64,000 nt of DNA. Origin: Promethearchaeota archaeon (GTDB taxonomy: Archaea > Asgardarchaeota > Lokiarchaeia > Sigyniarchaeales > SOKP01). Below the pieces are notes generated by a model, which ran no database searches, had not been told where the DNA came from, and saw only the letters and a list, made by a program, of their open reading frames with translations. Shown here one piece after another: positions 1 through 64,000 of the stretch; the first letter of the stretch is position 1, and every line of letters begins with the position of its first letter. The translations under genes and the position numbers were made by a program. Location of the stretch: positions 32,001 to 96,000 of the forward strand of contig JBHLNF010000006.1 of the NCBI GenBank assembly GCA_048937405.1. The letters run 5' to 3'.

Positions 1-80
1 TTAGTGGTAATGGGAATTTTTGTAATATCAATTATCTTTTCTTTTTCATCAAAATTTTTTCCTTGCCCACTATTCGTTAA
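1..80 (-). CDS. Probable 5' end of a gene running off the window (LTNSGQGKNFDEKEKIIDITKIPITT...), start codon uncertain
   Basis: Open frame from TTA at 80-78 to the window edge, preceded by an in-frame TGA and a GGAGGG SD-like motif; overlaps the stop of the 70..1707 gene. Confidence 0.35.
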
Positions 81-1707
81 TCATCCCTCCTGTGAATTTA
101 TTTAGCTCATCTTGATTCAATTTTTTTGCGGGAAATCTTCCAAAAATTGAATCTTTTCCTAATTTATCGTACTTAATAGTAGAACACATAGGTAATACTG
201 TTGAATTTTTTTCCATTTCTAATCCAGGCATACCACCATTTGATAGACTGAAAACACAATTGTCTCCTAAGCTAACTCCGAAAAAAGTAAGATTTTCTTC
301 CCCATAAACTCCATCCACCAAATGATTGGAAATGTGTGAAAACGTCCCTATATAACAGTTTTTCCCAAAATCAATATGACTATGAAAAAAAGTTTCTTCA
401 AATACTGTACCTCTTCCAACTTTATTTGAACCAAAGAATCTTAATTCCCAATTAACTAGCCAAGGAAAAGGTGAACGAACAAATGCAAAAATAGGATATT
501 TAAATAAGAATGATAGGAAATGATAATAATCTAATGTTTTAGAGGATTCATCTAGATTTCGATCAAATATGCCATGAGTAGGTCCTCTCTTATCTGCCAT
601 TTGATAAAACCACCTTGTAAACAAAGCTATAAAAAACAAATGGATTAAATAAAGACATATAAATATTAAAGGAGTCATAAGTAAAATTGTAATTATTGTA
701 GGATTTAGAAGTAATTCTAAATTAAATGTTATTGAGAATAAATTTGGGATTAAGAATCCGAAAAGAAATAAAAAAAACAAAAAACCTGGTAAAATAAAAG
801 AAAAACCAATGATGATCCAGCCAGTAATTACATAAAAGTGGAAAGGAACAGATAACTCTTTAGTGTGAGCTTTTAAATTCTCCATATTATATACTCTAAT
901 TATTTCCTTATTAAAAATTTCCTCCTCGAATTGGTTTTTCTTTCCGTATAATTCTAGATTCTCTATTTTTTTAGCGGGAGATCCATGATAAATTGAATTG
1001 CGTTCCAATTTCTGATTAATTGTTGTTATAGAAATCGTATCTAGAATTGTATTAGATTCGACAACTGTTCCTGGCATAACTATTGCATGAGCGCCGATTA
1101 TTACATTATCACCTATAGATACCTTTTTAAGAATTAAATTTTCATTTATTATGATATTTGAAATAATAAAACTTCCTTGACCGACCTTTACATTTTTACC
1201 AAACTCAATAAATTCACAATCAATCCATCCTTTATTCAAAGAATTTGAAAAAGAAGTTCTCACTCCTAATATTTTTAGGACTAAGGTCTCAAGTAAGGGT
1301 AATGATAGTTTTCGTGCTAACCATATAGGCCATTTTCTTACAACTGCTCTTAGACTCCAATAACAATAGTCCTTATCATCACCATTTCTTAAGAAAATTC
1401 CCTCTTTAGGTTTATGTAATAGATTTATGAAGATTAAGAAAATCTTCGCGATTATTGTAGAGCTTAAGGTAATAATTATAAATCCTATAAATAAAACAAT
1501 CGGAAAAAATATATAAAACACCAAATTTAGAGATGTGAAAAATTGCCAAAAATACCATATCCATAATAAGAGTGGTTGAGCACTTAGTAATATTATTAGA
1601 AAATATATAATGAGATACTTCTTTTTCGCTAGAAAATTTGTAGTTCTGGGACCACCTAGAAAAGATGCAGGGCTTGAAATTTTAAAATCACTTTTTCTAC
1701 TCTTTAA
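70..1707 (-). CDS. Membrane protein with two left-handed beta-helix (hexapeptide) acyltransferase-like domains
   Basis: Hexapeptide runs (VSIGDNVIIGAHAIVMPG; FGKNCYIGTFSHI; LGDNCVFS) alternate with TM segments. Track start is 1524, but the frame stays open 61 codons further, to TTA at 1707, adding a TM helix. Confidence 0.7.
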   Translation of the reverse strand, partial: LKSRKSDFKISSPASFLGGPRTTNFLAKKKYLIIYFLIILLSAQPLLLWIWYFWQFFTSLNLVFYIFFPIVLFIGFIIITLSSTIIAKIFLIFINLLHKPKEGIFLRNGDDKDYCYWSLRAVVRKWPIWLARKLSLPLLETLVLKILGVRTSFSNSLNKGWIDCEFIEFGKNVKVGQGSFIISNIIINENLILKKVSIGDNVIIGAHAIVMPGTVVESNTILDTISITTINQKLERNSIYHGSPAKKIENLELYGKKNQFEEEIFNKEIIRVYNMENLKAHTKELSVPFHFYVITGWIIIGFSFILPGFLFFLFLFGFLIPNLFSITFNLELLLNPTIITILLMTPLIFICLYLIHLFFIALFTRWFYQMADKRGPTHGIFDRNLDESSKTLDYYHFLSFLFKYPIFAFVRSPFPWLVNWELRFFGSNKVGRGTVFEETFFHSHIDFGKNCYIGTFSHISNHLVDGVYGEENLTFFGVSLGDNCVFSLSNGGMPGLEMEKNSTVLPMCSTIKYDKLGKDSIFGRFPAKKLNQDELNKFTGGMINE

Positions 1708-1823
1708 TTAGGTAAAAATGTCAGTTTTATAGCAATTTAGGATTATATTAGTAGAATAATTATAATCGAATTATTTAATCTTATCTTTTTCATTGATTTA
1801 AAAAAAATTAAATTAAAAATATT

Positions 1824-2183
1824 CTACTCTTCGATAGTAAAATCTTTAATCATAGAAATTGCTTTATTGATATCTATAGTAATGGCGATTAGTTTTATTT
1901 CTTCTTCCTCTTCAAACTCAGGATCCATCATCACAAAATAGAATTTATTACCCTCTGTGTCATATCCGACTTCCATTTCACCACAATCTTCTGGAATTAT
2001 CTTGCCAATACTTTCTGGTGCATTTTCTTTTAAGATTTCATAGATTGCATCTTCAAGTTTTTTCTGATTTTCTCTGATTTTCTTAATATTTGAGAAATCA
2101 AACTGACCCATTGATTCTTGAGCTTTAGAGTTTAAATCATTCCATTCCTGGAACATTTCTTTCAAATTAGGTTGTGAAGCCAT
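1824..2183 (-). CDS. Hypothetical acidic protein
   Basis: 119-aa ATG ORF with protein-like composition; no motif recognised. Confidence 0.65.
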   Translation of the reverse strand: MASQPNLKEMFQEWNDLNSKAQESMGQFDFSNIKKIRENQKKLEDAIYEILKENAPESIGKIIPEDCGEMEVGYDTEGNKFYFVMMDPEFEEEEEIKLIAITIDINKAISMIKDFTIEE

Positions 2184-2292
2184 AAGAAATCAATAATATT
2201 AATCAAAATAAAACTTCGTATTTTCATAGAAATAAATTAAATTGAAGTAATCTAATATACCACAAAAATTAATAATAAAAAAGAGTGATATC

Positions 2293-2868
2293 ATGGATAT
2301 TAAACTTTCAGATCCAAAATTAAAAGGAATGAAAAGTCTTGAAGAATGTATATACGAACGGGAAAGTGTTAGAAATTATAAAAGTAAAGAAATTGAAATT
2401 GAAAAAGTTTCACAAATTTTATGGGCATCACAAGGGAAAAAGGGTCATAAAAGGACAGTCCCCTCTGCAGGAGCAACATTTCCTTTAGAAATTTATATTA
2501 ATCTGAAAGATAAGGGTTTTTATCATTATAATTTTGAAAAACATATTTTAGAATTAATCATAGATAATGATTTAAGTAAAAAACTCTCTGAAGCATCATG
2601 GAACCAAGATTTCATTTCTAAAGCATATCTCAATATAATAATTTGTGCTATTTTTGAAAGAACTACTCAAAGATATGGAGAAAGAGGAGTTAGATATGTT
2701 TTTATTGAAGTAGGTCACTGCGCTCAAAATATCCATTTAGAAGCTGTATCTCAAGGATTAAGCTCAGTTCCTATAGGTGCTTTTGATGATAATAAAGTAA
2801 AAGATGTGTTAAATCTAAAAAAGAAAATTGAACCGTTATATATAATTCCAATTGGGTATCCAATTTAA
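2293..2868 (+). CDS. SagB/ThcOx-family nitroreductase-like flavoprotein
   Basis: RESVRNY, RTVPSAGATFPLEIY, EVGHCAQNIHLEA and IGAFDD motifs. Confidence 0.9.
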   Translation: MDIKLSDPKLKGMKSLEECIYERESVRNYKSKEIEIEKVSQILWASQGKKGHKRTVPSAGATFPLEIYINLKDKGFYHYNFEKHILELIIDNDLSKKLSEASWNQDFISKAYLNIIICAIFERTTQRYGERGVRYVFIEVGHCAQNIHLEAVSQGLSSVPIGAFDDNKVKDVLNLKKKIEPLYIIPIGYPI

Positions 2869-2881
2869 TATTATATCTTTA

Positions 2882-3427
2882 CTAATATGATTGGACATCA
2901 AATTCAGCTTTCTCTATTGAAAAAAACATAGCCTTAGATGATATTGCTAATATCTTTCTATGACCCAAATATTTCATACCTATTCTTTCAGCAACTCTCC
3001 CTGCTTTTGAGTTGGTGGGGTGAAGAAATATCATCAATCTTCTTAAATTTAATCTGGTAAAGGCAAATTCCAATAGTTTTTTCATAGCTTCAATTGCATA
3101 ACCATAACCCCTATATCTAGGAAGAAGTATATAGAATATTTCTGCATCCTCACCATTCTCTTGAATTATCAAACCACATGAACCAATTATCTCTTCTTCA
3201 AGTTTACTGCTAATAGCTAATGTAAGTAAAGGATGTTTAGAAGTATAAGAATCCAGAATCATTCGGAAAAGTATATTATTATTATTTTCAAGCTTAATGT
3301 TTAAAACATATTTTAAATTATTTGATACTTCCACATCTTCATAAATATTTGAAAATACTTCAAAATTATCTGGATTAAATTGTTTTAATCTGAGTCTCTT
3401 TGTCTCAAGTGTATTTGGAAGGTTCAT
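2882..3427 (-). CDS. GNAT N-acetyltransferase, RimJ/RimL family
   Basis: LETKRLRL N-terminus; YRGYGYAIEA acetyl-CoA motif; N..A.RVAERIGM. Confidence 0.88.
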   Translation of the reverse strand: MNLPNTLETKRLRLKQFNPDNFEVFSNIYEDVEVSNNLKYVLNIKLENNNNILFRMILDSYTSKHPLLTLAISSKLEEEIIGSCGLIIQENGEDAEIFYILLPRYRGYGYAIEAMKKLLEFAFTRLNLRRLMIFLHPTNSKAGRVAERIGMKYLGHRKILAISSKAMFFSIEKAEFDVQSY

Positions 3428-3522
3428 GTTAAATTTGAATCTTGTAAATTTACATTATTAAGTTTAAAGCTTTTAATAATTTATATACTTTCAAATTATC
3501 TACATTTCTTAGAATATTTTTA

Positions 3523-4350
3523 ATGAGATATGACGAGAATTTAATAGAAAAAAGAATAAAAAATAATATTATATTTTATTCAATAACATTTTTAATTTTT
3601 TTATTTTGGTATTTTTATACAATTATAGATAACGTCTATCCACTTTTCTTGATTTGTTTTTTGATATCTATAATTATTGTAATAAAATACCTGGAAGAAA
3701 AGAAACATGGATTGACTTTACAGGAAAAATTATTATTTGTTTTATTGTTTTTTATTCCATTTTCGTTATTTACTAATATAATCTTGTTTTATAATACTTC
3801 ATTCAAATTTTTCATTCCATTTGACAACTTAATAGGAATAAGACATAATCATAATCTTAATCTTATCTTAGTTTATTTTACAATAATCTTTCTTAAATTA
3901 TTTGGAATCAAGATTTTTTTTTCCAAAAATAGAAGTATTCTTGAGCAAGGGAAAATTGATGATATATTTCAATTTTTTACAAAAAATTTGACTTATAAAA
4001 AAGTAATATTTTTATTAATTCTCTTTCCTTTAGTAGCATTAACCGAAGAATTAATTTATCGAAGTTTATTATTAAGTATTTTAATTTATTATCTTAATTG
4101 GGATTGTATTCTAAGTATAATTATAGTCTCAGTTATATTTGGTTCAGTTCATTATTCCACATCCAAGAATTGGAGTCATGTAATTTCTACATTCGTCTCA
4201 TCTATTATATATTCTCTTGCTTTAATTCAATTAGGTTTATTATATCCTTGGATTTTCCACTTAATGACAAATTTATCTGTGTTAGTTTTCTATTCTCATG
4301 AAAAAAAAAAGAATGCACCTCTGGAAGTATGTGAAAATAATATGAATTAA
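3523..4350 (+). CDS. CPBP (CAAX/Abi) intramembrane glutamic endopeptidase
   Basis: EELIYR, FGSVHY and H..TN motifs in a multi-TM protein. Confidence 0.85.
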   Translation: MRYDENLIEKRIKNNIIFYSITFLIFLFWYFYTIIDNVYPLFLICFLISIIIVIKYLEEKKHGLTLQEKLLFVLLFFIPFSLFTNIILFYNTSFKFFIPFDNLIGIRHNHNLNLILVYFTIIFLKLFGIKIFFSKNRSILEQGKIDDIFQFFTKNLTYKKVIFLLILFPLVALTEELIYRSLLLSILIYYLNWDCILSIIIVSVIFGSVHYSTSKNWSHVISTFVSSIIYSLALIQLGLLYPWIFHLMTNLSVLVFYSHEKKKNAPLEVCENNMN

Positions 4351-4407
4351 TTTAAAATACTCACCATGAATTTAATATTTTAATCATAGTTTTATATTAT
4401 TTTTTAA

Positions 4408-5223
4408 ATGAAAATCGAATTTCGAGAAGCTAAAAGCATAATTACAAAGAGTAATATTCCTTCCATCGATTATGTTATAAATCCTTATATCGGATGTCAA
4501 CATAGTTGTATCTATTGTTATGCTGAATTTATGATAAGGTTCACTGGTCATAAGGGTGATAAATGGGGACAATTTTTAGATATAAAAACCTATGACTTTA
4601 ATAAAATAAAACCAGAGAAGTATAATGGAAAACGATTACTTTTAAGCTCAGTAACAGATCCATATATCCCACTTGAATTAAAATATCAAAATACAAAAAG
4701 AATATTAGAAAAACTTGTTAGCACAACGGCTCATGTTTCAATATTAACAAAATCAAAATTTGCAGTAAGAGATATTGATTTATTTAAGAAATTTGATGAT
4801 TTGGAAGTAGGAATTTCGATTAGTACTCTAGATGATAATTTTGCAAAATTGATTGAAAAAGGTGCTTCAAGACCCATTGAAAGATTAAATACATTAAAAG
4901 AGATACATGAAAACGGAATAAAAACTTATACATTTATTTCCCCCTTTTTCCCAAAAATAACAGATTTTAAAGCTATTATTAATGAAACCGTGGATTATAC
5001 TGATTCATATATGTTTGAAAATTTGAATTTTAGACCTCATAATACTCCAAGAATTCTAAAAATTATCAAAAGTAATTATCCTGAACTCCTATCTCTTTAT
5101 CAAGAGTTTAGAAGGGATAATAGTCAGTGGGAAATAATAGAAGCTGAAATAGATACTTATTGTAAAAACCTGAATGTTGTTTACTCAATAGAATTTCATC
5201 ATGGAGGATTTTCAAAAAGTTAA
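4408..5223 (+). CDS. Radical SAM protein, spore photoproduct lyase-like family
   Basis: NPYIGCQHSCIYCYA (CxxxCxxC), SSVTDPY, ILTKS. Confidence 0.88.
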   Translation: MKIEFREAKSIITKSNIPSIDYVINPYIGCQHSCIYCYAEFMIRFTGHKGDKWGQFLDIKTYDFNKIKPEKYNGKRLLLSSVTDPYIPLELKYQNTKRILEKLVSTTAHVSILTKSKFAVRDIDLFKKFDDLEVGISISTLDDNFAKLIEKGASRPIERLNTLKEIHENGIKTYTFISPFFPKITDFKAIINETVDYTDSYMFENLNFRPHNTPRILKIIKSNYPELLSLYQEFRRDNSQWEIIEAEIDTYCKNLNVVYSIEFHHGGFSKS

Positions 5224-5325
5224 AAAAGCATTCTCAAATTAATTTTTTTAAAGAAAATTTATAAATCACATGCCAAGTAGCTTATTTCCTCATCAAGCTC
5301 CAAAATTATTACTTAAAATAAAACA
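5062..5325 (+). repeat. Copy 1 of a diverged ~260-bp direct repeat (radical SAM 3' end, spacer, truncated 5' end of the DUF4184-like gene)
   Basis: Aligns by eye with 6306-6570, e.g. gaatttcatcatggag..ttttcaaaaagttaaaaaagcattctcaaatt and atgccaagtagc...catcaagctcc...ttattacttaaaataaa. Confidence 0.9.
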
Positions 5326-5559
5326 TCAGTCCAACCAGTAAACCTGTTTTCCTTATTTCAAGTACTCTCCCCATTTCTTAATAAAACTATTGTGTACATA
5401 ATATTTCATGATTTTATATTTTATTTCTCGCATTATTTGAATATTTTAATACTTCTTATATATCTCTTTACTTTTTTGAAGATGTTAAAAATTATATATA
5501 TGAAGAGTCTTATTATTATCTAACAAAATTATAACTATAATCCAAAAAAAAACACAAAA

Positions 5560-6258
5560 GTGTCAAATATGAGAAGAATAATAAAAATAACGTTCCTGTT
5601 AATATGTTCTACCTTATTCCTATTTCCTTTCATACCTAATGCCTTATGTATTACTACACAAGGAGATACTACATTTGGGGTAGATGAAGGTCAAGAATTA
5701 AGTTGGACCGTTACCGGAGGAATACCTGAGTATATAGGTTATAAATATAAGGTTACAATCGAAGATATTTATAATGGCTCTTATATGAGCATTGATTCTT
5801 TTATGATTGATGCTACTGTAAGCTCATACAATAAAACAGAAGATTCATGGACGACATTGATTAATGATGCCTTTTTTGTTGCTGCTAATGAAACTCAAAA
5901 TTTTATTGCATTTGAAAGCACCATAGCTACGGCAGGTTTATATTTTATCATCCCCTCTCCCATAAATTTAACTATGATTGGTGAATATGCTTTAGATTCA
6001 GGATACTATGCAAGTTATTTAATTAATGGAAATAAGCTCACCATTGAAGGCACATTTTTGGGTACACTCCATTTAACTTATAATTCTGATGGAATTCTAA
6101 CTAAAATGGAATCAGAATTTTTTGGTCAAATACTTTCGGTAATGACTTTAGGTGGTGGCGGAGGAGGAGGAGGTATTCCTTTTGGATATTCCTTCTTAAT
6201 TTATACCATAATAGCAATAATAGGATTAGTATATCTTAAAAAGAGAAATATTAAATAA
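5560..6258 (+). CDS. Secreted/surface protein with poly-Gly linker and IPFG-TM-basic C-terminal anchor (Loki-CTERM-like)
   Basis: N-terminal signal peptide; C-terminus GGGGGGGIPFGYSF-hydrophobic-KKRNIK. Confidence 0.75.
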   Translation: MSNMRRIIKITFLLICSTLFLFPFIPNALCITTQGDTTFGVDEGQELSWTVTGGIPEYIGYKYKVTIEDIYNGSYMSIDSFMIDATVSSYNKTEDSWTTLINDAFFVAANETQNFIAFESTIATAGLYFIIPSPINLTMIGEYALDSGYYASYLINGNKLTIEGTFLGTLHLTYNSDGILTKMESEFFGQILSVMTLGGGGGGGGIPFGYSFLIYTIIAIIGLVYLKKRNIK

Positions 6259-6305
6259 TTTTTTTTTATTTCTTTCTGTTATTTCATTATTCCATTTTAA
6301 AGTCT

Positions 6306-6570
6306 ATAATTAAAAATAATTATCCTAAACTTCTATCTACTTATCAGAAATTTAGGATGGATAATAGTTTATGGGAAATAATAGAGACTGAAATAGATGC
6401 TTACTGTAAAGACTTGAAACTTGTTTACTCGATAGAATTTCATCATGGAGAGTTTTCAAAAAGTTAAAAAAGCATTCTCAAATTCATTTTATTAAAGAGA
6501 ATTTATTAATCATATGCCAAGTAGCATATTTTCTCATCAAGCTCCAGGATTATTACTTAAAATAAAGTAT
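6306..6570 (+). repeat. Copy 2 of the direct repeat (orphan radical SAM 3' fragment plus intact start of the DUF4184-like gene)
   Basis: Translates as NYPKLLSTYQKFRMDNSLWEIIETEIDAYCKDLKLVYSIEFHHGEFSKS*, paralogous to the C-terminus of 4408..5223. Confidence 0.9.
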
Positions 6571-7161
6571 CCAAAAAAATTCGATGGAACTGCTTTATGC
6601 ATTAGTACTTTTGTTCCTGATATAGTTGTTGTAACTGACCCCTTTTTCTCAACTAACCTTAGAGCGATTACTCATAGTCTATTAGGATTAGTAATATATA
6701 CTATACCTTTGGCAGTTATATTAACAATAGTATTTTGTAAATATATAGGCCCCTTTTTAGCTAAGCTGGCCAAGAAAGATAGAATTCTTACTAAACCCAT
6801 GAAATATTTTGGAATTGATGAATGGGATTCCTTAAAAAAGAAAGAATATAATAGGAAATTCTTTATTGTCGCATCATATTCTGCTTTAATTGGAGGACTT
6901 ACTCATCTTTTACTTGATCTACCAGCCCATGTAACCATAGAATTATTTTTTCCACTAATATTACAATCACCTGATATATTATTATATTCTATAGTTGATT
7001 TTGGTCCTATTATAATAGGAGAAATGCAAATTGAACGTAATTTAACAGTTTTTCAACTTTTATGGATGGTTGAATCTATAATTGCTGGAATTATAGCTCT
7101 TTATCTTCTAAGATATATAAAAAAGCATGAGTTAATTTCAAAGTGGTATAACGAATCTTGA
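6514..7161 (+). CDS. DUF4184-like membrane protein (putative metal-dependent hydrolase)
   Basis: SHQ, PD, THS and THLLLD motifs with TM segments. Confidence 0.7.
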   Translation: MPSSIFSHQAPGLLLKIKYPKKFDGTALCISTFVPDIVVVTDPFFSTNLRAITHSLLGLVIYTIPLAVILTIVFCKYIGPFLAKLAKKDRILTKPMKYFGIDEWDSLKKKEYNRKFFIVASYSALIGGLTHLLLDLPAHVTIELFFPLILQSPDILLYSIVDFGPIIIGEMQIERNLTVFQLLWMVESIIAGIIALYLLRYIKKHELISKWYNES

Positions 7162-7254
7162 GAAAAATAAGTTATCACAAGATAAAATTTATGACAAATT
7201 ATTATTATGTCTAATAAACCTTTAAAGTAATAAAAAAAATAACTAAAAAGAAAA

Positions 7255-9633
7255 TTAAAAATTGATTTTATTTAATTTTTGTTTTTGTTTCCAAGAAAAT
7301 CCTATAATTCCTGCTAACATTATTAGTAATATCAGAACAGTATAAGGTCCTGGAATTCCTTGTTTAGATTTTTTTATCATAACTGAAGAAAAACCTAGAT
7401 TTCCTGCATTATCTAGAGCATAGAAAGTTATATGAACATCCCCATATGATAAATCATTCCATTCATCCTCATCAATTCTTCCATTATAGGTCGTTATTGG
7501 TATGGTTGTGGATCCATTATCTAAGCTATACCAAAAAGAATCTAGATTAATTTCGGTAATTGTAATATTGTAAACTGGTGTTGCTTTAAATTGCTTTCCA
7601 GATAAAGGTTCATATATTGTAATAATTGGATCTATTGTATCTTTATAAAGTGATATTTCAGCAGTACCAATAAGACCTTCTGAATTATTGGCATAAAATC
7701 TAAGAGTAAATATGCCTTCAGCTAAATCATTCCACATGGTTTGATTAATTCGCCCAGAAGTTCCACATGTAATATTTGTTATTCCATCATTTATAGTATA
7801 CCATATAAAAATATAATCTGGACTTAAAGAAAGATTGAAAATCGGAGCAATTTCTGCAAAACCTTGATCCTCTATAGGTGAATCTATACTTATTGTTGGT
7901 GGAGTATACAGTGAAATCCAATTACATGGATAGAAGTATAATTTACCATAGCCATTATGAGGATAATTTGTTAATTTAACATTATAAACAAAAAATTGTC
8001 GTGGGTGATACAGAAATACATGAGGATATGTATATGAAGACACATTTATTTGTATATCATGATTAATAGTATTTCTAACATTATCATCAGCAGTTTCTAA
8101 AATTTCTTCTATTTTTGTATCTAACCAGGGAATATTTATTTGAGCTGAATTGTATTCTGAAGAACTATGCATCAATGGATGGAATATATTATATGGATCA
8201 ATGTAATCTGGAGTCCAACCATTAACAAAAAGACATAATTGATCTTTAAAATCACTTAATTTCATTATAAAAGTATAATAGTCAGATCCATTGTCTTCAA
8301 GGGTAATCCCAATATCTTCAAAACAATCAACTAAAAATGGATATAAATCTGCCCTAAAACCATTATAATAAGAGTAGTTAAAAGTTGCGAGATTCGCAGC
8401 ATGCCAAGCAGAATCATCACGATTATCATTAGCAGTAAGTCCAGTTGTATCGATTCCTGGATCATCAATTAAAGTTTGTCTAGCAATCGTTAAATTATAA
8501 AATGGAGCAATATCTGAGCAATTGTAGTAACCATCTCCAAAACCAGGAGATATTGGACTATAAGCCCTTATTGCATTATTATTTAGCAGCTCTTTGATAA
8601 TATATGAATAATTAATTGCATAGGAAATTGCTTTTCTCCATGTTATATTAATTACTTTATTATTCATCCCTAGATAATTATATGTTAATCCAGGAGTTGG
8701 TGCTTCGACAAGTGCAATATTCGGATCTGCTGCAAAATAAGAATAATATGACTCTAATGGGTCAACTAAATAATCGATATCTCCTGATTGTATCGCAGCA
8801 TTTCTAGCAAATGAATCTTCTATAATTACAAATTTCATTGTGTTAATATTTGCTTTTCCTTGCCAATAAGCATCATAAGCATGAAAATTTATTTCAGTAC
8901 TACTATTATATCCATCATATTCAAAAGGACCAGTTCCGATTAAATCTCCCGTAGAAAGATCAATATAATCAGTTTGGGAATGGAATGCAGGAGAAATCAT
9001 AGAAGCCCCCGTAAAACATAATAAATTTAAAAAGGGTCCATAGGGACCATTAAGATGAATTGTGATATTATATTCATTAACTATATCAATTTGCCTCATA
9101 ATGCCAGTTCCATTAGGAAATTTCCATAATATATGAGTTATTGCTGGATCCATAGTATCTGGAAGTGTTCCTGTAGCGTTCGTTAAATAGTTTATTCTAT
9201 CCAAATTCCATTTAGCAACTGTAGAATTGAATGGAGTATTGTCGTGAAAAAGTATACCTTCTCTGAGTTTAAGATGTAAAGTGATATCATCTTGCCACCA
9301 ATACGATTCAGCAAGCCAATTAATCCGCGACATATCTGGATCTGATAAATTATTTCTAAAAAGACCTTCACAAACCTGATCTATTACATTCACGGAAGAT
9401 ATATCAAAGGAATCAACAGGGTCTATAGTGACTGGTCCTGATTTTATACCAACTACAAAAGGTACATAAAAAATATCGTTAGTATCAAGCTTGAATTCAT
9501 TATCATTATTCATATTAATAATATTATTAGAATTTTGAGGGAATAATTGTAAAAAGTTAAATCCAGTTGATATTAGAAGCCCAAAAAATATATATGTAAA
9601 AATTTTTAAATCTTTTTTTAGATCATGGGTCAT
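7255..9633 (-). CDS. Family 5 (peptide/nickel) ABC substrate-binding protein with C-terminal Ig-like repeats and IPG-TM anchor
   Basis: LREGILFHDNTPFN, IGTGPF, WRKAISYAIN and GWTPDYIDP motifs; two P.I.I..P...Y..D/N.G beta repeats; GIPGPY-TM-KQKQK tail. Confidence 0.88.
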   Translation of the reverse strand: MTHDLKKDLKIFTYIFFGLLISTGFNFLQLFPQNSNNIINMNNDNEFKLDTNDIFYVPFVVGIKSGPVTIDPVDSFDISSVNVIDQVCEGLFRNNLSDPDMSRINWLAESYWWQDDITLHLKLREGILFHDNTPFNSTVAKWNLDRINYLTNATGTLPDTMDPAITHILWKFPNGTGIMRQIDIVNEYNITIHLNGPYGPFLNLLCFTGASMISPAFHSQTDYIDLSTGDLIGTGPFEYDGYNSSTEINFHAYDAYWQGKANINTMKFVIIEDSFARNAAIQSGDIDYLVDPLESYYSYFAADPNIALVEAPTPGLTYNYLGMNNKVINITWRKAISYAINYSYIIKELLNNNAIRAYSPISPGFGDGYYNCSDIAPFYNLTIARQTLIDDPGIDTTGLTANDNRDDSAWHAANLATFNYSYYNGFRADLYPFLVDCFEDIGITLEDNGSDYYTFIMKLSDFKDQLCLFVNGWTPDYIDPYNIFHPLMHSSSEYNSAQINIPWLDTKIEEILETADDNVRNTINHDIQINVSSYTYPHVFLYHPRQFFVYNVKLTNYPHNGYGKLYFYPCNWISLYTPPTISIDSPIEDQGFAEIAPIFNLSLSPDYIFIWYTINDGITNITCGTSGRINQTMWNDLAEGIFTLRFYANNSEGLIGTAEISLYKDTIDPIITIYEPLSGKQFKATPVYNITITEINLDSFWYSLDNGSTTIPITTYNGRIDEDEWNDLSYGDVHITFYALDNAGNLGFSSVMIKKSKQGIPGPYTVLILLIMLAGIIGFSWKQKQKLNKINF

Positions 9634-9702
9634 TATAAGATATTTTTATTTTTTCCTAATATATAAAGATTTGTACGAATAACCTTTATAGAGTTAAATA
9701 AA

Positions 9703-9753
9703 TAGTAGTAAAACCTAACTTTTAGTTGTAAAATTTACGAGTTACTAGTAAAA
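9703..9753. promoter_or_regulatory. Three phased direct repeats TA(G/C)T(A/T)GTAAAA at 20-bp period in a divergent intergenic region
   Basis: tagtagtaaaa at 9703, tagttgtaaaa at 9723, tactagtaaaa at 9743. Confidence 0.45.
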
Positions 9754-9910
9754 TATTTAGAGAAAAATATTTTAACTCCACTCGATTAATGAGAAGAGCT
9801 GGTTAATTCTTAGCACTTTTAGAAAAATTTATACTAAAAGATTTATCTTTAGAATTATATTGAAAGATCTATCTTTCGATTAAAAGAGATATTTTATTTA
9901 TGAACATATA

Positions 9911-10885
9911 ATGTTTTCAAGCGAACATATGATTAGAAAACAGGAAATCATTGCCTATTTATTATTAATCTTAACTATGGTTATTTGGGGTGGTACTTGG
10001 CCACTAGGTCGATGGTTAGTATCTGAAGAAGTTGGAGGTGAAACAATCCCTCCATTTATGATCGCTTTTATTCGCTATTTCTTAGCAATAATTTGTTTTT
10101 TTCTTATCCTCAAATATAAAGAAGGTACACTAAATTGGCAATTTGCCAAAAAAAATTGGAAAATATTAATAATAATGGGACTGCTTTCTGTGACAATTTA
10201 TCAAGCAGGTTATCTTATAGGAGAAATTTTTACAGCTGCTAGCGATGCAAGTATAATGGTAGCTACAAATGCTATTTGGGTTGTAATTCTTTCAAGCACT
10301 TTTTTAAAGACAGAATTTTTTACATGGAAAAAAGTGTCTGGGACTTTATTAGCTTTTATAGCTATTATTATCGTTGTAGGTTTTTCTCCAAATGTTGAAG
10401 TTTCTAATCGGATATTAGGAGATGTTTTAATTTTGTTAGCAGCCTTTGCATATGCTACGTATACTGTTATTTCACGCTATTTTATCAACAAAAGTAAAAT
10501 TAAGCCTGATTCTTATCAACCAAGTTCGATATGGATTATGACGTGGGTATCTTTTTTTGGTTTTTTAACAACCACTCCAATAGCTTTAGTTTTCAATCCA
10601 GAATTTCTCAATCCACTTGAATATATTTCAATACCCTCCCGTATATGGATTGGTATTATATATTTAGCGTTTTTATCCACAGTAGGAGCATATACCTTTT
10701 ATCTAGAAGGTGTAAAACGTTTGGATGCCAGTCGAGCGGCAATTTTCCAAACATTAGTACCTCTATTTGGTGTCATTTTCTCAGCAATATTTTTACAAGA
10801 AAAGTTCGATATTTTTATTTACCCTTTTGCCTTATTCTTGGTAATTTTTGGAATATATCTTGTAAATTATAAGTCCTCCTCTTAA
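9911..10885 (+). CDS. DMT/EamA family transporter
   Basis: IWGGTW N-terminal motif, about 10 TM in two EamA repeats, G.L...LAA..YA.YTV. Confidence 0.9.
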   Translation: MFSSEHMIRKQEIIAYLLLILTMVIWGGTWPLGRWLVSEEVGGETIPPFMIAFIRYFLAIICFFLILKYKEGTLNWQFAKKNWKILIIMGLLSVTIYQAGYLIGEIFTAASDASIMVATNAIWVVILSSTFLKTEFFTWKKVSGTLLAFIAIIIVVGFSPNVEVSNRILGDVLILLAAFAYATYTVISRYFINKSKIKPDSYQPSSIWIMTWVSFFGFLTTTPIALVFNPEFLNPLEYISIPSRIWIGIIYLAFLSTVGAYTFYLEGVKRLDASRAAIFQTLVPLFGVIFSAIFLQEKFDIFIYPFALFLVIFGIYLVNYKSSS

Positions 10886-11167
10886 ATTGAAGATTAAATC
10901 TTTTCAAAGAGTAATAAAAAATTTTATCATAAATACCAACTTCCAGATTCTATTTCTGGAGAAATTACTGTAGTTTACAAAAGAAATTTTGGTCAATTTA
11001 ATAAAGAAAATAATTCCTTTATAGAGGGATTATTTATGTATATAGTTTAAAAAAGATATAGAAGATGAATAATTTCATAAATACTAAAAAATTTAATAAT
11101 CATATTTAAGTATTTAATTGAAAATATAAGAAAATAGATAAGACTTAATAATACTTCAGGTTATATC

Positions 11168-11437
11168 ATGTCTGACTCATCTAAATCAGACTTGGAAAAT
11201 AAAATAAAAGCAGAATATAATAAGAAATTAAAAGATTTAGAAACTAAATTGGTAAAATTACACTACGAATTAAAAAAAATTGAAGGGATTTTCACTCACG
11301 AAACGAAAAGAGTCGATCATTTAAAGCTTTCTAAATTAAAAGCAAAAAGATCAGAATTAAACTCAAATATTATTCAAATAAGAAAAGAAATAAAAAAAGT
11401 TCAAAAAGAAAAAATTAAGAAACTAAGAAAATTGTAA
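11168..11437 (+). CDS. Small basic coiled-coil protein
   Basis: 89-aa Lys/Glu/Leu heptad-rich ORF. Confidence 0.6.
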   Translation: MSDSSKSDLENKIKAEYNKKLKDLETKLVKLHYELKKIEGIFTHETKRVDHLKLSKLKAKRSELNSNIIQIRKEIKKVQKEKIKKLRKL

Positions 11438-11559
11438 AAAAACTAAGTTGATCTCACTAAATATGGTATAAATATAATTTTAAAAATAATGACCTGGAAA
11501 TTTTATATAAAATCAACTAAATGTTTTTATATTTTAATTTTTTCCTTTAACAAAGAAGA

Positions 11560-11907
11560 ATGAAGGACAAAAAAGATTATTATGAGCTTTTGGGTATTGA
11601 TAAAAATTCTTCGGAAGAGGAGATTAAGTTAGCTTATAGAAGATTGGCTAAAAAATTCCATCCTGATCTAAATAAATCAGATCCTCAAGCGAAAGAAAAA
11701 TTTATAGAAATAAAAGAAGCTTATGAGACATTAATAGATCCTTCAAAACGTAAAATATATGATCAATTAAAGTATAATCCTCGAACATTTGATTGGAGTG
11801 ATCTATTGAGAATAACAAATTTTAATATTTTTAGACAGATATTAATAGAAATATATAGAAATCGAACTCCTTATAATAAATCACCTCCAGAAGGAATGTA
11901 CATCTAA
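11560..11907 (+). CDS. J-domain (DnaJ-class) protein, J-domain only
   Basis: DYYELLG...[14 protein letters not shown]...AYETL.D..KRKIYD. Confidence 0.9.
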
Positions 11908-12038
11908 TTCTATATTAGAGATCATGAAAAAGATGATTTATTTTATCAAAAAAGGAGTATACAAATCATGCGTTTAGTTTTCTAGATCTTAATTAATTTA
12001 TGAAAAAATAATTAAAATGAAGAAATGATAATATAATT

Positions 12039-12164
12039 ATGACTGAAACAATTCAAGAAATGGGAAATTGTGAAAAGTGTGGTGCGGAGATCAATCTCGC
12101 TGAAGCATGGCGAGTTAATGAGGAATACTATTGCCAAAATTGCTTTGAGAAATTAAATCTCTAA
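12039..12164 (+). CDS. 41-aa zinc-finger microprotein (CxxC...CxxC), not in ORF track
   Basis: Manual translation MTETIQEMGNCEKCGAEINLAEAWRVNEEYYCQNCFEKLNL*. Confidence 0.7.
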   Translation: MTETIQEMGNCEKCGAEINLAEAWRVNEEYYCQNCFEKLNL

Positions 12165-12706
12165 CTTTATTTCTTTAAATCATAAGATTTAAGTATAATT
12201 TACATATTTAATTCATTTTCTGTAAATAAATAGTATTTTGATACAATACGTTGATGCTACTTACACAGTAATTTTCTTAATTCAAAAATTCCCTTCTTTT
12301 ATCACTTTACTATTATTTAATAATTCACTTATTTTTATTTTTCAAGAATCATTCCATTTTTATCCAGTATCATCAAAAGTAGAATTCTCCAGAATTTATT
12401 CGAGCACCTGAAATTAAAGAGTTAAAGAGGGAAGATGTTAACAAGATATTTATCTTTATGTTGTTATCTATATTTGTAATAAGAAATTCTCTATCATGCT
12501 TGCTTATTTAAATTTATGTTTTTTCGGAAATCGTTGATTTGCAATCTTATTAACATTATAAATTCATCAATTTTGCTGTATTTACCTGAATAATAGAAAT
12601 ATTCAATTAGAATTTTTACGGCGATAACACGTGAGAGAATTATAATTTTTATGCAATGTTATTAAAAAAGTGATTAGCTTACATCTTAATAATATATGAT
12701 TAGAAT

Positions 12707-14101
12707 ATGAGAAAAATAAACACTAAGATGTTATTTCACAAATCTACGAATAATACTTTTATTTATATTATTGCGATGGTATCAGGAATTAGCGGGATGT
12801 TATTTGGTTATGATACTGGTGTTATATCTGGTGCTATTCTATTTATCAAGCAAGATTATACTCTTTTACCATTTTTACAGGAATTAATTGTTAGTGCTGT
12901 ATTAATTGGAGCAATAATCGGAGCTTTTATAGGGGGATCGTTAGCTGATCGTTATGGACGAAGAAAAATGATTATTATTGCCGCAATTATATTTGCTGGT
13001 GGTGCTATTGGGACCTCATTAACAATCGATATATTATTCCTGGTCATAGGAAGAGTAATTGTAGGAATTGCTATAGGGATGGCATCCTTTATTGCTCCAC
13101 TCTATATCTCTGAAATGTCTCCACCAAAGATTAGAGGATCATTAGTGTCTTTGAATCAATTATTTATTACTATAGGAATTGTCATATCTTACTTGGTGGA
13201 TTATGCCTTTACACCTATAAGTGGGTGGCGTTATATGCTTGGTTTAGCAGCTATTCCTGCTCTTATATTATTAATAGCAATGATCTTTATGCCAAACAGC
13301 CCACGATGGCTAATTAATAAAGGAAAGGTAAATAAAGCACGTTCTACATTAATTGAGATTCGAAGGACAAATAATATCAATAATGAACTCAATGAAATTA
13401 TCACTAGCCTCGATAAGCAAAAAGGAGGAAGAAAAGATTTGCTTAATCCTTTAATAAGACCTGCAATGATTGTGGGTATATCATTAGCGATTTTTCAACA
13501 AGTTACTGGAATTAACACCGTGATATATTATGCCCCAACCATTTTTGAATTTGCAGGATTTCAATCAGCTGCAGCTGCTATCTTTGCTACAATCATAGTT
13601 GGAATTGTGAATGTGGGCTTTACTATTATTGCAATATTTTTGTTGGATCGCGTCGGACGGCGTAAATTATTGTTACTCGGTTTAACTGGCATGAGTGGGA
13701 TGCTTATAATGCTAGGGTTTGTATTCTTTTTACCAAGTTTATTAAATCAATTAGGAACGTTAGCAGCAATCAGTTTAATAGCATATGTCGCCTTTTTTGC
13801 AATTGGATTGGGACCAGTATTTTGGTTATTAATATCTGAGATATACCCTCTGAAAGTTAGAGGACGTGCAATGAGCGTTGTAACAGAAGCTAACTGGGGA
13901 TCTAACTTGATCATTGCGCTAACCTTTTTAACTTTGATACAATTATTAGGACGTTCAGGTACATTTTGGTTTTATGCCATTGTAGGAATAATGGCATTAA
14001 TCTTTACATATATTTACGTTCCAGAAACTAAGGGAAGAACCCTAGAAGAAATTGAAGAACATTGGCGTGGTGGAAAACATCCACGAGAATTGGGGAAGTG
14101 A
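12707..14101 (+). CDS. Sugar porter family MFS transporter
   Basis: GYDTGVISGA, DRYGRR, YISEMSP..IRG, QQVTGINTVIYY, PETKGRTLEEIE. Confidence 0.95.
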   Translation: MRKINTKMLFHKSTNNTFIYIIAMVSGISGMLFGYDTGVISGAILFIKQDYTLLPFLQELIVSAVLIGAIIGAFIGGSLADRYGRRKMIIIAAIIFAGGAIGTSLTIDILFLVIGRVIVGIAIGMASFIAPLYISEMSPPKIRGSLVSLNQLFITIGIVISYLVDYAFTPISGWRYMLGLAAIPALILLIAMIFMPNSPRWLINKGKVNKARSTLIEIRRTNNINNELNEIITSLDKQKGGRKDLLNPLIRPAMIVGISLAIFQQVTGINTVIYYAPTIFEFAGFQSAAAAIFATIIVGIVNVGFTIIAIFLLDRVGRRKLLLLGLTGMSGMLIMLGFVFFLPSLLNQLGTLAAISLIAYVAFFAIGLGPVFWLLISEIYPLKVRGRAMSVVTEANWGSNLIIALTFLTLIQLLGRSGTFWFYAIVGIMALIFTYIYVPETKGRTLEEIEEHWRGGKHPRELGK

Positions 14102-14107
14102 TATTTT

Positions 14108-16528
14108 ATGAATCAAATGGAATCAGACTATGATGGTGAGGCACCAGGATACCCTGGAAAAGAGCCCAGTTGGACATCAAGTACAAAAGATGGAGTAGGG
14201 ACATCAATATCACATGAAAGTTTAGTTTGGTTTACATTATCTAATGGTATAATTGATGAGGTATATTATCCTCGTATTGATCAAGCTGATATTCGCGACT
14301 TTCAATTTCTTATTTCTGATAATACTAATTTTTTCGAAGAAGAAAGAATTAACTGTGATCATAAGATTTCAACATTAAAGGAGGGAGTACCGGTATATAA
14401 GATCACAAATACCTCACATAAAAGAAGATATATGATAGAAAAAATAATTCTAACTGATCCTCGAAGGAATGTACTCTTGTTAAAAGTAAAGTTTACTCCC
14501 TTGAAAGGAAATTTAGATGAATATCATCTTTATACAATTTTAAATCCTCATATTAAAAACTTTGGTTATGGAAACAATAGCTGGGTGGGTAATTATAAAG
14601 GCGTTCCTATGCTTTTTGCTCAGAGAGAAAATATTGTACTAGCATTAGCATGTTCTACACCTTTTTTTAACATGAGCTGTGGGTATTATGGTATAAGTGA
14701 TGGTTGGCAAGATATAAATAAAAATCATATTTTAAAGCATCGATATTCTCACGCATCAAATGGAAATGTTGTAATAACGGGAGAAATTGATTTGAAAGTA
14801 AGTAGGGGAAATTTTATTATTGCAGTTGCATTTGGTAATAATCCGGCAGAAGCAGGACAACTTGCCCGTGCTACTTTGTATAACAATATTAATCAAATAA
14901 TTGAGGCTTACATGTCTTCTTGGTTAAAATTTCAGCAAAATTGTACAAACTTAGGTCATGTTGGAGAAAAAGGATTTAATATTTACCGGTTGAGTATTGT
15001 AGTTTTAAAGACTCATATGGATAAACGCTTTTCAGATGGCACAATAGCGAGTTTATCAATTCCTTGGGGATTTGCGAAAGGTGACGATGATTTAGGGGGT
15101 TATCACTTAGTATGGCCTAGGGATCTTGTTGAAACTGCAGGTGGGCTTCTTGCAGTGGGAGCTAATTTAGAAGCTTTACAAATTATGATTTATTTAATGA
15201 GTACTCAAAATAAAGATGGACACTGGCCTCAAAATATGTGGTTAGATGGCACCGAATATTGGCATGGAATACAAATGGATGAAACTGCTTTTCCAATATT
15301 ACTAGCAAATGCTTTAAAAGAAAAAGGGCTACTTAAAGAGATTAATATTTGGCCTACTATAAGGAAAGCCGTGAGTTATATAGCATGTAATGGTCCTGTC
15401 TCTCAAGAGGATCGATGGGAAGAAGATTCAGGTTATTCTCCCTTCACTTTAGCAGTAGAAATTGCTGCTTTACTCATTGCATCAGAATTTGCTAGAGAAG
15501 CAGGAGAATTGCAAATTGCGAAATATTTAACAGAATTAGCAGACAATTGGAATTCCAATATCGAAAAATGGACTTATGTTAAGAATTCACATCTCGCCAA
15601 AAGGCTAAATGTCGAAGGTTATTATGTTCGAATAAGTCCTCCTGATCTTCCGGATGTCACTTCTCCCAAGGATGGTTATGTTCCAATTAAAAATAGACCT
15701 CCTGGTGAAAGTAAAGCTCTTTTTGAATATATCGTTAGTCCCGATGCGTTAGCTTTAGTACGATTTGGATTACGTGCTGCTGATGATATAAGAATAGTCA
15801 ACACAGTGAAAGTTATTGATTCTATGTTAAAAACAATAACTTCTACTGGTCCTACATGGCATCGTTATAATAAGGATGGTTATGGAGAACATTCAAATGG
15901 AGATCCTTTCGATGGTACTGGAATTGGTAGGGGATGGCCACTTTTAGCAGGTGAACGTGCTCACTATGAATTAGCGAAAGGCGATATTGATACAGCAAGA
16001 AAGCTTTTAAAAGTGATAGAAGCGCAGGTTGGTTCGGGAGGACTTATTCCCGAACAAATTTGGGATGCAGATGATATTCCTCAAAAAAATCTGTATAATG
16101 GGCATCCCTCAGGTTCCGCCATGCCCTTGGTCTGGGCGCATTCTGAATATGTAAAATTAGTGCGATCATTAGAAGATAACAAAATTTTTGATATGCCACT
16201 TCAAACTAAACTAAGATATGTTGAAGAAAACCATCCATCGAATCTAAAAATCTGGAAATATAATCATAAATTTTCTCAAATGAGCTTAGGAAAGATTTTG
16301 AGAATTGAATTGAGAGCTGAAGCTAGTGTTCGATGGTCCAGTAATGATTGGAATACCTTTCAAGAGTCTAAAACAATTGATACAGGGTTAGGTATCTATT
16401 ATGTAGATTTACCGACAAAAGATATGGATAAACCAGTAAATTTGAGTTTTACCTTCCATTGGTTAAACCAAGATAAATGGGAAAATTCAAATTATGAAAT
16501 CGAATTGACTTCTAAGAGTCCTGATTAA
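14108..16528 (+). CDS. GH15 glucoamylase/glucodextranase (glucan 1,4-alpha-glucosidase)
   Basis: Glucodextranase-N-type start (APGYPG...K.GVGT), GGYHLVWPRDL, DRWEE, GRGWPLLAGER, PEQIWD, SAMPLVWAHSEY. Confidence 0.92.
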   Translation: MNQMESDYDGEAPGYPGKEPSWTSSTKDGVGTSISHESLVWFTLSNGIIDEVYYPRIDQADIRDFQFLISDNTNFFEEERINCDHKISTLKEGVPVYKITNTSHKRRYMIEKIILTDPRRNVLLLKVKFTPLKGNLDEYHLYTILNPHIKNFGYGNNSWVGNYKGVPMLFAQRENIVLALACSTPFFNMSCGYYGISDGWQDINKNHILKHRYSHASNGNVVITGEIDLKVSRGNFIIAVAFGNNPAEAGQLARATLYNNINQIIEAYMSSWLKFQQNCTNLGHVGEKGFNIYRLSIVVLKTHMDKRFSDGTIASLSIPWGFAKGDDDLGGYHLVWPRDLVETAGGLLAVGANLEALQIMIYLMSTQNKDGHWPQNMWLDGTEYWHGIQMDETAFPILLANALKEKGLLKEINIWPTIRKAVSYIACNGPVSQEDRWEEDSGYSPFTLAVEIAALLIASEFAREAGELQIAKYLTELADNWNSNIEKWTYVKNSHLAKRLNVEGYYVRISPPDLPDVTSPKDGYVPIKNRPPGESKALFEYIVSPDALALVRFGLRAADDIRIVNTVKVIDSMLKTITSTGPTWHRYNKDGYGEHSNGDPFDGTGIGRGWPLLAGERAHYELAKGDIDTARKLLKVIEAQVGSGGLIPEQIWDADDIPQKNLYNGHPSGSAMPLVWAHSEYVKLVRSLEDNKIFDMPLQTKLRYVEENHPSNLKIWKYNHKFSQMSLGKILRIELRAEASVRWSSNDWNTFQESKTIDTGLGIYYVDLPTKDMDKPVNLSFTFHWLNQDKWENSNYEIELTSKSPD

Positions 16529-16751
16529 TAAATATTTTATTTTAGCCATTATAAGAAAAAGACTTAAATATCCATTGTTACTAAAGATTCAAATTTTGTT
16601 TTAAGTAAAATTTGATTTAGTAATTTTTTTTTTAATTAACATTGATCTAGCAATTTATTCAGGGATAATAATGGAGTTTAGAGGAATTAATATATTTATA
16701 CCTCATGAAAAAGATATAAAAAGTAATCAAGAATTCCATAAGATAATTTAA

Positions 16752-17258
16752 TTAATTGATTTTTTTATTATTACCTTCGTTATCATTGTTTTTGTTAATT
16801 TCAGGAATAATAATTGAATGATCTTCTTTAATCCGGTCTAAAACAATTTCTGTTTTAACTTCTTCAACTCCCGGTAAATTACGGAGTTTTTCTATTAGAC
16901 CCATCGAATCTTGATGATTCAGACATTTTGCCATAATGAATAAAGGATATTCACCTGTTACTACATACGCATATTTAACTTTATCCATGTTTTCAATCTC
17001 AGTTTTAACGTCTTCTAAGGGATATGATGCGTTTACTCTTAATGAAGCCATAACCATTTCTCGATACCCTAATTCTCTACAATCTATCAATGCAACGTAT
17101 TTTTTAATATAGTCTTTCTCAAGGCGTTGTAACCGGCTTCTTACAGCCGTTTGACTCTTGCCAACTACATAAGATATCTCTTTTATAGTAATTTTAGCAT
17201 CATTTTGGAGAAGTTCCAAGATTTGTCTATCAATATCATTTATATTTTCTATTGTCAT
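16752..17258 (-). CDS. Lrp/AsnC family transcriptional regulator, divergent from the Hdr operon
   Basis: IDRQILELLQNDAK..IKEIS..VG.S..AV.SRLQRL HTH; C-terminal RAM domain (VTGEY). Confidence 0.92.
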   Translation of the reverse strand: MTIENINDIDRQILELLQNDAKITIKEISYVVGKSQTAVRSRLQRLEKDYIKKYVALIDCRELGYREMVMASLRVNASYPLEDVKTEIENMDKVKYAYVVTGEYPLFIMAKCLNHQDSMGLIEKLRNLPGVEEVKTEIVLDRIKEDHSIIIPEINKNNDNEGNNKKIN

Positions 17259-17509
17259 TTAAAAAATCATCCTTTCTTAAAATTTTAAACTAAATTCATC
17301 TATATTAAATAATAATTAGTTTTTAAAGTATATAATTTTTTTCACTATTTTAAGTTTAATCATTAGATTTATTCGCTATTTTTACCCAAGATTTATAGAA
17401 AAAAAAACTATAATTTATATATGAATTTGCATTTTTAACTAATAAAGTAATTACATATAGATTATTATAATAGTAAAAAAATAAAAAATAGAAAAAAAAA
17501 CTAAAAAAA

Positions 17510-17743
17510 GTGAAAAAAATGGCAGTTCATACATTTAATTATACTGGCTTAAAATGTCCAATGCCAGTTTTGAAAACCAAAAAGGAATTAAGAAAATTAG
17601 CTTCTGGAGATGTTCTAGAGGTAATTGCTGATGATGTCGGTGCTAAAAAGGATATACCGGCGTTAGTTAATAAATCCGGCGATGAATTAATAGAACTTAG
17701 AGAAGATAATGGAAATATTACATTTGTAATAAAAAAAGCATAA
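17510..17743 (+). CDS. tusA: Sulfur carrier TusA family
   Basis: GLKCPMPV motif, 77 aa, DD..A..DI. Confidence 0.9.
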   Translation: MKKMAVHTFNYTGLKCPMPVLKTKKELRKLASGDVLEVIADDVGAKKDIPALVNKSGDELIELREDNGNITFVIKKA

Positions 17744-17772
17744 ACTTCAAAGATTAGAGGTTCTGGAAGACT

Positions 17773-18141
17773 ATGAAAACTTATACTTTCTTTGTAAGCA
17801 CTGAGCCTTATAAATTTGAAGCTGTAGATTCATTGATTGAAATAGCAAAAGCTGTGTTAAAAAAAGGTAATTCAATTCGAGGGATATTTTTCTTTGGAAC
17901 AGGCGTATATAATCTTAAAAGGGATATAAGCTGTGGTACTTCAATTAGAAATATTCCAAGTAAAATCCAACAATTTTGTAGAGAAAATAACATTCCTGTA
18001 GCTGGCTGTAGCACTTGGGTTAGTATTACAGGATTAAAAGAACCAGAATTTATTGAAGGAGCGACTGAAGAAGGTTTAGGTGACTTTTCAAATTGGGTTA
18101 TTGAATCAAATAAATTAATTGTATTTGGAGCTGGAGGTTAA
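17773..18141 (+). CDS. dsrE: DsrE/TusD-like sulfurtransferase
   Basis: EPY, GIFFFGTGVYN, conserved Cys (GCSTW..ITG), GLGDF. Confidence 0.8.
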   Translation: MKTYTFFVSTEPYKFEAVDSLIEIAKAVLKKGNSIRGIFFFGTGVYNLKRDISCGTSIRNIPSKIQQFCRENNIPVAGCSTWVSITGLKEPEFIEGATEEGLGDFSNWVIESNKLIVFGAGG

Positions 18142-18146
18142 GAAAG

Positions 18147-18515
18147 ATGGTGGAATCAATTTTAATAATAAGTGATCAATCACCAGTTGGAAAGAATTTT
18201 GCTGCAGAAGCAATTAGGATTGGCTCTGGATTTGTAGCACTGGGAGAATATATAGACTGTAAAATTGTTTTTATGGGAGATGCTGTTTATTTATTCAATA
18301 AAAATGCTTCTCCTGAAACTGTGGGAATGGATTCAATTGATGAAATTCTTGAGATGGCAGAATTATCTGATTTAGAAGTGTATATAATTGAATCAGCTCT
18401 GAATAACGCAGGCTTGACAAAAGAGGATTTAGTAGAATATGAGAGTATGAAGATTATTACTATTGATGATCTAGTAGATCTAATAGAAAATGCGGATGTA
18501 TGTTTTAGATATTAG
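18147..18515 (+). CDS. dsrF: DsrF/TusC-like protein
   Basis: SPVG...EAIR, VFMGDAVY; lies between dsrE and dsrH. Confidence 0.75.
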   Translation: MVESILIISDQSPVGKNFAAEAIRIGSGFVALGEYIDCKIVFMGDAVYLFNKNASPETVGMDSIDEILEMAELSDLEVYIIESALNNAGLTKEDLVEYESMKIITIDDLVDLIENADVCFRY

Positions 18516-18530
18516 GAGGAGGAAAATAAT

Positions 18531-18872
18531 ATGACAGATAATCTTGATATAATTTATTTATTCGGATATAGTAGTAATACTGGAAGGCAATTAGAACGAT
18601 TATTTCCTATTATACATTTACAAAAAGTTAAAAATTCTAAAATTGGCTTAGTTTTAATTCATGATGGAGTAATTGGAATTACAACTAAAGGGAGTATTCC
18701 TAAAGAAATGGAAGACTTTCTTGATTTAAATATTGCTATGTTTGCAATGATTCCTGATTTGAAAGCACGTGGTATATCACTTGATTATATCAGTGAGAAA
18801 ATTAAACTCATCGAATATGACGATCTTATAGATATTTTGGATATAACACCAAAAATAGTATCTTGGATGTAA
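18531..18872 (+). CDS. dsrH: DsrH/TusB-like protein
   Basis: LIHDGV, DLKARGI, I.YDDLID, C-terminal SW. Confidence 0.8.
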   Translation: MTDNLDIIYLFGYSSNTGRQLERLFPIIHLQKVKNSKIGLVLIHDGVIGITTKGSIPKEMEDFLDLNIAMFAMIPDLKARGISLDYISEKIKLIEYDDLIDILDITPKIVSWM

Positions 18873-18969
18873 TGAAATTAAAAAAAAATATAAAAAAAAA
18901 TTTTTTGCAAAAATTCTGACTAATGTCAGTTTAATAATAGTTTTAAACAAATAAATAAAAAAAAAAAAG

Positions 18970-19401
18970 GTGGTATATATGGCTGAAAATGAAACAATAA
19001 ATTTTATTGTAAAGGATAAATCATTCGAAAAGTTTGCAATGATGATGATCCTTGGTACTACAGGTGATGCCATGGACACAAAAATGAATTTTTTCTTTAC
19101 TTTTTGGGGTTTAAATCTTTTAAAAAAGAAATTTAAACCAAAAGTTGCAGGGATGCCTACCCCTATGAAAGGGATGGCAGCGAAAATGTTTAGGAAGAGA
19201 ATGAAAAAATTTGGAATTGAAGATCCATGGGCAATGATTAAAGATGCAGTTGACAGCGGAAATATGAAATTATATCCATGTCAAATGACAATGGATTTAA
19301 TGGGGATTAAGAGAGAAGATTTATTTGATTGGGTTGAAGATCCTGTGGGTGCTGCCTCATTTTTAGAAATGAGTAATGGTGGAAGAATAGTTTCATTATA
19401 A
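18970..19401 (+). CDS. DsrE2-like (DrsE_2) sulfurtransferase
   Basis: FFFTFWGL, PCQMTMDLMGI, VGAASFL. Confidence 0.85.
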   Translation: MVYMAENETINFIVKDKSFEKFAMMMILGTTGDAMDTKMNFFFTFWGLNLLKKKFKPKVAGMPTPMKGMAAKMFRKRMKKFGIEDPWAMIKDAVDSGNMKLYPCQMTMDLMGIKREDLFDWVEDPVGAASFLEMSNGGRIVSL

Positions 19402-19447
19402 AATTAATTTTTTTTTTAATTTTTTATATAAAAAAAGGTGATGATAA

Positions 19448-20005
19448 ATGTCTGATGTAGAAGAACAGACAAGAGAATATAAAACAGACGAAGATTTTGA
19501 TCAAGATTTTTTTAAAAATATTGAAAGGAGGTCAAACATTTGGCAGTGCATCCAATGTGGTACATGCACAGCAAGTTGTGAAAGTGGAAGATGGACTGCT
19601 TTGAAGACTCGTTCAATTATTAGAAAAGTTGTATTAGGAGATTTATCGGTATTAAAAGATCCAGATATTTGGTTATGTACTACATGTTATCAATGTTATG
19701 AGCGATGTCCACGAGATGTAAGACCTACAGATGTAATTATGGAATTGAGAAATTATGCTACTAAATTAGGCAATATTTCTCCCAATCATAGAGCCGTTGT
19801 AGGATATTTGAAAAACTTTGGACATGCTGTACCGATAAATGATGAGGTAAGAAAACGAAGAATCGAATTAGGGTTAGAAGAATTACCCCCTACTGCGTTT
19901 AAATTTAAACAAGAGGGGGATGATAAAGATTTAAAAAATATTGAAGAACATATGTTTGATTTACCTCCAGTCAAGGAGGATAAAAAAGAAAAGGAGGAGA
20001 CATAA
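19448..20005 (+). CDS. hdrC: Heterodisulfide reductase subunit C
   Basis: CIQCGTCTASC and WLCTTCYQCYERCPR (2x 4Fe-4S); GHAVP. Confidence 0.92.
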   Translation: MSDVEEQTREYKTDEDFDQDFFKNIERRSNIWQCIQCGTCTASCESGRWTALKTRSIIRKVVLGDLSVLKDPDIWLCTTCYQCYERCPRDVRPTDVIMELRNYATKLGNISPNHRAVVGYLKNFGHAVPINDEVRKRRIELGLEELPPTAFKFKQEGDDKDLKNIEEHMFDLPPVKEDKKEKEET

Positions 20006-20007
20006 AG

Positions 20008-20925
20008 ATGGTCAAAGAAAATACGTTTGCGTTCTTTTTAGGGTGTATAATGCCTAATCGATATCCTGCTATCGAGAAATCAACGAAATTTGTCATGGAA
20101 AAATTAGGATATGAACTCTTAGATATGGAAAGAGCAACTTGTTGTCCCGCTCCAGGCGTTTTCCGTTCTTTCAATAAAATTGATTGGATGGTAGTTGCTG
20201 CGCGAAATTTATGTATTGCAGAAAAATTAGATGCTGATATTTTAACAGTTTGTAATGGATGCTTTGGTACACTCCAAGAAGTAAATAAACATCTTAAACA
20301 AAACGAAGAACATCGTGAAATGGTCAATAAAAAACTTAAATTATTAGGGGACTATGAATTTAAAGGTACGATTAATGTACGTCATATAGCTGAAGTTTTA
20401 GGATATGAAATTGGACCATGGGGGATTGAAGATCATATAATAAGGAAAGTAAATATTAAGGCTGCTATTCATTATGGATGCCATTTCTTAAAGCCGACAA
20501 GAATTAGAGAAATTGAAAGTTCTGAAGGTCCTACGATAATTGAAGATTTTGTTGAAGTATTAGGTGTCGAATCTGTAAGATTTAATGAACAGCTTACTTG
20601 TTGCGGTGCAGGTGGTGGAGTAAAAGCTTATGATGGTAATTCAAGTATGACAATTTTTGGTGAAAAAATGAAGAATATTGATGAAGTTAAACCAGATATA
20701 ATATTAGATATCTGTCCATTTTGTCATTTACAATTTGAGACAGGACAAGATTATTTAAATAAAAATAAAGCTTGTAATTATGATTATCCTGTAATTCATA
20801 TCTCCCAGCTTGTTGCCTATTGTATGGGAATGGACCAAGAATTTATTGGTCTTCAATATCAGTTAATGGGACGAGAGTTTATTTTTGGGGGAGAACAATT
20901 AAATAAAGAAGAGGAGATTGCTTAA
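20008..20925 (+). CDS. hdrB: Heterodisulfide reductase subunit B
   Basis: Two CCG domains: FLGC...TCCPAPG...VCNGC and HYGCH...CCGAGGG...CPFCHLQF. Confidence 0.93.
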   Translation: MVKENTFAFFLGCIMPNRYPAIEKSTKFVMEKLGYELLDMERATCCPAPGVFRSFNKIDWMVVAARNLCIAEKLDADILTVCNGCFGTLQEVNKHLKQNEEHREMVNKKLKLLGDYEFKGTINVRHIAEVLGYEIGPWGIEDHIIRKVNIKAAIHYGCHFLKPTRIREIESSEGPTIIEDFVEVLGVESVRFNEQLTCCGAGGGVKAYDGNSSMTIFGEKMKNIDEVKPDIILDICPFCHLQFETGQDYLNKNKACNYDYPVIHISQLVAYCMGMDQEFIGLQYQLMGREFIFGGEQLNKEEEIA

Positions 20926-22953
20926 ATGACAGTGAAAGAAGAAAAAGTAGTTGAAGTAAATAAATTAGGTGATAAAGATAAACAAGAAGAACCAAGAATA
21001 GGTGTTTTTGTATGTCATTGTGGTCATAATATCGCAGGAACAGTTGATGTTGCTAAAGTAGCAGAATATGCTAAAGATTTACCTAATGTAGTTAAAGCTG
21101 AACATTATATGTTTATGTGTTCAAAACCAGGAGTTCAAATGCTTAAAGATTCTATTGAAGAATTAGATGTTAATAGAACAGTGGTGGCTTCATGTTCAAA
21201 AAACCAACATGGAAGGACTTTTGCTAAAGCAATAGAGGAAATGGGGCTCAATAAACATCGACATCAACAAGTTAATATTAGAGAATTTAATAGTTGGGTG
21301 CATCAGAAAGAGAAAGATAAAGCAACCGAAAAAGCTAAGAAGTTAGTAGAAGCTGGAGTAAATAGAGCAAGAAAGCTAGAGGATGTCGAGACACGGAGAA
21401 TTCCCACGACTAAAGCTGCATTAGTGATTGGTGCTGGTATTGCAGGACTTCGTGCTTCATATGATTTAGCGGAGTTAGGAATTCCAGTTTATTTAGTAGA
21501 AAAATTATCTACAATTGGAGGACATATGACACAATTAAATAAAACATTCCCAACTTTGGAATGTCCACAATGTAGTATTTCTCCATTAACTAATGGTGTA
21601 GCTAATCATCCGTTAATAGAACTCTATACTAATGCTCAAATTAAGAGTGTGGAGGGTTCAATGGGTAATTTTGAAGTTGAGGTTGAAATAAAGCCAAGAT
21701 ATGTTAAAAATAATTGTACATCTTGCGGTGAGTGTGCCTTACATTGTCCTGTGGAAGTACCTAGTGAATGGGATAGTGGAATGTCAATGAGAAACGCAAT
21801 TTATAAAGCGTATCCACAAGCAATTCCAGCTACATATGTGAGAGACAAAAATAGTTGTATTGAATGTAATACATGTATTAATGTTTGTCCCGTACAAGCT
21901 ATAGATTTTTCAATGAAAGCAGAAATTAAAACATTTAAAGTTGGTTCTATTGTTGTTGCCGCTGGCTATGATGAATATGATCCTTCAGAAATTGAAGCGT
22001 ACCATTATAGTCAAGAAGGATATGAAGATGTGATAACACAACTCAAATTGGAAAGGATGTTAGCTCCGGGTTCTCTTACCAATAGTCAAGTATTACGTCC
22101 TTCTGATGGTAAAATCCCTAAAAGTATCGTGATGATACAATGTGTAGGAAGTAGAAATGATCAAGTAGGGAATCAATATTGTACAGGAGTTTGTTGCAAA
22201 TTTGCAATTAAAAATGCTCGAATTGTAAAAGAAATGTATCCAGATTCAGATATTACAATTTGCTATATTGATGTGAGGACTCCCGGTTTAAACTTTGAAG
22301 AATTATACAAATCAGCACAGGAAGTAGGAGTAAGATTTATTAGAGGACGTCCATCAGAGATTCTTAGAGACCCTGTTTCTGGAGAATTAAGAGTAATTGT
22401 TGAAGATACTTTAAGTCAAACTCCTTTAAAATTAAAAGCAGATATGGTGGTATTATCAGCAGCAATGGTACCTCCTGAAGGTATCGGTCCGTTAGGATCA
22501 AAATTACAAGTTCTACGCTCAAAAGAAGGATTTTTAAAAGAATTTCACATTAAAATGAATCCAACTTTAAGCAGTAAAGGAGGAATATTTATAGCGGGGG
22601 CAATTCAAGGTCCTAAAGATATTTCTGAATCAGTTGCTCAAGCGGGTAATGCTGCAGCTATAGCTGCTGCTCCATTGGTAAAGGGCTATATTGAAAAAGA
22701 GATGTTAATTCCTTCAGTAGATTTTGATTTATGTGTTAGATGTGGTCTATGTAAAACTGTATGCGCTCCAGCAGCGATACAAATTAATGATGATGGAACA
22801 CCTGTGGTAAATGAGGTTGCTTGTAAATCATGTGGTATGTGTATGCCTGTCTGTCCTACGGGAGCAATTCAATTATTAAATTTTAGTGATGAACAATTAT
22901 TAGATGAAATAATCGCAATTTCAGGAGGAGGTGTTATATGCGAAAATGAGTGA
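20926..22953 (+). CDS. hdrA: Heterodisulfide reductase subunit A (flavin-bifurcating type, Cys form)
   Basis: GVFVCHCG, GAGIAG, KTFPTLEC, inserted ferredoxin, QCVGSR...YCTGVCC, GPKDI, C-terminal ferredoxin. Confidence 0.95.
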   Translation: MTVKEEKVVEVNKLGDKDKQEEPRIGVFVCHCGHNIAGTVDVAKVAEYAKDLPNVVKAEHYMFMCSKPGVQMLKDSIEELDVNRTVVASCSKNQHGRTFAKAIEEMGLNKHRHQQVNIREFNSWVHQKEKDKATEKAKKLVEAGVNRARKLEDVETRRIPTTKAALVIGAGIAGLRASYDLAELGIPVYLVEKLSTIGGHMTQLNKTFPTLECPQCSISPLTNGVANHPLIELYTNAQIKSVEGSMGNFEVEVEIKPRYVKNNCTSCGECALHCPVEVPSEWDSGMSMRNAIYKAYPQAIPATYVRDKNSCIECNTCINVCPVQAIDFSMKAEIKTFKVGSIVVAAGYDEYDPSEIEAYHYSQEGYEDVITQLKLERMLAPGSLTNSQVLRPSDGKIPKSIVMIQCVGSRNDQVGNQYCTGVCCKFAIKNARIVKEMYPDSDITICYIDVRTPGLNFEELYKSAQEVGVRFIRGRPSEILRDPVSGELRVIVEDTLSQTPLKLKADMVVLSAAMVPPEGIGPLGSKLQVLRSKEGFLKEFHIKMNPTLSSKGGIFIAGAIQGPKDISESVAQAGNAAAIAAAPLVKGYIEKEMLIPSVDFDLCVRCGLCKTVCAPAAIQINDDGTPVVNEVACKSCGMCMPVCPTGAIQLLNFSDEQLLDEIIAISGGGVICENE

Positions 22954-23398
22954 ATGTGAATATATTGAACCAGAAGTTCTTGAAAAGATGGAAAATATTG
23001 TAGTTTTTATGTGTAATGAATGCGGACAAGGTTCAGCAAACACAGCTGGAGTTGCCCGGATGGCATATAATCCTGCAATTCGAATTGTTCGAGTACAATG
23101 TACTGGTCAAGTCGGTCCTATTCAGATTATGGATGCCTTGAACAACGGGGCAGATGCTGTTGCCTGTGTTGGCTGTTGTTTGGGAGCATGTCATTTCTTT
23201 AATGGGAATATTTTATCAATGCATAGAATAAAATTAATGAAAAAGTTATTTAAAGAATTAGGTTATAGCGATCAGTTTGTTAATCAATATACTTCTCGAG
23301 CTGCTGAAGGAGAAACTGCAGTTGGAGATTTTGATGATATTGTAGAACGATTAGCAACTGCAATAAGAGAGGAGGAGACGTTCAAAGATGGATGTTAG
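22946..23398 (+). CDS. mvhD: MvhD-type [2Fe-2S] subunit
   Basis: FMCNEC, VRVQCTG, GADAV..GC..G.CHF..GN; ATG at 22946 overlapping the hdrA end is preferred over the track's GTG at 22931. Confidence 0.85.
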   Translation: MSECEYIEPEVLEKMENIVVFMCNECGQGSANTAGVARMAYNPAIRIVRVQCTGQVGPIQIMDALNNGADAVACVGCCLGACHFFNGNILSMHRIKLMKKLFKELGYSDQFVNQYTSRAAEGETAVGDFDDIVERLATAIREEETFKDGC

Positions 23399-24629
23399 AG
23401 TATTTCAGTTTAATGGATGTAATAAATGCTTCAATGAGACGATTCTTTTAGAAGGAGAATCAATGTATGAGGTGGAGTTTATAAACAATCCGAAAGAATG
23501 GAAGGAGAAAAAAACAGATGTATCAATTATTACTGGATTTTTACTTCCTGAAAACAAGGATGCATTAAATAAAATTAAAAAAAATTCTGAAAAGGTGATT
23601 GCTTATGGAAATTGTGCTACTACAGGAGGGATTTTTGCTCTTGCAAATCAAAAAGGTCATGATGTATCTCCATTAAATAATATCATTGAAAATCCAATTA
23701 ATATTAATGGTTGTTTAGGGGAAATTGAAGAATTAAAATTAGAAATTGAAGATAATGATCTCCCAAAATTAAAAAATCTCTGTATTGTATGCGGAAGACG
23801 AAAAACTTGTGATTACTTAGATGATGTAAAACGACAAATTGAATTAGAAGATACTGAGACATGTTTTAATGACCAAGGATATCTTTGTAATGGTTTTATC
23901 TCCAAAGAATGTAAAGAACGATGTATTGACTATAATGCTCCCTGTAGAGGTTGCAAACCAATTGTTGAACGTTCTGGGGTCAGAATGTTAGGCATGTTTG
24001 GAACTCTTATGGGAAATATTGAAGTTGCGACTGAGCATTCTGAAAAGGGAGCAACTGATAAATTAGCAGACAAGGATGATGATGTGACTGCAGGTCTACC
24101 CGATATAGTAGGTAATTTCTTTAGATTTACTTTGCCAACATCAGGATTGCCAAAAGGTCGAATTCCTTCAAATGGAAACATATTAGAAGATGTTTTTATA
24201 GGAAGACTTATTGAAGAATTACCTCTAATTTCTGGATTATTAGGGGGGGATCATTCAATCTCATTAACATTAAAGATAATTGAAACCTATGAAGACGCTA
24301 ATAATATTGAAGTAAGTGAAAAAACAAAAAATTATCGAAATCAACTATTAAAGTTGGAAATTGAACTTCAAAAGGCAATTCAGAATAAAGATTCAGAAAA
24401 ATATAAGAAAATCACTGATGAAATTCGTAAGATTGCTGGAAATATGAATTTATCTAATCTGTCCTTTGGAGGATTTCGGTCACAAATTGATGATAATGAT
24501 AATTTTGAAGAATATCAAACCCACCCTTTTGAAGTGGTTGAAGGAACATATAAGAATGGTTCAGTTGAATTTACAATTGATCCAATTGGTATTGTAAAAA
24601 AAATTAAAATTAAAGAGGGAAATGCATGA
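23388..24629 (+). CDS. MvhG-like hydrogenase small-subunit homolog with a C-terminal extension resembling a Cys-less large-subunit fragment
   Basis: GCNKC, GNCATTGGI, GC and C..C...CF...G.LC.G...C...C....PCRGC cluster motifs; then FIGRLIEELPLISGLLGGDH. Confidence 0.75.
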   Translation: MDVRVFQFNGCNKCFNETILLEGESMYEVEFINNPKEWKEKKTDVSIITGFLLPENKDALNKIKKNSEKVIAYGNCATTGGIFALANQKGHDVSPLNNIIENPININGCLGEIEELKLEIEDNDLPKLKNLCIVCGRRKTCDYLDDVKRQIELEDTETCFNDQGYLCNGFISKECKERCIDYNAPCRGCKPIVERSGVRMLGMFGTLMGNIEVATEHSEKGATDKLADKDDDVTAGLPDIVGNFFRFTLPTSGLPKGRIPSNGNILEDVFIGRLIEELPLISGLLGGDHSISLTLKIIETYEDANNIEVSEKTKNYRNQLLKLEIELQKAIQNKDSEKYKKITDEIRKIAGNMNLSNLSFGGFRSQIDDNDNFEEYQTHPFEVVEGTYKNGSVEFTIDPIGIVKKIKIKEGNA

Positions 24630-27094
24630 GTTTTGAATTATTAAGAGAAGAGATTGTAGATGCTGGTCTATGTCAAGGATGTGGTTTATGTGCTGGTTCA
24701 TGTAAACATATTGAAATGGATGTAAGACGTCCAACTTTAAAAGACTATTGTATATTGGAAAGAGGAGGCCAAGATTGTGGAAAGTGCTATCAAAATTGCC
24801 CTCAAATAATCCAGAAGAAATTTAAAGAAAAACAACCTCTTGCAATTTATTCACTAAGAAGCAAAGATCCAGAAATTATAGATAAAGCATCAAGTGGGGG
24901 TTTTGTTACTTCTTTTACTAAAGAATTGCTAGAAAATGACACGCTTAAAGAAGTTGTTATGGTCCAAGAAGAAGATGAGAAACCAGTTGCTGAGATAGTT
25001 TCTGATCCTAAAGAAGTTATTAAGAAAGCAGGTGTTATTTATGGTAGATCTGGTGTGCTACAAAAATTAGTAGAACTCACTGGTGAAACATTTGACCCAA
25101 TCGGTATTGTCGGTGTACCATGTGAAATACGTGGAGCTGCTGAACTTGAAGAAGAAATGAATCGAAATATTTTAAAAATTGGATTGTTTTGTAGTTCTCA
25201 AATGAGAACTAAGCAAACAGATAAAGGTTTAGTATGTTCTCCTTGTTGTAATGGATGCCCTTCTGGTGTTAATGCTCAAGGATACATTTCATTAATACGT
25301 CAAGGACAATATCAAGATGCCGTAGATTTGATTAGAGAAAGCAATCCACTTCCATCCATATGTGGGAGAATTTGTACTAATGAGTGTGAACATGGTTGTA
25401 CTTTAATAGGAGACGACCATCCTGTTGCAATCCGTGAGTTAAAGAAATTTGTTACTGAATGGGAAATTGAAAGAGCAAAGAATACATCAAAAACAACAGC
25501 TAAATTAAATAGAGATGCGAAAAAAGTAGCGATTATCGGATCTGGACCAGCTGGATTAACTGCAGCGTATTTTTTAAGAAGAATGGGATATGCACCCACT
25601 ATCTTTGAGAAGACAGATCAAACAGGTGGGATGCTAAGATTTGGTGTACCACAATTTAGGTTACCTAATTATGTACTAGATTATGATGTAGGCAGAATCA
25701 TAGATTCCGGTGTCGAAGTAAAACTTAACAAACCATTAGGTCCTGAGATGACTATTGAAGATTTGAAAAATGAAGGATTTGAGGCTATATTTATTGCCAC
25801 TGGACAATATAAACCTCGTACCTTACACTTAGAAGGTGAAGATTTACCAAATGTGCATGTAGCAATTCATTTTCTAATGGATAGAAAATATCGATACTGG
25901 GAAAATAAAGAAGAATTTAAAGGTAAAACTTTAGGCATAATTGGAGGAGGTGCTGTTGCAGTTGATGTTGCTCAAACGGCTCTTAGGTTAGGAGCTAAAA
26001 AGGTTCATCTTGTTGATATTATGTCAGAAGAACAACTCGAATTGGTCTTAAGAGACATTCCTGAAACTGAAATGGAGTTTATAAATTATCACTTCGCGAC
26101 TTCCACTTCCAAAATTACTCAGGATAAAGATGAAAAATTAGTTTTAAATTGTTATAATATTGAATGGGGTACTCCTGATAAGAATGGAAGAAGACCGTTA
26201 AATAAAATTGAAGGATCAGATTATGAAATTCTTGTTGATTCTATTGTAATAGCGGTTGGTCAAGCAGTAGATTTTGAGCAAATAGATGCAGCAACAAATA
26301 ATGAATTAGAAAAAGAACGAAATAGAATTAAAGTAAATGAAATAACATTTGAAACTAATATCCCTGGGGTTTTTGCTGGCGGAGATATTATCAGTAATTC
26401 TAAAGCTGTGGCTATTGCTGCTATAGCTCACGGAAAGGAAGCTGCATTTTCAATAGACAGATATCTAAAGGGAGAAAACTTGATAGATGGAAGATTTAGG
26501 CGAGAGAATTCTTTTTTCACGGGGCCTAAGAAACCCCCAAAAGATTATTCATTAAAACCAGAAACATTAGACCAAGCCACTGAAGAAAAAAGTTGGAGTT
26601 TTGAGGAGATTGATAAAATATTCAATGAGGATATGGCTTTACAAGAAGCGCGAAGATGTCTAAGTTGTAATCATTTCTGTACTCATTGTCAAGATTTCCC
26701 TGCAATATATTCAGACCTTACTGCGGGTGAAGTAGGATCAAAAGAGGGCTTTACTACAGTGGTAGTTTGGACGGAGCGTGGCAAAGCGCTTATTGAAAAA
26801 GCAATTAAAAAAGGTTTATTCGAGCAAGGAAAAGTTGATGAGAAAGAATTGAAAAATGCAATTAATCTAAAATCAAAACGTGAATTAATGAACTTTGAAA
26901 AACCCCCTAGACAACAGGTTTTAGATTATATATCACTGCAAGGTCCTAGCACTATTACAGACATTTCAAAACAAACAGGTCTTGAACCGAGGAAAGCCAG
27001 ATATGAAGCTCTCCGATTAGTTCAATTAATGGAATTAGAAATGAAGACTGAACCTGAAATGGAGGAACCAATATTTTCTATTATATGTGAATAA
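24626..27094 (+). CDS. FrhB-family protein with an inserted GltD/NfnB-type FAD/NAD(P) oxidoreductase module and a C-terminal wHTH
   Basis: CQGCGLCAGSC, SSGGFVT, VGVPCE, IGLFC | CCNGCP...NPLPSICGRIC...GSGPAG...GGGAVAVD...FAGGD...EARRCLSC | CTHCQDF...GS..GFTTVVV.TERG | helix-turn-helix tail. Confidence 0.85.
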   Translation: MSFELLREEIVDAGLCQGCGLCAGSCKHIEMDVRRPTLKDYCILERGGQDCGKCYQNCPQIIQKKFKEKQPLAIYSLRSKDPEIIDKASSGGFVTSFTKELLENDTLKEVVMVQEEDEKPVAEIVSDPKEVIKKAGVIYGRSGVLQKLVELTGETFDPIGIVGVPCEIRGAAELEEEMNRNILKIGLFCSSQMRTKQTDKGLVCSPCCNGCPSGVNAQGYISLIRQGQYQDAVDLIRESNPLPSICGRICTNECEHGCTLIGDDHPVAIRELKKFVTEWEIERAKNTSKTTAKLNRDAKKVAIIGSGPAGLTAAYFLRRMGYAPTIFEKTDQTGGMLRFGVPQFRLPNYVLDYDVGRIIDSGVEVKLNKPLGPEMTIEDLKNEGFEAIFIATGQYKPRTLHLEGEDLPNVHVAIHFLMDRKYRYWENKEEFKGKTLGIIGGGAVAVDVAQTALRLGAKKVHLVDIMSEEQLELVLRDIPETEMEFINYHFATSTSKITQDKDEKLVLNCYNIEWGTPDKNGRRPLNKIEGSDYEILVDSIVIAVGQAVDFEQIDAATNNELEKERNRIKVNEITFETNIPGVFAGGDIISNSKAVAIAAIAHGKEAAFSIDRYLKGENLIDGRFRRENSFFTGPKKPPKDYSLKPETLDQATEEKSWSFEEIDKIFNEDMALQEARRCLSCNHFCTHCQDFPAIYSDLTAGEVGSKEGFTTVVVWTERGKALIEKAIKKGLFEQGKVDEKELKNAINLKSKRELMNFEKPPRQQVLDYISLQGPSTITDISKQTGLEPRKARYEALRLVQLMELEMKTEPEMEEPIFSIICE

Positions 27095-27128
27095 AATTAA
27101 AACTAATAAATATTAAGAGGTAAAGAAT

Positions 27129-27365
27129 ATGAATTATGATATGGAATTAAACGTCTGTGGGTCAGTATGTCCTGTTCCTGCTTTAAAAACTAAAAAACAA
27201 CTCATGAAAATGAGACCAGGTACAGTTTTAAAAGTTATTACCGATTACAAACCCGCAAGTGAATCTGTTCCACGAGATTTAGCAAAAACAAAACATAAAC
27301 ATTTAGGAACAGAATTCATTGATGATGATGAAATCTGGTATATGTATTTTGAAGCAGTAAAGTAA
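27129..27365 (+). CDS. tusA: Second TusA family sulfur carrier
   Basis: GSVCPVPA motif, LKVITDY, 78 aa. Confidence 0.85.
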   Translation: MNYDMELNVCGSVCPVPALKTKKQLMKMRPGTVLKVITDYKPASESVPRDLAKTKHKHLGTEFIDDDEIWYMYFEAVK

Positions 27366-27480
27366 GTGTGCACTCTAAAGAACTATAATTTTTTTTATAC
27401 TTTTTTTTTTAATAATTTTCATTTAGATATTTCATTTTTTAATTACATTTAATATTGCAAATAGCTTAATATTATGTTAG

Positions 27481-29472
27481 TTGTACTCACAAACTTATAA
27501 TCCAAATTTGATGAATATGTCTTATTCAGAATCTAAGGAGCTAGCTCAAGCAAGAAAATTTATTGATAAATGTAAGTTTGATGAAGCGGAACATTTGATT
27601 AAGAATTTCGAAGAAAAGGGAGGACAAATTCTTCATGATACAGTTTTATGTCAATACCTCAAGTGTGAGCTCTTATTTTGGAGAGGATTACATAAGGATG
27701 TTATAAAACTTGCCGAACAAGCATATAAAGAAAGTTTAGGATTAGAAAAAAACTTCCTATCGGTTAATATCTTACTAATAATGGCGTATTCTTTATTAAT
27801 GCTTAATAAATCGGAAGAATCTTACGAGATAGTTAAGCAAGGAGAGAAATTGCTAAAAGCTTTAACCCAAGAATTACCAATAGAATACAAACAAAGAGAA
27901 GCTTATATAGCTTTTCTTAAAGGATGGTATTACACACTAAAAAATGAGGAAGAGAGGGCTATAAAGCAGTTTGAGCTCAGCATATCATTGCGAGAAGAAA
28001 TTAGCGCTGATTTGGAAATTATCCATTCCCTTATTGGAATTGCCTATTTATTTACTTTTCTAAAGGGTGATTATAAACGTGCCTTAAAATATTTAGAGCG
28101 TGGTATAATTATTGCCGAGGAAAGTGGCAATAGATGGTGTATTGGATATCTTACTATGCGTATAGCAAGGATACATATGTTAAAGGGGGAATTGGATCAA
28201 AGTATTATACTTTATGATCGGAGCTTGACAATTTTCAATGATCTTGACAATAAATTTATGGTAGCTTGGATTCTTAGCCTTCTGGGGGATGTTAATAGAC
28301 AGAAAGGAGAATTAAATCGTGCATTGGAAAACATTGAACAAGGTTTGGCATTAGACCGCCAATTAGGATTATTACAAACACTAGCGATAGATCACTATAA
28401 TTTCATTCAGGTTTTAGTTGATATAGGTGATATAAAACGAGCACAGCAAGCTCTTCATGATTTAGAGCAATTGAACAATCAATCAAAAGACAAAATAGTT
28501 AATTTCTTGTATCTTCTTGATAAGGCTATAGTATTGAAAACTAGTCCTCGAGCTCGCAATCGGGTTGAAGCGGAAGAAATATTTAAGCAAGTTCTCGAAG
28601 ATGAGGATTCCAATTTTTTAATTAAGTTAAGAGCACTAACTAACTTATGTGAATTACTTTTAACTGAGTTACGGGTAACTAATGACTTAGAAGTGTTTGA
28701 TGAGTTAACTCAATGTATTACTCGATTATTAGCTATTGCCAAGAAATCACACTCATACTCAATACTGTGCGAGACTTACCTTTTTCAAGCTAAATTAGCA
28801 TTAATTTCATTGAACTTGAAAGAAGCTCGAAGATTATTAACTCAAGGACAGAAAATTACTGAAAAATATGGTCTTATTCTATTATCCCGGAAAATTTCAC
28901 ATGAACATGATGAATTACTTAAACAATTAGAAATATGGGAGAAATTAAAAGAATCAAAAGCACCCTTAGCTGAACGTATGGATTTGTCACGCTTAAATGA
29001 GCAAATGGAGCAAATGATACGAAAACGAGCGATAAACATTCCCGAACTTTCAGATGAAAAACCTGTGCTTCTTTTTATTATATCAGAGGGCGGAATACCA
29101 TTTTTCTCTCAAAAATTTATAAAGGATCAAACTTTTGAAGACTATCTTTTTGGAGGTTTCTTTACTGCAGTTAATACTTTTATTAGAGAACAGTTCTCTG
29201 AAGGGCTTGATCGGGCGATTTTTGGTGAACATACGCTCCTTATGAATTCTGTATCCCCCTTTTTGATATGTTACGTATATAAGGGTCAATCCTATTCTGC
29301 TCAACAAAGGATTAGAACTTTTATAGATAAAATACAGAATGATGAACTAGTATGGCAAACCTTTAAAAAATTTTACCAACTGAACCAAGAAATTCAATTA
29401 AAAGACATTCCCTCTTTAGAATCTCTAATAAAAGAGATATTTATTGATAAAAATATTCAATTAATAAGTTAA
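27481..29472 (+). CDS. Tetratricopeptide repeat protein with C-terminal longin-like domain
   Basis: Multiple TPRs (GELDQSIILYDRSL; GELNRALENIEQGL); tail LLFIISEGGIPFFS...LFGGFFTAVNTF. Confidence 0.8.
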   Translation: MYSQTYNPNLMNMSYSESKELAQARKFIDKCKFDEAEHLIKNFEEKGGQILHDTVLCQYLKCELLFWRGLHKDVIKLAEQAYKESLGLEKNFLSVNILLIMAYSLLMLNKSEESYEIVKQGEKLLKALTQELPIEYKQREAYIAFLKGWYYTLKNEEERAIKQFELSISLREEISADLEIIHSLIGIAYLFTFLKGDYKRALKYLERGIIIAEESGNRWCIGYLTMRIARIHMLKGELDQSIILYDRSLTIFNDLDNKFMVAWILSLLGDVNRQKGELNRALENIEQGLALDRQLGLLQTLAIDHYNFIQVLVDIGDIKRAQQALHDLEQLNNQSKDKIVNFLYLLDKAIVLKTSPRARNRVEAEEIFKQVLEDEDSNFLIKLRALTNLCELLLTELRVTNDLEVFDELTQCITRLLAIAKKSHSYSILCETYLFQAKLALISLNLKEARRLLTQGQKITEKYGLILLSRKISHEHDELLKQLEIWEKLKESKAPLAERMDLSRLNEQMEQMIRKRAINIPELSDEKPVLLFIISEGGIPFFSQKFIKDQTFEDYLFGGFFTAVNTFIREQFSEGLDRAIFGEHTLLMNSVSPFLICYVYKGQSYSAQQRIRTFIDKIQNDELVWQTFKKFYQLNQEIQLKDIPSLESLIKEIFIDKNIQLIS

Positions 29473-29786
29473 AAGTTAAACCCTTATGAAGAAAGAGCAT
29501 CTTTTGAAGAAATTGAACAATAACAAATATATTTTAAAGTTGAAAAATTCAGATATTCAAAATTATAGAATATTATCTTTTTTTACTCTTTTCTAATTTT
29601 TTATATTTGTTTTTTCATTTAATTATCTTAGGTTATATTTATTATTAACAGAATGAATTTAAAGGATTTAAAAGTGTTACAGTACAATATATCTTATATT
29701 TTTATTCTGAGTTAAAAACTGAAATGAGGAAACCTTTAAAAAATGTTATTGACAATCTAGATAAATAAATAGTTATCTTTAGATTC

Positions 29787-30521
29787 ATGGAATTATTGAA
29801 TAAGAGCTTTGAAGAAATAAAAAGAGTCAAGAATCCAGAAATAATAAATGATTTCTTGATAAAATTAAGTGAAGATCCAGATGAGGATTATCTAATTTAT
29901 ATAAACTACTTAATCGATAATTTAGACAAGCAAATTCTTAATAAAGTTAATTTGAATTTAATTTTTTTTATTGGAGAAATTGGAAAAATAGTAATATTAA
30001 ATGATAGGTATTTGACTTTTTTAATAGAGACTTACTATACATCAGATAGATGGATTAGAAATGAGATAATTCAGACAATTGGCAAAATATCCCAAAAAAC
30101 AGAAATTTCAGACGATATAATAAAATTAGTAATTAATGCTGTAAATGATGATTATCACTCTATTAAGAGTAATGCTCTTCAAGTAATATTGAATTTAAAA
30201 GAAATCCCTCTAAATAAGAGTGAGTTTATATTTAGAATATTAAATTTAAAAAATAAGGAGTTAGAAAAATTGTGTATTCAAATAATAGAAAAGTTTCTTC
30301 CAGACTATACTCAACTGATTAACTCGTTGAGTTATTCAGAAAATTATAAAATACTCAAACCATTTGCTATTAGAACTTTATTATTGGTATATTTCAGATC
30401 AGTAATTAATATAGAATCTTTTCGAGAAAAAATTTCAAATTCTAATTGGGAAATGGAATATAAAGAGATTTATGTTAAAGAGATAGATACTTTTGAAAAA
30501 GTTATTCTAAAAAATTTATAA
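29787..30521 (+). CDS. HEAT/ARM repeat protein
   Basis: DRWIRNEIIQTIGKI and D.YHSIKSNALQVI HEAT-type units. Confidence 0.65.
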   Translation: MELLNKSFEEIKRVKNPEIINDFLIKLSEDPDEDYLIYINYLIDNLDKQILNKVNLNLIFFIGEIGKIVILNDRYLTFLIETYYTSDRWIRNEIIQTIGKISQKTEISDDIIKLVINAVNDDYHSIKSNALQVILNLKEIPLNKSEFIFRILNLKNKELEKLCIQIIEKFLPDYTQLINSLSYSENYKILKPFAIRTLLLVYFRSVINIESFREKISNSNWEMEYKEIYVKEIDTFEKVILKNL

Positions 30522-30530
30522 ATAAACAAA

Positions 30531-31751
30531 CTACTGATATTTTTCTAGAATTTCATCTAAATTTTCATTAGATAATACGATATCATTGAATATTTTTATT
30601 AAATTTTTAATAATTTCTCTTGGATTACCATTTGCTTTATTAAAAATAGAATTTAATATGTCTTCAGACAAAGGAAAGTAAGATTGGGAAAAATCTCTAA
30701 AGTACTCAAAATAGTTCAATTTTCCAAAAAAATATTCTAAATATTTTTTATAAAAAGTGAATATATCATTTTCAACAAAATTGGGTAAAATAATAGGTTC
30801 ATTAATCAGTTTTAAAAGATTCTTATCAATATCTTCAAATTTCCTTAAGATATCTTTGTAGAACTCGATTGATTTTAAAGTAATTATGATTTTTAAACCA
30901 TTTATCTTGTTTAGTCGCACAATTTTATTTAAAATTTTATTGGCAACATCTATTTCAGGTGATTCTTTACTCTCATAAAGCCAGCTCCTATCAAAAACCT
31001 CTTCTTTTTGTTCCTCTATTGGTACAGGTCTCATCATGGAAATTATTTTCTCAAAATCATCAATAAATAAGACGCTATTTACCATGGCATTTTCAATTAG
31101 TACTTTTAACATTGTATATGCATTATTTCTATCTCTTAAATCATGTTTTAAATTTAGTCTTGAAAGTTCCCTAATATCGATTACTTCTCCTAAAAACCAT
31201 CTTTCAATTTCTATTTTTTTATATGGATCTAATTGATGAGCAGTTATCGCATTTATAATATCCAAGATTGATTGTTTATCTTCAAATTCAGTAGCCCATT
31301 CTTCACAGGCAACTTTTTTAACTTTTTCAATTTCTGCTAAATGAAAAAAACCGAATTTTCTCTCCAATGCTCCCCATTTGTTACACAATCTATGAGAAAT
31401 ATTTCTCAATACTTCTATACCCATATTTTCTATGAATTCAGAGTATGTATTGTAATAAAATTTCTTAGTCACATTTTCTAAGGAGATATAAACAATGTTA
31501 TAATAATATAATTCATGCTTTAAAGCCCAGTATAAATGGGTTTTTCCAGTCCCAACGTCACCAATAATGGGTATAATAATATTATCATTTTTTTCAAGGA
31601 TATTAATAATAGAATACAAAAAGTCATATCTAGATTTGACTAATCCAATATCTTCTTCGATCTCTCCTGTCGAAACAAATTTTTTAAACGGAGAACCTGT
31701 AAATTTTAGAAGGTTTAGTAATTTCTGTTCCTTATTCTCAAAAAGAAGCAT
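30531..31751 (-). CDS. P-loop (AAA+-like) ATPase, BrxD/DUF2791-like
   Basis: Walker A GDVGTGKT, Walker B LFIDDFE, late GNPREII motif. Confidence 0.75.
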   Translation of the reverse strand: MLLFENKEQKLLNLLKFTGSPFKKFVSTGEIEEDIGLVKSRYDFLYSIINILEKNDNIIIPIIGDVGTGKTHLYWALKHELYYYNIVYISLENVTKKFYYNTYSEFIENMGIEVLRNISHRLCNKWGALERKFGFFHLAEIEKVKKVACEEWATEFEDKQSILDIINAITAHQLDPYKKIEIERWFLGEVIDIRELSRLNLKHDLRDRNNAYTMLKVLIENAMVNSVLFIDDFEKIISMMRPVPIEEQKEEVFDRSWLYESKESPEIDVANKILNKIVRLNKINGLKIIITLKSIEFYKDILRKFEDIDKNLLKLINEPIILPNFVENDIFTFYKKYLEYFFGKLNYFEYFRDFSQSYFPLSEDILNSIFNKANGNPREIIKNLIKIFNDIVLSNENLDEILEKYQ

Positions 31752-31768
31752 TTTCGATCAAAATGATT

Positions 31769-32392
31769 TTAGATTTTTAATTCCTCAATTCCCAATATTA
31801 TTATATATTCAAGCATTTCATCATCGACATTAGTAATTGGTTCATAGCTAATATTTATATCCTCATTTTTATCTCTTCCTACAATCAAGCAATCATAGAA
31901 AACGGGATCACCATTATCATCTATTACCACTCTATCAGCGATAATAATACCATTACTAATCATTGCAATTGGATTTTTTAATATTTCCCCTTTGAAAAAA
32001 TCAAGATGATTTAATTTACAATTATGATTATTTAAAAGTAAACCTGCTGTGTGAAGTAAATTTATAGTATATGGAAGCTCATTCGAAAATTGTCCTTGAT
32101 CATACTGCTCCATAGTATCATCAGGTATGATGACACAATACTCTAGTGGAGTATCATTAATACTACATTTTAAATCAATCTTTCTAGAAAATGGATTTAT
32201 TTCCATTCCTGTTTTTTCAAAACCAGTAATTAAACCCCCTGATATAGTAATTCCTTCAGATTCTGAGATTTTTATATTATCTGAAAAGATAATTTTATCT
32301 TGATACTTTGATATAATAGATCCTGTGAATTCTCCTTCAATCTTTATAGATTTTAATGAGTCAAATAATACAAAATCAGCTGAATTATTCAT
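31769..32392 (-). CDS. Hypothetical protein, likely co-transcribed with the ATPase
   Basis: 207-aa ATG ORF 17 bp upstream of the ATPase on the same strand. Confidence 0.65.
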   Translation of the reverse strand: MNNSADFVLFDSLKSIKIEGEFTGSIISKYQDKIIFSDNIKISESEGITISGGLITGFEKTGMEINPFSRKIDLKCSINDTPLEYCVIIPDDTMEQYDQGQFSNELPYTINLLHTAGLLLNNHNCKLNHLDFFKGEILKNPIAMISNGIIIADRVVIDDNGDPVFYDCLIVGRDKNEDINISYEPITNVDDEMLEYIIILGIEELKI

Positions 32393-32527
32393 AGGAACTA
32401 TTTTAACACCTATATTTTTTACTCTTTGTATTCGAATATTTCAATGTAATATCATTAATATTATATATATATTCTTTTCATATATTTTTAGATAAAGTAT
32501 AATATATATAATATTGTCCCTTATAAA

Positions 32528-33772
32528 ATGGGTTCTTCCATCCTTTCTCAAAATATTACAGATCTTTCCAAACTAGAATTATTAGATAGAGCAAGTCAGT
32601 TTATTTTTTCAACTGGTTTAAATGACGCAACTTCAAGATTGTGCAAGGCGAATATGAAATATGGTTTAGGCTCCTTTCAAATAATTCAAGAAAAATATGG
32701 ATTTGAACCAAAAGCAGCATTCATATCTTCTCCTGATGAAACTATCTCAAGAAATAAATTCAGATGGAATTCTGGGTTAGGATATGGAGGGAGACTGAAC
32801 TGGGGAGATGGAAATAATAAATTAATTTTTCTCAATACAAAACCTAATTGCTGTGGTATTTTAGTTGGAGGTCTAGAAGAAATACCTGATCCTTATACAT
32901 TAATTAAGAAAATTGACATTATTAAATCAAAGGGACTTTATCATGATGGAATTCTAATAAATTGGGATTATGGTATATCAAATCATTTTATTAATTGTTT
33001 TGAAACGAAAAATTTATCTGATATTAACCTTCCACCTTATATGTTCTTAATTCATGGAAGTGCACCAGAATTTCGCGACGACAAATACGGAATCGGATTA
33101 TATATTGACAAATCGAAATCATTAAAGGAAATTGCAATTGAGGAAAATACTAAACTGGGAAAACAATATATTTTATTAGATTCAAATGCAAAGGAATATC
33201 TTGATTTTAACAAAAAAGCAATTGAATTTTCAAATAAAAAAAGAGAGATCATTGCTGATAATCTATTTGACTATGGATATAAAACAATATGTAATCAATC
33301 TCATCAATTTTTAAAAGATTATAATAATATGTATTTGGGGAGCAATTGTACAGATACTAACTGTAATTTAATTAAATCAAATATTTTTCCAACAACTCTT
33401 AGAGCAGATATTTCTGCTTATTTATTCCAAGGAAAAAAAAATTTTACTAAAACAACATTAAAAAATGAAAACCTTTTAGAACGTGCCGAGGAATTAGAAC
33501 TTACAGAATTATTGACAAGTGCATGTATTCTTCCTCATGGAGGGGGATATTCCTTTAATGACATTATAGATGTTTTAGATATTTTAGAGTACAAGGATCA
33601 GAGATATTTTGTTACCTCTCTAAAAACGAATATAAGTCGATTAAAAATAATAAGAAATGTAAGTGAGTTACAATTTGAATATAGGGGTCGGGATGTTATT
33701 CTTAAAACAATTCAATTAGATCTTGGAGAAATCATTGCTCGATTGAATCCATTATTTTCATTAAAACTATAA
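32528..33772 (+). CDS. Divergent RtcB-like protein (putative RNA ligase)
   Basis: Ordered motifs SPD, PNCCG, SNHF, IHGS, SHQ and PHGGG parallel RtcB metal-binding and guanylylation motifs. Confidence 0.6.
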   Translation: MGSSILSQNITDLSKLELLDRASQFIFSTGLNDATSRLCKANMKYGLGSFQIIQEKYGFEPKAAFISSPDETISRNKFRWNSGLGYGGRLNWGDGNNKLIFLNTKPNCCGILVGGLEEIPDPYTLIKKIDIIKSKGLYHDGILINWDYGISNHFINCFETKNLSDINLPPYMFLIHGSAPEFRDDKYGIGLYIDKSKSLKEIAIEENTKLGKQYILLDSNAKEYLDFNKKAIEFSNKKREIIADNLFDYGYKTICNQSHQFLKDYNNMYLGSNCTDTNCNLIKSNIFPTTLRADISAYLFQGKKNFTKTTLKNENLLERAEELELTELLTSACILPHGGGYSFNDIIDVLDILEYKDQRYFVTSLKTNISRLKIIRNVSELQFEYRGRDVILKTIQLDLGEIIARLNPLFSLKL

Positions 33773-33773
33773 T

Positions 33774-35828
33774 TTACTCAATTTTAGCTCCAGGTGGTAA
33801 ATCTTTATCAGGTTTTAAAATTGATACATTTTCACCATCTACTGCAGCAAGAAGCATTCCTTCACTTAAAATACCTCTTAATTTTCTTGGTTCTAAATTA
33901 GTTAAAACAATTATTTTTTTTCCTTTTAAATCATCCGGTTTATAATATTCTGCTAATCCAGCAACCAGAGTTCTTTTTTCACTTCCCAAATCAATAGATA
34001 ATTTATAAAGTTTATCGGCTTTGGGAACTTTTTCAATATTTTCAACTTGTGCGACTCGAATATCTAATTTTTTAAAATCTTCATATGATACCAATTCCTT
34101 CTCACCTTTTTTATTTTTTTTCATATTTTCTAACTTTAAAATTAGTTCATTAATATCTAATTTTTGAAATAGTGGTTTTGGGACTTTGATTTTATGACCT
34201 TCTTTCAGAATATTATCTTTGATGCTATTCCATCTTAATTCTTCTATAGTTTTATTAATATTAAGAAAATCTAATATTTTAGATGATGTTTCAGGAATGA
34301 ATGGTCCTAAGAGAATTGCCAAGGCATAAACTGCTTGAGCACATAGATTAAATACTTGCCCCGCTGCATTTTTATTTTGTTTTATTAGATGCCAGGGCGC
34401 TTTTTCATTTAGGAAAATATTACCTTCTCTCCCAAAATTCACAATTTCCCTCAATGCCTTTCTTAACTCGAAATTCTCTAGTAAATTTCCGATTTTTTCC
34501 GAGATTTCTTCAATCTTTTGAATAAAATCCTTATCAGTATTATCTAATTTTATTCTTTTTGGAATTGTACCATTAAATTGCTTATTTATAAATGTTAAAG
34601 ATCTGTGAATAAAATTACCTATTACATCATTTAGCAATTTTATATTATTTTCAAATTCAGACCATAAAAATGATGTATCACTTTTTTCAGGTCTATTATA
34701 GATTAAATTAAATCTCCAATAATCTAAAGGAGCTAATTGGAGAGCATCATCAATCCAAATACCTATCCCCCTTGATTTCGAAAACTTAGTATTTTCGTAC
34801 ATTAACCATTCTGTTGATGATACATTATAAGGAAATACAAGTTTTTTATCTTCTTTTTTATCATCATTATAGGCTAATATCAATGCAGGAAAAACAATCA
34901 AATGGAAAATGATATTATCTTTACCAATAAAATATACTGTCTTAGTATTAGAATCATTCCAAAAATATTCAAATTTAGACGGTTCATTAATTAATTTCTC
35001 TGCCCATTCCTTAACGGCTGTGATATATCCCAATACGGCTTCAAACCACACATATATAGTCTTATCTTTGGCATTTTCAAATGGAGCAGGAATTCCCCAC
35101 TCCAAATCCCGTGTTATTGCTCGTTCAGGTAAACCTTCATCTATACTATTTAAACACATTTGTCGCGCATTAGGAGGAATAATTTCATTTTTTTCAATTA
35201 GTTCTTTCAATCGATCTTGTAATTTTGGTAGATCTAAATACCAGTGCTTTGTTTTTTTGACTTTTGGAGTATTTCCGCATATAGCACATCTAGGTTTGAT
35301 AAGTTCTAAAGGTGTTAGTAATTTTTGACAAGAATCACATTGATCTCCTCTAGCATCTTCAAATTTACAATGAGGACATATCCCTTCTACAAAACGATCA
35401 GGTAAAAATAAGTTATCAGTTTCGCAATGTAAGGATTCAATTTCTTTTTCAATGATATAACCATTTTTTTGTATATCCAAATACATTTTCTGTACAAAGT
35501 CAATGTGTGTTGGATTATGTGTTATTGTATAATTATCAAAAGAGATTTGCCACTTCTCATGTAAATCTTTAATAATATTATGATATTTAAATGCCAAATC
35601 TTCGGCCGAAACTTTTAGCTTTTTTGCCTCTATAGAAATAGGTGTTCCATGAGAATCCGATCCAGAAACAAACACCACTTCCTCCCCTTTCATCCTTAAA
35701 AATCGAGCAAATACATCCGCTGAAAGAGTACTCCCAATTAAATTGCCTAAATGTGGTACTGCATTTACATAAGGCCAAGCTGATGTAATAATCCATTTTG
35801 AATGATTTTTATTTCCTAATTTAATCAA
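33774..35828 (-). CDS. metG: Methionine--tRNA ligase with C-terminal tRNA-binding OB domain
   Basis: AWPYVNAVPHLGN, zinc knuckles, YVWFEA, GKDNI.FH, KFSKSRG, C-terminal Trbp111-like domain. Confidence 0.97.
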   Translation of the reverse strand: MIKLGNKNHSKWIITSAWPYVNAVPHLGNLIGSTLSADVFARFLRMKGEEVVFVSGSDSHGTPISIEAKKLKVSAEDLAFKYHNIIKDLHEKWQISFDNYTITHNPTHIDFVQKMYLDIQKNGYIIEKEIESLHCETDNLFLPDRFVEGICPHCKFEDARGDQCDSCQKLLTPLELIKPRCAICGNTPKVKKTKHWYLDLPKLQDRLKELIEKNEIIPPNARQMCLNSIDEGLPERAITRDLEWGIPAPFENAKDKTIYVWFEAVLGYITAVKEWAEKLINEPSKFEYFWNDSNTKTVYFIGKDNIIFHLIVFPALILAYNDDKKEDKKLVFPYNVSSTEWLMYENTKFSKSRGIGIWIDDALQLAPLDYWRFNLIYNRPEKSDTSFLWSEFENNIKLLNDVIGNFIHRSLTFINKQFNGTIPKRIKLDNTDKDFIQKIEEISEKIGNLLENFELRKALREIVNFGREGNIFLNEKAPWHLIKQNKNAAGQVFNLCAQAVYALAILLGPFIPETSSKILDFLNINKTIEELRWNSIKDNILKEGHKIKVPKPLFQKLDINELILKLENMKKNKKGEKELVSYEDFKKLDIRVAQVENIEKVPKADKLYKLSIDLGSEKRTLVAGLAEYYKPDDLKGKKIIVLTNLEPRKLRGILSEGMLLAAVDGENVSILKPDKDLPPGAKIE

Positions 35829-35892
35829 CCTCTCTATTTCAATCTATAAAAAAAAAAAGTATAATACTTTAAATAATTTAAACAAATTAAGA

Positions 35893-36466
35893 GTGAACTA
35901 CATACAGCTTAAAAGCTGTGGCTCCCTACGAGTACGCAACCGCTTCTAGTACGGGTTGGTCTGTTTGTCGTAGAAAACCATTCCATCGTGTTAGGAATGA
36001 TTCCTCGTTCACAGAGGGTTATTGCGATAGGAACTCATAGTTATGCTTTAAGACTAAAAAATGAATCATGAAATTAAGTACAAAGTTGAGATGTTGGTCA
36101 GCATGAGGTCCACAGTCGCATGTAATACTTCTTTTGAAGAATAACCTTTTTTTCAGTTTTCTGTCTTAACAACAGGCTTTTATTGTCTTGGATTCATCAA
36201 TTCTTATTACTCTTTTACCTATTTTTTCTACTTTATAGGTTAAGAATTCGACAAATTTAAACATATAAACTGTTTTTCGAATCGAAAAAGTGAGGATTAT
36301 GTGAGTTTTATTCTTTATGGCATCACCTATTCCTTTTTCTTTAAGTTAATTTCATTTTAATATATTAGAGAACAATTAGTTTAAAACAGAGAGTGTTTAA
36401 TCGTTTAATGATTTTTATTCTTATCCTAAATTCCTCTCATCCTTAAAGGGAGCGATTTTCTTAAGC
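35893..36466 (-). mobile_element. Degenerate non-autonomous IS200/IS605-family (TnpB) element
   Basis: Minus-strand right end ...ggagccacagcttttaagctgtatgtagttcac with a perfect 7-bp hairpin (35904-35919); possible left-end hairpin at 36431-36466; TnpB remnant between them. Confidence 0.8.
35926..36264 (-). pseudogene. tnpB: TnpB C-terminal fragment (zinc finger/RuvC-III region) with in-frame stops
   Basis: Manual translation MFKFVEFLTYKVEKIGKRVIRIDESKTIKACC*DRKLKKRLFFKRSITCDCGPHADQHLNFVLNFM...SQ*PSVNEESFLTRWNGFLRQT. Confidence 0.85.
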
Positions 36467-36488
36467 TATCATGATAAATATTTAGTTG

Positions 36489-37667
36489 TTATGAGGTAAT
36501 TTTTGCTCCACAATACCTGCATGCTTTAATTTCTTTTTTCATTTTTTCGAGGCAAGGTTCGTGGTAATATGCATTACAATTATCACATTGGAATACTTTA
36601 AAATCACCTAAAAAAATACTATGACAATATGAACATGATGAATTAATTCTTTCAATTTCTTCATTAGATATTAGTATCATTTTTGTATCAAGTCTTTCAT
36701 TTATATCAGTAATTATTATTTCTTTGGGTTCTATTGCTTCATCTTTTACCAATTTCAATGCTGCTTTTGGTAATTCTAATAAGAAAAAACAAAAAGGACA
36801 TCTAAATACATTCTCATTATATTCTGTTTTTTTTGCCCACATAGCAGCACAAGAAAGATGCATTGCTCGATCACAATTAGGACAGAAACGTCCCTCACTA
36901 AAAAAATCTGCACCTGTAACTGCTGCCTTAATGGAATGGCAAATCTGACACTTTTCTTGACCTCTATTAGTTCCCTTCATCATTAATCTAATATCTAATA
37001 GAGTTGGTCTTCTTAGTGGTAATGCAATTTCACTAATAAGTGGTGCCTTTTTTTCTTTTTTAATTGGAGAAAAGTAATCGTTAAAATCCTTAATCTCTTT
37101 CTTTGAGGCAAAAACTTCACCAGCATTGATTAATTCTTTTGAATTATCAAAATATCTATATTCTCCTTCGGTATGCTGTGTTATTCTTTTTAAAGAATTA
37201 TCTCCATAATCTTGAGTTCCACCTATCTGACAAGCATCGATAAATACACCTAACCCTTTAGCTATTTTAACAATTGTACTAATTCTACTAGTATCAACCC
37301 TCAATTTATTATCTGTAATGATAAAAATGCGTGAAGTTTTTCCACCAATTTTTCGCATCTCTTCAACAAGTATTTGTAAGGCAAAAGCAATTCCTTCATG
37401 TAATTTCCCTCGACCTGAGATTTGAATATTATTAAGAGCCCTAATTAATTCGCCTTCTTCATATGTAAAATCAACTAATTTCTTGGTTATTTCTCCAAAT
37501 GTTATTATGGAGATTCTATCTTTCATATCTATTGCTAATTTAGATTTAATAAAATTTTTAACTGTTCTCAATTCAATCATTAATCTACTTGGTTTAAAAT
37601 CTTTTCTCAACATAGATCTAGAAGTATCTAAAAGAACAATTGTATCTTCTATTTTTACATTAGGCAA
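36489..37667 (-). CDS. vWA domain protein (Ssl1/p44- or Rpn10-like) with two C4HC3 (RING-variant/PHD-type) zinc fingers
   Basis: LLDTSRSM..KDFKPSRL MIDAS start; CQIC..CPNC....H..C..CPFC and CSYC..CDNC....H..C..CRYC. Confidence 0.8.
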   Translation of the reverse strand: MPNVKIEDTIVLLDTSRSMLRKDFKPSRLMIELRTVKNFIKSKLAIDMKDRISIITFGEITKKLVDFTYEEGELIRALNNIQISGRGKLHEGIAFALQILVEEMRKIGGKTSRIFIITDNKLRVDTSRISTIVKIAKGLGVFIDACQIGGTQDYGDNSLKRITQHTEGEYRYFDNSKELINAGEVFASKKEIKDFNDYFSPIKKEKKAPLISEIALPLRRPTLLDIRLMMKGTNRGQEKCQICHSIKAAVTGADFFSEGRFCPNCDRAMHLSCAAMWAKKTEYNENVFRCPFCFFLLELPKAALKLVKDEAIEPKEIIITDINERLDTKMILISNEEIERINSSCSYCHSIFLGDFKVFQCDNCNAYYHEPCLEKMKKEIKACRYCGAKITS

Positions 37668-37754
37668 GAGTTTTCTTGATTTTTCTTGTTTATTGAGATT
37701 TAATAAATTAATAAGATTAAAATCTTATAAATTTCTATATCAACTTAAAATTAT

Positions 37755-39116
37755 TTAACTCTTTAATAATTGATACGCAAATAGTGTATATACTTTAATT
37801 GCATTAATAAAATCTGATATATCAACGTTTTCATTAGTTGTATGGGCAAGCTGCGCATTTCCAGGTCCAAATATTATTGTATTCTGGGTATAATTTCTGT
37901 TTCGATAAAATTTTGCATCTGCACTTCCAGGATACAAAAAATAAAAAGGTTTTTTATTATAAACAATTTCCACAATCGAATAAAAGTCCTTTAAATCTTG
38001 CGAATTTCGCCAATCACTAAAGTAAGATGCTTCACCAGCAGCTTCTAATTCCAGATATACAAATATTTCTTTAGGTAATCCTATCGGTTCATCTTTTATT
38101 TGAAAACCTAGTTCACTAATCAATTTTTTCATACTATCTAAAACCATTTTAGCAGTTTGTCCTGGCAATATTCGAATGTCGATTACAGCCTCACATTGAT
38201 CTGGAACTACATTTGATTTTATTCCTCCCTTAATCATTGTCAAATTTTTCGTAATTTCAGTGTTAGAATCAATAATACTTTGGAGTTGTGGTTGCTCATT
38301 CAAAATTTTCTCAAAAGTATCTCTACTTGGAAAAATAACACTAATCAAATCTTTTAATTCTTCTTTCGATAATGGAGGTTCAATTTTTGGGAATATACTC
38401 TCTAATTTATCCAAATTTTGAATTATTTCACTCATCATATAAATAGCATTTCTTCCCATAATTGGAACAGATGCATGACCTGAAATTCCATTTGTTACAA
38501 TTTTTACAGCAACACGTCCTTTTTCTCCAATAACTACAGCCTTTGATAAGGGATCTATTCCTGTAGGTTCACCAATTACAACAAAATCTAGTTTTTTTGA
38601 TTTTAATACATTTTCCAAACACCATAGTGTCCCTACATCACCAACAACTTCTTCATCAGCAACAGCATTTAGAATTAGATTTCCAGAACTTATAATATCT
38701 AATTTTTTCAGGATTTTAAACGCTATTACCATTGCTGCCAATCCTGATTTCATATCTACTGTTCCTCTCCCAAAGATCTTCCTTTTTGCCTTACTACCTT
38801 TAATAATAGCAGATAAAGGTGGATATTTCCATTCTTCTTCAATTCCTGGTGGTACTACATCCATATGTCCATTATATAAAAGATTTTTATCTTCAAAGTT
38901 ATCATTCAAATAAGCTACTAAATTAGCTCGATTTTCTCCAAAAGGAAATATTTCACATTTTATTCCAGCTTTTTTTAGATAGTTTTCAATCTTTAGTGCT
39001 ACATTTTTTTCATTACCAGGAGGATTGTATGAATTAGATTGGATTAATTCTCTCAAAAATTCAATATATTTTTCGGTATTATTATCAATTTCATTAAGAA
39101 TTAGATCTTCGCTCAT
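37755..39116 (-). CDS. M20 family metallopeptidase/deacylase (ArgE/DapE-like)
   Basis: NGHMDVVP, GRGTVDMKSG, ADEE, GEPT, GHAS, AHTTNE. Confidence 0.92.
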   Translation of the reverse strand: MSEDLILNEIDNNTEKYIEFLRELIQSNSYNPPGNEKNVALKIENYLKKAGIKCEIFPFGENRANLVAYLNDNFEDKNLLYNGHMDVVPPGIEEEWKYPPLSAIIKGSKAKRKIFGRGTVDMKSGLAAMVIAFKILKKLDIISSGNLILNAVADEEVVGDVGTLWCLENVLKSKKLDFVVIGEPTGIDPLSKAVVIGEKGRVAVKIVTNGISGHASVPIMGRNAIYMMSEIIQNLDKLESIFPKIEPPLSKEELKDLISVIFPSRDTFEKILNEQPQLQSIIDSNTEITKNLTMIKGGIKSNVVPDQCEAVIDIRILPGQTAKMVLDSMKKLISELGFQIKDEPIGLPKEIFVYLELEAAGEASYFSDWRNSQDLKDFYSIVEIVYNKKPFYFLYPGSADAKFYRNRNYTQNTIIFGPGNAQLAHTTNENVDISDFINAIKVYTLFAYQLLKS

Positions 39117-39264
39117 AAAATTATCTATTATTTTTATTTATGTTATTTGTATTTAAGAAAAATTTAAAACTATATATTATTTAGTTATAACCTACAGCAC
39201 ACTAATAAACTTTAATACTTTTAAATTATTTTATAATTAAAAATTAGAGATCACGGTTATCTTA

Positions 39265-42200
39265 TTGATTCAACGAAAAAAAGAGATAAAACGAATTTTT
39301 GTGGCTTCACTTTTCATCATTGCAATTTTTTTTTCTAATGTTAACTTTCCAAGCAATTATAATACATATCAAAATGATAAAATTGAATCAACTTCAGAGG
39401 ATAATCAATTTAAAGAGATTAATTTGAGCTCCAATCTAAATTTAAGTGATTCTATTACTGGAGTTGGAGATGATCAAAATGTAAGAATTTATGTTAACAA
39501 TAAATCCCAAAATTATAAAAATAATCAAGATTTTTTTGAAATCCCTTCACTTGCTTCGAAAGAAATGGTTCTTACTTATGGGAATTTTAGTTTTGAATTT
39601 CAAAATAATTATACGACGGATTATGTAATAGAAGATGATGATGCCTTATATGTAGATAAAGAAAATACTATAGCTTTTGATTTTAATCCTAGCTATTCAA
39701 ATATATCTTATAATAGTGGTACACCTGTTTATGATGACTTTAGCTTATTAACAGATGATGATGATGATACTTATCTTGAAATAGATTCGACTGGTAGTAT
39801 AATAAATTTCACTATTACAGCAAACTACACTAATACAGAATTTATAATTGATCCCGTAGATAGAAGGGTACAATTTAACAGAACTAACATATTGGCCTTA
39901 ATTTCGAATTTAATTTTCGATCTTAATGCTGATGCAAACCTAACTGTGAGGATAAAGAACATTTCGCAATCGACTTGGGAGGAAGTAATATCTTCACTTC
40001 CAATAAATAGTAGCTTAATTAAACCAGAAATAACAGAAAATATTATTAATGAGAATCTGAATTTTATAAATCTGACAAATATTTGTAATATCCAGTTTAT
40101 TTTTGAAAGACAAAGTGGTAATTTTAAAGCATATCTATATGAATATAAATTAACATCCATATATGCATTCGATTTACCTATAAAAAATGAAACTTATGTA
40201 GCATTAGAGTTTGATTTAAAGGGTGAAGAATCTGCAGTTAATGGTGTTAATTTATGGATAAGGACTCTTAATGTTTCAGAAGCGAGTAAAACACATTTCA
40301 ATATTACTTTATATAGAGCTAATACTACAATTAGAAGAGAAGAATCATTATTAAGACAAAATAGTCTTCGTCCAGACCCAGATAAAGAATTAGATAATAT
40401 TATAGTAGATTCATATAATGGTGATAATTACTCATATTTCGCATTCGATGTTAGTAAAACAGGAAAATTAAATCTTTCTAATTATTTCATCGTAATTAAA
40501 TCTAATAATTCAAACAATGTGTATAGTCTTGTTACTATCCCATATTCTCAATATGGATCAGACGGAGAAACTGAACATCAGTTAAAAATCACTAATGATA
40601 ATGGATATAATTGGATTAATGCTAGAAAAACTATAAAAACAAATAATAAAGATTATTTAACACTACAATTAGATGCAAGCTTATTTACCATAAATGTAAC
40701 CCGAGGTTATATGCCTTCAGATTTTAACATCTCAGGAAGGTATAATCTAACAATTCAAGATTTACCTATAGAAGATTTGGAGGATAGCTCCTCTCCATAT
40801 AATGAAAGTTCATATTTGACATGGGGAATAGGACAATGGATCCATAATTTCACTTATCCTATTAGTGATGAAGGTCTCAATAATTTTACTGTCTCTCTTT
40901 CATGGAATAAAACTAACATAAAGGGATTTCATTTTAATATAACATTATATTCAGTAAATGGATATTGGATTGAAAAAGCTCTTAGTACTTATAGTGCTAA
41001 TTATAATGATAACCCGGAGTGGATTTTTAATTATAATCGAGATAATTCCAGTCAATATTTTACAAACTGGACGTTTTATGAATTATGGTTTATTTATGAA
41101 GATTATTTCAGCGCCCAAAACTTAACAAATCCAGCTAGTCAAGAAATTTTATGGCGCTTAGATGATCAATCATATTTAGATTCTAATCCCAGCAAATATA
41201 AACTAATTGTTCCTAAGAGTTTTTCAAAAAACAGCGGAAATTATTTACTTAATTTAACAAGCTATAATTTCATTCATAAAATGCATAGCTATATTAATTA
41301 TAATGGAACTTTATGGGAAACTAATGGTTTTATGTATGGAGATAATATCTCTATTGGAGTTGAGATTCAGGATCATAATTATAAAGCACCAATAACTGGT
41401 ATTGTTAACGCTACTCTTTTCTACCCAAATGGCACCCGGGTTATCGGAGCAACCTTAAACTCTTCAGATGGTTATATTGATGACTCTACATTAATTTATG
41501 AGTTTGCTAACCGTACAATTTTAAACTTTACAAATAATATTATGGTTTTTGGCCAATATCATTTAGGTTTCTTTTGGTTTAATGGGACAGCAATAGGGTG
41601 TGAGGATATTATATTATACTTAGATACTTATGATGTCGATTTATATAATTTGGAATATAACTCAAATATAAATAAAAATATAATTGATGGAAAAATAGAT
41701 AAAGTTTATCAAAACTTTACATTATTATTAGCCTCTGTTAATGAAACTACAGGACCTTATAATCCTACTTATTATCCAATTAATGACTCTGACATAGATA
41801 CTCAATTAGTTTATGAAATAGGGGATCAAAAAATCCCAATTTTGATTGATGAGTTTAAACAGAGCCAAAATATCTTAAATCCTAATGAAACTGTTGATGT
41901 CAAAGTAACTCTTCGAAATTTATACAATATTTTACCTGTTGATGTAAAAGTTAATGTTAAATTAGTATCATTTGCAAATAATGATTGGATTATAGCTGAA
42001 AACACAAGTAATAGTGTTTTATTAAATTATTCAGGATCATTTAATGATAATTTTGAATATGACATGAAATTAAAGATTCCTAATTTAAATAAATCTACTA
42101 ATATATGGGCAGGTAAAAATAATCCAATAAGATTAGCAGGAGCTAAAACGTTAATTACCGTATTTATCGATGATATTGAAATAGGTACACATGATACGGG

Positions 42201-43383
42201 TAATTATTCATTAATTAGTAGTGAAACAAGCGATAATTATGATGGTCATATAATAGCGTTAAAAATTAATGAACAAATGACGGCTAAAAATTTACTTAAT
42301 GACTTTGAGAGAGATGAGTGTTTATATTTTCCTTATGAAACTTCATTTTTGGTTAATATCTTTGATAAAAACTATTTAAGTACTTATGAACAATGTAGTG
42401 AGGAGTTTTCTTTAATGCTAAATAGCAAATTTGTCAATATTACAATTAATCCAGAAACTCCAATCAAAGGACAAACTTTTAATATTACCTCAATATTGAC
42501 TACAGAATTTGAAATTGGTTTAGCAAATAAAAATATAAATCTTCAATATTATAATTCCGATTCATGGATTAATTTAAGTTCAGCTACATCTAATTCTATT
42601 GGTCTAATTTCTTTTATAGTAAATACTCAACTTATTGATTTTGAAGGAGATTTATTAATAAGATTAGTATGGGCTGGAGATATCATAAACGGTGTATCTA
42701 AAAATATACCAATAAATATCATCCATCAAACTAACCAAATTTCAATTACTATCGATAAAAAATCAGATCGTTTGTACCAAAAAAGAGATGAAATTATTAG
42801 TATTACAATTAAAAATATTGGTGATTCAAATCTAAGAATATTGAATAACTTCTCGTTTGATTTCAATCGCACATTATCTTACTCAATAATATCAATTGAT
42901 TATTTAAAACTAGAAAAAATTTCACCTGGAGAAAGTACAGTTTTGATTTTAGAAATTGATACAAGAAACATTAAGAACTTAACTATTGCAACTTCAGTTA
43001 CTACTCAAAACATTTTGACAAATGAATCAAAAACTATCACATCAAAAACTTCATTTAAAGTCTATTCAGCACAGTTTTTTGATAGTCTTATAGAATACTT
43101 TATAATTATAATTGGAATAATCTTTGCTGTAATCTGGGTAAGTGCTATATTTTATGCTTGGAAAACTAAAAAACGAATCGAAACACCAATCGAGGAACCA
43201 GTCAAAAAAAGGACAAGAAGACAAAAATATGTTCCTGTTTCTGAATTAAAAAAACCTACTTTACCCAAAAAACCTCTCAAGAAAAAAGAAGAACCAAAAG
43301 AAATTCAAGAAAAGGAAAAAACAGATCTAGATTCACTTTTAGAAGAGAGAGGACTAGCTGATAAAAAGAAGAAAACTAAATGA
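39265..43383 (+). CDS. Large membrane-anchored surface glycoprotein (1372 aa)
   Basis: Signal peptide, Asn-rich beta-type ectodomain with many N-x-S/T sequons, C-terminal TM, Lys/Pro/Glu-rich cytoplasmic tail. Confidence 0.75.
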   Translation: MIQRKKEIKRIFVASLFIIAIFFSNVNFPSNYNTYQNDKIESTSEDNQFKEINLSSNLNLSDSITGVGDDQNVRIYVNNKSQNYKNNQDFFEIPSLASKEMVLTYGNFSFEFQNNYTTDYVIEDDDALYVDKENTIAFDFNPSYSNISYNSGTPVYDDFSLLTDDDDDTYLEIDSTGSIINFTITANYTNTEFIIDPVDRRVQFNRTNILALISNLIFDLNADANLTVRIKNISQSTWEEVISSLPINSSLIKPEITENIINENLNFINLTNICNIQFIFERQSGNFKAYLYEYKLTSIYAFDLPIKNETYVALEFDLKGEESAVNGVNLWIRTLNVSEASKTHFNITLYRANTTIRREESLLRQNSLRPDPDKELDNIIVDSYNGDNYSYFAFDVSKTGKLNLSNYFIVIKSNNSNNVYSLVTIPYSQYGSDGETEHQLKITNDNGYNWINARKTIKTNNKDYLTLQLDASLFTINVTRGYMPSDFNISGRYNLTIQDLPIEDLEDSSSPYNESSYLTWGIGQWIHNFTYPISDEGLNNFTVSLSWNKTNIKGFHFNITLYSVNGYWIEKALSTYSANYNDNPEWIFNYNRDNSSQYFTNWTFYELWFIYEDYFSAQNLTNPASQEILWRLDDQSYLDSNPSKYKLIVPKSFSKNSGNYLLNLTSYNFIHKMHSYINYNGTLWETNGFMYGDNISIGVEIQDHNYKAPITGIVNATLFYPNGTRVIGATLNSSDGYIDDSTLIYEFANRTILNFTNNIMVFGQYHLGFFWFNGTAIGCEDIILYLDTYDVDLYNLEYNSNINKNIIDGKIDKVYQNFTLLLASVNETTGPYNPTYYPINDSDIDTQLVYEIGDQKIPILIDEFKQSQNILNPNETVDVKVTLRNLYNILPVDVKVNVKLVSFANNDWIIAENTSNSVLLNYSGSFNDNFEYDMKLKIPNLNKSTNIWAGKNNPIRLAGAKTLITVFIDDIEIGTHDTGNYSLISSETSDNYDGHIIALKINEQMTAKNLLNDFERDECLYFPYETSFLVNIFDKNYLSTYEQCSEEFSLMLNSKFVNITINPETPIKGQTFNITSILTTEFEIGLANKNINLQYYNSDSWINLSSATSNSIGLISFIVNTQLIDFEGDLLIRLVWAGDIINGVSKNIPINIIHQTNQISITIDKKSDRLYQKRDEIISITIKNIGDSNLRILNNFSFDFNRTLSYSIISIDYLKLEKISPGESTVLILEIDTRNIKNLTIATSVTTQNILTNESKTITSKTSFKVYSAQFFDSLIEYFIIIIGIIFAVIWVSAIFYAWKTKKRIETPIEEPVKKRTRRQKYVPVSELKKPTLPKKPLKKKEEPKEIQEKEKTDLDSLLEERGLADKKKKTK

Positions 43384-43443
43384 ATGTAAGTATTCTCTAA
43401 ATTTTTACTTTTTTCTTTTAAAAAAGGAAAAATTAAATTTATT

Positions 43444-43797
43444 TTATAAGTTTGATATTGAGATTAAGTTTCTTTTTAAAAGAGCGAGAGAACTTCTACC
43501 ATCAACCCCGGCTAACGCAATTAATACAGTCTTCTCTGATCCTACCAAAACCGCAAAACCTTTGTCTAATTCGATGGTTGTCGTTTTTAAGCCACCTTTG
43601 CCAATATCCTTGCCCAAATTATTGGAATCTTTTATAATTGCGGCACATGCCTTTGCAATCTTTCCATGATCCATGTCAGTAATCGTTTGCCCGATTAATA
43701 CTTTTCCATTCGCATCTGCAGCGATTAATCCTTCTGTTTCAGGAACTATATCCATAAGCTCTGCTAATTTCTGTTCTAGAACTTTTTTATCAGCCAT
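43444..43797 (-). CDS. Roadblock/LC7 domain protein
   Basis: L..L....PETEGLIAADANG...; helix/strand pattern ending LALLKRNL. Confidence 0.8.
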   Translation of the reverse strand: MADKKVLEQKLAELMDIVPETEGLIAADANGKVLIGQTITDMDHGKIAKACAAIIKDSNNLGKDIGKGGLKTTTIELDKGFAVLVGSEKTVLIALAGVDGRSSLALLKRNLISISNL

Positions 43798-43944
43798 GAT
43801 AAGTATCTCAACAAAATTATTTAAATTAATTTGAATTCTGAAATTCTTAAAAAAAACATTTCATTTAAATATAGATTAAATATAGAGTTTAAGGCATTTA
43901 AATTTATCAAATATATATAAAAAGGAAAAGTGAAAAATAACATA

Positions 43945-44229
43945 TTATTTCAATATTATTAAAATCAAATTTTCTTCGAGAGCAACCATTGTTTCACCTT
44001 TAGATGTTTCTAACCTTATAAAGTTGAGATCCCCTTCTTTCAATGCTTCAACAACTTGTCTTCCCTTCCCTATAAGTGATGTTACATAAGCAGCAACTGA
44101 TTCTGAGAGTTCTATCTCTAAATTTGAATCAATAGGGAGACCACTAGAATCGCAAATAATAACCCCACGAATACCCTCTCTTTCTTCGAAACGTCGGATA
44201 ATAGCTTTCACTTCAGCACGATTAATCAA
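43945..44229 (-). CDS. Roadblock/LC7 domain protein
   Basis: EGIRGVIICDSSGLPIDS...LNFIRLETSKGE, resembling dynein light chain roadblock. Confidence 0.88.
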   Translation of the reverse strand: MINRAEVKAIIRRFEEREGIRGVIICDSSGLPIDSNLEIELSESVAAYVTSLIGKGRQVVEALKEGDLNFIRLETSKGETMVALEENLILIILK

Positions 44230-44484
44230 GAATATTTACACCTTAAGAATAATATTCTAAATTTTTAATATTATAATAGATTTAAAGTTTTTAAAAATTT
44301 AGATATACTTCTACATAAATTATCTCTATTTTTTTTTTAATTTTATTAAAATCTAAAAACATTTGAGAATAACTAATGAATTTTTTATAAAAATTTTTGA
44401 ATAATAATTTAATAATTATTAGTTAAATCCATTATTTTGGTTGTTATTACCTTAAAATGTAATGATTTAAGAATTCTTTAAGAA

Positions 44485-44915
44485 AAATAAATATAACAAA
44501 CATTCTTGCATGTGTTATTATCATTAGATTCTTTACTGCTAGTTTTGCATTATTTTTTGTAAATTTAAGAAATCAATTTGAAAAAAATTCAGCTTTAAAA
44601 ATTGGGTTTGTTGATAAACAAAGTATTGAAATTGAAGGGTATCCTCTAAGGATCAAGCAAGGCATAAACATCAATCTAAAAGGGTCCTTACCCGATTCTT
44701 GTTGTCGTCTTAGATATTATAAACTTGATATATGCCCTTAAGAAAAAATAGTTGAATATTCCCTCTATTATGCGGCTCCATCTAATAATCTTTGTATGGA
44801 TATGATTATGGGATTTGAATATAAATTTACAATTTCTTTACCATCATCTGGTGAATGGATGATAATATGTAATAATCGAAATATCAATGTTAGAATAGAT
44901 AATTATGTTATCTAA
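44485..44915 (+). pseudogene. Disrupted gene for a membrane-anchored Cys-containing secreted protein
   Basis: Long frame KINITNILACVIII...KGSLPDSCC...DICP*EKIVEY...LCMDMIMGF...SGEWMIICN...VI*, with an in-frame TAA at 44739-44741 and no clear start. Confidence 0.55.
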
Positions 44916-44965
44916 AAAAAGAATTCTTATAGAAATCATGTAAATATGGTTATTCTCAATTATAT

Positions 44966-45601
44966 TCAAAGAAAGTAATTTTTAAACATGTTTAATTCTC
45001 TTTCTTCTCCAACTGAAGTAATACCCATATGACCTGGTAATATTAAAAAATTATCGGTAATTTCTGGATTAAACATTATTTTGTTCTTTATACTAGAAAA
45101 TAAAAGTTTTGAATCACCACCTCTAAGATCAGATCGACCGATACTACGCTTAAAAATTAAATCGCCCGTGAAAATTACTCCTTCAATTTTTTGACCATCA
45201 TATTCTTTTGGATCTTTTGAATAAAATGAAAGTGCTCCAGGAGAATGACCAGGTGTTTCAAGTACATTTAGTGTTATTTCTCCAATGTTCACAGAGTCTC
45301 CTTCTGAAAGCCACCTATCGGCTTTTTTATTGGTATAAATACCGAAATCGAATTCTTTTTTATTATACATTAGGGGAATGCTAAAATGTTTTAATAATCT
45401 TCCAAGCTTTAAAGTATGATCAAAATGTCCGTGCGTTAATAATAAACCAATGGGTTTTACATAGAGTTTTGTTTCAATAACATTTATGAATGTCTCAGGA
45501 TCACCTCCTACATCGATAATAACGACTTCCTTAGTTTTCTTTGAACCAAATATGTAGGAGTTAGTACCTAAAGGGCCCACAATTAATCTTTTCAATATCA
45601 A
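44966..45601 (-). CDS. MBL-fold metallo-hydrolase (glyoxalase II-like)
   Basis: THGHFDH, TPGHSPG, FTGDLIF, PGHM. Confidence 0.92.
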   Translation of the reverse strand: MILKRLIVGPLGTNSYIFGSKKTKEVVIIDVGGDPETFINVIETKLYVKPIGLLLTHGHFDHTLKLGRLLKHFSIPLMYNKKEFDFGIYTNKKADRWLSEGDSVNIGEITLNVLETPGHSPGALSFYSKDPKEYDGQKIEGVIFTGDLIFKRSIGRSDLRGGDSKLLFSSIKNKIMFNPEITDNFLILPGHMGITSVGEERELNMFKNYFL

Positions 45602-45648
45602 AAATATTACACTTTTGCCAGAATTAGAGATTAAAAAAAATAAAGGAT

Positions 45649-45933
45649 TTAATTTTTTACCATTTCATTAATTTCGTTCAATTTATTGTATACTTCTAAT
45701 CCCTTCTTTGTTAGTCTTATTGTTTTTACTTTGCTAGTGTTTTCTATAGTAATCAATCCTTTTCTAATCAATTCATCTTTTATTCGAAAAAACGAATTAT
45801 AATAGCTGAATTTATTTAGTTCATTATAGAATGTATGTTTATCAGTTTTATAATCCTTTTGGTTCATAAGAACATGGAATGTGTCTTTAAAACCTTTCTT
45901 TTTCAATAACCCTATTAAGTCTTCAAAAATCAA
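45649..45933 (-). CDS. Small winged-helix DNA-binding protein
   Basis: L.RKGLI.......IRLTKKGLEVY wing motif. Confidence 0.7.
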   Translation of the reverse strand: MIFEDLIGLLKKKGFKDTFHVLMNQKDYKTDKHTFYNELNKFSYYNSFFRIKDELIRKGLITIENTSKVKTIRLTKKGLEVYNKLNEINEMVKN

Positions 45934-46057
45934 AATCTTATCCCTAATTAAAATGTTTGTAATGTTAGACTATTTTGTAATGGAAAATTAAAAACCATTA
46001 AAAAACCTTTTGATTCATAATGTAATAATAATAACAGTTAAATTTGATGATTTTTAG

Positions 46058-46336
46058 ATGCTTTTTTTTACAATTCCAAAAAAACAAGAGAAAAGGAATG
46101 AGATAAATTTAAATATAATTTCTAAAATAATCATAATTAGTAATTTAGAGATAATCCGAGCACAATACAAAAATAATCCAAAAATGATTAAAAAAATTAG
46201 TTCTGATATTATTAGAAGTATTGAGAGAATTAATAAACAAATTAATAAGATTCCATCTCTAAATCACGATAAAATTATTGAGAGAATTTTAGAAAGTTTT
46301 ATTGAGATTTTTAAAAAAAAAAGAAAGAATGATTAA
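46058..46336 (+). CDS. Hypothetical protein (doubtful)
   Basis: 92-aa Ile/Lys-rich ORF without motifs. Confidence 0.3.
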   Translation: MLFFTIPKKQEKRNEINLNIISKIIIISNLEIIRAQYKNNPKMIKKISSDIIRSIERINKQINKIPSLNHDKIIERILESFIEIFKKKRKND

Positions 46337-46397
46337 CTATTCTGTATCTGTAGAAACTACATAATTTTCTTATCTCTCTCTACCGTTAATTTCTTAA

Positions 46398-47315
46398 TTG
46401 TTTGATTTTTTTATTATTCAATCTATGAATGTTGAATCTACGGATCTAGTTATTTTAGGGCATATAGCAAAAGATATTATTTCAGTTGATAGAAAAAGCT
46501 TTGATTCTCTAGGGGGGGCTGTTTATTATGGTGGACTAGCTGGTAGTCATATGGGTCTCAAAATAACGATTATCACAAGATTAAATGAAGCAGATTTTGA
46601 ATTATTAAATGTTTTTAAGAAAAATGGAATTGCCTATTATGCTTATCCTTCTGAGCAAACGTCAGGTTTAAAAAACATTTATTCCTCAACAAACATGGAA
46701 TTTAGAGAATATCGTCCTTTAGGATTTGCAGGTCTTTTCAAAAAAGAAGAAATTCCAGAAATAAATACAAAATTTTTTGTTATCAGTCCAATTATTGTTG
46801 GTGAAATTGATTTAGAATTATTAAAGTATATAAAGAAGAAGTATCCCGGAAAATTATGTCTTGATATCCAGGGATTTATTAGATTTAGAAATGAGAGTAA
46901 AGTCTTTTATTCCTCTTTATCTCTAGAAGAGAAAAAAGAGATTCTATCAGATGTCCAAGTTTTAAAACTTGATCAGATCGAAGCTGAAATTCTTATAAAA
47001 CAGGATTCCATTGTAAATGCTGCTAAAGAATTATTAACTTTTGGTCCTAAGGAAATTCTTATTACTTTTCAAAAAGGAATTTCTGTATTTACATCTAAAA
47101 ATTCCTACTTTTTTCCTTGGAAAAATAATTCATCAGTTGGAAGAACTGGTAGAGGAGATACTGCTTTTATTAGTTATTTAGGTTCCAGAATTACAAAAAA
47201 TATTGAACAATCATTAAAATTTGCTGCTGCTTTAACATCTCTTAAGCTTGAACATCCTGGACCATTTAATTTACCACTTCATTTAGTTAAAGATTTAATT
47301 AAAAAGGAATATTGA
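46398..47315 (+). CDS. PfkB family carbohydrate kinase
   Basis: GHIAKD, GGAVYYG, LDIQG, GRTGRGDT anion-hole motif. Confidence 0.88.
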   Translation: MFDFFIIQSMNVESTDLVILGHIAKDIISVDRKSFDSLGGAVYYGGLAGSHMGLKITIITRLNEADFELLNVFKKNGIAYYAYPSEQTSGLKNIYSSTNMEFREYRPLGFAGLFKKEEIPEINTKFFVISPIIVGEIDLELLKYIKKKYPGKLCLDIQGFIRFRNESKVFYSSLSLEEKKEILSDVQVLKLDQIEAEILIKQDSIVNAAKELLTFGPKEILITFQKGISVFTSKNSYFFPWKNNSSVGRTGRGDTAFISYLGSRITKNIEQSLKFAAALTSLKLEHPGPFNLPLHLVKDLIKKEY

Positions 47316-47322
47316 TGATGAT

Positions 47323-48075
47323 ATGAGAATTGGTGGAATAATTGATATTTCAACAAAAGATATTCCACATCAATCAAGTATGGTAATTTTTACCATAGGT
47401 TGTAATTTAAATTGTGGGTTTTGCCATAATAAGCATTTATTAAACATGCAAGGAGGGCATGATATAGGAGTTAATGAGTTAGTTGACAATGTAAAAAGCA
47501 ATTCATTAGTTAGTGGAGTAAGTATTAGTGGAGGAGAACCCACACTTCAAAATGATTTGTTAGATTTATGTAGAAAAATAAATAAACTTGGAAAATATGT
47601 AAGTATTGACACTAATGGCACAAATCCAGAAGTTATACAAAAACTCTTACCATATATTAATAGGATTGCTTTAGATTTAAAAAGTCCTTTAAAATCTCAA
47701 AGACTTCGGGAAATTACAAGAAGTAATGTTGATCCAGAATTAATTAAACGTACTATCAAAATTGTTAATAAAAGAGAAGAGATCGATTTTGAAATACGAA
47801 CCACTTATGTCGGAAATTTAATGAATCCTAATGATATTCATGAGATTATAATTTTTCTCAAGAAAGCCCAATTTAAAGGCAATTTTGTGCTACAACAATA
47901 TCAATATTCAGAACATGTTGGTGAGAAATATAAAGAAATTTATTATATTCCTGAGCATATATCACTACTTAAAATTCTTAAAAATTATATAAATTCAAAA
48001 CTTCTGTTTAAAATATACATTAGAGATAATGTGGTTGGATATTCAAATATTAATGATATTAAAGATCAATTGTAA
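47323..48075 (+). CDS. Glycyl-radical activating radical SAM enzyme (anaerobic RNR activase-like)
   Basis: GCNLNCGFCHN, SGGEPTLQ, DTNG, LDLK, EIRTT. Confidence 0.88.
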   Translation: MRIGGIIDISTKDIPHQSSMVIFTIGCNLNCGFCHNKHLLNMQGGHDIGVNELVDNVKSNSLVSGVSISGGEPTLQNDLLDLCRKINKLGKYVSIDTNGTNPEVIQKLLPYINRIALDLKSPLKSQRLREITRSNVDPELIKRTIKIVNKREEIDFEIRTTYVGNLMNPNDIHEIIIFLKKAQFKGNFVLQQYQYSEHVGEKYKEIYYIPEHISLLKILKNYINSKLLFKIYIRDNVVGYSNINDIKDQL

Positions 48076-48191
48076 AATATAAGAGTTTTTTATAGAACTA
48101 TTGAGACTTTTTTTATTGATTATTTATATTTTACTTTACTATGTTTACATGAAAAATATATACCATTTATTATCATCTTTAATTAAAGAAA

Positions 48192-48695
48192 TTGACAAAT
48201 TGTTATCATTGTAAAAACAAGATAGGAGATATTCCCTATCAATGTAAATTTTGCGGTATGGTTTTTTGTAATAAGCATAGACTGCCAGAAAATCATTTGT
48301 GTCCTTTTGATTTAAGAAAGAAAAATATTAATAGAGATTCTTTGGAGGATTCTCATTTACTTTACCAAGATGCTCTTGATTTTATGAATGGAGAGTTAAC
48401 AGTTGATAAAATCTATAATTATGTAACCACTAAATCGATGTCCAGATCAGAAGCAATCAATCTATTAGGTTATTTCATAGAAAATAGTGATGATAGCGAA
48501 ATAAGAAAGAACAGTATTCTTGCCTTTAAGGTATTAGAATTAAAAGATGATAAAGTTTTTAATGTATTAGAAAGTTGCCTTCTTTCAGACGAAGATTCAG
48601 AGGTAAAAAAAAAAGCAACAGAAATAATTGCTTATATATTTCCCAGAAAAAGTAAAGAATTACTGAATTGGCTTAGTAAACAGGATAAATTTTAA
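48192..48695 (+). CDS. AN1-type zinc finger plus HEAT repeat protein
   Basis: CYHC...YQCKFCGMVFCNKHRLPENHLC; D.DSEIRK and DEDSEVKKKA HEAT units. Confidence 0.85.
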   Translation: MTNCYHCKNKIGDIPYQCKFCGMVFCNKHRLPENHLCPFDLRKKNINRDSLEDSHLLYQDALDFMNGELTVDKIYNYVTTKSMSRSEAINLLGYFIENSDDSEIRKNSILAFKVLELKDDKVFNVLESCLLSDEDSEVKKKATEIIAYIFPRKSKELLNWLSKQDKF

Positions 48696-48738
48696 AAAGA
48701 TATAAATGAAAAATGATTACAAACATGGTTTATTTTCT

Positions 48739-50019
48739 TTATATTTCAGTCTGGGATAAATCAACTTTAATTTCCTTGATTTCAAATTCATTCTTACCTT
48801 TATTTTTTATTTGTAAATAAGTTATCCACCAAAATATTAATGCTATTATAATTCCTATTATTGAACAATAAAGAATTAGGTTTGGCACCCCTAATAATTC
48901 TCCTAAAGGTCCGGCAAGAATCGTCGCAATTGGAGATATTGCCATCGATAAAGCGTAATCAATAGAAGATATTCTCCCCATCTTATCAGCTGGTACTTTT
49001 AGCTGCATGGTAGTTAAATATATTGTGTTAATGATTGGAATTACTAATCCATAAAAGGCAACCACTATAGCCATATATATAAAATAACCATGAGGGGAAA
49101 CTGCAAAAATTCCAATAGTTAACATTATAATTAATTCTCCCATGAAATAAATTGAAACACTATGTTTCCAACTTTTTTTGATTGAAGAAATTAATGCACC
49201 TAATATCATTCCACCATATAAAAATGCTATAACAAATGCTAAATCTGTAGCAGTACCAGAATGATTGAAATATATAAAATAAGGTAAAAGAAGACTAAAT
49301 GGTCTCATTAAAAAATTTACAAACATTGCTATTAAGAGCATCATAAAGACAACAGGAATTAATCTTAAAGTCTTAAAACCAATTTTAAGATCGTTAATAA
49401 ATGAATTTTTCTTTTTCGATATCATTTCTGGCTTAATTAATGGAATTTTAATAAAAAATAATGGTATTAAAGCAATTAGGAATGTTATTGGATCTATCCA
49501 CAGTATTATCTTTATAGGAAATAGAGCTAGAAGCATTGCAGACATAATTGGTGCTAGAATTTGAAGAAAACTTGTTAATAGAAAATTAACACCATTCATT
49601 CTACTTAATTTATCCTTTGGAATCATCGTAGGAACAATAGCACTTACAGTAGGTATATGAAAGCCTTGGAATGTCCCTAAAAATGCGTTCATTATTATTA
49701 TCAAAATTGGATTTACTATCTCTAAATTAAATAAAATAATTATTATTAGTGTGACAAAAGCTTGAAGAGAATCTGCAATGATTATAATTTTTTTTCGGTT
49801 CCATCTATCTGTAATTACACCAGCAATAAGAAATACAATAGTTAATGGTAAAAGGTAAGCAAAACTGGCTAATGAAAGAATAGTTGGACTTTCATAAACA
49901 ATTGTTAACCACCAAACTATTATGAACTGCGTAATAGATGAGCCTAATATTGAAAATAACTGCCCTACCCAAAAAAATACATAACTTTTAAAAGTATCCT
50001 TATTTGCTGTTTCTTCTAT
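48739..50019 (-). CDS. MFS transporter (DHA3/macrolide-efflux-like)
   Basis: Track ORF (to 49704) extends in frame to ATA at 50019, adding FWVGQLFSILGSSITQFIIVWWL...AGVITDRWNRKKIIIIAD; about 426 aa in total. Confidence 0.85.
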   Translation of the reverse strand: MEETANKDTFKSYVFFWVGQLFSILGSSITQFIIVWWLTIVYESPTILSLASFAYLLPLTIVFLIAGVITDRWNRKKIIIIADSLQAFVTLIIIILFNLEIVNPILIIIMNAFLGTFQGFHIPTVSAIVPTMIPKDKLSRMNGVNFLLTSFLQILAPIMSAMLLALFPIKIILWIDPITFLIALIPLFFIKIPLIKPEMISKKKNSFINDLKIGFKTLRLIPVVFMMLLIAMFVNFLMRPFSLLLPYFIYFNHSGTATDLAFVIAFLYGGMILGALISSIKKSWKHSVSIYFMGELIIMLTIGIFAVSPHGYFIYMAIVVAFYGLVIPIINTIYLTTMQLKVPADKMGRISSIDYALSMAISPIATILAGPLGELLGVPNLILYCSIIGIIIALIFWWITYLQIKNKGKNEFEIKEIKVDLSQTEI

Positions 50020-50079
50020 ACAAAATCCCCTAATTTCCTTTTATCTTATTTTTTTAAAATAGGTACAAACTCTTTTTTA

Positions 50080-51015
50080 TCACATTTTATCAATTAATTC
50101 ATCAATTATTGATATTACTTCTTCGGAAGTACTTGTGAATTTAAACACACTTTCTTCAAGTTTACCCTCGATTCCTTCTGCAACCATCTCATATATTAAA
50201 TTTTCAGCAGCTTCATTTGATTTACCCAATGCTTGGGCAAGTTTCTCAATAGGTAAACTATTATGGAGCTTGATTAAACCATATACTCTCTTTTTTATTC
50301 TTTCTTTAGTGGTATCTTGTTTAACTGCTATTTGGACTTTTGATTTACCTTTTCCTTTCCTATCTCCAAATTCTCTCTCCATGTTTTCTCCTAATTCTTC
50401 AATACCAGCATCTTTTACTGCTTGTTCGATACCCTCTCCCATTTTCTCCATTTTAGTTCCTAATTGTTCTAATTTTTTCAGATCTCCAATGTTGTTTTTT
50501 ACAAACTTCATTGATTTTCGAACTAATTCTGAAACTGAAGCACCTAATCCATCAGCCCAATCTCTCCATTCCTCGCTCATCTCAGGGTCTACAGATATAT
50601 TTATTCGAGATACTTTTCTTTTCGCTTTTTCAATCTTTTTTTGAACTTTTTCATTAAATTTTGCCTCATGTTTCTCAATTTTTTCTTTTAGTGCTTTAAG
50701 TCTTTCCTTAGCATGTTCAATATGTTCTTTAGCATCTTCTCCATAGTGTTCTAATTCTTCTTTTATATCTCCTACATCATTAAGTAATGCCTCGCGCTCA
50801 TCTATAATTTCTTCCAGTTCATCTTTTAAATCATCCTTTATATCAGCAGCTTCATCTTTTAAATCTTCAATTGCATCTTTTAAATCATCATGAAGATCAT
50901 CTAATTCATATATGAGATCATCTCGAATTGTATTCAACTCCAACCTTACTTTACCAAGATCCTCATCTTTTTTTTCTTTTTTAATTCCGTCATTCTTTTC
51001 TTCTTCATTTGACAT
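50080..51015 (-). CDS. Acidic coiled-coil protein with ribbon-helix-helix and C-terminal PCI-like winged helix
   Basis: Heptad D/E/K N-terminal half; RINISVDPEMSEEW...GASVSELVRKSM (RHH); LPIEKLAQALG...AENLIYEMVAEGIEGKL. Confidence 0.65.
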   Translation of the reverse strand: MSNEEEKNDGIKKEKKDEDLGKVRLELNTIRDDLIYELDDLHDDLKDAIEDLKDEAADIKDDLKDELEEIIDEREALLNDVGDIKEELEHYGEDAKEHIEHAKERLKALKEKIEKHEAKFNEKVQKKIEKAKRKVSRINISVDPEMSEEWRDWADGLGASVSELVRKSMKFVKNNIGDLKKLEQLGTKMEKMGEGIEQAVKDAGIEELGENMEREFGDRKGKGKSKVQIAVKQDTTKERIKKRVYGLIKLHNSLPIEKLAQALGKSNEAAENLIYEMVAEGIEGKLEESVFKFTSTSEEVISIIDELIDKM

Positions 51016-51069
51016 TTGAATTATACCTCTATTTCTTTTTTATTGATTATTTTTAAATTTACCATTAGT

Positions 51070-51750
51070 TTATTTTAAATTCTCTATATTAACCTTAACT
51101 GGATTATGGGCTAAAACTGTTTTTTCGTGAACCTGTATATCATCAGTATAATAGACTTTTCCTTTAACTTCTGTCCCACGTCCGATTATTATATCTCTTC
51201 CTCTTATATCTCCGTCAACTAATGTACCGATAAGATTAATGTCCTTTCTCGCAATAATATCACCATAAACCTTATTTGGATGTTTATACATACTTTTTTT
51301 GATCAATCGTTCACGACCAATTGAAATATCGGTCCCAGTAATGCTCCCATGAATGGTTGATGAACCAGAAATTACTATATCTTTTTGTGAGATAATATCA
51401 CCTTTAACTCTTGTAGATCCTGAAAAATTAATATCCTGATGAACTTCAATTTTATTTCCCGCTCTGAGAGAGCCAGAATTTACTAAATCCTTTTTAACTG
51501 AAATCTCCCCTTCTACTGATGCAGAACCAGAAAACCTGGCATCACCATCAGCATAGAGAGAGCCCATTAGCCTAAGAGACCCCGAATTTTTAATATCACC
51601 AAGAACTGTCAAATTACCTTGAATTCTTGTCGAACCTGAAGAGCTGAAAGCATTACATTCAAAATTTCCTGCTATCCTAAGAGAACCAGAAGTATGTAAT
51701 TCATCATCAATTTTACCTTCTGATAATTTTCCTGAACCAGAAATTTTCAC
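51070..51750 (-). CDS. Polymer-forming cytoskeletal (bactofilin-like) beta-helix protein
   Basis: Seven or more 17-18-aa SGS-x-x-(I/V)-x-G repeats; GTG start with GGAGG SD. Confidence 0.8.
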   Translation of the reverse strand: MKISGSGKLSEGKIDDELHTSGSLRIAGNFECNAFSSSGSTRIQGNLTVLGDIKNSGSLRLMGSLYADGDARFSGSASVEGEISVKKDLVNSGSLRAGNKIEVHQDINFSGSTRVKGDIISQKDIVISGSSTIHGSITGTDISIGRERLIKKSMYKHPNKVYGDIIARKDINLIGTLVDGDIRGRDIIIGRGTEVKGKVYYTDDIQVHEKTVLAHNPVKVNIENLK

Positions 51751-52115
51751 ACTCTTAACCTCCTATAAAATTACAAAAGCTAATTACAATATCTGGAATT
51801 TTTATCAAATTTTCTTTTTAATTTTTATATTATTTTTCTTTCTTTTTTTTTTCAATTTTTGTTCTTTTTCTTAAATCCAATTCTATTCAAATTTCTTTCT
51901 TTGTATTTATTAAATGACTTTGATAATCTTGATAAAAAAATAAAAAAATAAAATATTTAGTAAATTCTTAAAGTTCCATTAAGAGCACTCTTAATGATTA
52001 TTAATTCCCTTTCACTCAAACTTTTTTTCTTCATTTTTTTTTTCACTTTTTTTTATTTTTATTTTTGTGTATTTTTTTTTTCTCTGATCATAAGGTGTGT
52101 AATATCATATTTAAA

Positions 52116-52236
52116 TGTTGTGTATTTATTATGTATACAAGAAAGTAGAAATTGTTGGATATTATGAGAAGAAAGTATCTAACCATTTTCTAAGATATTT
52201 TTCAATAGTGTGGATTAATTAAATAAATACACAACA
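52116..52236. repeat. 15-bp perfect inverted repeat with 91-bp spacer
   Basis: tgttgtgtatttatt (52116-52130) and aataaatacacaaca (52222-52236). Confidence 0.7.
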
Positions 52237-52577
52237 CGATAAGAAGTATAAATATCAAATTGAAATTTTGTTGGTAGAAGATACTTTTTTTTAAAAAAAG
52301 GGAGCTTGGATTATTTGAATATTTTTTCTTTATATAGTTATAATTTGTTAAGAATTAATTGATTAAAGAGGTTTTAAGATGTTTTTAACCATTATCGCAA
52401 TATTTGTATGTATGTTATTTAAAGAGAAATTGGATGAAGAAATAGGCTAAAATTCTTTCTTTGTATTGTTTAATCTCCACCTTTTATAAATGTTATAATT
52501 TTATAATACGGAAAAATAATTATAATCTCGTTTTTTTGTGAATTATTTAATGGTTGAAGCATTTTATTTATTTATAG

Positions 52578-52985
52578 ATGTTAGATATAATTCTCATTCA
52601 ACATGTTCAAACTGGAATTAATCTTTTAGAGTATCACCAAGATCATACAAAATTTAATTCGAGTCATTCAGCTATTTTTAGCGGTTTTTTAAATGCGATT
52701 CAAAGTATTATGTCTAATGAGCTTGATATTGGGACAGTTATATTAATCTCTACTCGGGGTAAAAAAGGACATAATTGTATTATTGTTCCAAAATCGGTTA
52801 TTGATATTATAATTCTTTGTGATCAAGAAGATCCTATAGACCTCTGGAGAGAATTTGGTGAAGAAATAGCAGAAAAGTTTTTGAATATGTATGGTACAAA
52901 TAGGGATTTTAATGATGTTTCCCAATTCAGCAATTTCAAAGATGTTATAAAAGTTATGTGTATGGATAATAAGTATTGTGAATAA
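52578..52985 (+). CDS. Small longin-like domain protein
   Basis: IILIQH..TGINLLEY...IFSGFLNAIQSI..EL.IG...KFLNMY...FSNF pattern. Confidence 0.6.
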   Translation: MLDIILIQHVQTGINLLEYHQDHTKFNSSHSAIFSGFLNAIQSIMSNELDIGTVILISTRGKKGHNCIIVPKSVIDIIILCDQEDPIDLWREFGEEIAEKFLNMYGTNRDFNDVSQFSNFKDVIKVMCMDNKYCE

Positions 52986-53077
52986 TGAATACTTTAAACA
53001 AAAAGTATTCAATAATTTACAATTTTATCGAAAAATAAATTGATAAGACTTTTTATTACCTGTATTTTTTAAAATAT

Positions 53078-54007
53078 ATGAAATTTGGTTATTGTGCACG
53101 AAATCTTTCGACTCTAACTTATCCTGAAGTTAGAGATTTAACCGTTAAACTTGAGGATTTAGGGTTTGAATCAGTACATATTAATGACCATTTAATAGGT
53201 TTTGATTTATCTCAGGAAAGAAAAGAACCATATCTAGAATCTCTTACTCTTTTGTCAGCTCTAGCGGTAGAAACTCAGAAAATAAAATTAGGTCATATAG
53301 TGTTATGTAATTCTTTTCGTAATCCTGCTTATTTGGCAAAAGTAATATTAACATTAGATCATATATCAAATGGTCGTATGTTATTGTGGTTAGGTGCGGG
53401 GTGGTTAAAAGAGGAATATTTAGCATATGGTTATCCCTTTCCTACACCAAAAAGAAGAGTAGATGAGGTTGAGGAATCATTAACCATTTATAAGAAGATT
53501 TTCACTGAAGATGAAACAAATTTTGAAGGAAAATTTTGGAAACTAGAGAAGCATAAGAATTTTCCTAAATCCATTCAGAAACCTTACCCCCAGATTGTCA
53601 TTGGAACGAATAGAAGTAGAATGATCGATATTGCGTGTAGAGAGGCTGATGGAATAAACATACCTTACTTATTACCACAACAACAGATGAAATTTAGAGA
53701 GTGTTTATCAGAAATTAATGAAAAATTAGCGAAATACAAACGAGATCGTTCTGAATTTGAAATCTCTTTTTTTCCAACTATAACAATGTTAAATAGTCAG
53801 GAAAGTCTTGAAAACTTTATAAAGGAAAGAAAAATTCCAGAATCTTACATGAAATATCTATTTATGGGGACTCCTGAGGATCTTCAAGAAAAAATAAAGG
53901 AAGCAGAAAATTTAGGAATTGATAAAATCGTGTTTGTATTAAACAGCCCCGATATTGAAGATCCCCTTAATGTTTTTAGAATTGAAATAATGAATAGATT
54001 TTCCTGA
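53078..54007 (+). CDS. LLM-class flavin/F420-dependent oxidoreductase
   Basis: GFESVHINDH, FRNPAYLAK...LDHISNGR..LGAGW..EY.AYG, P..IQKPYP. Confidence 0.92.
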   Translation: MKFGYCARNLSTLTYPEVRDLTVKLEDLGFESVHINDHLIGFDLSQERKEPYLESLTLLSALAVETQKIKLGHIVLCNSFRNPAYLAKVILTLDHISNGRMLLWLGAGWLKEEYLAYGYPFPTPKRRVDEVEESLTIYKKIFTEDETNFEGKFWKLEKHKNFPKSIQKPYPQIVIGTNRSRMIDIACREADGINIPYLLPQQQMKFRECLSEINEKLAKYKRDRSEFEISFFPTITMLNSQESLENFIKERKIPESYMKYLFMGTPEDLQEKIKEAENLGIDKIVFVLNSPDIEDPLNVFRIEIMNRFS

Positions 54008-54103
54008 ATTTTTTTTTACGTTTATTTTAAAAAATAAACCTGAAATATTATTAAATTTTATAGTTTTCTTAAAAAATAAATTTGTATTCTTTGTCAAATA
54101 AAA

Positions 54104-55153
54104 TTATAAGAAACGAAATTGTCCCGTAAATGCTAAATAAAATCCTAAAAGGATTGTTACTAGGAGGAAAACAAAAGAAATTATATTTAATTTATAATGC
54201 CATGTTCTATTTCTTTGGTTTCTTTTTTTTGTTTTTATAAAGCCTGTAATAAAACCTGGTATTATAAATATAACCGAAAGTAAAGCAAATATACCATGAA
54301 GAGTATAAAAGATAGCCCCTCTATTTAGGATGGTAGAATTCATCCAATATATAAATGAACTAAGAAAAGTTAAAAAATATAATAATGAAAATGCGATATG
54401 AAATTTCTTATTAATAAATTTTGGCAAATCATGAAAGAATTCAGTAATTGGGGAGTTTTTTAATCCAGAAATCATTGCAATCCCTCCAAAAAGGAAAGAA
54501 ATCGCCAGTAGAAAGGCATGTAAAGACCATCCAGAAAGAGCCATACGAGTAGCATTATCACTCCATCCCCGGCTTTCCCAATAACCTTTATAATCATAAT
54601 TAACAATCTCTATTCTAACCACCCATTTTACCCATTTATATCCTAATTGATTAGGTGCGACTACTCGTACAGGGAATCCATGTTCAGGAGGAAGAGGTTC
54701 ACCATTCATCTCATATGCTAAAAGAACATTCTCTTCAGTCGCTTCTTCTACTGTTAAAGAAGAAGTATAATCATCTGCGGCGTAAAAAATCACATCTAAC
54801 GCATCTTTGTTTATCTGAGCCATATCTAATAAACTTTTAAGAGGAATACCCTTCCAGATTGCAGTACCTGAAGGGCCCTCCACACATTGTAATGTTCCAA
54901 GTACTTTTTTTGAAGGTTGTGAAGTAAAATTTGAATAGGTAAAAGTTAAAGTGTTATTAACTTGCCCATCAATGACTAAAATCCATGCATTTTCGTTAAT
55001 TTGTGGAGTTTCTCCTTTTGAAATAACAAAAAAATTATCATTTGGAGTAATTAAATTTCTACTAATATATAGTGCTGTAAGTGCTATTAAAGGAATGCTT
55101 AATACAAGTATGATACCTATAAATTTAAAATTGCCGCTTTTATATCTATTCAT
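54104..55153 (-). CDS. Sulfite-oxidase-family molybdopterin oxidoreductase (MsrP-like) fused to a 4-His membrane domain
   Basis: LQCV, W.GIPL, LAYEMNGEPLPPEHGFPVR, GYKWVKW, GYWESRGW; four C-terminal TMs each carrying a His. Confidence 0.88.
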   Translation of the reverse strand: MNRYKSGNFKFIGIILVLSIPLIALTALYISRNLITPNDNFFVISKGETPQINENAWILVIDGQVNNTLTFTYSNFTSQPSKKVLGTLQCVEGPSGTAIWKGIPLKSLLDMAQINKDALDVIFYAADDYTSSLTVEEATEENVLLAYEMNGEPLPPEHGFPVRVVAPNQLGYKWVKWVVRIEIVNYDYKGYWESRGWSDNATRMALSGWSLHAFLLAISFLFGGIAMISGLKNSPITEFFHDLPKFINKKFHIAFSLLYFLTFLSSFIYWMNSTILNRGAIFYTLHGIFALLSVIFIIPGFITGFIKTKKRNQRNRTWHYKLNIISFVFLLVTILLGFYLAFTGQFRFL

Positions 55154-55827
55154 ATTAAATTCTTAAGTTTTAAAAACAAAATTATATAATTTAAGAATTA
55201 AGAAGTGAAATAAACTATGTACGATTAAACACTTTCTAATTTTAAAATTTCGCGAATATAAAATATAAGATATTAATTTATAATAAAAATCATCTGTGTT
55301 TAATGAAGGATTTTTCTAATTAAATTATATTTCTACTTAGATTTCATATAATATTGCAAATTTATGGGGATTTAACTGAAAATGGAAATTAAATTAAGAT
55401 TGTACCCAATATATCTAATAAAAATAATAGAGAAACATTAATAAAGTTTTAAATAATAGTAGAGTTAAAATCCATATTAGATTCTTCTTCTTAATGAATA
55501 TAAACGAATTAAATCCTCTATTTATCCTTTTAACTTTACTCATTTTTATTGCCAATGATTTTTTGTTTTTCTTTTCTTTTAAACATTTTTGTATCAAATT
55601 TCAATATAATTAGGGCCAGATAGTTTAATTTTTACCTATATAACTACAATTTTATTGGGTATTGTTAATAATTTTAGAAAAATTCCTTCTCAATTTCATT
55701 ATATATGATATAAAATCTCTTTGATATGACAAAATCATACCACAAAATCTATCAATGTAAAATTAAAGGAAACTTGAATATTGAAATATGAGAATTATTG
55801 GATAAAATAGAAAAAAAATAAAAAAAT

Positions 55828-56166
55828 TTAGCCTGCTGTACTTGCAGGGATTAAAAGAATATCATCACCATCATTTACAACATAATCATCTAATTGACTA
55901 TTTTCATCCATAGTAACTCCCCCAGACGACAAGTGAAAATCATTAGGATCAAGTCCGTATAAATTCCCTAATGTTCTTTTAAGATCTTTCACTCGATTAG
56001 TACTATTTACTGATAATTTTTCCTTTTTTTCACCAGGTCCAATAGTCGACATGAAATATAATGTAACTTTCTTACCAGCTGATGGTGTTTTAGAAGCTGG
56101 AGTTTTTGATCTTACTGATTTTTCTCCAGCTAGTTCTAAATCTTCATCAAAATCATCAAAACTCAT
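55828..56166 (-). CDS. Ubiquitin-like (beta-grasp) protein with acidic/disordered N-terminal extension
   Basis: V.STNRVKDLK..L...YGL....FHLSSGG..MDENSQLDDY.VNDGDDILLI; ends STAG. Confidence 0.8.
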   Translation of the reverse strand: MSFDDFDEDLELAGEKSVRSKTPASKTPSAGKKVTLYFMSTIGPGEKKEKLSVNSTNRVKDLKRTLGNLYGLDPNDFHLSSGGVTMDENSQLDDYVVNDGDDILLIPASTAG

Positions 56167-56349
56167 TTATATCTCACAATTTTATTTTAATTATAGATTT
56201 TATTAACTTAATTAAATAGCATCAATAGATTATTATAAAACCTATTGGAATGATTTTGAAGTTTTTTGGTTTTTTAAAAAAGAATTTTTATATCAATTTA
56301 GAATTAACCAAAACTAGATTAACTAATAAAAATTTTAATATTAAAAGGA

Positions 56350-57342
56350 ATGGCAGAGGATTTAATGAAAAAGTATTGGTTTTTTTTTAAACAAGTAATA
56401 TTAACTTTCACTATTTTTATGAGTTTAATTGTACTTTCTTATTTCTATTACTATAATCAGGAATTTAGGGAAACATCAATACAATATGGAATTAGTTGGA
56501 TGGTTACTATTATATATTTTATTTTATGTTTTTACCTACTATTTTTTTTGATAGATTTAAACACATATAATAAAATTTTTCTTATTACTATATTAATTGG
56601 AACTTTTTTCTGGATTTTTATTTATTTTCTAGAATTATTAGAAATTAAAACGATCTTCTCCTTGAATTTGGGAATTATTCAAGATGCATCAGCAATTATT
56701 TGTTTTTCAATAGTATCACCAGGTTTAACTTTAAATTTCTTTAAAATTATCAAAAATAATTCAAATCGGGATAAAAGAAGTAAATTTCTTCACAATTATC
56801 ATATTCATGAGGGATTTGTTGGTTTATTATTTATTGTTATTGCTATTTTTTTTTGGATATTACGCCAAATAATGATCCAATATGAGATTTTACAGCATAA
56901 ATTAAGGATTTATTTAGCTCTTGACATGATTTTATTATTTTTGTTTTTATTTAGTGGAAGTTTTCTAATTTTTAGAGACAGAAGAGATGTATTCAAACTT
57001 AAATTTATTGAAAAAAGAGGAAATATAATTTCTGTTAATTCATCATCTGTATTCAGTCCAATAACAGTAGAATCTATTGAATTTTTTAAATTCCCTCGAT
57101 TGTTATTGTATCCTTTTGGGATATTACTAAGTAGTTTGGCTGTAAATTTATTTATTCATGGAACAGATTTTTTACCAAAAGTCCTTTTTAAAACTAATCA
57201 TGAAAAGCTTGTACTAATAGGCATTATTTTTTGTACAATTGCAGGAGGGATCATAGGAATTGATTGGTATCGAATATTTGCAAGACTTTACCCTCATTTG
57301 TATCAAGAACATGAGCAAATATTGAAAAAACTTGTCAATTAA
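56350..57342 (+). CDS. Multi-pass membrane protein
   Basis: About 8 TM segments; YHIHEGFVG motif. Confidence 0.7.
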   Translation: MAEDLMKKYWFFFKQVILTFTIFMSLIVLSYFYYYNQEFRETSIQYGISWMVTIIYFILCFYLLFFLIDLNTYNKIFLITILIGTFFWIFIYFLELLEIKTIFSLNLGIIQDASAIICFSIVSPGLTLNFFKIIKNNSNRDKRSKFLHNYHIHEGFVGLLFIVIAIFFWILRQIMIQYEILQHKLRIYLALDMILLFLFLFSGSFLIFRDRRDVFKLKFIEKRGNIISVNSSSVFSPITVESIEFFKFPRLLLYPFGILLSSLAVNLFIHGTDFLPKVLFKTNHEKLVLIGIIFCTIAGGIIGIDWYRIFARLYPHLYQEHEQILKKLVN

Positions 57343-57433
57343 GACTAATGGATTTTGTTCTTTAAGATTATGAATTGCTTAGATGCAGAAATATTGCTAA
57401 AATCGAATCAATTAAATATACGCACTTCATATA

Positions 57434-57715
57434 TTGTTAACAACTAATATTTATTGTCTGAAATCGAAATATAATTACTATCTATCTTTAATAATGAAAA
57501 AAAAAGTTGAATTTGATTTAATTTTTGGTTATTTTCTATTTATAGTCGGAACATTTTCAGTTGGTTATGCATTTATAGTATTCATTATTAACATAGCGTT
57601 AATACCAACAGGATTTTTCATTCTTATAAAAGATATATCTTTTGACCTTGTTTTTATACTTCTTGGATTATTGATCATTAGAAAGAAAAAGACCAAAAAT
57701 TCATACAATCAATGA
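57434..57715 (+). CDS. Small two-TM membrane protein (true start probably at the internal Met, MKKKVEF)
   Basis: Two hydrophobic segments flanked by Lys clusters. Confidence 0.5.
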   Translation: MLTTNIYCLKSKYNYYLSLIMKKKVEFDLIFGYFLFIVGTFSVGYAFIVFIINIALIPTGFFILIKDISFDLVFILLGLLIIRKKKTKNSYNQ

Positions 57716-57761
57716 AGTTAAGGAATGAATAAACTGCTAAATATCTTGATCCTTCCTAATT

Positions 57762-58562
57762 TTAAATATTTTTTATTGATGTAATTTGAATATTTGATTT
57801 AATATTGAATAACTTATCTTCAATTTGATTTTGAATTTCTTTTGATATGTTATCAACAATTTCACCTTGAATATTCTCAAGATATTCATTAAGGACATTT
57901 TCTATTATAGGAGTTATTTTAAATTTAATCTCTTCTATAACTTCATATTTTTTTAAATAAGAATGCTTGAAGTTGATTAAATAATTTCTATTTAGCTTTT
58001 TGAGCCAAGCATTGCCCCTTTTTTCTAACAAACGGAAAATTTGCCGAGATTTTGCAGAGTTAAAGTATTTAAATTCAAATTGAAATTTACTTATCATATC
58101 TTCAAAATATTCTACAATTAATGTCTTCTCTTTAATACTCAATTCTGTTTTAGAATTAAGGAATAATATTATCATATAATTGTTAAATAAAAAAAAAATT
58201 AAAACTTTAATATTAGATCCATGAATTTCCAGGTTTGATAAATTTTGAATATTGGTTTGACCTGCGAAAGTTTTAAAGGAACTAAAATACATTGAAATCA
58301 AATCTATTTCTAAAAAATTTGTTTCATCTTCAGATAAATACGATTTTATTGGTCCATAATTGTGTTGATCTTTTAAATCATATTCAAAAACCATGAGTGT
58401 ATTTCCATACCGATCTGCAATTAAACATCCTATTATTGGTGGAATTTTATTAAATTTATTTGAAGTATAAGCACTATTAAACAATAATTTTTCAATATTT
58501 CTATTAGATTTTTGAAAAATGCTTTTTGTGCCATTATGAATCTTTTTTAAATTAGTATCCAT
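57762..58562 (-). CDS. Hypothetical protein with longin/roadblock-like domain
   Basis: GCLIADRYGNTLMVFEY...DLISMYFSSFKTFA...L.NLEIHG pattern. Confidence 0.55.
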   Translation of the reverse strand: MDTNLKKIHNGTKSIFQKSNRNIEKLLFNSAYTSNKFNKIPPIIGCLIADRYGNTLMVFEYDLKDQHNYGPIKSYLSEDETNFLEIDLISMYFSSFKTFAGQTNIQNLSNLEIHGSNIKVLIFFLFNNYMIILFLNSKTELSIKEKTLIVEYFEDMISKFQFEFKYFNSAKSRQIFRLLEKRGNAWLKKLNRNYLINFKHSYLKKYEVIEEIKFKITPIIENVLNEYLENIQGEIVDNISKEIQNQIEDKLFNIKSNIQITSIKNI

Positions 58563-59083
58563 GGATCGATCCTTTTCGAATAATTAAGTTCTATTTAATA
58601 TAAGTTGATTGATGAGTTTTAATTTATATTTAACTAAGATATAGACTATAATGGATACTAAACTTTCTAAAAATTCAAAAGAGACCCATAAATTTTGAAA
58701 AAAGTAAAAATATTTTACTGGAATTTGCAAAATGAAATTTAAAGTTTATATTTATAGAATAAATGGGGATATCTTTTCTTTAAGAATCAGAATGAGAAAT
58801 AATTAATCTAATTGCAACATTATTGAACTATATAATTTTTAAATATTTTAATAGAATTTACCAATATTAAAGAATAAACTAGACTAAATAGGGAAATAAA
58901 AATTAGATCTGCAAAAATTTTTATACAATGTATATATAAATATATATTTTCAAAATTTATTGAATTAAAATACTTGAATTAGAAGATTTTACATAACCTA
59001 AACATAACATTTAAATATATAATTCTATATATTAGATTGGGTATATTATTAAATAATAAAAAAAAGGCGAAAAATTTAAAAAA

Positions 59084-59188
59084 ATGACAATTAAAGAATT
59101 TTATGAAATTCTAATGACTATTGTTGGAATTTCTGGTTTAATTGCTCTAGCTATTGTTCTATTAATATTAATTGGTATATTTGTGTAG
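59084..59188 (+). CDS. 34-aa single-TM microprotein, not in ORF track
   Basis: Manual translation MTIKEFYEILMTIVGISGLIALAIVLLILIGIFV*; isolated in a ~1-kb intergenic gap after an A-rich leader. Confidence 0.5.
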   Translation: MTIKEFYEILMTIVGISGLIALAIVLLILIGIFV

Positions 59189-59601
59189 TTTTCTTTTAAT
59201 AATAATTCAAATTTCTCGCGAACCTCTTCTGAATCTTTATTAGTAAACGGATTTTTATTTTATTCCTCTTAAACACATAGATCATTTAAAGATTTGATGT
59301 TCCAAAAATTGAAAATAAAAGATTTATAAAATAAATCAAAAATTTAGTTTCAATAAATTGTATTTTTACTTTTCCACATTTTTATAAATTTTTTAAATTC
59401 ATTATGGGAAATATCCAGAGTATTGGTTTTCTTAAAATCATTCTTCATTTTTTTTCTATATGAAGGTTTACTCCGTAAAGCTAATTCCCAATCATAATAT
59501 GATACTTGTCTTTTCACATTTTAAAAAAAAAAATACTCCAAAATAAAACAAGGGAGTCCGACAAATTTTAGAATAATAAAGTTTAAATGATATATATTTT
59601 A

Positions 59602-60108
59602 TTAAGGGATAAATCCATTTTCTAGAATTATTTCGGTTGCAAGTTTAGCAATATTACCTACTAGAGTTGAACAATGCTCACCCATATCTGAGTTAAATGC
59701 TTCTTCCAAATCTTTAGGATTCCAGAAATCATAAGTCCTTCCTACCAGTTTCTCTTGAACATCATGACATCTACATGATCCATATTCCTTTACATATTTA
59801 TCATGTAATTCTTTAACTAATTTGTAAGATTTCAACGGTTTCATCCTATCTTTAAAATCTTTACGTTCTCTCCCAAATAAATATCCGATTACCATTGAAG
59901 CTCCTACTAAGGCCCCACATGATCCGTTCCCTGTCAACCCTAATCCATCTGCTAAACCACTTGCCGCTTTAAAAACATCTTCACTCCATATCCCCAATGA
60001 ATCAAGAACGGCTGCTGCAGTAGATTGAGCACATCCTGTACATTCTAATTCATTTTTTTTTCCTAACTCAAAAGCCTTAAGAATAATTTGCTCATTAGTT
60101 TCCTTCAT
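59602..60108 (-). CDS. C_GCAxxG_C_C family putative redox-active protein
   Basis: GCAQS, GSCGALVG, GSCRC and late Cys (HCS). Confidence 0.88.
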   Translation of the reverse strand: MKETNEQIILKAFELGKKNELECTGCAQSTAAAVLDSLGIWSEDVFKAASGLADGLGLTGNGSCGALVGASMVIGYLFGRERKDFKDRMKPLKSYKLVKELHDKYVKEYGSCRCHDVQEKLVGRTYDFWNPKDLEEAFNSDMGEHCSTLVGNIAKLATEIILENGFIP

Positions 60109-60231
60109 ATTCTTTAAAAAATATGTATCTAATAAAAAAATTTCAGTTTTTCTTTTTAATTAAATTATATTATAGAGCTTTTAAACTAAAAAAAAAAGAA
60201 ATGAGTAGATCTCATTCTAAAGAAAAAAAGA

Positions 60232-61518
60232 TTATCTTGTTTTTGGTGGTTTTATTAAATATGCTAATATGGCAGCCCCTACAGATAGAAAGCACATTAC
60301 TATAAATAATATTAAATAACTTCCGAAAGCAGTTACAAATATATTTACACCAACAGCTCCTACAAATCCTGCAATTCCATAAGCTGTAAACACTACGCCA
60401 TAATTAGGCCCTAAGTTTTCTGAGCCAAATAAATCAGCGGTTGCTGTAGGAAATAAACTGAAATTACCACCGAAGCAGAAGTATATGGCGCAAGTCATAA
60501 ACATAAAATAGAGTTCGTTAACATTTGAAGTAAAATAAATACTCATCAGAATTGCTTGAGTTATAAACATTACTAACATAGCTTTTTTATATGTTATTAT
60601 ATCGGCTAATTTACCCCATATTATTCTTCCTAATCCATTGAATAATGCTGCTAAACTGCCTATTAATACAAAATCAGCAGTACCTATCACATAAATAAAA
60701 TTGTCCGTAGCATCGACAGTTTTTGCAAAAGATGCATAAGATCCTATTACCATTAAGCCCGACATTGCACTTAAGACAAAAGTAGCCCAAAGCATCCAGA
60801 ATTGAGGCAATTTTATGGTTTCATATCGTTCAAATTCGATTCCTGAAATCCCACTTTCTTCTGAGGGGGGAGGTGGCATCCAACCCTCTGGTCTCCATCC
60901 CTCTGGAGGGTTACTTAAAGTCAGAGCTCCTCCTATTACTAAAACTAAATATATAATTCCTAAAACAATAAACATTATAGGAATATTATTAGTAATTGAT
61001 GATAGAAAATTAGAATCTGTGGTTTCCAAATTATTGGGATTAGCAAGAGCTTTTATTACATAATTAAAGATAAAAGATCCTGCTCCAAAACCTGCCACAG
61101 CGATTCCATTAATAAATCCTTTTTTATCGGGAAACCACTTGCTTGCACAAGCAATAGGGCATACGTATCCAAATCCAATTCCTGCCCCAAAAAGAATTCC
61201 ATATGTGAATAATAAGCCAGTAAAAGTAGTCATAGCCGCTGATAATATAACTCCAGTTCCAAGTAAAATGCCTCCCAATATCGCTATCTTCTTAGGACCA
61301 TATTTATTTTGTAATTGTCCCGCGAAAATCATAATAATAGCAAATGTCAATAATCCTGCCCCAAAAATATAGACAGTTACTTCTTTTGCCTCATTTAGAT
61401 ATGGACTAACAAAAATGGTAAGAGTACCCCATGAATAAATTGTTCCTAATGCGAGTTGTATCAAAATAGCACCAATTACAACAATCCAACGGTTCCTAAC
61501 TTTTAACACTTCAGTCAT
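60232..61518 (-). CDS. OFA (oxalate/formate antiporter) family MFS transporter
   Basis: GTIYSW, KWFPDKKG...G.AVAGFGAG, FNGLGRIIWG.LAD, GGNFSLFP, NYG..FTAYG. Confidence 0.92.
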   Translation of the reverse strand: MTEVLKVRNRWIVVIGAILIQLALGTIYSWGTLTIFVSPYLNEAKEVTVYIFGAGLLTFAIIMIFAGQLQNKYGPKKIAILGGILLGTGVILSAAMTTFTGLLFTYGILFGAGIGFGYVCPIACASKWFPDKKGFINGIAVAGFGAGSFIFNYVIKALANPNNLETTDSNFLSSITNNIPIMFIVLGIIYLVLVIGGALTLSNPPEGWRPEGWMPPPPSEESGISGIEFERYETIKLPQFWMLWATFVLSAMSGLMVIGSYASFAKTVDATDNFIYVIGTADFVLIGSLAALFNGLGRIIWGKLADIITYKKAMLVMFITQAILMSIYFTSNVNELYFMFMTCAIYFCFGGNFSLFPTATADLFGSENLGPNYGVVFTAYGIAGFVGAVGVNIFVTAFGSYLILFIVMCFLSVGAAILAYLIKPPKTR

Positions 61519-61733
61519 TTTTTATCTATCTAACAAAATTATATATGGATTGAAATTATTTGAAAGATTTAAACCTTGTTTTAATATTTTACAAATCAGT
61601 TGAATTATGAATTTATTAATTATAGACATAAAAGAGAAGTTATCACTATTTCCTAACTTTAAAAAAAAAAATAATTAAAATATGCCATATTAGTAAGTTT
61701 TATATCAAAATAAGCTTTTAGTATGCTATTATC

Positions 61734-62759
61734 ATGAGATTCATTACAGGATTAAAAAATCTGTCAAAAAAGAAATTATTATTAACAATTATTATAATTT
61801 TCATCATTTCTTGGATTTTATTGCTTTTTGGGGCAATTTTATCAAATGACACGTTTACTGGATTTATCTTCATTTTTATATTAGTTTTAGCAGCATTTAC
61901 TTTTATACTATTAATTTTTTCCCTTTTTTTCAATCTTGATGAAAGAGCAACATTTGTAGTAATAACATCATTCATCTTATTTTTACCTATTGCGTTCGTT
62001 TTTAATAATTTTATTTGGACGTTTTTTGGTTTCTGCTTTGTTGCTAATCAGATATTTACTGCTTTCTTTGCGTTCAAATTTTGTATGGATACATCTACTA
62101 CAGTAGATGATTATTTATATAGGAAGAAGGGATCAAGGATATTTATGAGAATATTAGAATTCGTTGTTTTTCTAGTTCTTACAATGTTATTCGTTATTTT
62201 CATTATACGACAATTTAAAAATTCGAGTAATCCAGACGTTCAAGCTTTAGGAGTTGTCCTCGAAAGAATTTATCTTATTCTAATAGTGATTGATACTATA
62301 TTATTTGTATTTGGAATACTACGATTTATCCCTACTAAGAAATTTCCTGCTTACATTTCTCTTTTCTATCTCTTAACATTTATCTATATGTTCTATTTAG
62401 TTATAAGTCTTTCATTAAAATATAGCCCTGATAACGCTTATAATTGGCTTTCATTTATAATTGATTTATTTATCTTCTTGTATCTTCTTGGTTCTATATT
62501 CGAACGAGTTGAGTATATCAAAGAAAGTATTAAAATATTAGGTGCAGATACAATTGCATTATTTGTAATATTAATGAAATTAATTGTACAAATCGTTGAT
62601 ATTATATTGATTTCTGGCAAGCCCCTAAACCCTGATGCAGAAAAGTTTATACTTGGTTCCATTTTTGTTTTATTACTATGTTTTGCTCTCTTTACTCTAT
62701 TGATAGGTCTCTATAAGATTTTCGCTCATAAAGAAGGGAAAAAGTCAAAACATTCATAA
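61734..62759 (+). CDS. Multi-pass membrane protein of unknown function
   Basis: About 10 TM segments, 341 aa. Confidence 0.7.
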   Translation: MRFITGLKNLSKKKLLLTIIIIFIISWILLLFGAILSNDTFTGFIFIFILVLAAFTFILLIFSLFFNLDERATFVVITSFILFLPIAFVFNNFIWTFFGFCFVANQIFTAFFAFKFCMDTSTTVDDYLYRKKGSRIFMRILEFVVFLVLTMLFVIFIIRQFKNSSNPDVQALGVVLERIYLILIVIDTILFVFGILRFIPTKKFPAYISLFYLLTFIYMFYLVISLSLKYSPDNAYNWLSFIIDLFIFLYLLGSIFERVEYIKESIKILGADTIALFVILMKLIVQIVDIILISGKPLNPDAEKFILGSIFVLLLCFALFTLLIGLYKIFAHKEGKKSKHS

Positions 62760-62853
62760 TTTCTATTAAGTAAGCATACGCTTCAGTCAAAATTTTTAAA
62801 TATTATTTATTAATATATAATAAATTGGCATATTAAATTAAAAAGGATAAGTT

Positions 62854-63099
62854 ATGAGTGAATCTGATTTAACTGAATTAAGAAAGGGAAAAACCAATAA
62901 GATTCTTATACTAGTACTAATAATAATAGGATTTGGAATGATTATTACAGTTCTTATTATCTTGTACATAAATATTGGAATTGATACTGGAGGATGAGGT
63001 TGTGCACTTATTGGTTTCATAAAGATCATGTCTACCCAAAATTCTTTAAACAATGATTATATCGAACTAATTAAAAAAATTGGCACATTTCTCATATAA
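62854..63099 (+). CDS. Candidate single-TM selenoprotein (Sec48 in GGUGC), not in ORF track
   Basis: MSESDLTELRKGKTNKILILVLIIIGFGMIITVLIILYINIGIDTGG-TGA(62995-62997)-GCALIGFIKIMSTQNSLNNDYIELIKKIGTFLI-TAA, with a SECIS-like hairpin immediately downstream. Confidence 0.7.
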
Positions 63100-63158
63100 T
63101 TACCAAATGGAATGATTCTTTCTAAAAAATGCTAGTAGAAAGATGACTTACCTTGTAA
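63100..63158 (+). promoter_or_regulatory. Eukaryote/Lokiarchaeota-type SECIS element (3' UTR)
   Basis: ATGA(63112-15) T TCTTTCTA [AAAAATGCTAG] TAGAAAGA T GA(63145-46) C: non-Watson-Crick quartet, perfect 8-bp helix, A-run at loop start, imperfect lower helix (ttac..gg / cc..gtaa). Confidence 0.72.
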
Positions 63159-63317
63159 GGTTATTGGTAAAAAAGATCATTTTTAAAAAAAATCTCAAGT
63201 AATAAGAATTTATTATCGAGACCTTGTTTAATTAAAAAGGATGGATATTCTGTTTTTTTTAATTATAAAACATTCCATAATAATAAATTTTAAAAATCCA
63301 ACAAATCTACGTAAAAT

Positions 63318-63470
63318 ATGCCAAAAGTTATACTCGAAGTAAATGAAAAAAAGATACCACTAAAAGATTTTATGCAAGAAATGCTTACAAATATAGTACT
63401 TGGTTATTTAAATTCTACAAAAGGAGTACCGGATGATATAAAGGACATTAAAATTAATATTAATTTATAA
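63318..63470 (+). CDS. 50-aa protein resembling the C-terminal extension of MobB, not in ORF track
   Basis: MPKVILEVNEKKIPLKDFMQEMLTNIVLGYLNSTKGVPDDIKDIKININL*; fits a V.L.VN...IPL..F......N...G......KG pattern. Confidence 0.65.
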   Translation: MPKVILEVNEKKIPLKDFMQEMLTNIVLGYLNSTKGVPDDIKDIKININL

Positions 63471-63787
63471 CTTTTTTAATTTAATTTATAAAGTAAATTA
63501 ACACTCTGTTAAGATTGTTATAAAGAATGCCAACCCGATAAAAGCTGTCTGTTTTAAATTAAATTTATCAGTTGATTCTGACATTTTTTTAATCAATTTT
63601 TTGTAAATAATTGATTATATATTAAATTTTTATTTCTTAAATAAATAGATCAGGGACTAATTAAGATTAATACTAAAATTACATTAATATATTATTCAAT
63701 CTCAATTTAAAACTCAAAATTTCCAGATTTGAAAGAATTTAAAAGAATTATAAATTCTCCAAAGTAATAGAAATTTTATTCGAAATT

Positions 63788-64000
63788 ATGAAATTAGAAC
63801 CTGAATGTATTGGATGTCTTTTCGATCAAATACTAAAAGCATTTAAATTACTTAAACCGGATATTTCTCGTGAAATTATCATCTCTACTCAAAAAAAGCT
63901 AATGAAACATCTAATAGCTATTGATTCTAGCAATTATCCTGCTCCAATTCTAGGTAAAATTGCATATACAATAGTTGCTGAGACTCTGGGAGAAATTGAT
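63788..64000 (+). CDS. DUF89/ARMT1-like damage-control phosphatase, 5' part (truncated by window)
   Basis: MKLEPECIGCLFDQ N-terminus (ECxxC) ... PAPILG......ETLGEID. Confidence 0.8.
   Translation, partial: MKLEPECIGCLFDQILKAFKLLKPDISREIIISTQKKLMKHLIAIDSSNYPAPILGKIAYTIVAETLGEID

Follow-up and report, generated by a model that had tools for sequence, protein, structure and literature searches.

A conserved Lokiarchaeial operon combining sulfur-carrier genes with a heterodisulfide reductase and a hydrogenase-relic input arm

Gene content of the locus

The operon described here belongs to a Promethearchaeota archaeon of the Lokiarchaeia (GCA_048937405.1, contig JBHLNF010000006.1), and all positions given below refer to the window, i.e. 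the whole stretch of 64,000 nt that was analyzed. ORF calls place 12 genes, all on the + strand, between 17510 and 27365, in the order TusA-DsrE-DsrF-DsrH-DsrE2-HdrC-HdrB-HdrA-MvhD-MvhG*-FrhB::GltD-TusA, with spacing that ranges from a 23 bp overlap to a 97 bp gap. Pfam and NCBIfam searches assigned them to TusA, DsrE, DsrE(F), DsrH, DrsE_2, HdrC, HdrB, HdrA, FlpD/MvhD, Oxidored_q6, FrhB and TusA, and no cofactor or carrier cysteine has been lost. The preliminary description of this DNA, which listed 12 co-oriented, tightly spaced or overlapping genes bracketed by two TusA carriers and divergent from an Lrp gene, is thereby borne out gene by gene. The features are:

16752..17258, - strand: Lrp/AsnC-type regulator (HTH_AsnC-type and AsnC_trans_reg), divergent, 251 bp upstream of the operon
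17259..17509, no strand: AT-rich region between the divergent genes, containing conserved blocks; candidate site of promoters and an Lrp operator
17510..17743, + strand: TusA1 sulfur carrier with the CPMP cysteine (Pfam TusA, 87 bits)
17773..18141, + strand: DsrE/TusD-like subunit (Pfam DsrE; TIGR03012 45 bits, below the cut-off of 89 bits)
18147..18515, + strand: DsrF/TusC-like subunit (Pfam DsrE; TIGR03010 37 bits, below cut-off)
18531..18872, + strand: DsrH/TusB-like subunit (Pfam DsrH, 42 bits)
18970..19401, + strand: DsrE2-like carrier of the COG2210 type (Pfam DrsE_2, 88 bits)
19448..20005, + strand: HdrC, two [4Fe-4S] clusters (TIGR03290 176 bits, cut-off 160)
20008..20925, + strand: HdrB, the subunit that reduces S-S bonds, with two CCG domains (noncubane clusters) (TIGR03288 368 bits, cut-off 345)
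20926..22953, + strand: HdrA, five-domain type I bifurcating flavoprotein, cysteine form (E 1e-191 to 5odc_A)
22931..23398, + strand: MvhD, [2Fe-2S] connector (Pfam FlpD, 111 bits)
23388..24173, + strand: residues 1-262 of MvhG*, the MvhG-like small-subunit portion (Oxidored_q6 and VhuG matches)
24174..24629, + strand: residues 263-413 of MvhG*, the vestigial core of a [NiFe] large subunit (structure and profile matches)
24626..27094, + strand: FrhB-family flavoprotein with an N-terminal 2x[4Fe-4S] domain (Pfam FrhB_N, Fer4_20, Pyr_redox_2, FrhB_C)
27129..27365, + strand: TusA2 carrier (Pfam TusA, 66 bits)

Alignment of five orthologous intergenic regions revealed conserved TATA-like blocks in 17259..17509, where the candidate promoters and Lrp operator would lie. 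The regulator is divergent from the operon in loci of the same family and of Sigynarchaeum. In L. ossiferum, Harpocratesius and MK-D1 its gene is found within the operon, flanked by DsrE2 and HdrC, and Thor-like loci have a weak divergent homolog upstream of HdrC. The block is transcribed in the cultured MK-D1, where every one of the orthologs (DSAG12_01139-01151) is at RPKM 182-348.

The HdrCBA core and its input arm

All eight cysteines of HdrC are invariant, HdrB retains its ten motif cysteines and the CCPAPG segment noted earlier, and both proteins pass the curated models of the methanogen HdrBC (CoB-CoM reductase). HdrB shares 58-60% identity with its methanogen counterparts, 5odc_B included (E 2e-90), and a tree, proposed as a check in the preliminary description, groups it with the methanogen proteins, away from six paralogs of the same genome. 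The CoM- and CoB-contacting residues of 5ODR (R14, G46, G198, F233 and R201 of HdrB; PMC13261682) are mostly retained: the first four are kept in 68/68 sequences, and R201 is replaced by K in 61/68. They are only weakly diagnostic, since three sit within cluster-binding motifs. These similarities speak for reduction of a small-molecule heterodisulfide (CoM-S-S-CoB-like or another low-molecular-weight thiol pair), with the carriers serving otherwise, e.g. in sulfur insertion during thiol synthesis, and methanogen Hdr does tolerate changed head groups, according to PMC13261682. We nevertheless regard this explanation as unlikely, given that ComA and Mcr are absent from a 100% complete genome, that TusA2 is nearly invariant beside FrhB, that the carrier linkage persists through three gene orders (see below), and that carriers are absent at 34 methanogen HdrBC loci.

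HdrA has HdrA2 as its best model (745 bits), and all its cluster cysteines are invariant. The LERM and AIKN segments pointed out earlier are present and align to E356 and K409 of 5odc_A, so that the Glu and Lys flanking the bifurcating FAD are both retained, while the match to sHdrA (6tjr, 135 bits) is partial.

On the input side, MvhD has invariant C28, C31, C57, C82, C83 and C87. MvhG* joins two parts in one protein: a hydrogenase small subunit and, C-terminal to it, a relic of a [NiFe] large subunit, 150 residues long and devoid of cysteine. Its first 262 residues contain 12 conserved cysteines, sufficient for three Fe-S clusters, and superimpose on 5odc_E (Z 15.4, rmsd 2.3; Foldseek E 3e-08). 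The relic is closest to FrhA (6qgt_A: Z 13.7, rmsd 2.4, 149 residues aligned), with Z of 11-13 against other [NiFe] large subunits; its profile matches FrhA residues 44-108 (E 0.007), with GG where the CGxC motif would be. Residues 263-413 contain no conserved cysteine and no metal-binding cysteines, and among 1.84 billion proteins only 28 representative clusters match them. The possession of such a relic implies that the complex is H2-independent, as had been proposed from the sequence; the FrhB-family flavoprotein encoded next makes the arrangement parallel to the F420H2-fed Elp-Hdr (PMC12350162). In this flavoprotein a GltD/NfnB-type NAD(P)H module (matching NfnA, NfnB and GltD) is inserted at approximately residues 190-660, and the flanks match Fsr-N, FrhB and ElpB, resembling the F420H2-oxidizing halves of Fsr, FrhB and ElpB. 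The insert is present at 34 loci and missing at 9.

Sulfur carriers and their linkage to the Hdr genes

The putative sulfur-binding cysteines are invariant: the CPMP motif of TusA1 in 13 orthologs (its real start is perhaps a conserved ATG at 17519), the cysteine in GC(S/T)TW of the DsrE/TusD-like subunit in 14/14, the KLYPC cysteine of DsrE2, and the CP(V/Y)P cysteine of TusA2 in 24. Ortholog alignments contain no conserved cysteine in the DsrF/TusC-like and DsrH/TusB-like subunits. The DsrEFH proteins score below the NCBIfam cut-offs, and DsrC/TusE, the usual acceptor of such proteins, is missing from the genome. With the patterns used, the DsrE2 subtype was seen in Promethearchaeota genomes only.

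TusA1 also matches the YedF models of selenium metabolism, below their cut-offs, and an in-frame TGA occupies the CxxC position in five HdrA paralogs of this genome; M. maripaludis has higher tusA/tusD transcript levels under selenium scarcity (PMC11097638). It is conceivable that the carriers move selenium and that the complex reduces seleno-polysulfide, giving selenide for the many Lokiarchaeia selenoproteins. However, the TusA model outscores the YedF models, the HdrA of the operon has cysteine at the TGA position, the cluster contains neither selD nor yedE, and the genome lacks YedE/Sulf_transp. This speculative scheme is very improbable.

The block is syntenic in ~45 Lokiarchaeial species, MK-D1 included, and Thorarchaeota-like genomes and one GC-rich metagenome contig have it in rearranged form. 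Gene order is the same across Lokiarchaeial species, and the genes are rearranged yet linked in MK-D1-type, Thor-like and L167 loci. A loss of synteny between tus/dsr and hdr in relatives, named in the preliminary description as evidence against its reading, was not seen; the linkage survives three gene orders. The arrangement is not due to chance, as it recurs at every Asgard locus of the same HdrB clade with enough flanking sequence. HdrCBA-MvhD-MvhG*-FrhB-TusA constitutes the constant core, to which Lokiarchaeia have added DsrE2 and the GltD insert. TusA2 follows FrhB within 400 bp in 39/43 distinct loci, including the distant contig L167; searches for a TusA2 fused to a redox subunit found none.

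The Hdr module is missing at 7/46 DsrE2 loci, where Lrp-TusA1-(DsrEFH)-DsrE2 remains, hence part of the relay works without Hdr. This, and the variation of DsrE2 and DsrEFH content from lineage to lineage, would fit two unrelated functions, with an Hdr module that landed in or beside a sulfur-relay operon and shares no substrate with it. Against such a coincidence, which we consider improbable, adjacency is maintained in ~45 species, the Hdr and input genes overlap or almost abut, TusA2 starts 34 bp after FrhB, and at one locus that lost the Hdr module (L148) DsrE, DsrH and TusA2 have decayed to fragments.

LbpA, DsrAB, DsrC, Mcr and an intact hydrogenase large subunit are all missing from the operon, in agreement with the preliminary description, and the whole genome yielded no DsrC, Mcr alpha, NIR_SIR (sulfite reductase), ComA or YeeE. 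Outside the cluster the genome has two genes for GcvH and two for [NiFe] large subunits; it also has two CofE genes.

Proposed function and comparison with known systems

We see about an even chance that the operon encodes an H2-independent, flavin-based bifurcating or confurcating Hdr complex, fed by FrhB and acting on an S-S substrate from the co-encoded carriers; assembly, electron donor, direction and substrate are inferred. Electrons would enter at the FrhB flavoprotein, probably from F420H2 at its core and, in Lokiarchaeia, possibly also from NAD(P)H via the GltD module. Their path would lead on via the three Fe-S clusters of MvhG*, with the nickel-free relic as a mere scaffold, and the [2Fe-2S] cluster of MvhD to the FAD of HdrA, which would send one branch to ferredoxin and the other to the noncubane clusters of HdrBC for reduction of an S-S bond. 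In a cell without Mcr, ComA and DsrC, this bond may be provided by, or be part of, the cysteine carriers (TusA2 as the first candidate, assisted by TusA1, DsrEFH and DsrE2), in the form of a carrier persulfide, polysulfide, trisulfide or mixed carrier disulfide, so that carrier-borne sulfur would replace CoM-S-S-CoB or DsrC; transcription would be under Lrp control. By textbook potentials, the S0/H2S couple (~-270 mV) is too low for driving ferredoxin reduction from NAD(P)H, which is unable to reduce both ferredoxin and S0/persulfide, so the complex would require either an S-S species of higher potential or operation in reverse.

Reversal also figures in an explanation that we consider rather unlikely, namely an Lrp-controlled biosynthetic sulfur-trafficking relay, served by Hdr either through S0/polysulfide reduction for assimilation or through confurcation, in which reduced ferredoxin and sulfide or thiol would give NAD(P)H or F420H2 and carrier persulfide, i.e. 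quinone-free sulfane sulfur. Confurcation with the persulfide couple is favorable, again by textbook potentials, Lrp/AsnC regulators usually respond to amino acids, Lrp remains beside the relay even without the Hdr module, sulfite reductase and YeeE are absent, and Imachi 2020 read the Asgard Mvh-Hdr as confurcating. Yet biosynthesis in MK-D1 has its own TusA-DsrE-like-cysteine desulfurase-scaffold set, a further TusA-like gene of the present genome adjoins a PP-loop ATPase, the cluster lacks a biosynthetic acceptor gene, and a 10 kb bifurcating machine would be costly for assimilation.

Of the original proposal, operon conservation, H2-independence and distinctness from both Mvh-Hdr and sHdr-LbpA have stood up, while the protein persulfide/polysulfide substrate and a cysteine response through Lrp lie outside the supported part. 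In comparison with MvhAGD-HdrABC of hydrogenotrophic methanogens (5ODC), HdrA, HdrB, HdrC, MvhD and the MvhG part are clear homologs, with all cofactor ligands and the FAD-flanking Glu/Lys in common, but the Asgard operon has the relic in place of an active hydrogenase, adds FrhB(::GltD) and sulfur carriers, and belongs to an organism without Mcr and ComA. The sHdr-LbpA system (PMC11094781, PMC6067878) resembles it in having TusA and DsrE-family carriers beside Hdr-like genes and carrier-bound sulfur as the proposed substrate. That system, however, oxidizes sulfur with a short non-bifurcating sHdrA, two HdrBC pairs, TusA/DsrE3 carriers and the necessary LbpA, whereas the Asgard cluster lacks LbpA, has a single HdrBC pair of the canonical kind, and includes MvhD together with an input arm.

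In FlxABCD-HdrABC of sulfate reducers, DsrC is the proposed substrate. It shares with the Asgard operon an input of the NAD(P)H type, a connector resembling MvhD and an HdrABC proposed to act on protein-borne S-S species; the inputs themselves (GltD/FrhB/MvhG* versus FlxABC) are non-homologous, and DsrC is absent here. FlxABCD-HdrABC was named in Imachi 2020, where the Hdr part of the Asgard operon was already tabulated. Reduction of TusA/DsrE-bound persulfides by Hdr has also been proposed before, in the Nerearchaeum marumarumayae model (bioRxiv 10.1101/2025.07.22.663070, 2025); in its retrieved passages, which contain no gene-cluster analysis, the reaction is coupled to a group 3c hydrogenase, unlike the dead hydrogenase arm and flavoprotein input described here. 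The Hdr part and the idea of Hdr acting on carrier persulfides thus have precedents, and our analysis makes the sulfur carriers a testable candidate for the Hdr substrate in archaea that make no methane. For the input, the closest known design is ElpABC-HdrABC of Methanothermobacter marburgensis (PMC12350162), which together with FdhAB-MvhD-HdrABC (7BKB) follows the same plan: a dead catalytic relic and an F420H2-oxidizing flavoprotein of the FrhB/FdhB family deliver electrons through an MvhD-type connector to HdrABC, with no H2. The Elp relic derives from FdhA and the Elp substrate is CoM-S-S-CoB, with no sulfur carriers, whereas the Asgard relic goes back to a [NiFe] hydrogenase and forms one protein with the small subunit, and the FrhB of Lokiarchaeia carries the GltD insert.

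Layout and conserved residues of the Lrp-linked cluster

The cluster lies in a window of about 29% GC on contig C19, one of the 29 contigs of a 4.47 Mb genome rated 100% complete. Neighbouring ORFs overlap by up to 23 bp or are up to 97 bp apart, and an Lrp/AsnC gene is located 251 bp upstream of the block on the opposite strand. The features of the window discussed here are:

17510-27365 (+): twelve ORFs, TusA1-DsrE-DsrF-DsrH-DsrE2-HdrC-HdrB-HdrA-MvhD-MvhG*-FrhB::GltD-TusA2
26900-27094: final ~60 residues of FrhB::GltD, a tail without Pfam match
27481-29472: TPR protein after TusA2, also present in several close relatives (30-56% identity) and absent after TusA2 in MK-D1-type and Thor-like loci; probably outside the system

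Pfam and NCBIfam models name TusA, DsrE, DsrE(F), DsrH, DrsE_2, HdrC, HdrB, HdrA, FlpD/MvhD and a second TusA among the twelve ORFs, and the cluster is confirmed as it had been read in the preliminary description. HdrC (176 bits on TIGR03290, cut-off 160) and HdrB (368.5 bits on TIGR03288, cut-off 345) score above the curated thresholds, and the best model for HdrA is HdrA2. The other genes encode an Oxidored_q6/VhuG-like protein of 413 residues (MvhG*) and an FrhB-family flavoprotein of 822 residues with an inserted GltD/NfnB-type NAD(P)H module (FrhB::GltD; domain order FrhB_N, Fer4_20, Pyr_redox_2, FrhB_C). The DsrEFH triad gives the Pfam matches DsrE, DsrE and DsrH in sequence, i.e. three adjacent E/F/H-type subunits; on the curated equivalog models it scores 37-45 bits, below their cut-offs of 49-94.

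Orthologue alignments, which comprised between 13 and 27 loci for each protein, show these cysteines to be invariant or nearly so: eight in HdrC, the ten CCG-motif cysteines (two CCG motifs) of HdrB, every cluster cysteine of HdrA, six in MvhD, twelve within residues 1-190 of MvhG*, and, in FrhB::GltD, those of the ferredoxin, FrhB and GltD parts. The CCPAPG motif previously reported for HdrB is found in its sequence. HdrA comprises five domains in 675 residues, and its LERM and AIKN segments, thought earlier to carry the Glu and Lys near the bifurcating FAD, align exactly to E356 and K409 of Methanothermococcus thermolithotrophicus HdrA (5odc_A), the key residues flanking this cofactor (PMC12054007), both of which are kept. 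The carrier cysteine is retained in four carriers, namely TusA1 (CPMP), TusA2 (CPxP), DsrE (GCxTW; active cysteine in 14/14 orthologues) and DsrE2 (YPC), and the alignments of DsrF and DsrH contain no conserved cysteine. The idea that these carriers serve in selenium trafficking strikes us as barely credible.

The genome also encodes five HdrA paralogues with an in-frame TGA, on contigs C19, C28 and C13:

C19:133287-134717(-)
C19:205514-206854(-)
C28:494576-495925(+)
C28:547046-548437(+)
C13:234182-235528(+)

In all five the TGA falls at the second cysteine of a CPQC motif (context DDCxI*), a position at which HdrA of the cluster has a cysteine. These paralogues look like selenocysteine HdrA proteins.

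Distribution of the carriers and the Hdr module

Related loci, which carry the label Promethearchaeota (the Asgard group that includes Lokiarchaeia), display three gene orders among the fetched regions:

Own family of the window and Sigynarchaeum: identical to the window
P. syntrophicum MK-D1, L. ossiferum and Harpocratesius: TusA-DsrE-DsrF-(DsrH)-DsrE2-Lrp-HdrCBA-MvhD-MvhG*-FrhB::GltD-TusA; here Lrp sits inside the block and has the same orientation
Thor-like loci: HdrCBA-MvhD-MvhG*-FrhB-TusA-DsrE-DsrF-DsrH ... TusA; the relay comes last and DsrE2 is missing

A scan with MvhG* recovered 11 loci with the gene order of the window, divergent Lrp included. Among 399 genomes of the phylum, full-length MvhG* is found in the window's own family, in two more families from its order and in one that belongs to a different class. 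On L167, a metagenome contig rich in GC (54%), the genes run DsrE-DsrE-HdrCBA-MvhD-MvhG*-FrhB-TusA; its distant MvhG*, used as a query against genome contigs, retrieved no relative. Carriers are present in 44/44 Asgard loci of the cluster HdrB clade with enough context and in 0/34 methanogen HdrBC loci, and 39 of the 43 distinct loci have TusA2 no more than 400 bp after FrhB. Based on this conserved linkage, the constant core is HdrCBA-MvhD-MvhG*-FrhB-TusA2. Loss of synteny between tus/dsr and hdr genes in relatives had been named as a finding that would overturn the original reading; instead the linkage recurs through three gene orders, which rules out a chance arrangement. We looked for longer proteins related to TusA2, as would arise by fusion, and found none. 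Two to four Lrp-like matches in series, tandem Lrp paralogues or fragments, precede TusA1 in five related loci (L036, L037, L048, L060 and L072), compared with one in the window. In MK-D1, a second, paralogous HdrCBA-MvhD set (L017:2-2636; DSAG12_01135-01138) adjoins TusA1 and is divergently transcribed.

A scan with DsrE2 yielded 46 Lokiarchaeial loci with room downstream, 39 of which have HdrC after DsrE2, and seven of which lack the Hdr module. The latter keep Lrp-TusA1-DsrE2 (and DsrEFH too in L149) next to unrelated transporters and enzymes, and therefore part of the relay works without the cluster Hdr. That the relay and the Hdr module are merely adjacent in the operon is nevertheless a reading we regard as very improbable. 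In one of the seven (L148:7247-8690), DsrE, DsrH and TusA2 are left only as short fragments between intact TusA1 and DsrE2, followed by a second DsrHFE set that is intact and oriented head-on; that these three genes decayed once Hdr was lost fits a coupling of the two.

Elsewhere in the genome, C10:73725-74829 encodes a second DsrE-DsrF-DsrH triad, 38-50% identical to that of the cluster, with no TusA or Hdr gene nearby. Outside the window, at C19:169164-169854, another TusA-like gene lies directly 5' of a PP-loop ATPase, and this pair is a likelier candidate for tRNA thiolation than the cluster carriers. PF03054 (MnmA) was tried as a marker of tRNA thiolation and rejected for want of discrimination, as every control genome had matches to generic PP-loop ATPases.

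The hydrogenase remnant and the input flavoprotein

The AlphaFold2 model of MvhG*, built on 21 orthologues, contains two confident domains (residues 1-128 and 256-410). The first resembles MvhG of 5ODC (5odc_E: Z 15.4, Foldseek E 3e-08). Residues 263-413 align with the large subunit FrhA (6qgt_A: Z 13.7, rmsd 2.4, 149 residues aligned, spread across chain residues 40-404 of FrhA) and with [NiFeSe], actinobacterial, HycE, NuoD-type and MbsL subunits at Z 11-13. The profile of the C-terminal half matched FrhA residues 44-108 (E 0.007) and, more weakly, the corresponding stretch of three further group 3 large subunits. The proposed homology to large subunits is based on this fold match and on the PDB profile hit, not on the comparison with the genome's own MvhA, for which profile-profile alignment gave a probability of only 14.7%; a Foldseek search of MvhG* against the PDB returned small-subunit matches only. 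Relatives of the relic amount to 28 representative clusters among 1.84 billion proteins, most of them fragments of MvhG* itself, and the family is tiny. Neither 401 genomes drawn from the phylum to which a Methanosarcinaceae genome belongs nor, at E <1e-4, three methanogen genomes yielded the relic.

The C-terminal half of MvhG* has GG where large subunits bind Ni through CGxC, and orthologue alignments contain no conserved cysteine there. A large subunit with two CxxC nickel-binding pairs is absent from the cluster, which has only the 150-residue relic; the two real [NiFe] large subunits of the genome are encoded elsewhere, each adjoining its own small subunit. The three-Fe-S-cluster small subunit and the [2Fe-2S] subunit MvhD of group 3c (Mvh/Vhu) are both present. 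Since the relic has neither a Ni-binding motif nor a conserved cysteine, the cluster encodes no working hydrogenase but retains the electron wire, and MvhG* is a fused, dead hydrogenase.

The flanks of FrhB::GltD are similar to the F420H2-oxidising half of Fsr, to FrhB and to ElpB (PDB matches including 8rvu_E), and the insert is similar to NfnA, NfnB and GltD. The genome has two genes for CofE (F420 ligase). FrhB lacks the insert in 9/43 distinct loci: every Thor-like locus, the distant contig L167 and, among close relatives, L011 and L049. This identifies the FrhB core as the input common to all and the NAD(P)H module as a Lokiarchaeial addition; the operon records the modular gain of this module within FrhB. 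In L011 (11239-14132) and L049, the insert-less FrhB is accompanied by an extra HdrC-like/HdrB-like pair after TusA2, which suggests that the module may have been secondarily lost or exchanged. L026:1713-6890 contains a tandem second copy of FrhB::GltD 3' of TusA2, and L005:13750-16564 an additional TusA2 copy with a C-terminal fragment of FrhB, and therefore local duplications have occurred at the 3' end of the operon.

Candidate substrates of HdrB and comparison with known systems

HdrB of the cluster is 58-60% identical to methanogen HdrB, compared with 33-43% to six paralogues from the same genome. In the HdrB tree, the Asgard cluster clade (support 100), within which Thor-like and Lokiarchaeial sequences separate, groups with methanogen HdrB (SH-aLRT 89), apart from the paralogues. 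In 5ODR, CoM and CoB are contacted by the backbone of Gly46 and Gly198 and by Arg14, Arg201, Arg240 and Phe233 (PMC13261682). R14, G46, G198 and F233 are kept in 68/68 Asgard cluster HdrB sequences, which would suit a small-molecule heterodisulfide as the substrate, but three of the kept residues are located within cluster-binding motifs, which makes their conservation weakly diagnostic; the R201 position is occupied by K in 61, R in 5 and L in 2 sequences, and the R240 position is variable even in methanogens. We consider a substrate of this kind unlikely.

The 100% complete genome possesses no DsrC/TusE, no NIR_SIR sulfite reductase and no YeeE/YedE. Mcr alpha and ComA are also absent from it, and on these two markers the organism does not classify as a user of CoM-S-S-CoB. 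LbpA is not encoded in the cluster, and two GcvH genes are distant, on contig C7. With DsrC/TusE, Mcr, ComA and NIR_SIR missing, neither the usual acceptors of DsrEFH nor the known HdrB-type substrates are evident.

We propose that the operon encodes an H2-independent FrhB(::GltD)-MvhG*-MvhD-HdrABC complex, which would split electrons, with ferredoxin as one acceptor and, as the other, an S-S species that TusA2 and DsrE-family carriers bear or supply; we give this proposal an even chance. More tentatively, TusA2-bound sulfur with DsrE-family helpers may be the physiological 'heterodisulfide' of Asgard Hdr. If true, the operon would specify a flavin-bifurcating, H2-independent sulfane-sulfur or protein-disulfide reductase, and in the lineage closest to eukaryotes sulfur chemistry would be tied to the F420H2/NAD(P)H and ferredoxin pools of fermentation. 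The S0/H2S couple lies near -270 mV and CoM-S-S-CoB near -140 mV, with NAD(P)H at -320 mV, F420 near -350 mV and ferredoxin below -420 mV. By these textbook potentials, NAD(P)H can drive bifurcation only if the potential of the S-S couple is well above -270 mV, and a persulfide couple would instead favour confurcation. A biosynthetic or confurcating role in sulfur activation is in our opinion quite improbable. The preliminary interpretation of an H2-independent complex acting on protein-bound sulfur is supported in part: the architecture and the H2-independence (the relic without Ni motif, the FrhB input) are well supported and in our view highly probable, and what we infer is the substrate and which way the reaction runs.

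The operon is partly anticipated in the literature; among the papers searched, we found none on the anatomy or distribution of the cluster. In Supplementary Table 3 of Imachi et al. 2020, the MK-D1 orthologues DSAG12_01139-01151 all have RPKM values of 182-348, within the range of the neighbouring genes compared; the tus/dsr genes bear only automatic tRNA-thiouridine names, and the main text refers to Mvh-Hdr as the one hydrogenase. Asgard archaea have many Hdr complexes and make no methane, and the question of the HdrB substrate underlies all their metabolic models, among them those that derive eukaryotes from hydrogen or sulfur syntrophy. The operon's own cysteine carriers provide a concrete candidate, and as cultured strains (MK-D1; also L. 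ossiferum) carry and transcribe the operon, the question is directly testable.

The cluster shares with methanogen-type HdrABC an HdrB with two CCG motifs, a five-domain HdrA and the FAD-flanking E356/K409, but occurs in an organism without Mcr alpha and ComA. With the group 3c [NiFe]-hydrogenase Mvh/Vhu it has in common the three-cluster small subunit and MvhD, but not the nickel-binding CxxC pairs. The E/F/H order and the active cysteine are those of DsrEFH/TusBCD, whereas the scores are below cut-off and a DsrC/TusE acceptor is missing. It differs from sHdr-LbpA by the absence of LbpA from the cluster, by an HdrA that is not short (675 residues) and by a single HdrCB pair in place of HdrC1B1/HdrC2B2. 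In Elp-Hdr of M. marburgensis, ElpA (a truncated inactive FdhA), ElpB (an FdhB/FrhB-like F420H2 oxidase) and ElpC (an MvhD homologue) replace Mvh on HdrABC (PMC12350162), and this complex is a direct functional precedent for the input arm of the cluster. Elp-Hdr and Fdh-Hdr likewise have an FrhB/FdhB-family flavoprotein and an MvhD-type connector encoded with HdrABC, but the scaffold in our cluster is hydrogenase-derived and not an FdhA homologue; the operon is, after Elp-Hdr, a second and independent example in which a catalytic subunit has decayed to a scaffold while a flavoprotein assumes the electron input. The operon is thus related to Mvh-Hdr by descent, to Elp-Hdr by design, and to the sHdr and Flx-Hdr ideas by its proposed substrate.

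Follow-up and report, generated by a model that had tools for sequence, protein, structure and literature searches.

A hydrogenase small subunit fused to a miniaturised, cysteine-free large-subunit relic in an Asgard Hdr operon, a likely nickel-free donor arm

The 64,000 nt window of Promethearchaeota DNA analysed here contains an Hdr operon in which a [NiFe] hydrogenase small subunit of the MvhG type is joined, in a single 413 aa ORF (23388..24629, + strand), to what appears to be a relic of the hydrogenase large subunit (LSU). We consider it likely that this gene is a nickel-free derivative of the Mvh-type (group 3c) [NiFe] hydrogenase, acting as a donor arm for Hdr. The fusion family was seen in Asgard genomes only, where it occurs in both Loki- and Thorarchaeota and includes members from the cultured P. 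syntrophicum (MK-D1) and L. ossiferum; its proteins are 411–425 aa long in Asgard genomes, and genomic frames measure ~412–450 aa throughout. The sequencing runs that we found were sediment and mangrove DNA metagenomes, with no RNA set listed among them. Family members are currently labelled ‘F420-reducing hydrogenase gamma subunit’, ‘NuoB family protein’ or ‘hypothetical’, and we found no description of a small-subunit::LSU-relic fusion in the literature on Asgard or Lokiarchaeota Mvh/Frh proteins.

The small-subunit module comprises residues 1–256 (23388..24155, +). It corresponds to Pfam Oxidored_q6 (PF01058), the sole Pfam domain seen in the protein, and superposes on chain 5odc_E with Z 21.4 over 244 residues (chain residues 2..299; VIA-align 2). 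Cysteines C11, C14, C76, C109, C132, C135, C159, C167, C179, C186 and C189 are invariant across the fusion family and C175 nearly so; the small subunit is intact, with the cysteine ligands expected for three [4Fe-4S] clusters (proximal, medial and distal). It scores 51.6 bits against the NCBIfam VhuG equivalog, below the cut-off of 450 bits, and is a distant paralogue, about 30% identical to the other small subunits of the genome. Sequence matches to PDB MvhG and VhuG chains stop at residue 256, and the extension therefore begins at residue 257, nt 24156; the preliminary description was right that such an extension exists, and its start at 24180 was placed slightly too late.

The extension (residues 257–413, 24156..24626, +; ‘ext’ 1–157) is predicted to fold into four helices and a three-stranded beta unit, and has no cysteine. 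The AF2 model of these 157 residues reached pLDDT 94 and pTM 0.88, and that of the full-length protein pLDDT 90.8 and pTM 0.90. Against chains of the LSU superfamily the extension gave Z 11–14.3 over 149–157 residues with an rmsd of 2.3–3.3 Å, on a scale (VIA-align 2) where helical bundles may reach Z ~13 by chance. The best Foldseek matches were likewise nearly all LSU or NuoD-type chains. Sequence comparison points the same way. BLASTP against a group-3 LSU of the same genome aligned 60 residues without a gap (ext 10–69 to LSU 39–98, E 5e-5), an HMM of the extension matched 120 Asgard LSUs in the same register (E 2e-6 for the best, to 5e-5), and hhalign paired extension and LSU with a probability of 85.8% (E 5.4e-6; reversed control, E 0.022). 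Judged by predicted fold and by sequence profiles, the extension is a miniaturised homologue of the [NiFe] LSU by both structure and descent, and the earlier reading of the protein as an MvhG-type small subunit fused to a cysteine-less mini LSU holds.

Three stretches of the LSU can be recognised in the relic. BLASTP, HMM and hhalign agree that ext 6–70 (24171..24365, +) corresponds to LSU residues 35–99, the L1 helix region, where the LSU-invariant Gly60, Glu75 and Arg90 are kept as family-invariant G287, E302 and R317. One string quoted in the preliminary description, DVFIGRLIEE...NQLL, is present in the ORF as residues 267–320. A helix and a ‘GNxNLSNxxFGG’ loop follow (24396..24479, +), equivalent by hhalign to LSU ~126–159; G148 and FGG155–157 of the LSU are kept, and G351, S356, N357 and G362 are family-invariant in this region. 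The C-terminal beta-hairpin (24534..24611, +) matches the ‘EAPRG’ hairpin, LSU residues 357–382, in structure alignments and by hhalign (E 0.0027–0.043), with the Glu of EAPRG retained and Pro-Arg-Gly lost. In all, the relic keeps about 150 core LSU residues (~35–99, ~126–160 and ~357–382), which make up the four-helix bundle and the ‘EAPRG’ hairpin. In [NiFe] hydrogenases these elements surround the active site beside the proximal cluster.

The order of these parts speaks against the suggestion that the relic might be permuted. That idea drew on the second quoted string, VVEGTYKNGSVEFTIDPIGIVKKIKI, which is found in the ORF as residues 383–408 and had been likened to the N-terminal hairpin of the LSU. 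Aligned with LSU 1–40, which holds the RxEGH motif, the C-terminal hairpin gave hhalign E 0.32 in irrelevant columns, and we rejected the assignment. Structure alignments of the relic are sequential, running from LSU chain residue ~38 to ~380–400, and the relic is accordingly collinear with the LSU, with three large deletions.

All four cysteine ligands of the Ni/Fe site are gone, two by substitution and two by deletion. In the ungapped BLASTP register, RICGLC of the LSU faces LLGGDH (24237..24254, +), a degenerate form of RxCGxC, the motif that binds Ni; the replacement had been noted before as GLLGGD, one residue out of register. The ligand positions are now G286 and H289. Across 223 family members the first position is G in 191, Y in 29 and F in three, and the second is K in 90, H in 85, R in 21 and other residues in the remainder; none of the 223 has a cysteine at either position, as would be expected of homologues that share the loss, and 178 of them, like the copy in the window, have no cysteine anywhere in the extension. 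The relic stops at a point corresponding to LSU ~382, and the last ~50 LSU residues are missing together with the DPCxxCxxH helix. The N-terminal RxEGH hairpins, the ~190-residue middle region and the protease (maturation) cleavage region are also absent. Because all four ligands have been lost, the fusion protein is, from its sequence, almost certainly unable to bind the NiFe(CN)2CO cofactor or to split H2.

The setting of the gene connects it to Hdr. The operon, all on the + strand and assigned mainly from Pfam domains, opens with sulfur-carrier genes for TusA, DsrE, DsrE, DsrH and DsrE2 (17510..19401), followed by HdrC, HdrB and HdrA (19448..22953; CCG, Fer4 and FAD-binding domains, and synteny) and by the [2Fe-2S] connector MvhD (22931..23398; FlpD, E 6e-32), whose gene extends past the fusion gene's start. 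Downstream, the start of a gene for an 822 aa FrhB-like flavoprotein (24626..27094) overlaps the fusion gene's stop codon. This flavoprotein carries an inserted GltD/NfnB-like NAD(P)H module (Fer4_20 and Pyr_redox_2, 189–603) between FrhB_FdhB_N (75–145) and FrhB_FdhB_C (667–739), and a second TusA gene (27129..27365; E 3e-18) ends the operon. The order HdrC-HdrB-HdrA-MvhD-fusion-FrhB, with abutting or overlapping genes, is kept in eight distant genomes, closed ones included, and in all eight MvhD lies directly upstream of the fusion gene and the FrhB-like gene directly downstream. The GltD insert was not found at the Thorarchaeota loci. No catalytic LSU stands beside the fusion gene in the window or in eight other genomes, the next gene being FrhB-like; the place of the relic after the small subunit preserves the gene order mvhD-mvhG-mvhA.

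The extension is under purifying selection. Its dN/dS is 0.06–0.23, equal to that of the small-subunit part, which points to a functional, rather than decaying, sequence. The residues invariant in the family are concentrated in the extension, and its invariant polar residues are R273, E276/E277, E299, E302, R317, S356, N357 and D398. No stand-alone or split relic was seen among the family matches, the short matches being contig-end fragments.

By analogy with related complexes, the fusion protein probably relays electrons from the neighbouring flavoprotein, as a Ni-free donor arm for Hdr. It would form the iron–sulfur arm of a complex of HdrABC, MvhD, MvhG::dLSU and FrhB, whose entry point for reducing equivalents would be the FrhB-like flavoprotein, with NAD(P)H as the source via the GltD insert in Lokiarchaeia, and F420H2 or a similar donor in Thorarchaeota. 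Electrons would then pass through MvhD to HdrA's bifurcating FAD, and the substrate reduced by HdrBC would be a disulfide or persulfide, perhaps brought in by the TusA/DsrE relay encoded alongside. The relic would probably pack in cis on the small subunit, at the former place of the LSU, where it may stabilise and shield the proximal cluster and present a conserved polar surface. The role proposed in the preliminary description, a structural cap that makes MvhG a pure electron wire from FrhB::GltD to MvhD-HdrA, would fit the gene order kept among the genomes.

How the partners would be arranged is a matter for more tentative proposals. MvhD binds MvhG at its distal-cluster end in Mvh, and FrhB likewise takes the distal end of FrhG in Frh; as both use the distal end of the small subunit, they cannot share one end here. 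It is possible, and we put it forward with caution, that the stump exposes the proximal [4Fe-4S] cluster and that FrhB(::GltD) or a sulfur-carrier protein docks on the polar face of the relic, trading electrons directly with that cluster. The small subunit would then serve as a two-ended wire run ‘backwards’, a new, Asgard-specific and Ni-free port into bifurcation.

The same competition for the distal end could instead mean that the fusion protein is a side arm or scaffold of the Hdr complex, its clusters leading nowhere or offering another way out, for example to ferredoxin or polyferredoxin. Electrons would run from FrhB to the N-terminal clusters of HdrA and on to MvhD, and the relic would merely keep the small subunit folded. 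There is a precedent in the solved Fdh- and Elp-Hdr complexes, where electrons leaving the FrhB-like subunit reach MvhD by way of HdrA's N-terminal clusters and bypass the truncated catalytic subunit, ElpA in the latter case (PMC12350162). However, the three sets of cluster cysteines are invariant and selection is strong over the whole protein, a constraint that would come at a high cost if the protein were only a scaffold, and the gene, with mvhD before it and frhB after it, overlaps its neighbours at the stop and start codons. We regard a side arm as rather doubtful.

An improbable third arrangement would make the relic and the proximal cluster a new pocket for a small substrate or carrier, such as a persulfide bound to TusA/DsrE. 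In complex I, the cysteine-less NuoD forms the quinone site with NuoB at cluster N2, and MbsL is a subunit of the sulfane-sulfur reductase MBS; NuoD, MbsL and HycE are all structural neighbours of the relic. The clustering of family-invariant polar residues in the relic and the TusA, DsrE and DsrH genes of the operon would fit such a pocket. Yet several of the invariant G, E and R residues are also invariant in true LSUs and may therefore be structural, and the sulfur-relay genes are more simply tied to HdrB than to a site on the relic.

All of these arrangements presuppose that the extension derives from an LSU, and the contrary view, that an unrelated helical bundle and hairpin have come to resemble one by convergence, is very improbable. 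It could appeal to the Z of ~13 that helical bundles may score by chance in VIA-align 2, and to the sequence searches that failed: phmmer with the extension alone against 1.8 billion representatives returned 21 matches, nearly all fusion-family members or fragments, with two weak ones that look spurious and no LSU among them, while PF00374 gave no match to the extension even at E 10 and Pfam and NCBIfam nothing meaningful. A single-sequence search is too weak for a relationship of this kind, which requires profile and fold methods. (A PDB profile search with the fusion-family alignment was dominated by the small-subunit columns and is uninformative for the extension; one homologue bears a precomputed PF28234 tag.) The unbiased fold search against 48,161 PDB representatives is decisive in showing that the similarity exceeds chance. 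Its top 15 matches were exclusively [NiFe] LSU or NuoD-type (complex-I-type) chains, at Z 9.7–13.5 with ~150 of the 157 residues aligned, whereas the next matches, generic four-helix bundles, fell to Z 5.4 over ~85 residues. Independent sequence evidence agrees on a single register, with LSU-invariant residues retained, and the genes are ordered as in mvhG-mvhA. Profile and fold comparison thus agree where the preliminary description had looked to them for a decision.

That the protein is still a hydrogenase, recruiting a genuine LSU or binding metal through non-cysteine ligands, has next to no probability: the genome does hold two true LSUs elsewhere, but each has its own adjacent small subunit, the relic and its small subunit are predicted to form one compact body (pTM 0.90), and the relic lacks the cysteines, the C-terminal motif and the cleavage region.

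These results bear on how Asgard metabolism is read from genomes. Metabolic reconstructions and eukaryogenesis scenarios infer H2 dependence or production from annotated Hdr-Mvh genes, and the annotation of the fusion family is misleading, as Pfam shows the small-subunit domain alone. If the protein is Ni-free and blind to H2, a much-conserved Hdr operon of Loki- and Thorarchaeota would be fed by NAD(P)H or F420H2, not by H2. Were the two-ended wire correct, part of the inference ‘Mvh-Hdr, therefore H2-dependent’ would be drawn from a protein that has no contact with H2. The relic would also be the smallest surviving [NiFe] LSU derivative found so far, showing which ~150 LSU residues persist once catalysis is given up. 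As the cultured P. syntrophicum MK-D1 and L. ossiferum carry the family, these proposals are testable.

The closest known systems include MvhAG(D) and VhuAG (group 3c, PDB 5ODC and 9SW2). The small-subunit module superposes on the whole of MvhG with the cysteines of three clusters kept, the fusion gene follows mvhD inside an hdrCBA operon as in Mvh, and the relic shares the core fold of MvhA (Z 12.2, 150 residues, chain residues 38..400). Unlike MvhA, the LSU part has shrunk from ~450 to 157 residues, is fused, and lacks the four metal cysteines, RxEGH and DPCxxCxxH; unlike Mvh, an FrhB-like gene stands where mvhA would continue. In that respect the locus recalls FrhABG, in which the small subunit is followed by the FrhB flavoprotein, and FrhA ranks with the relic's best structural matches (Z 13.5–13.6). 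However, FrhA is active in Frh, whose FrhG departs from MvhG in its C-terminal end, whereas the fusion locus has no catalytic subunit and the Lokiarchaeia FrhB carries the GltD insert.

Loss of the Ni ligands from an LSU-derived protein is also seen in NuoD/Nqo4/49-kDa, NdhH and MbsL, which match the relic with Z 9.8–12, and the relic resembles the NuoD type in still being paired with a small-subunit homologue that carries a proximal-type cluster. The NuoD-type proteins are, in contrast, separate subunits of full size (~370–600 aa), built, with a new catalytic pocket, into membrane complexes, whereas the relic is 157 aa long, of soluble type, fused in cis and apparently derived from group 3.

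In organisation, a close parallel is ElpABC-HdrABC of Methanothermobacter marburgensis, a Ni-independent donor arm of bifurcating Hdr in which ElpA is a truncated, cofactor-less FdhA that acts with the FrhB-like ElpB and the MvhD-like ElpC (Nature 2025, PMC12350162). As far as the genes tell, the Asgard locus likewise encodes, together with HdrABC, an FrhB/FdhB-like flavoprotein, an MvhD-like connector and a truncated catalytic relic. ElpA is a remnant of the molybdopterin protein FdhA, whereas the present relic appears to derive from the [NiFe] LSU; Elp has neither a small-subunit wire nor a fusion and belongs to methanogens, while members of the present family turned up in Asgard archaea alone. 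By this comparison the fusion system is an analogue of Elp-Hdr and not a member of it, its hydrogenase-derived counterpart, and would be a second, independent case in which the catalytic subunit of an Hdr donor arm has been cut down to a stump.

The last third of the 413-aa protein encoded at 23388..24629 (+ strand) is a relic of a [NiFe] hydrogenase large subunit, joined in one reading frame to an MvhG-type small subunit. BLASTP of this extension against the same genome's group-3 large subunit (contig C19, about 108 kb in the window's coordinate frame and outside the window) gave one ungapped 60-residue match (27% identity, E 5e-5). It pairs extension residues 10-69 with large-subunit residues 39-98, the same segment in which a preliminary description had noticed an RxCGxC-type parallel. 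An HMM of the extension family matched 120 Asgard large subunits in this register, with E-values of 2e-6 to 5e-5 among the best matches listed. The hhalign comparison with a 24-sequence large-subunit profile placed extension residues 6-130 on large-subunit residues 35-185 (118 columns, probability 85.8%, E 5.4e-6); a control with reversed columns gave 2.1% (E 0.022). G60, E75, R90, G148, G156 and E359 (of EAPRG), which are invariant in large subunits, are also invariant in the relic.

Modelled alone, the extension forms four helices and a three-stranded beta unit (AlphaFold, 49-row alignment; pLDDT 94, pTM 0.88). The best Foldseek matches were almost all [NiFe] large subunits or complex-I/FHL/MBH homologues, with weak E-values (at least 0.04) and probabilities up to 1.00; on these chains, VIA-align 2 superposed 149-157 of the 157 residues (Z 11-14.3, rmsd 2.3-3.3 Å). 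A Foldseek-independent search of 48,161 PDB representatives returned FrhA, [NiFeSe] and other large subunits, MvhA, HycE, NuoD/49-kDa, MbsL, HyhL, MbhL, NdhH and HucL at ranks 1-15 (Z 9.7-13.5), and at rank 16 generic four-helix bundles covering only about 85 residues (Z 5.4). For the predicted structure, this search is decisive for large-subunit identity, and profile and fold both bear out the resemblance first proposed.

The relic has lost its metal ligands, and the loss proposed for the target extends to its homologues. Among the 223 family members whose extension is complete, none has a cysteine at either cysteine site of the N-terminal RxCGxC motif; the first site holds G, Y or F and the second K, H, R, N or some other residue, and 178 of the 223 lack cysteine throughout the extension. 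The nickel motif is indeed replaced in the target, in a slightly different register: RICGLC corresponds to LLGGDH, one residue off the GLLGGD originally named. In Thorarchaeota-type members this position has R-[IV]-[FY]-G-x-[RK], in which the ancestral R-x-C-G-x-C frame is still visible. The other two metal ligands are deleted, and the Pro-Arg-Gly of EAPRG, whose arginine is the conserved one above the Ni-Fe site, has become TYK in the target. The relic is almost certainly incapable of catalysis.

The structural alignments are sequential, spanning chain residues ~38 to ~380-400 of large subunits of 420-450 residues. The sole profile match of the C-terminal hairpin VVEGTYKNGSVEFTIDPIGIVKKIKI is VIEAPRGTLIHNYHLNKNNSIDRIKL, at large-subunit residues 357-382 (E 0.043 against the whole profile, 0.0027 against that region); comparison with the N-terminal hairpin region, which it had been thought to resemble, gave no match (E 0.32, 14 unrelated columns). 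This placement and the sequential alignments lead us to reject the suggested permutation of the large subunit. The relic therefore comprises large-subunit residues ~35-99, ~126-160 and ~357-382, having lost the RxEGH hairpins (1-34), a middle domain of ~190 residues and the C-terminal ~50 residues bearing DPCxxCxxH.

The N-terminal two thirds of the target is a complete MvhG. Pfam recognized Oxidored_q6 alone (residues 24-109), and a PDB sequence search aligned residues 93-256 with MvhG/VhuG (9sw2_E, 5odc_E) as far as their C-terminal 'VGTFYTFTLP'. The full-length AlphaFold model (45-sequence alignment; pLDDT 90.8, pTM 0.90) superposed on 5odc_E with Z 21.4 over 244 residues (1..259 on 2..299). 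Because match and superposition reach about this point, we place the start of the extension at residue 257 (nt 24156). Across the 45-member alignment eleven cysteines never vary and a twelfth hardly does, a set sufficient for three [4Fe-4S] clusters. The proximal-cluster motif GCPP (23712-23723, residues 109-112) is GCLG in Lokiarchaeia members and still GCPP in Thorarchaeota-type members.

The relic is maintained, not decaying. Against 26 orthologues, the extension had a dN/dS of 0.06-0.23 and the small-subunit part one of 0.06-0.20, and in an 18-member alignment, some rows of which hold the extension only, all invariant columns fall in the extension. Of 399 genomes from the phylum, 79 carry the fusion, mostly in open frames of ~412-450 aa, and the relic is thus always fused; an exhaustive phmmer search for the extension found 21 clusters only, with no stand-alone form except fragments. 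When 185,579 species genomes were scanned from a motif seed, 65 loci emerged, all from records that are Asgard-type or named 'uncultured archaeon', including Promethearchaeum syntrophicum MK-D1, Ca. Lokiarchaeum ossiferum, Ca. Harpocratesius, Ca. Sigynarchaeum and Thorarchaeota. In databases the family goes under 'hypothetical', 'NuoB family' or 'FrhG', and our searches across 8.4 million papers and preprints found no description of fusion or relic.

The host is an Asgard archaeon (Promethearchaeota/Lokiarchaeia-type; 4.47 Mb, 29 contigs), and the window, on contig C19, is AT-rich (27-34% GC). Pfam domains outline a tightly packed operon on the + strand: TusA (start 17510), DsrE (17773 and 18147), DsrH (18531), DsrE2 (18970), HdrC (19448), HdrB (20008), HdrA (20926), MvhD (22931), the fusion gene (23388), an FrhB-like protein (24626-27094) and a second TusA (27129-27365), with a divergent Lrp/AsnC regulator gene upstream. 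mvhD overlaps the start of the fusion gene and frhB its stop codon. The order HdrC-HdrB-HdrA-MvhD-fusion-FrhB recurred in 8/8 distant genomes, three of them closed, most with DsrE/DsrH genes nearby. In the window, TusA genes flank the operon on both sides (17510-19401 block; 27129-27365), with DsrE/DsrE/DsrH/DsrE2 ahead of hdrCBA. These neighbours hint that HdrB may act on a protein-bound persulfide or disulfide, not CoM-S-S-CoB.

In the window, a complete GltD/NfnB-like NAD(P)H module is inserted into the FrhB-like partner, separating its N and C halves; GltD matches in the MK-D1 and L. ossiferum partners are partial (~260-280 aa, 34-36% identity). In Thorarchaeota the insert is missing (a plain FrhB-like protein of 356 aa at 8776-9846 of locus L042), which leaves MvhD and FrhB as the constant partners. 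As GltD content varies, the predicted electron donor may differ among lineages.

The genome's two genuine large subunits lie elsewhere, and each is accompanied by a small subunit of its own. With only ~30% identity to these small subunits, the corresponding part of the target is an old paralogue. The second large subunit (C26:119785-123021; 435 aa) ends short of the C-terminal metal-binding motif. Some 40 nt further downstream lies a small minus-strand ORF (~400-560 of that locus), MSDIPEGVVNVLEMIVRCYDC-TGA-LSCAAH.... Its peptide is VhuU-like, and an in-frame TGA falls where DPUxxCxxH is expected; this suggests a split [NiFeSe] hydrogenase with selenocysteine, like Methanococcus Vhu. Selenoproteins of this kind have been reported from Lokiarchaeota. 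Another small-subunit homologue (ORF 1450-2868 of C26:142939-146409; 472 aa, PF01058 at residues 18-174), divergent from an HdrC-like gene, has an apparently duplicated C-terminal Fe-S part and no large subunit close by (nearest PF00374 match ~22 kb off). Its similarity to the relic is not significant (E 0.075), and it may represent a further 'orphan' small subunit.

We infer that the fusion serves a bifurcating Hdr as a nickel-free electron-donor arm. In this putative physical complex the relic would dock in cis and cap the proximal cluster, standing in for the large subunit, and FrhB (with GltD in Lokiarchaeia) would take over from H2 oxidation; the electron path, its donor and its acceptor are likewise predictions. 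The closest functional precedent is Elp-Hdr of M. marburgensis, in which a truncated cofactor-less FdhA (ElpA), FrhB-like ElpB and MvhD-like ElpC take the place of Mvh when nickel is limiting (PMC12350162). The relic subunit of Elp-Hdr sits off the main electron path, which places a 'wire' role for the fusion in real doubt; that the protein is instead a side arm in the Hdr complex nonetheless strikes us as rather improbable. We retain the electron-donor arm as the preferred reading. Large-subunit descendants without the cysteines (NuoD, MbsL) are already known, as are truncated catalytic relics in Hdr arms (ElpA), and the fusion is therefore a variant of such systems rather than categorically new.

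Follow-up and report, generated by a model that had tools for sequence, protein, structure and literature searches.

Gene layout at the locus

Within the window, which is the whole stretch of 64,000 nucleotides that was analysed, a small open reading frame starts at an ATG (62854), carries an in-frame TGA at codon 48 and ends at a TAA (63097-63099). The sequence around the TGA (62995-62997) is ...IDTGG-TGA-GGT-TGT..., and 33 sense codons follow. When the TGA is translated as selenocysteine (Sec, U), the product consists of a Lys/Arg-rich N-terminus, a single transmembrane (TM) helix, a Gly-rich linker and the motif GG-U-G-C, in that order, with Cys50 placed two residues after Sec48. Truncation at UGA48 would leave a product of 47 aa. 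The original prediction had described an 81-aa frame with Sec48, GG-U-GC, a basic N-terminus and one TM helix, and each of these was found where it had been placed. The features of the gene are as follows.

62845..62847, + strand: GGA, a possible ribosome-binding site, 7-9 nt 5' of the ATG, read from sequence
62854..63099, + strand: predicted selenoprotein CDS, 81 codons plus TAA, with UGA codon 48 as Sec (translation with TGA=U)
62902..62970, + strand: predicted transmembrane helix, residues 17-39 (Kyte-Doolittle mean 3.3 over 19 residues)
62989..63003, + strand: G-G-U-G-C motif, residues 46-50 (conservation among 39 family members)
62995..62997, + strand: UGA codon 48, predicted Sec (TGA at the aligned position in 39/39 members)

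The downstream SECIS element

The end of the reading frame coincides with the start of an RNA structure of the lokiSECIS type, which occupies the 3' UTR and is composed of the following parts.

63098..63180, + strand: complete lokiSECIS, 3' UTR (covariance-model match, model R2, 68.1 bits)
63102..63107, + strand: lower stem (helix I), 5' strand, partner 63163-63168 (alignment columns 5-10/66-71, 95.6% paired, 4/6 pairs with compensatory changes)
63109..63115, + strand: 5' side of the K-turn (C-stem 63109-63110, A 63111, AUGA 63112-63115)
63116..63144, + strand: helix II and apical loop (63116-63124 with 63136-63144; 11-nt loop AAAAAUGCUAG at 63125-63135)
63145..63148, + strand: K-turn GA (63145-63146, invariant) and 3' strand of the C-stem (63147-63148)
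63150..63162, + strand: 3' side hairpin between K-turn and lower stem (consensus ACC-UUGCAAn-GGU)
63163..63168, + strand: lower stem (helix I), 3' strand, paired with 63102-63107
63181..63185, + strand: T5 run immediately 3' of the SECIS, a possible archaeal transcription stop, read from sequence

The published lokiSECIS consists of an AUGA, a 9-bp stem, an 11-nt apical loop and a GA, and lies directly past the stop codon; the first five nucleotides of its loop are A-rich and the last is a G, usually preceded by A (PMC4989117). The geometry of the element in the window is exactly the published one, and its loop starts with five A and ends with AG. The nine positions of helix II form eight Watson-Crick pairs and one U.U. 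Twelve nucleotides separate the TAA from the AUGA, and the distance from UGA48 to the AUGA core is 117 nt. The 3' side hairpin is also present in the SECIS elements of VhuD, HdrA and PrxL in the same genome, and T-runs are found 3' of the SECIS in several orthologs too. The AUGA, stem, loop and GA that the original prediction had recognised are all present; the end that it had assigned was too short, as the structure spans 63098-63180.

A search of the window against Rfam returned no family over threshold, and around the locus only noise at E<=10. According to the original report, standard SECIS tools miss lokiSECIS elements (PMC4989117), and since they do so in general, the Rfam miss is expected here.

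The same geometry of 9/11/9 (stem/loop/stem) was maintained in all 15 orthologs first collected, with an invariant AUGA core (15/15 sequences). Four helices were scored on the alignment of these orthologs, namely the lower stem, the 2-bp C-stem of the K-turn, helix II and the 3' side hairpin. Together they were 93% paired, with compensatory changes at 13 of 20 pairs, among them both pairs of the C-stem (63109-63110 with 63147-63148) and six of the nine pairs of helix II. None of 500 shuffles matched the observed covariation, and controls in which the partner strand was slid were only 30-51% paired. Spacing from the terminal TAA or TAG to the AUGA is mostly fixed at 11-13 or 18 nt within the genus, being longer in three members, whereas the genes of one other genus terminate at the UGA contained within the SECIS AUGA core. 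Measured from the in-frame UGA to the AUGA, the distance across members ranges from 43 to 118 nt.

Covariance models and genome-wide scan

Two covariance models were employed. Model R1 was built from the SECIS elements of the family of the window gene. Against its own genome (4.47 Mb, 29% G+C) it gave nine matches of at least 46 bits, with the remainder at 18.5 bits or below. Apart from the window locus, all eight matches had an upstream ORF with an in-frame TGA; three of these ORFs were of the VhuD/MvhD type, one was HdrA, one was Prx-like and the others were small unassigned ORFs.

Model R2 was made solely from five SECIS elements of known families in the same genome (three VhuD, HdrA and PrxL), the candidate being left out. 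Searched against the 64-kb window with filters off, R2 matched 63098-63180 with 68.1 bits (E=2e-16), and the second-best match reached 16.6 bits. Genome-wide, the candidate (E=1.5e-14) ranked sixth, with only the five training sequences ahead of it. Matches above 50 bits numbered only nine in 4.47 Mb: six lay past known selenoprotein genes (the five training elements and VhuU, which has a D-C-U-x-x-C-x-x-H motif), two followed an unassigned small UGA-containing ORF on another contig (C16), and the last was that of the window gene. By its score and rank under R2, the candidate is a bona fide member of the SECIS set of this genome and not a chance hairpin. The covariation at 13 of 20 pairs and the 68.1 bits given by an independent lokiSECIS model together bear out the co-varying SECIS of the original prediction.

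Orthologs and conservation past the UGA

Orthologs were sought in six-frame translations with stops read through, first with the protein as query and then with profiles. Of 54 species genomes of the genus, about 45 contained a match, each interrupted by a single in-frame TGA. When 399 Asgard genomes from 85 genera were sampled across the phylum, TGA-bearing matches were confined to one family of the Lokiarchaeia, that of the window itself, where they occurred in 82 of 133 genomes and seven genera. The 266 sampled genomes of other Asgard families gave no TGA-bearing match, and their seven weak matches were long ORFs or Cys-rich TM proteins. Four small weak matches from other families were read individually, none of which had a TGA or a SECIS. 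The original prediction anticipated read-through homologs with TGA at the aligned position, and some 80 related genomes supply them.

From these genomes 39 distinct members were extracted together with their downstream elements. Sec is the sole invariant column of the 39-member alignment, its usual context is G-G-(G)-U-x-C, and the Gly before Sec is at least 90% conserved. At the Sec column TGA is never exchanged for TAA or TAG. The TM segment also contains conserved residues, in the pattern S-x-x-G-L-A-x-I-I-T. In 35 of the 39 members the tail after Sec is 15-33 codons long. Five members stop one or two codons past Sec (...G-U-G-stop or ...G-U-C-stop), and these short-tailed members retain the SECIS, located 34-86 nt further downstream.

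Differences at codon positions 1/2/3 amounted to 122/63/156 past the UGA and 143/88/179 before it, as counted from 18 close, non-independent pairs. The frame past the TGA is thus open and has a codon-position bias in its substitutions, as the original prediction of conservation beyond this codon had implied. Judged from these alignments, the sequence after the UGA is coding.

For most selenoprotein families Cys-containing homologs exist. A word search among 5.8 billion proteins found no Cys-containing homolog of the window protein and matched one truncated relative. Likewise, no Cys form came up when 1.84 billion representative proteins were searched exhaustively with an HMM; the 41 entries returned were all either cut at the UGA or had W at that position, from gene calling with TGA=W. 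The six-frame searches of the 399 Asgard genomes also gave no Cys form. Because no Cys homolog was found, the usual argument from Sec/Cys pairs is unavailable for this family, and from these searches the family is apparently obligately Sec-containing. The sequencing runs that contained the locus were of DNA from sediment, mangrove and other metagenomes, and none was of RNA.

Sec machinery and use of UGA in the genome

The genome encodes the machinery for Sec, as the original prediction supposed. SepSecS is present with 474 bits, over the cut-off, and SelD itself carries an in-frame TGA. A PSTK-like gene (154 bits) and an EFSec-like gene (232 bits, far above EF1A) both score below the cut-offs of models built from non-Asgard sequences, and each is the clear best match in the genome. 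The tRNA-Sec gene is located at 230424-230580 of contig C7, 78 nt upstream of SepSecS. Its acceptor stem measures 9 bp, its anticodon is UCA, its variable arm is long and its discriminator base is G. The D arm and the T loop are each interrupted by an insert; a T-loop intron has been reported previously for Loki tRNA-Sec. Scans of the raw genome with ARAGORN and Rfam missed this gene, as did scanning with single deletions. After removal of both inserts ARAGORN identified it as tRNA-SeC(tca). Its Rfam score of only 24 bits is a consequence of the inserts.

UGA terminates 109 of 780 long open frames in this genome, similar to TAG, and a global reassignment of UGA was rejected on this count.

Gene neighbourhood

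The order MFS transporter, 341-aa TM protein, selenoprotein gene and 50-aa ORF is kept only within the genus, where the 50-aa ORF, 218 nt downstream of the selenoprotein gene, is highly conserved. In other genera the gene lies beside unrelated housekeeping genes, such as those for an FGGY kinase, TrmB or PGK. One neighbour in another genus is also 341 aa long, yet it is not related to the 341-aa protein of the window. In one congener that lacks the gene, the syntenic site holds other genes and no SECIS. Beyond the genus the neighbourhood gives no functional clue.

Predicted topology and the Sec/Cys site

The TM helix is very hydrophobic across all 39 members (Kyte-Doolittle about 3.1). Lys and Arg together average 4.5 in the 15 residues before the helix and 0.1 in the 15 residues after it. 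By the positive-inside rule this distribution would place the N-terminus in the cytoplasm and Sec just outside the membrane, and from that rule alone an N-in/C-out orientation with Sec facing outside is probable. The linker between the TM helix and Sec is short, from 0 to 13 residues with a median of 9 in the 39 members.

An AlphaFold2 model of the protein, built on the family alignment and of low confidence (overall pLDDT 64), comprises a helix at residues 4-41, a loop at 42-49 that contains Sec and a second helix at 50-80. Confidence is better in the first helix (pLDDT 75-88) and low in the tail after Sec (about 55).

In 34 of 39 members, a Cys or another Sec is found no more than three residues from Sec. 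The Cys is at +2 in 27/39 and at -2 in 5/39, and one member has U-P-C-U. Members without the +2 Cys often have a -2 Cys instead (G-C-G-U-G), and since the one position often replaces the other, it can be argued that selection keeps the Sec/Cys pair. No Cys is found near Sec in five of the 39 members, which means that not every member could form an intramolecular Se-S couple. A redox or metal role of a membrane-tethered U-x-C site has roughly even odds.

Proposed reading of the locus

Taken together, we consider that 62854-63099 of the window is a real gene in which UGA48 is read as Sec by means of a lokiSECIS, and that its product is a single-pass membrane protein, with a probability of about 0.88. 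That UGA48 itself encodes Sec is very probable from the sequence comparisons. The codon would be decoded by machinery of the archaeal/eukaryote type (Sec-tRNA and an EFSec-like factor), and the lokiSECIS that starts right past the TAA would direct this decoding, as in other lokiSECIS genes. The Lys/Arg-rich N-terminus would remain cytoplasmic, the very hydrophobic helix 17-39 would cross the membrane, and the short Gly-rich linker would expose Sec48 and Cys50 at the outer face, and an amphipathic tail of 33 residues would complete the protein. The likeliest chemistry of the U-x-C would be that of a membrane-tethered selenol/thiol couple that forms a selenenylsulfide, a seleno-version of the CxC redox motif. 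Possible roles would be extracytoplasmic thiol/disulfide or peroxide redox chemistry, or the binding of soft metals or chalcogens.

Alternative readings

The gene could instead be a homolog of the eukaryotic ER-membrane proteins SELENOK and SELENOS, as an archaeal ancestor or relative, a reading that we regard as very improbable. In its favour, the proteins on both sides are small, with a single TM helix and Gly-rich sequence ahead of Sec, and the gene belongs to an Asgard archaeon whose SECIS is eukaryote-like. Several orthologs moreover end in ...GGGUG-stop or ...GTGUG-stop, and the C-termini of SelS and SelK resemble such ends. However, none of 15 members matched PF10961 or PF06936, even at E<=10, and a short Gly-rich motif is of low complexity and easily reached by convergence. 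The C-terminus of SelK and SelS is cytosolic, opposite to the N-in/C-out orientation predicted here, and the distance from TM helix to Sec is at most 13 residues in the family as against tens of residues. TGA-bearing members are restricted to the one Lokiarchaeia family (82/133), with 0/266 in other Asgard genomes. In Asgard archaea, moreover, Huang et al. (PMC11227280) detected none of the eukaryote-specific selenoprotein families. Because of the absent profile match, the opposite predicted topology, the short linker and the narrow distribution, the likeness to SelK/SelS is at most convergent. The original prediction had called the protein possibly related to or convergent with SelK/SelS; the first of these terms is not supported, and the second stands as an upper limit. 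It is likewise most unlikely that an Asgard lineage already possessed a Sec-terminal, Gly-rich membrane selenoprotein with one TM helix and a eukaryote-like SECIS that is linked in evolution to SelK/SelS; in that case the short ...GGUG-stop form would be ancestral, and SelK/SelS would have descended from it or be its xenologs.

A further alternative supposes no resident membrane protein, the frame being either a selenium-sensing regulatory short frame or the precursor of a secreted selenopeptide of the double-glycine type. The ORF is indeed very small, GG directly precedes Sec, the conserved 50-aa ORF follows within the genus, and a review lists a 'selenobacteriocin' family of bacteria that carries the motif SGUG. 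Nevertheless, the TM segment has conserved residues, its length and hydrophobicity exceed those of a double-glycine leader, NCBIfam contained no match to TIGR04081 or another family, and the neighbours are wholly different in other genera. The short-tailed forms would in addition yield a 'mature peptide' of one or two residues. Both versions, the double-glycine bacteriocin precursor and the selenium-sensing leader, were rejected on the TM segment, NCBIfam, the neighbours and the short forms, and such a reading is highly unlikely.

Least likely is that UGA48 is a true stop, giving a 47-aa membrane peptide followed by a terminator or an unrelated RNA structure. In its favour, public databases and gene callers mostly give truncated forms of 39-54 aa, UGA serves as an ordinary stop for other genes of this genome and five orthologs end 1-2 codons past it. 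Against it, a model trained solely on SECIS elements of known selenoproteins gives the hairpin 68 bits, and such elements number only nine in the genome, with six behind known selenoprotein genes. In 35/39 members, moreover, the 15-33 codons past the UGA contain no stop and show substitutions of the coding type, no TAA or TAG occurs at the Sec column, and even the short forms retain the SECIS 34-86 nt downstream.

Novelty and significance of the family

The preferred reading, a UGA-recoded single-pass membrane selenoprotein, was compared with the known families. Searches of Pfam and NCBIfam gave no family match, and a sequence search of the PDB returned TM-helix noise only. NCBIfam selenoprotein families, including TIGR04081, were absent even among the weak matches, and the NCBIfam models for UGC/UxC selenoprotein families did not match either. 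Up to 2026, seven selenoprotein families had been published for Asgard archaea and eleven for archaea as a whole (PMC11227280, PMC13188914), and all of the listed proteins are soluble redox enzymes or subunits (PMC11227280, PMC13188914). The window protein belongs to none of these seven or eleven families (PMC11227280, PMC13188914). Since the published lists were compiled by homology to known families, they could not have included this one. Its absence from those lists, from Pfam and from NCBIfam agrees with the novelty claimed in the original prediction. The locus almost certainly represents a previously unlisted selenoprotein family, which combines an established recoding mechanism with a new protein.

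If the reading is true, it adds a tiny, membrane-anchored and apparently obligate-Sec family to the Asgard selenoproteome. Standard gene callers miss such a family, as the UGA either truncates the product or becomes Trp. Being a natural and minimal U-x-C peptide that is anchored in the membrane, the protein would be a test object for the use of selenium versus sulfur, and the family offers a concrete case for the question of whether SelK/SelS-like architectures arose convergently.

Comparison with known systems

The closest likeness in mechanism is to the lokiSECIS genes already described (VhuD, HdrA, VhuU, Prx-like and SPS; PMC4989117, PMC11227280), which have the same in-frame UGA and the same post-stop element. 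With the SECIS elements of VhuD, HdrA and PrxL in this genome, the element of the window shares the lower stem and the 3' side hairpin. In contrast to the products of those genes, the window protein is membrane-anchored and very small, no Cys form of it was detected, and it has no known fold or enzyme family.

With SELENOK and SELENOS the family has in common a single TM helix, a small size and Gly-rich sequence before Sec, and a minority of orthologs share the G-U-G-stop ending. However, Sec is the second or third residue from the C-terminus in only 5/39 orthologs, whereas in the window gene 33 residues come after it. The long disordered or coiled segment that separates TM helix and Sec in SELENOK and SELENOS is likewise absent here, the linker being 0-13 residues.

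In general layout the protein resembles PF12669, the FeoB-associated Cys-rich membrane protein, in which a basic N-terminus is likewise followed by a single TM helix and then by Gly/Cys-rich sequence. The gathering score of this family was reached by 0/15 members, and one of the 15 matched at E=0.11, below the cut-off. Cys-rich TM proteins in other Asgard families have the same layout too and match mainly over the TM helix. These proteins have many CxxSC repeats, with no Sec and no SECIS, and homology to them is unproven.

Around the Sec residue itself, with Cys one to three residues from Sec in a flexible, Gly-rich context, the family resembles the C-terminal GCUG of thioredoxin reductase and the CxC motif (CGC). 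Bacterial selenoproteins with UGC or UxC include a UGC-containing TlpA-family protein, DUF1573 and an SO_0444-family transporter (PMC13188914). The motifs of all of these belong to folded enzymes or transporters, whereas here the motif is carried on a single TM helix without a recognisable domain. The arrangement of Sec and Cys in a Gly-rich context suits a selenenylsulfide.

Genes neighbouring the selenoprotein gene

Two same-strand neighbours flank the selenoprotein gene in the window.

61734-62759, + strand: upstream neighbour, 341-aa multi-TM protein
63318-63470, + strand: 50-aa ORF, 218 nt downstream of the selenoprotein gene

The 50-aa ORF is present at 37 of the 43 related loci and, with 72-92% identity in many of these 37, is more highly conserved than the selenoprotein itself. 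As an upstream same-strand neighbour the 341-aa protein is conserved within the genus only. Neither of the two has a Pfam match.

Variant orthologs, database copies and look-alikes

At loci L086 and L090-L093, which belong to another genus of the same family, and also at L054, the selenoprotein frame terminates at the UGA within the AUGA core of the SECIS, so that stop codon and K-turn overlap. In the ortholog at L058 (genome G046) UGA occurs twice in frame, giving the motif G-G-G-G-U-P-C-U. Full-length entries of the family in public protein collections (P0003-P0006, P0011 and P0039) carry Trp at the Sec position, which is a gene-calling artefact arising from use of the TGA=Trp code on low-G+C contigs.

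Look-alikes without Sec were found in other Asgard families (L120-L123) and at L084 and L085. Some are small and pass from a basic N-terminus through one TM helix into many C-x-x-S-C repeats; another look-alike is a TM peptide of 43 aa with a poly-Gly stretch. These may be Cys/Gly analogues of the selenoprotein's architecture, homology being unproven.

Further lokiSECIS elements and the tRNA-Sec gene

Elsewhere in the window's own genome, lokiSECIS elements are linked to other open frames, and a tRNA-Sec gene is present.

C16:26144-26226 and C16:26605-26688, - strand: tandem lokiSECIS pair, model scores 54-62 bits
C7:547307-547389, + strand: lokiSECIS match, 46.5 bits with the covariance model built from the family's SECIS
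C7:230424-230580, + strand: tRNA-Sec gene (at locus L109, about 18425-18581)

Upstream of the first C16 element lies a 66-aa ORF with a UGA between two TM helices (...K-S-U-G-M...); it is another candidate membrane selenoprotein, for which HMM comparison gave no relationship to the family of the window. On C7 an open frame of unassigned family, roughly 158 codons long and with two UGA codons side by side (...A-D-U-U-A-D...), ends 3 nt before the lokiSECIS.

The tRNA-Sec gene, overlooked by standard tRNA finders, holds two inserts, of about 34-36 nt in the D arm and about 29-30 nt in the T loop, and its CCA is encoded. SepSecS follows 78 nt downstream, and an EFSec-like gene is about 6 kb away.

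Architecture of the lokiSECIS

The lokiSECIS architecture was analyzed in an alignment of the family's SECIS and in one of known-family SECIS from the same genome (L043, L044, L046, L048 and L049).

63098-63180 of the window: lokiSECIS of the selenoprotein gene

The lower stem co-varies. Between the GA and this stem sits a conserved 3' side hairpin, ACC-UUGCAAn-GGU, which makes the lokiSECIS a three-way junction; no description of it was found in those portions of the published accounts of Asgard SECIS that were consulted. The VhuD, HdrA and PrxL elements of the genome share their layout with that of the selenoprotein family. With its 2-bp C-stem and 3-nt bulge the K-turn has the classical layout, and the lokiSECIS of this lineage exceeds the published stem-loop in size.
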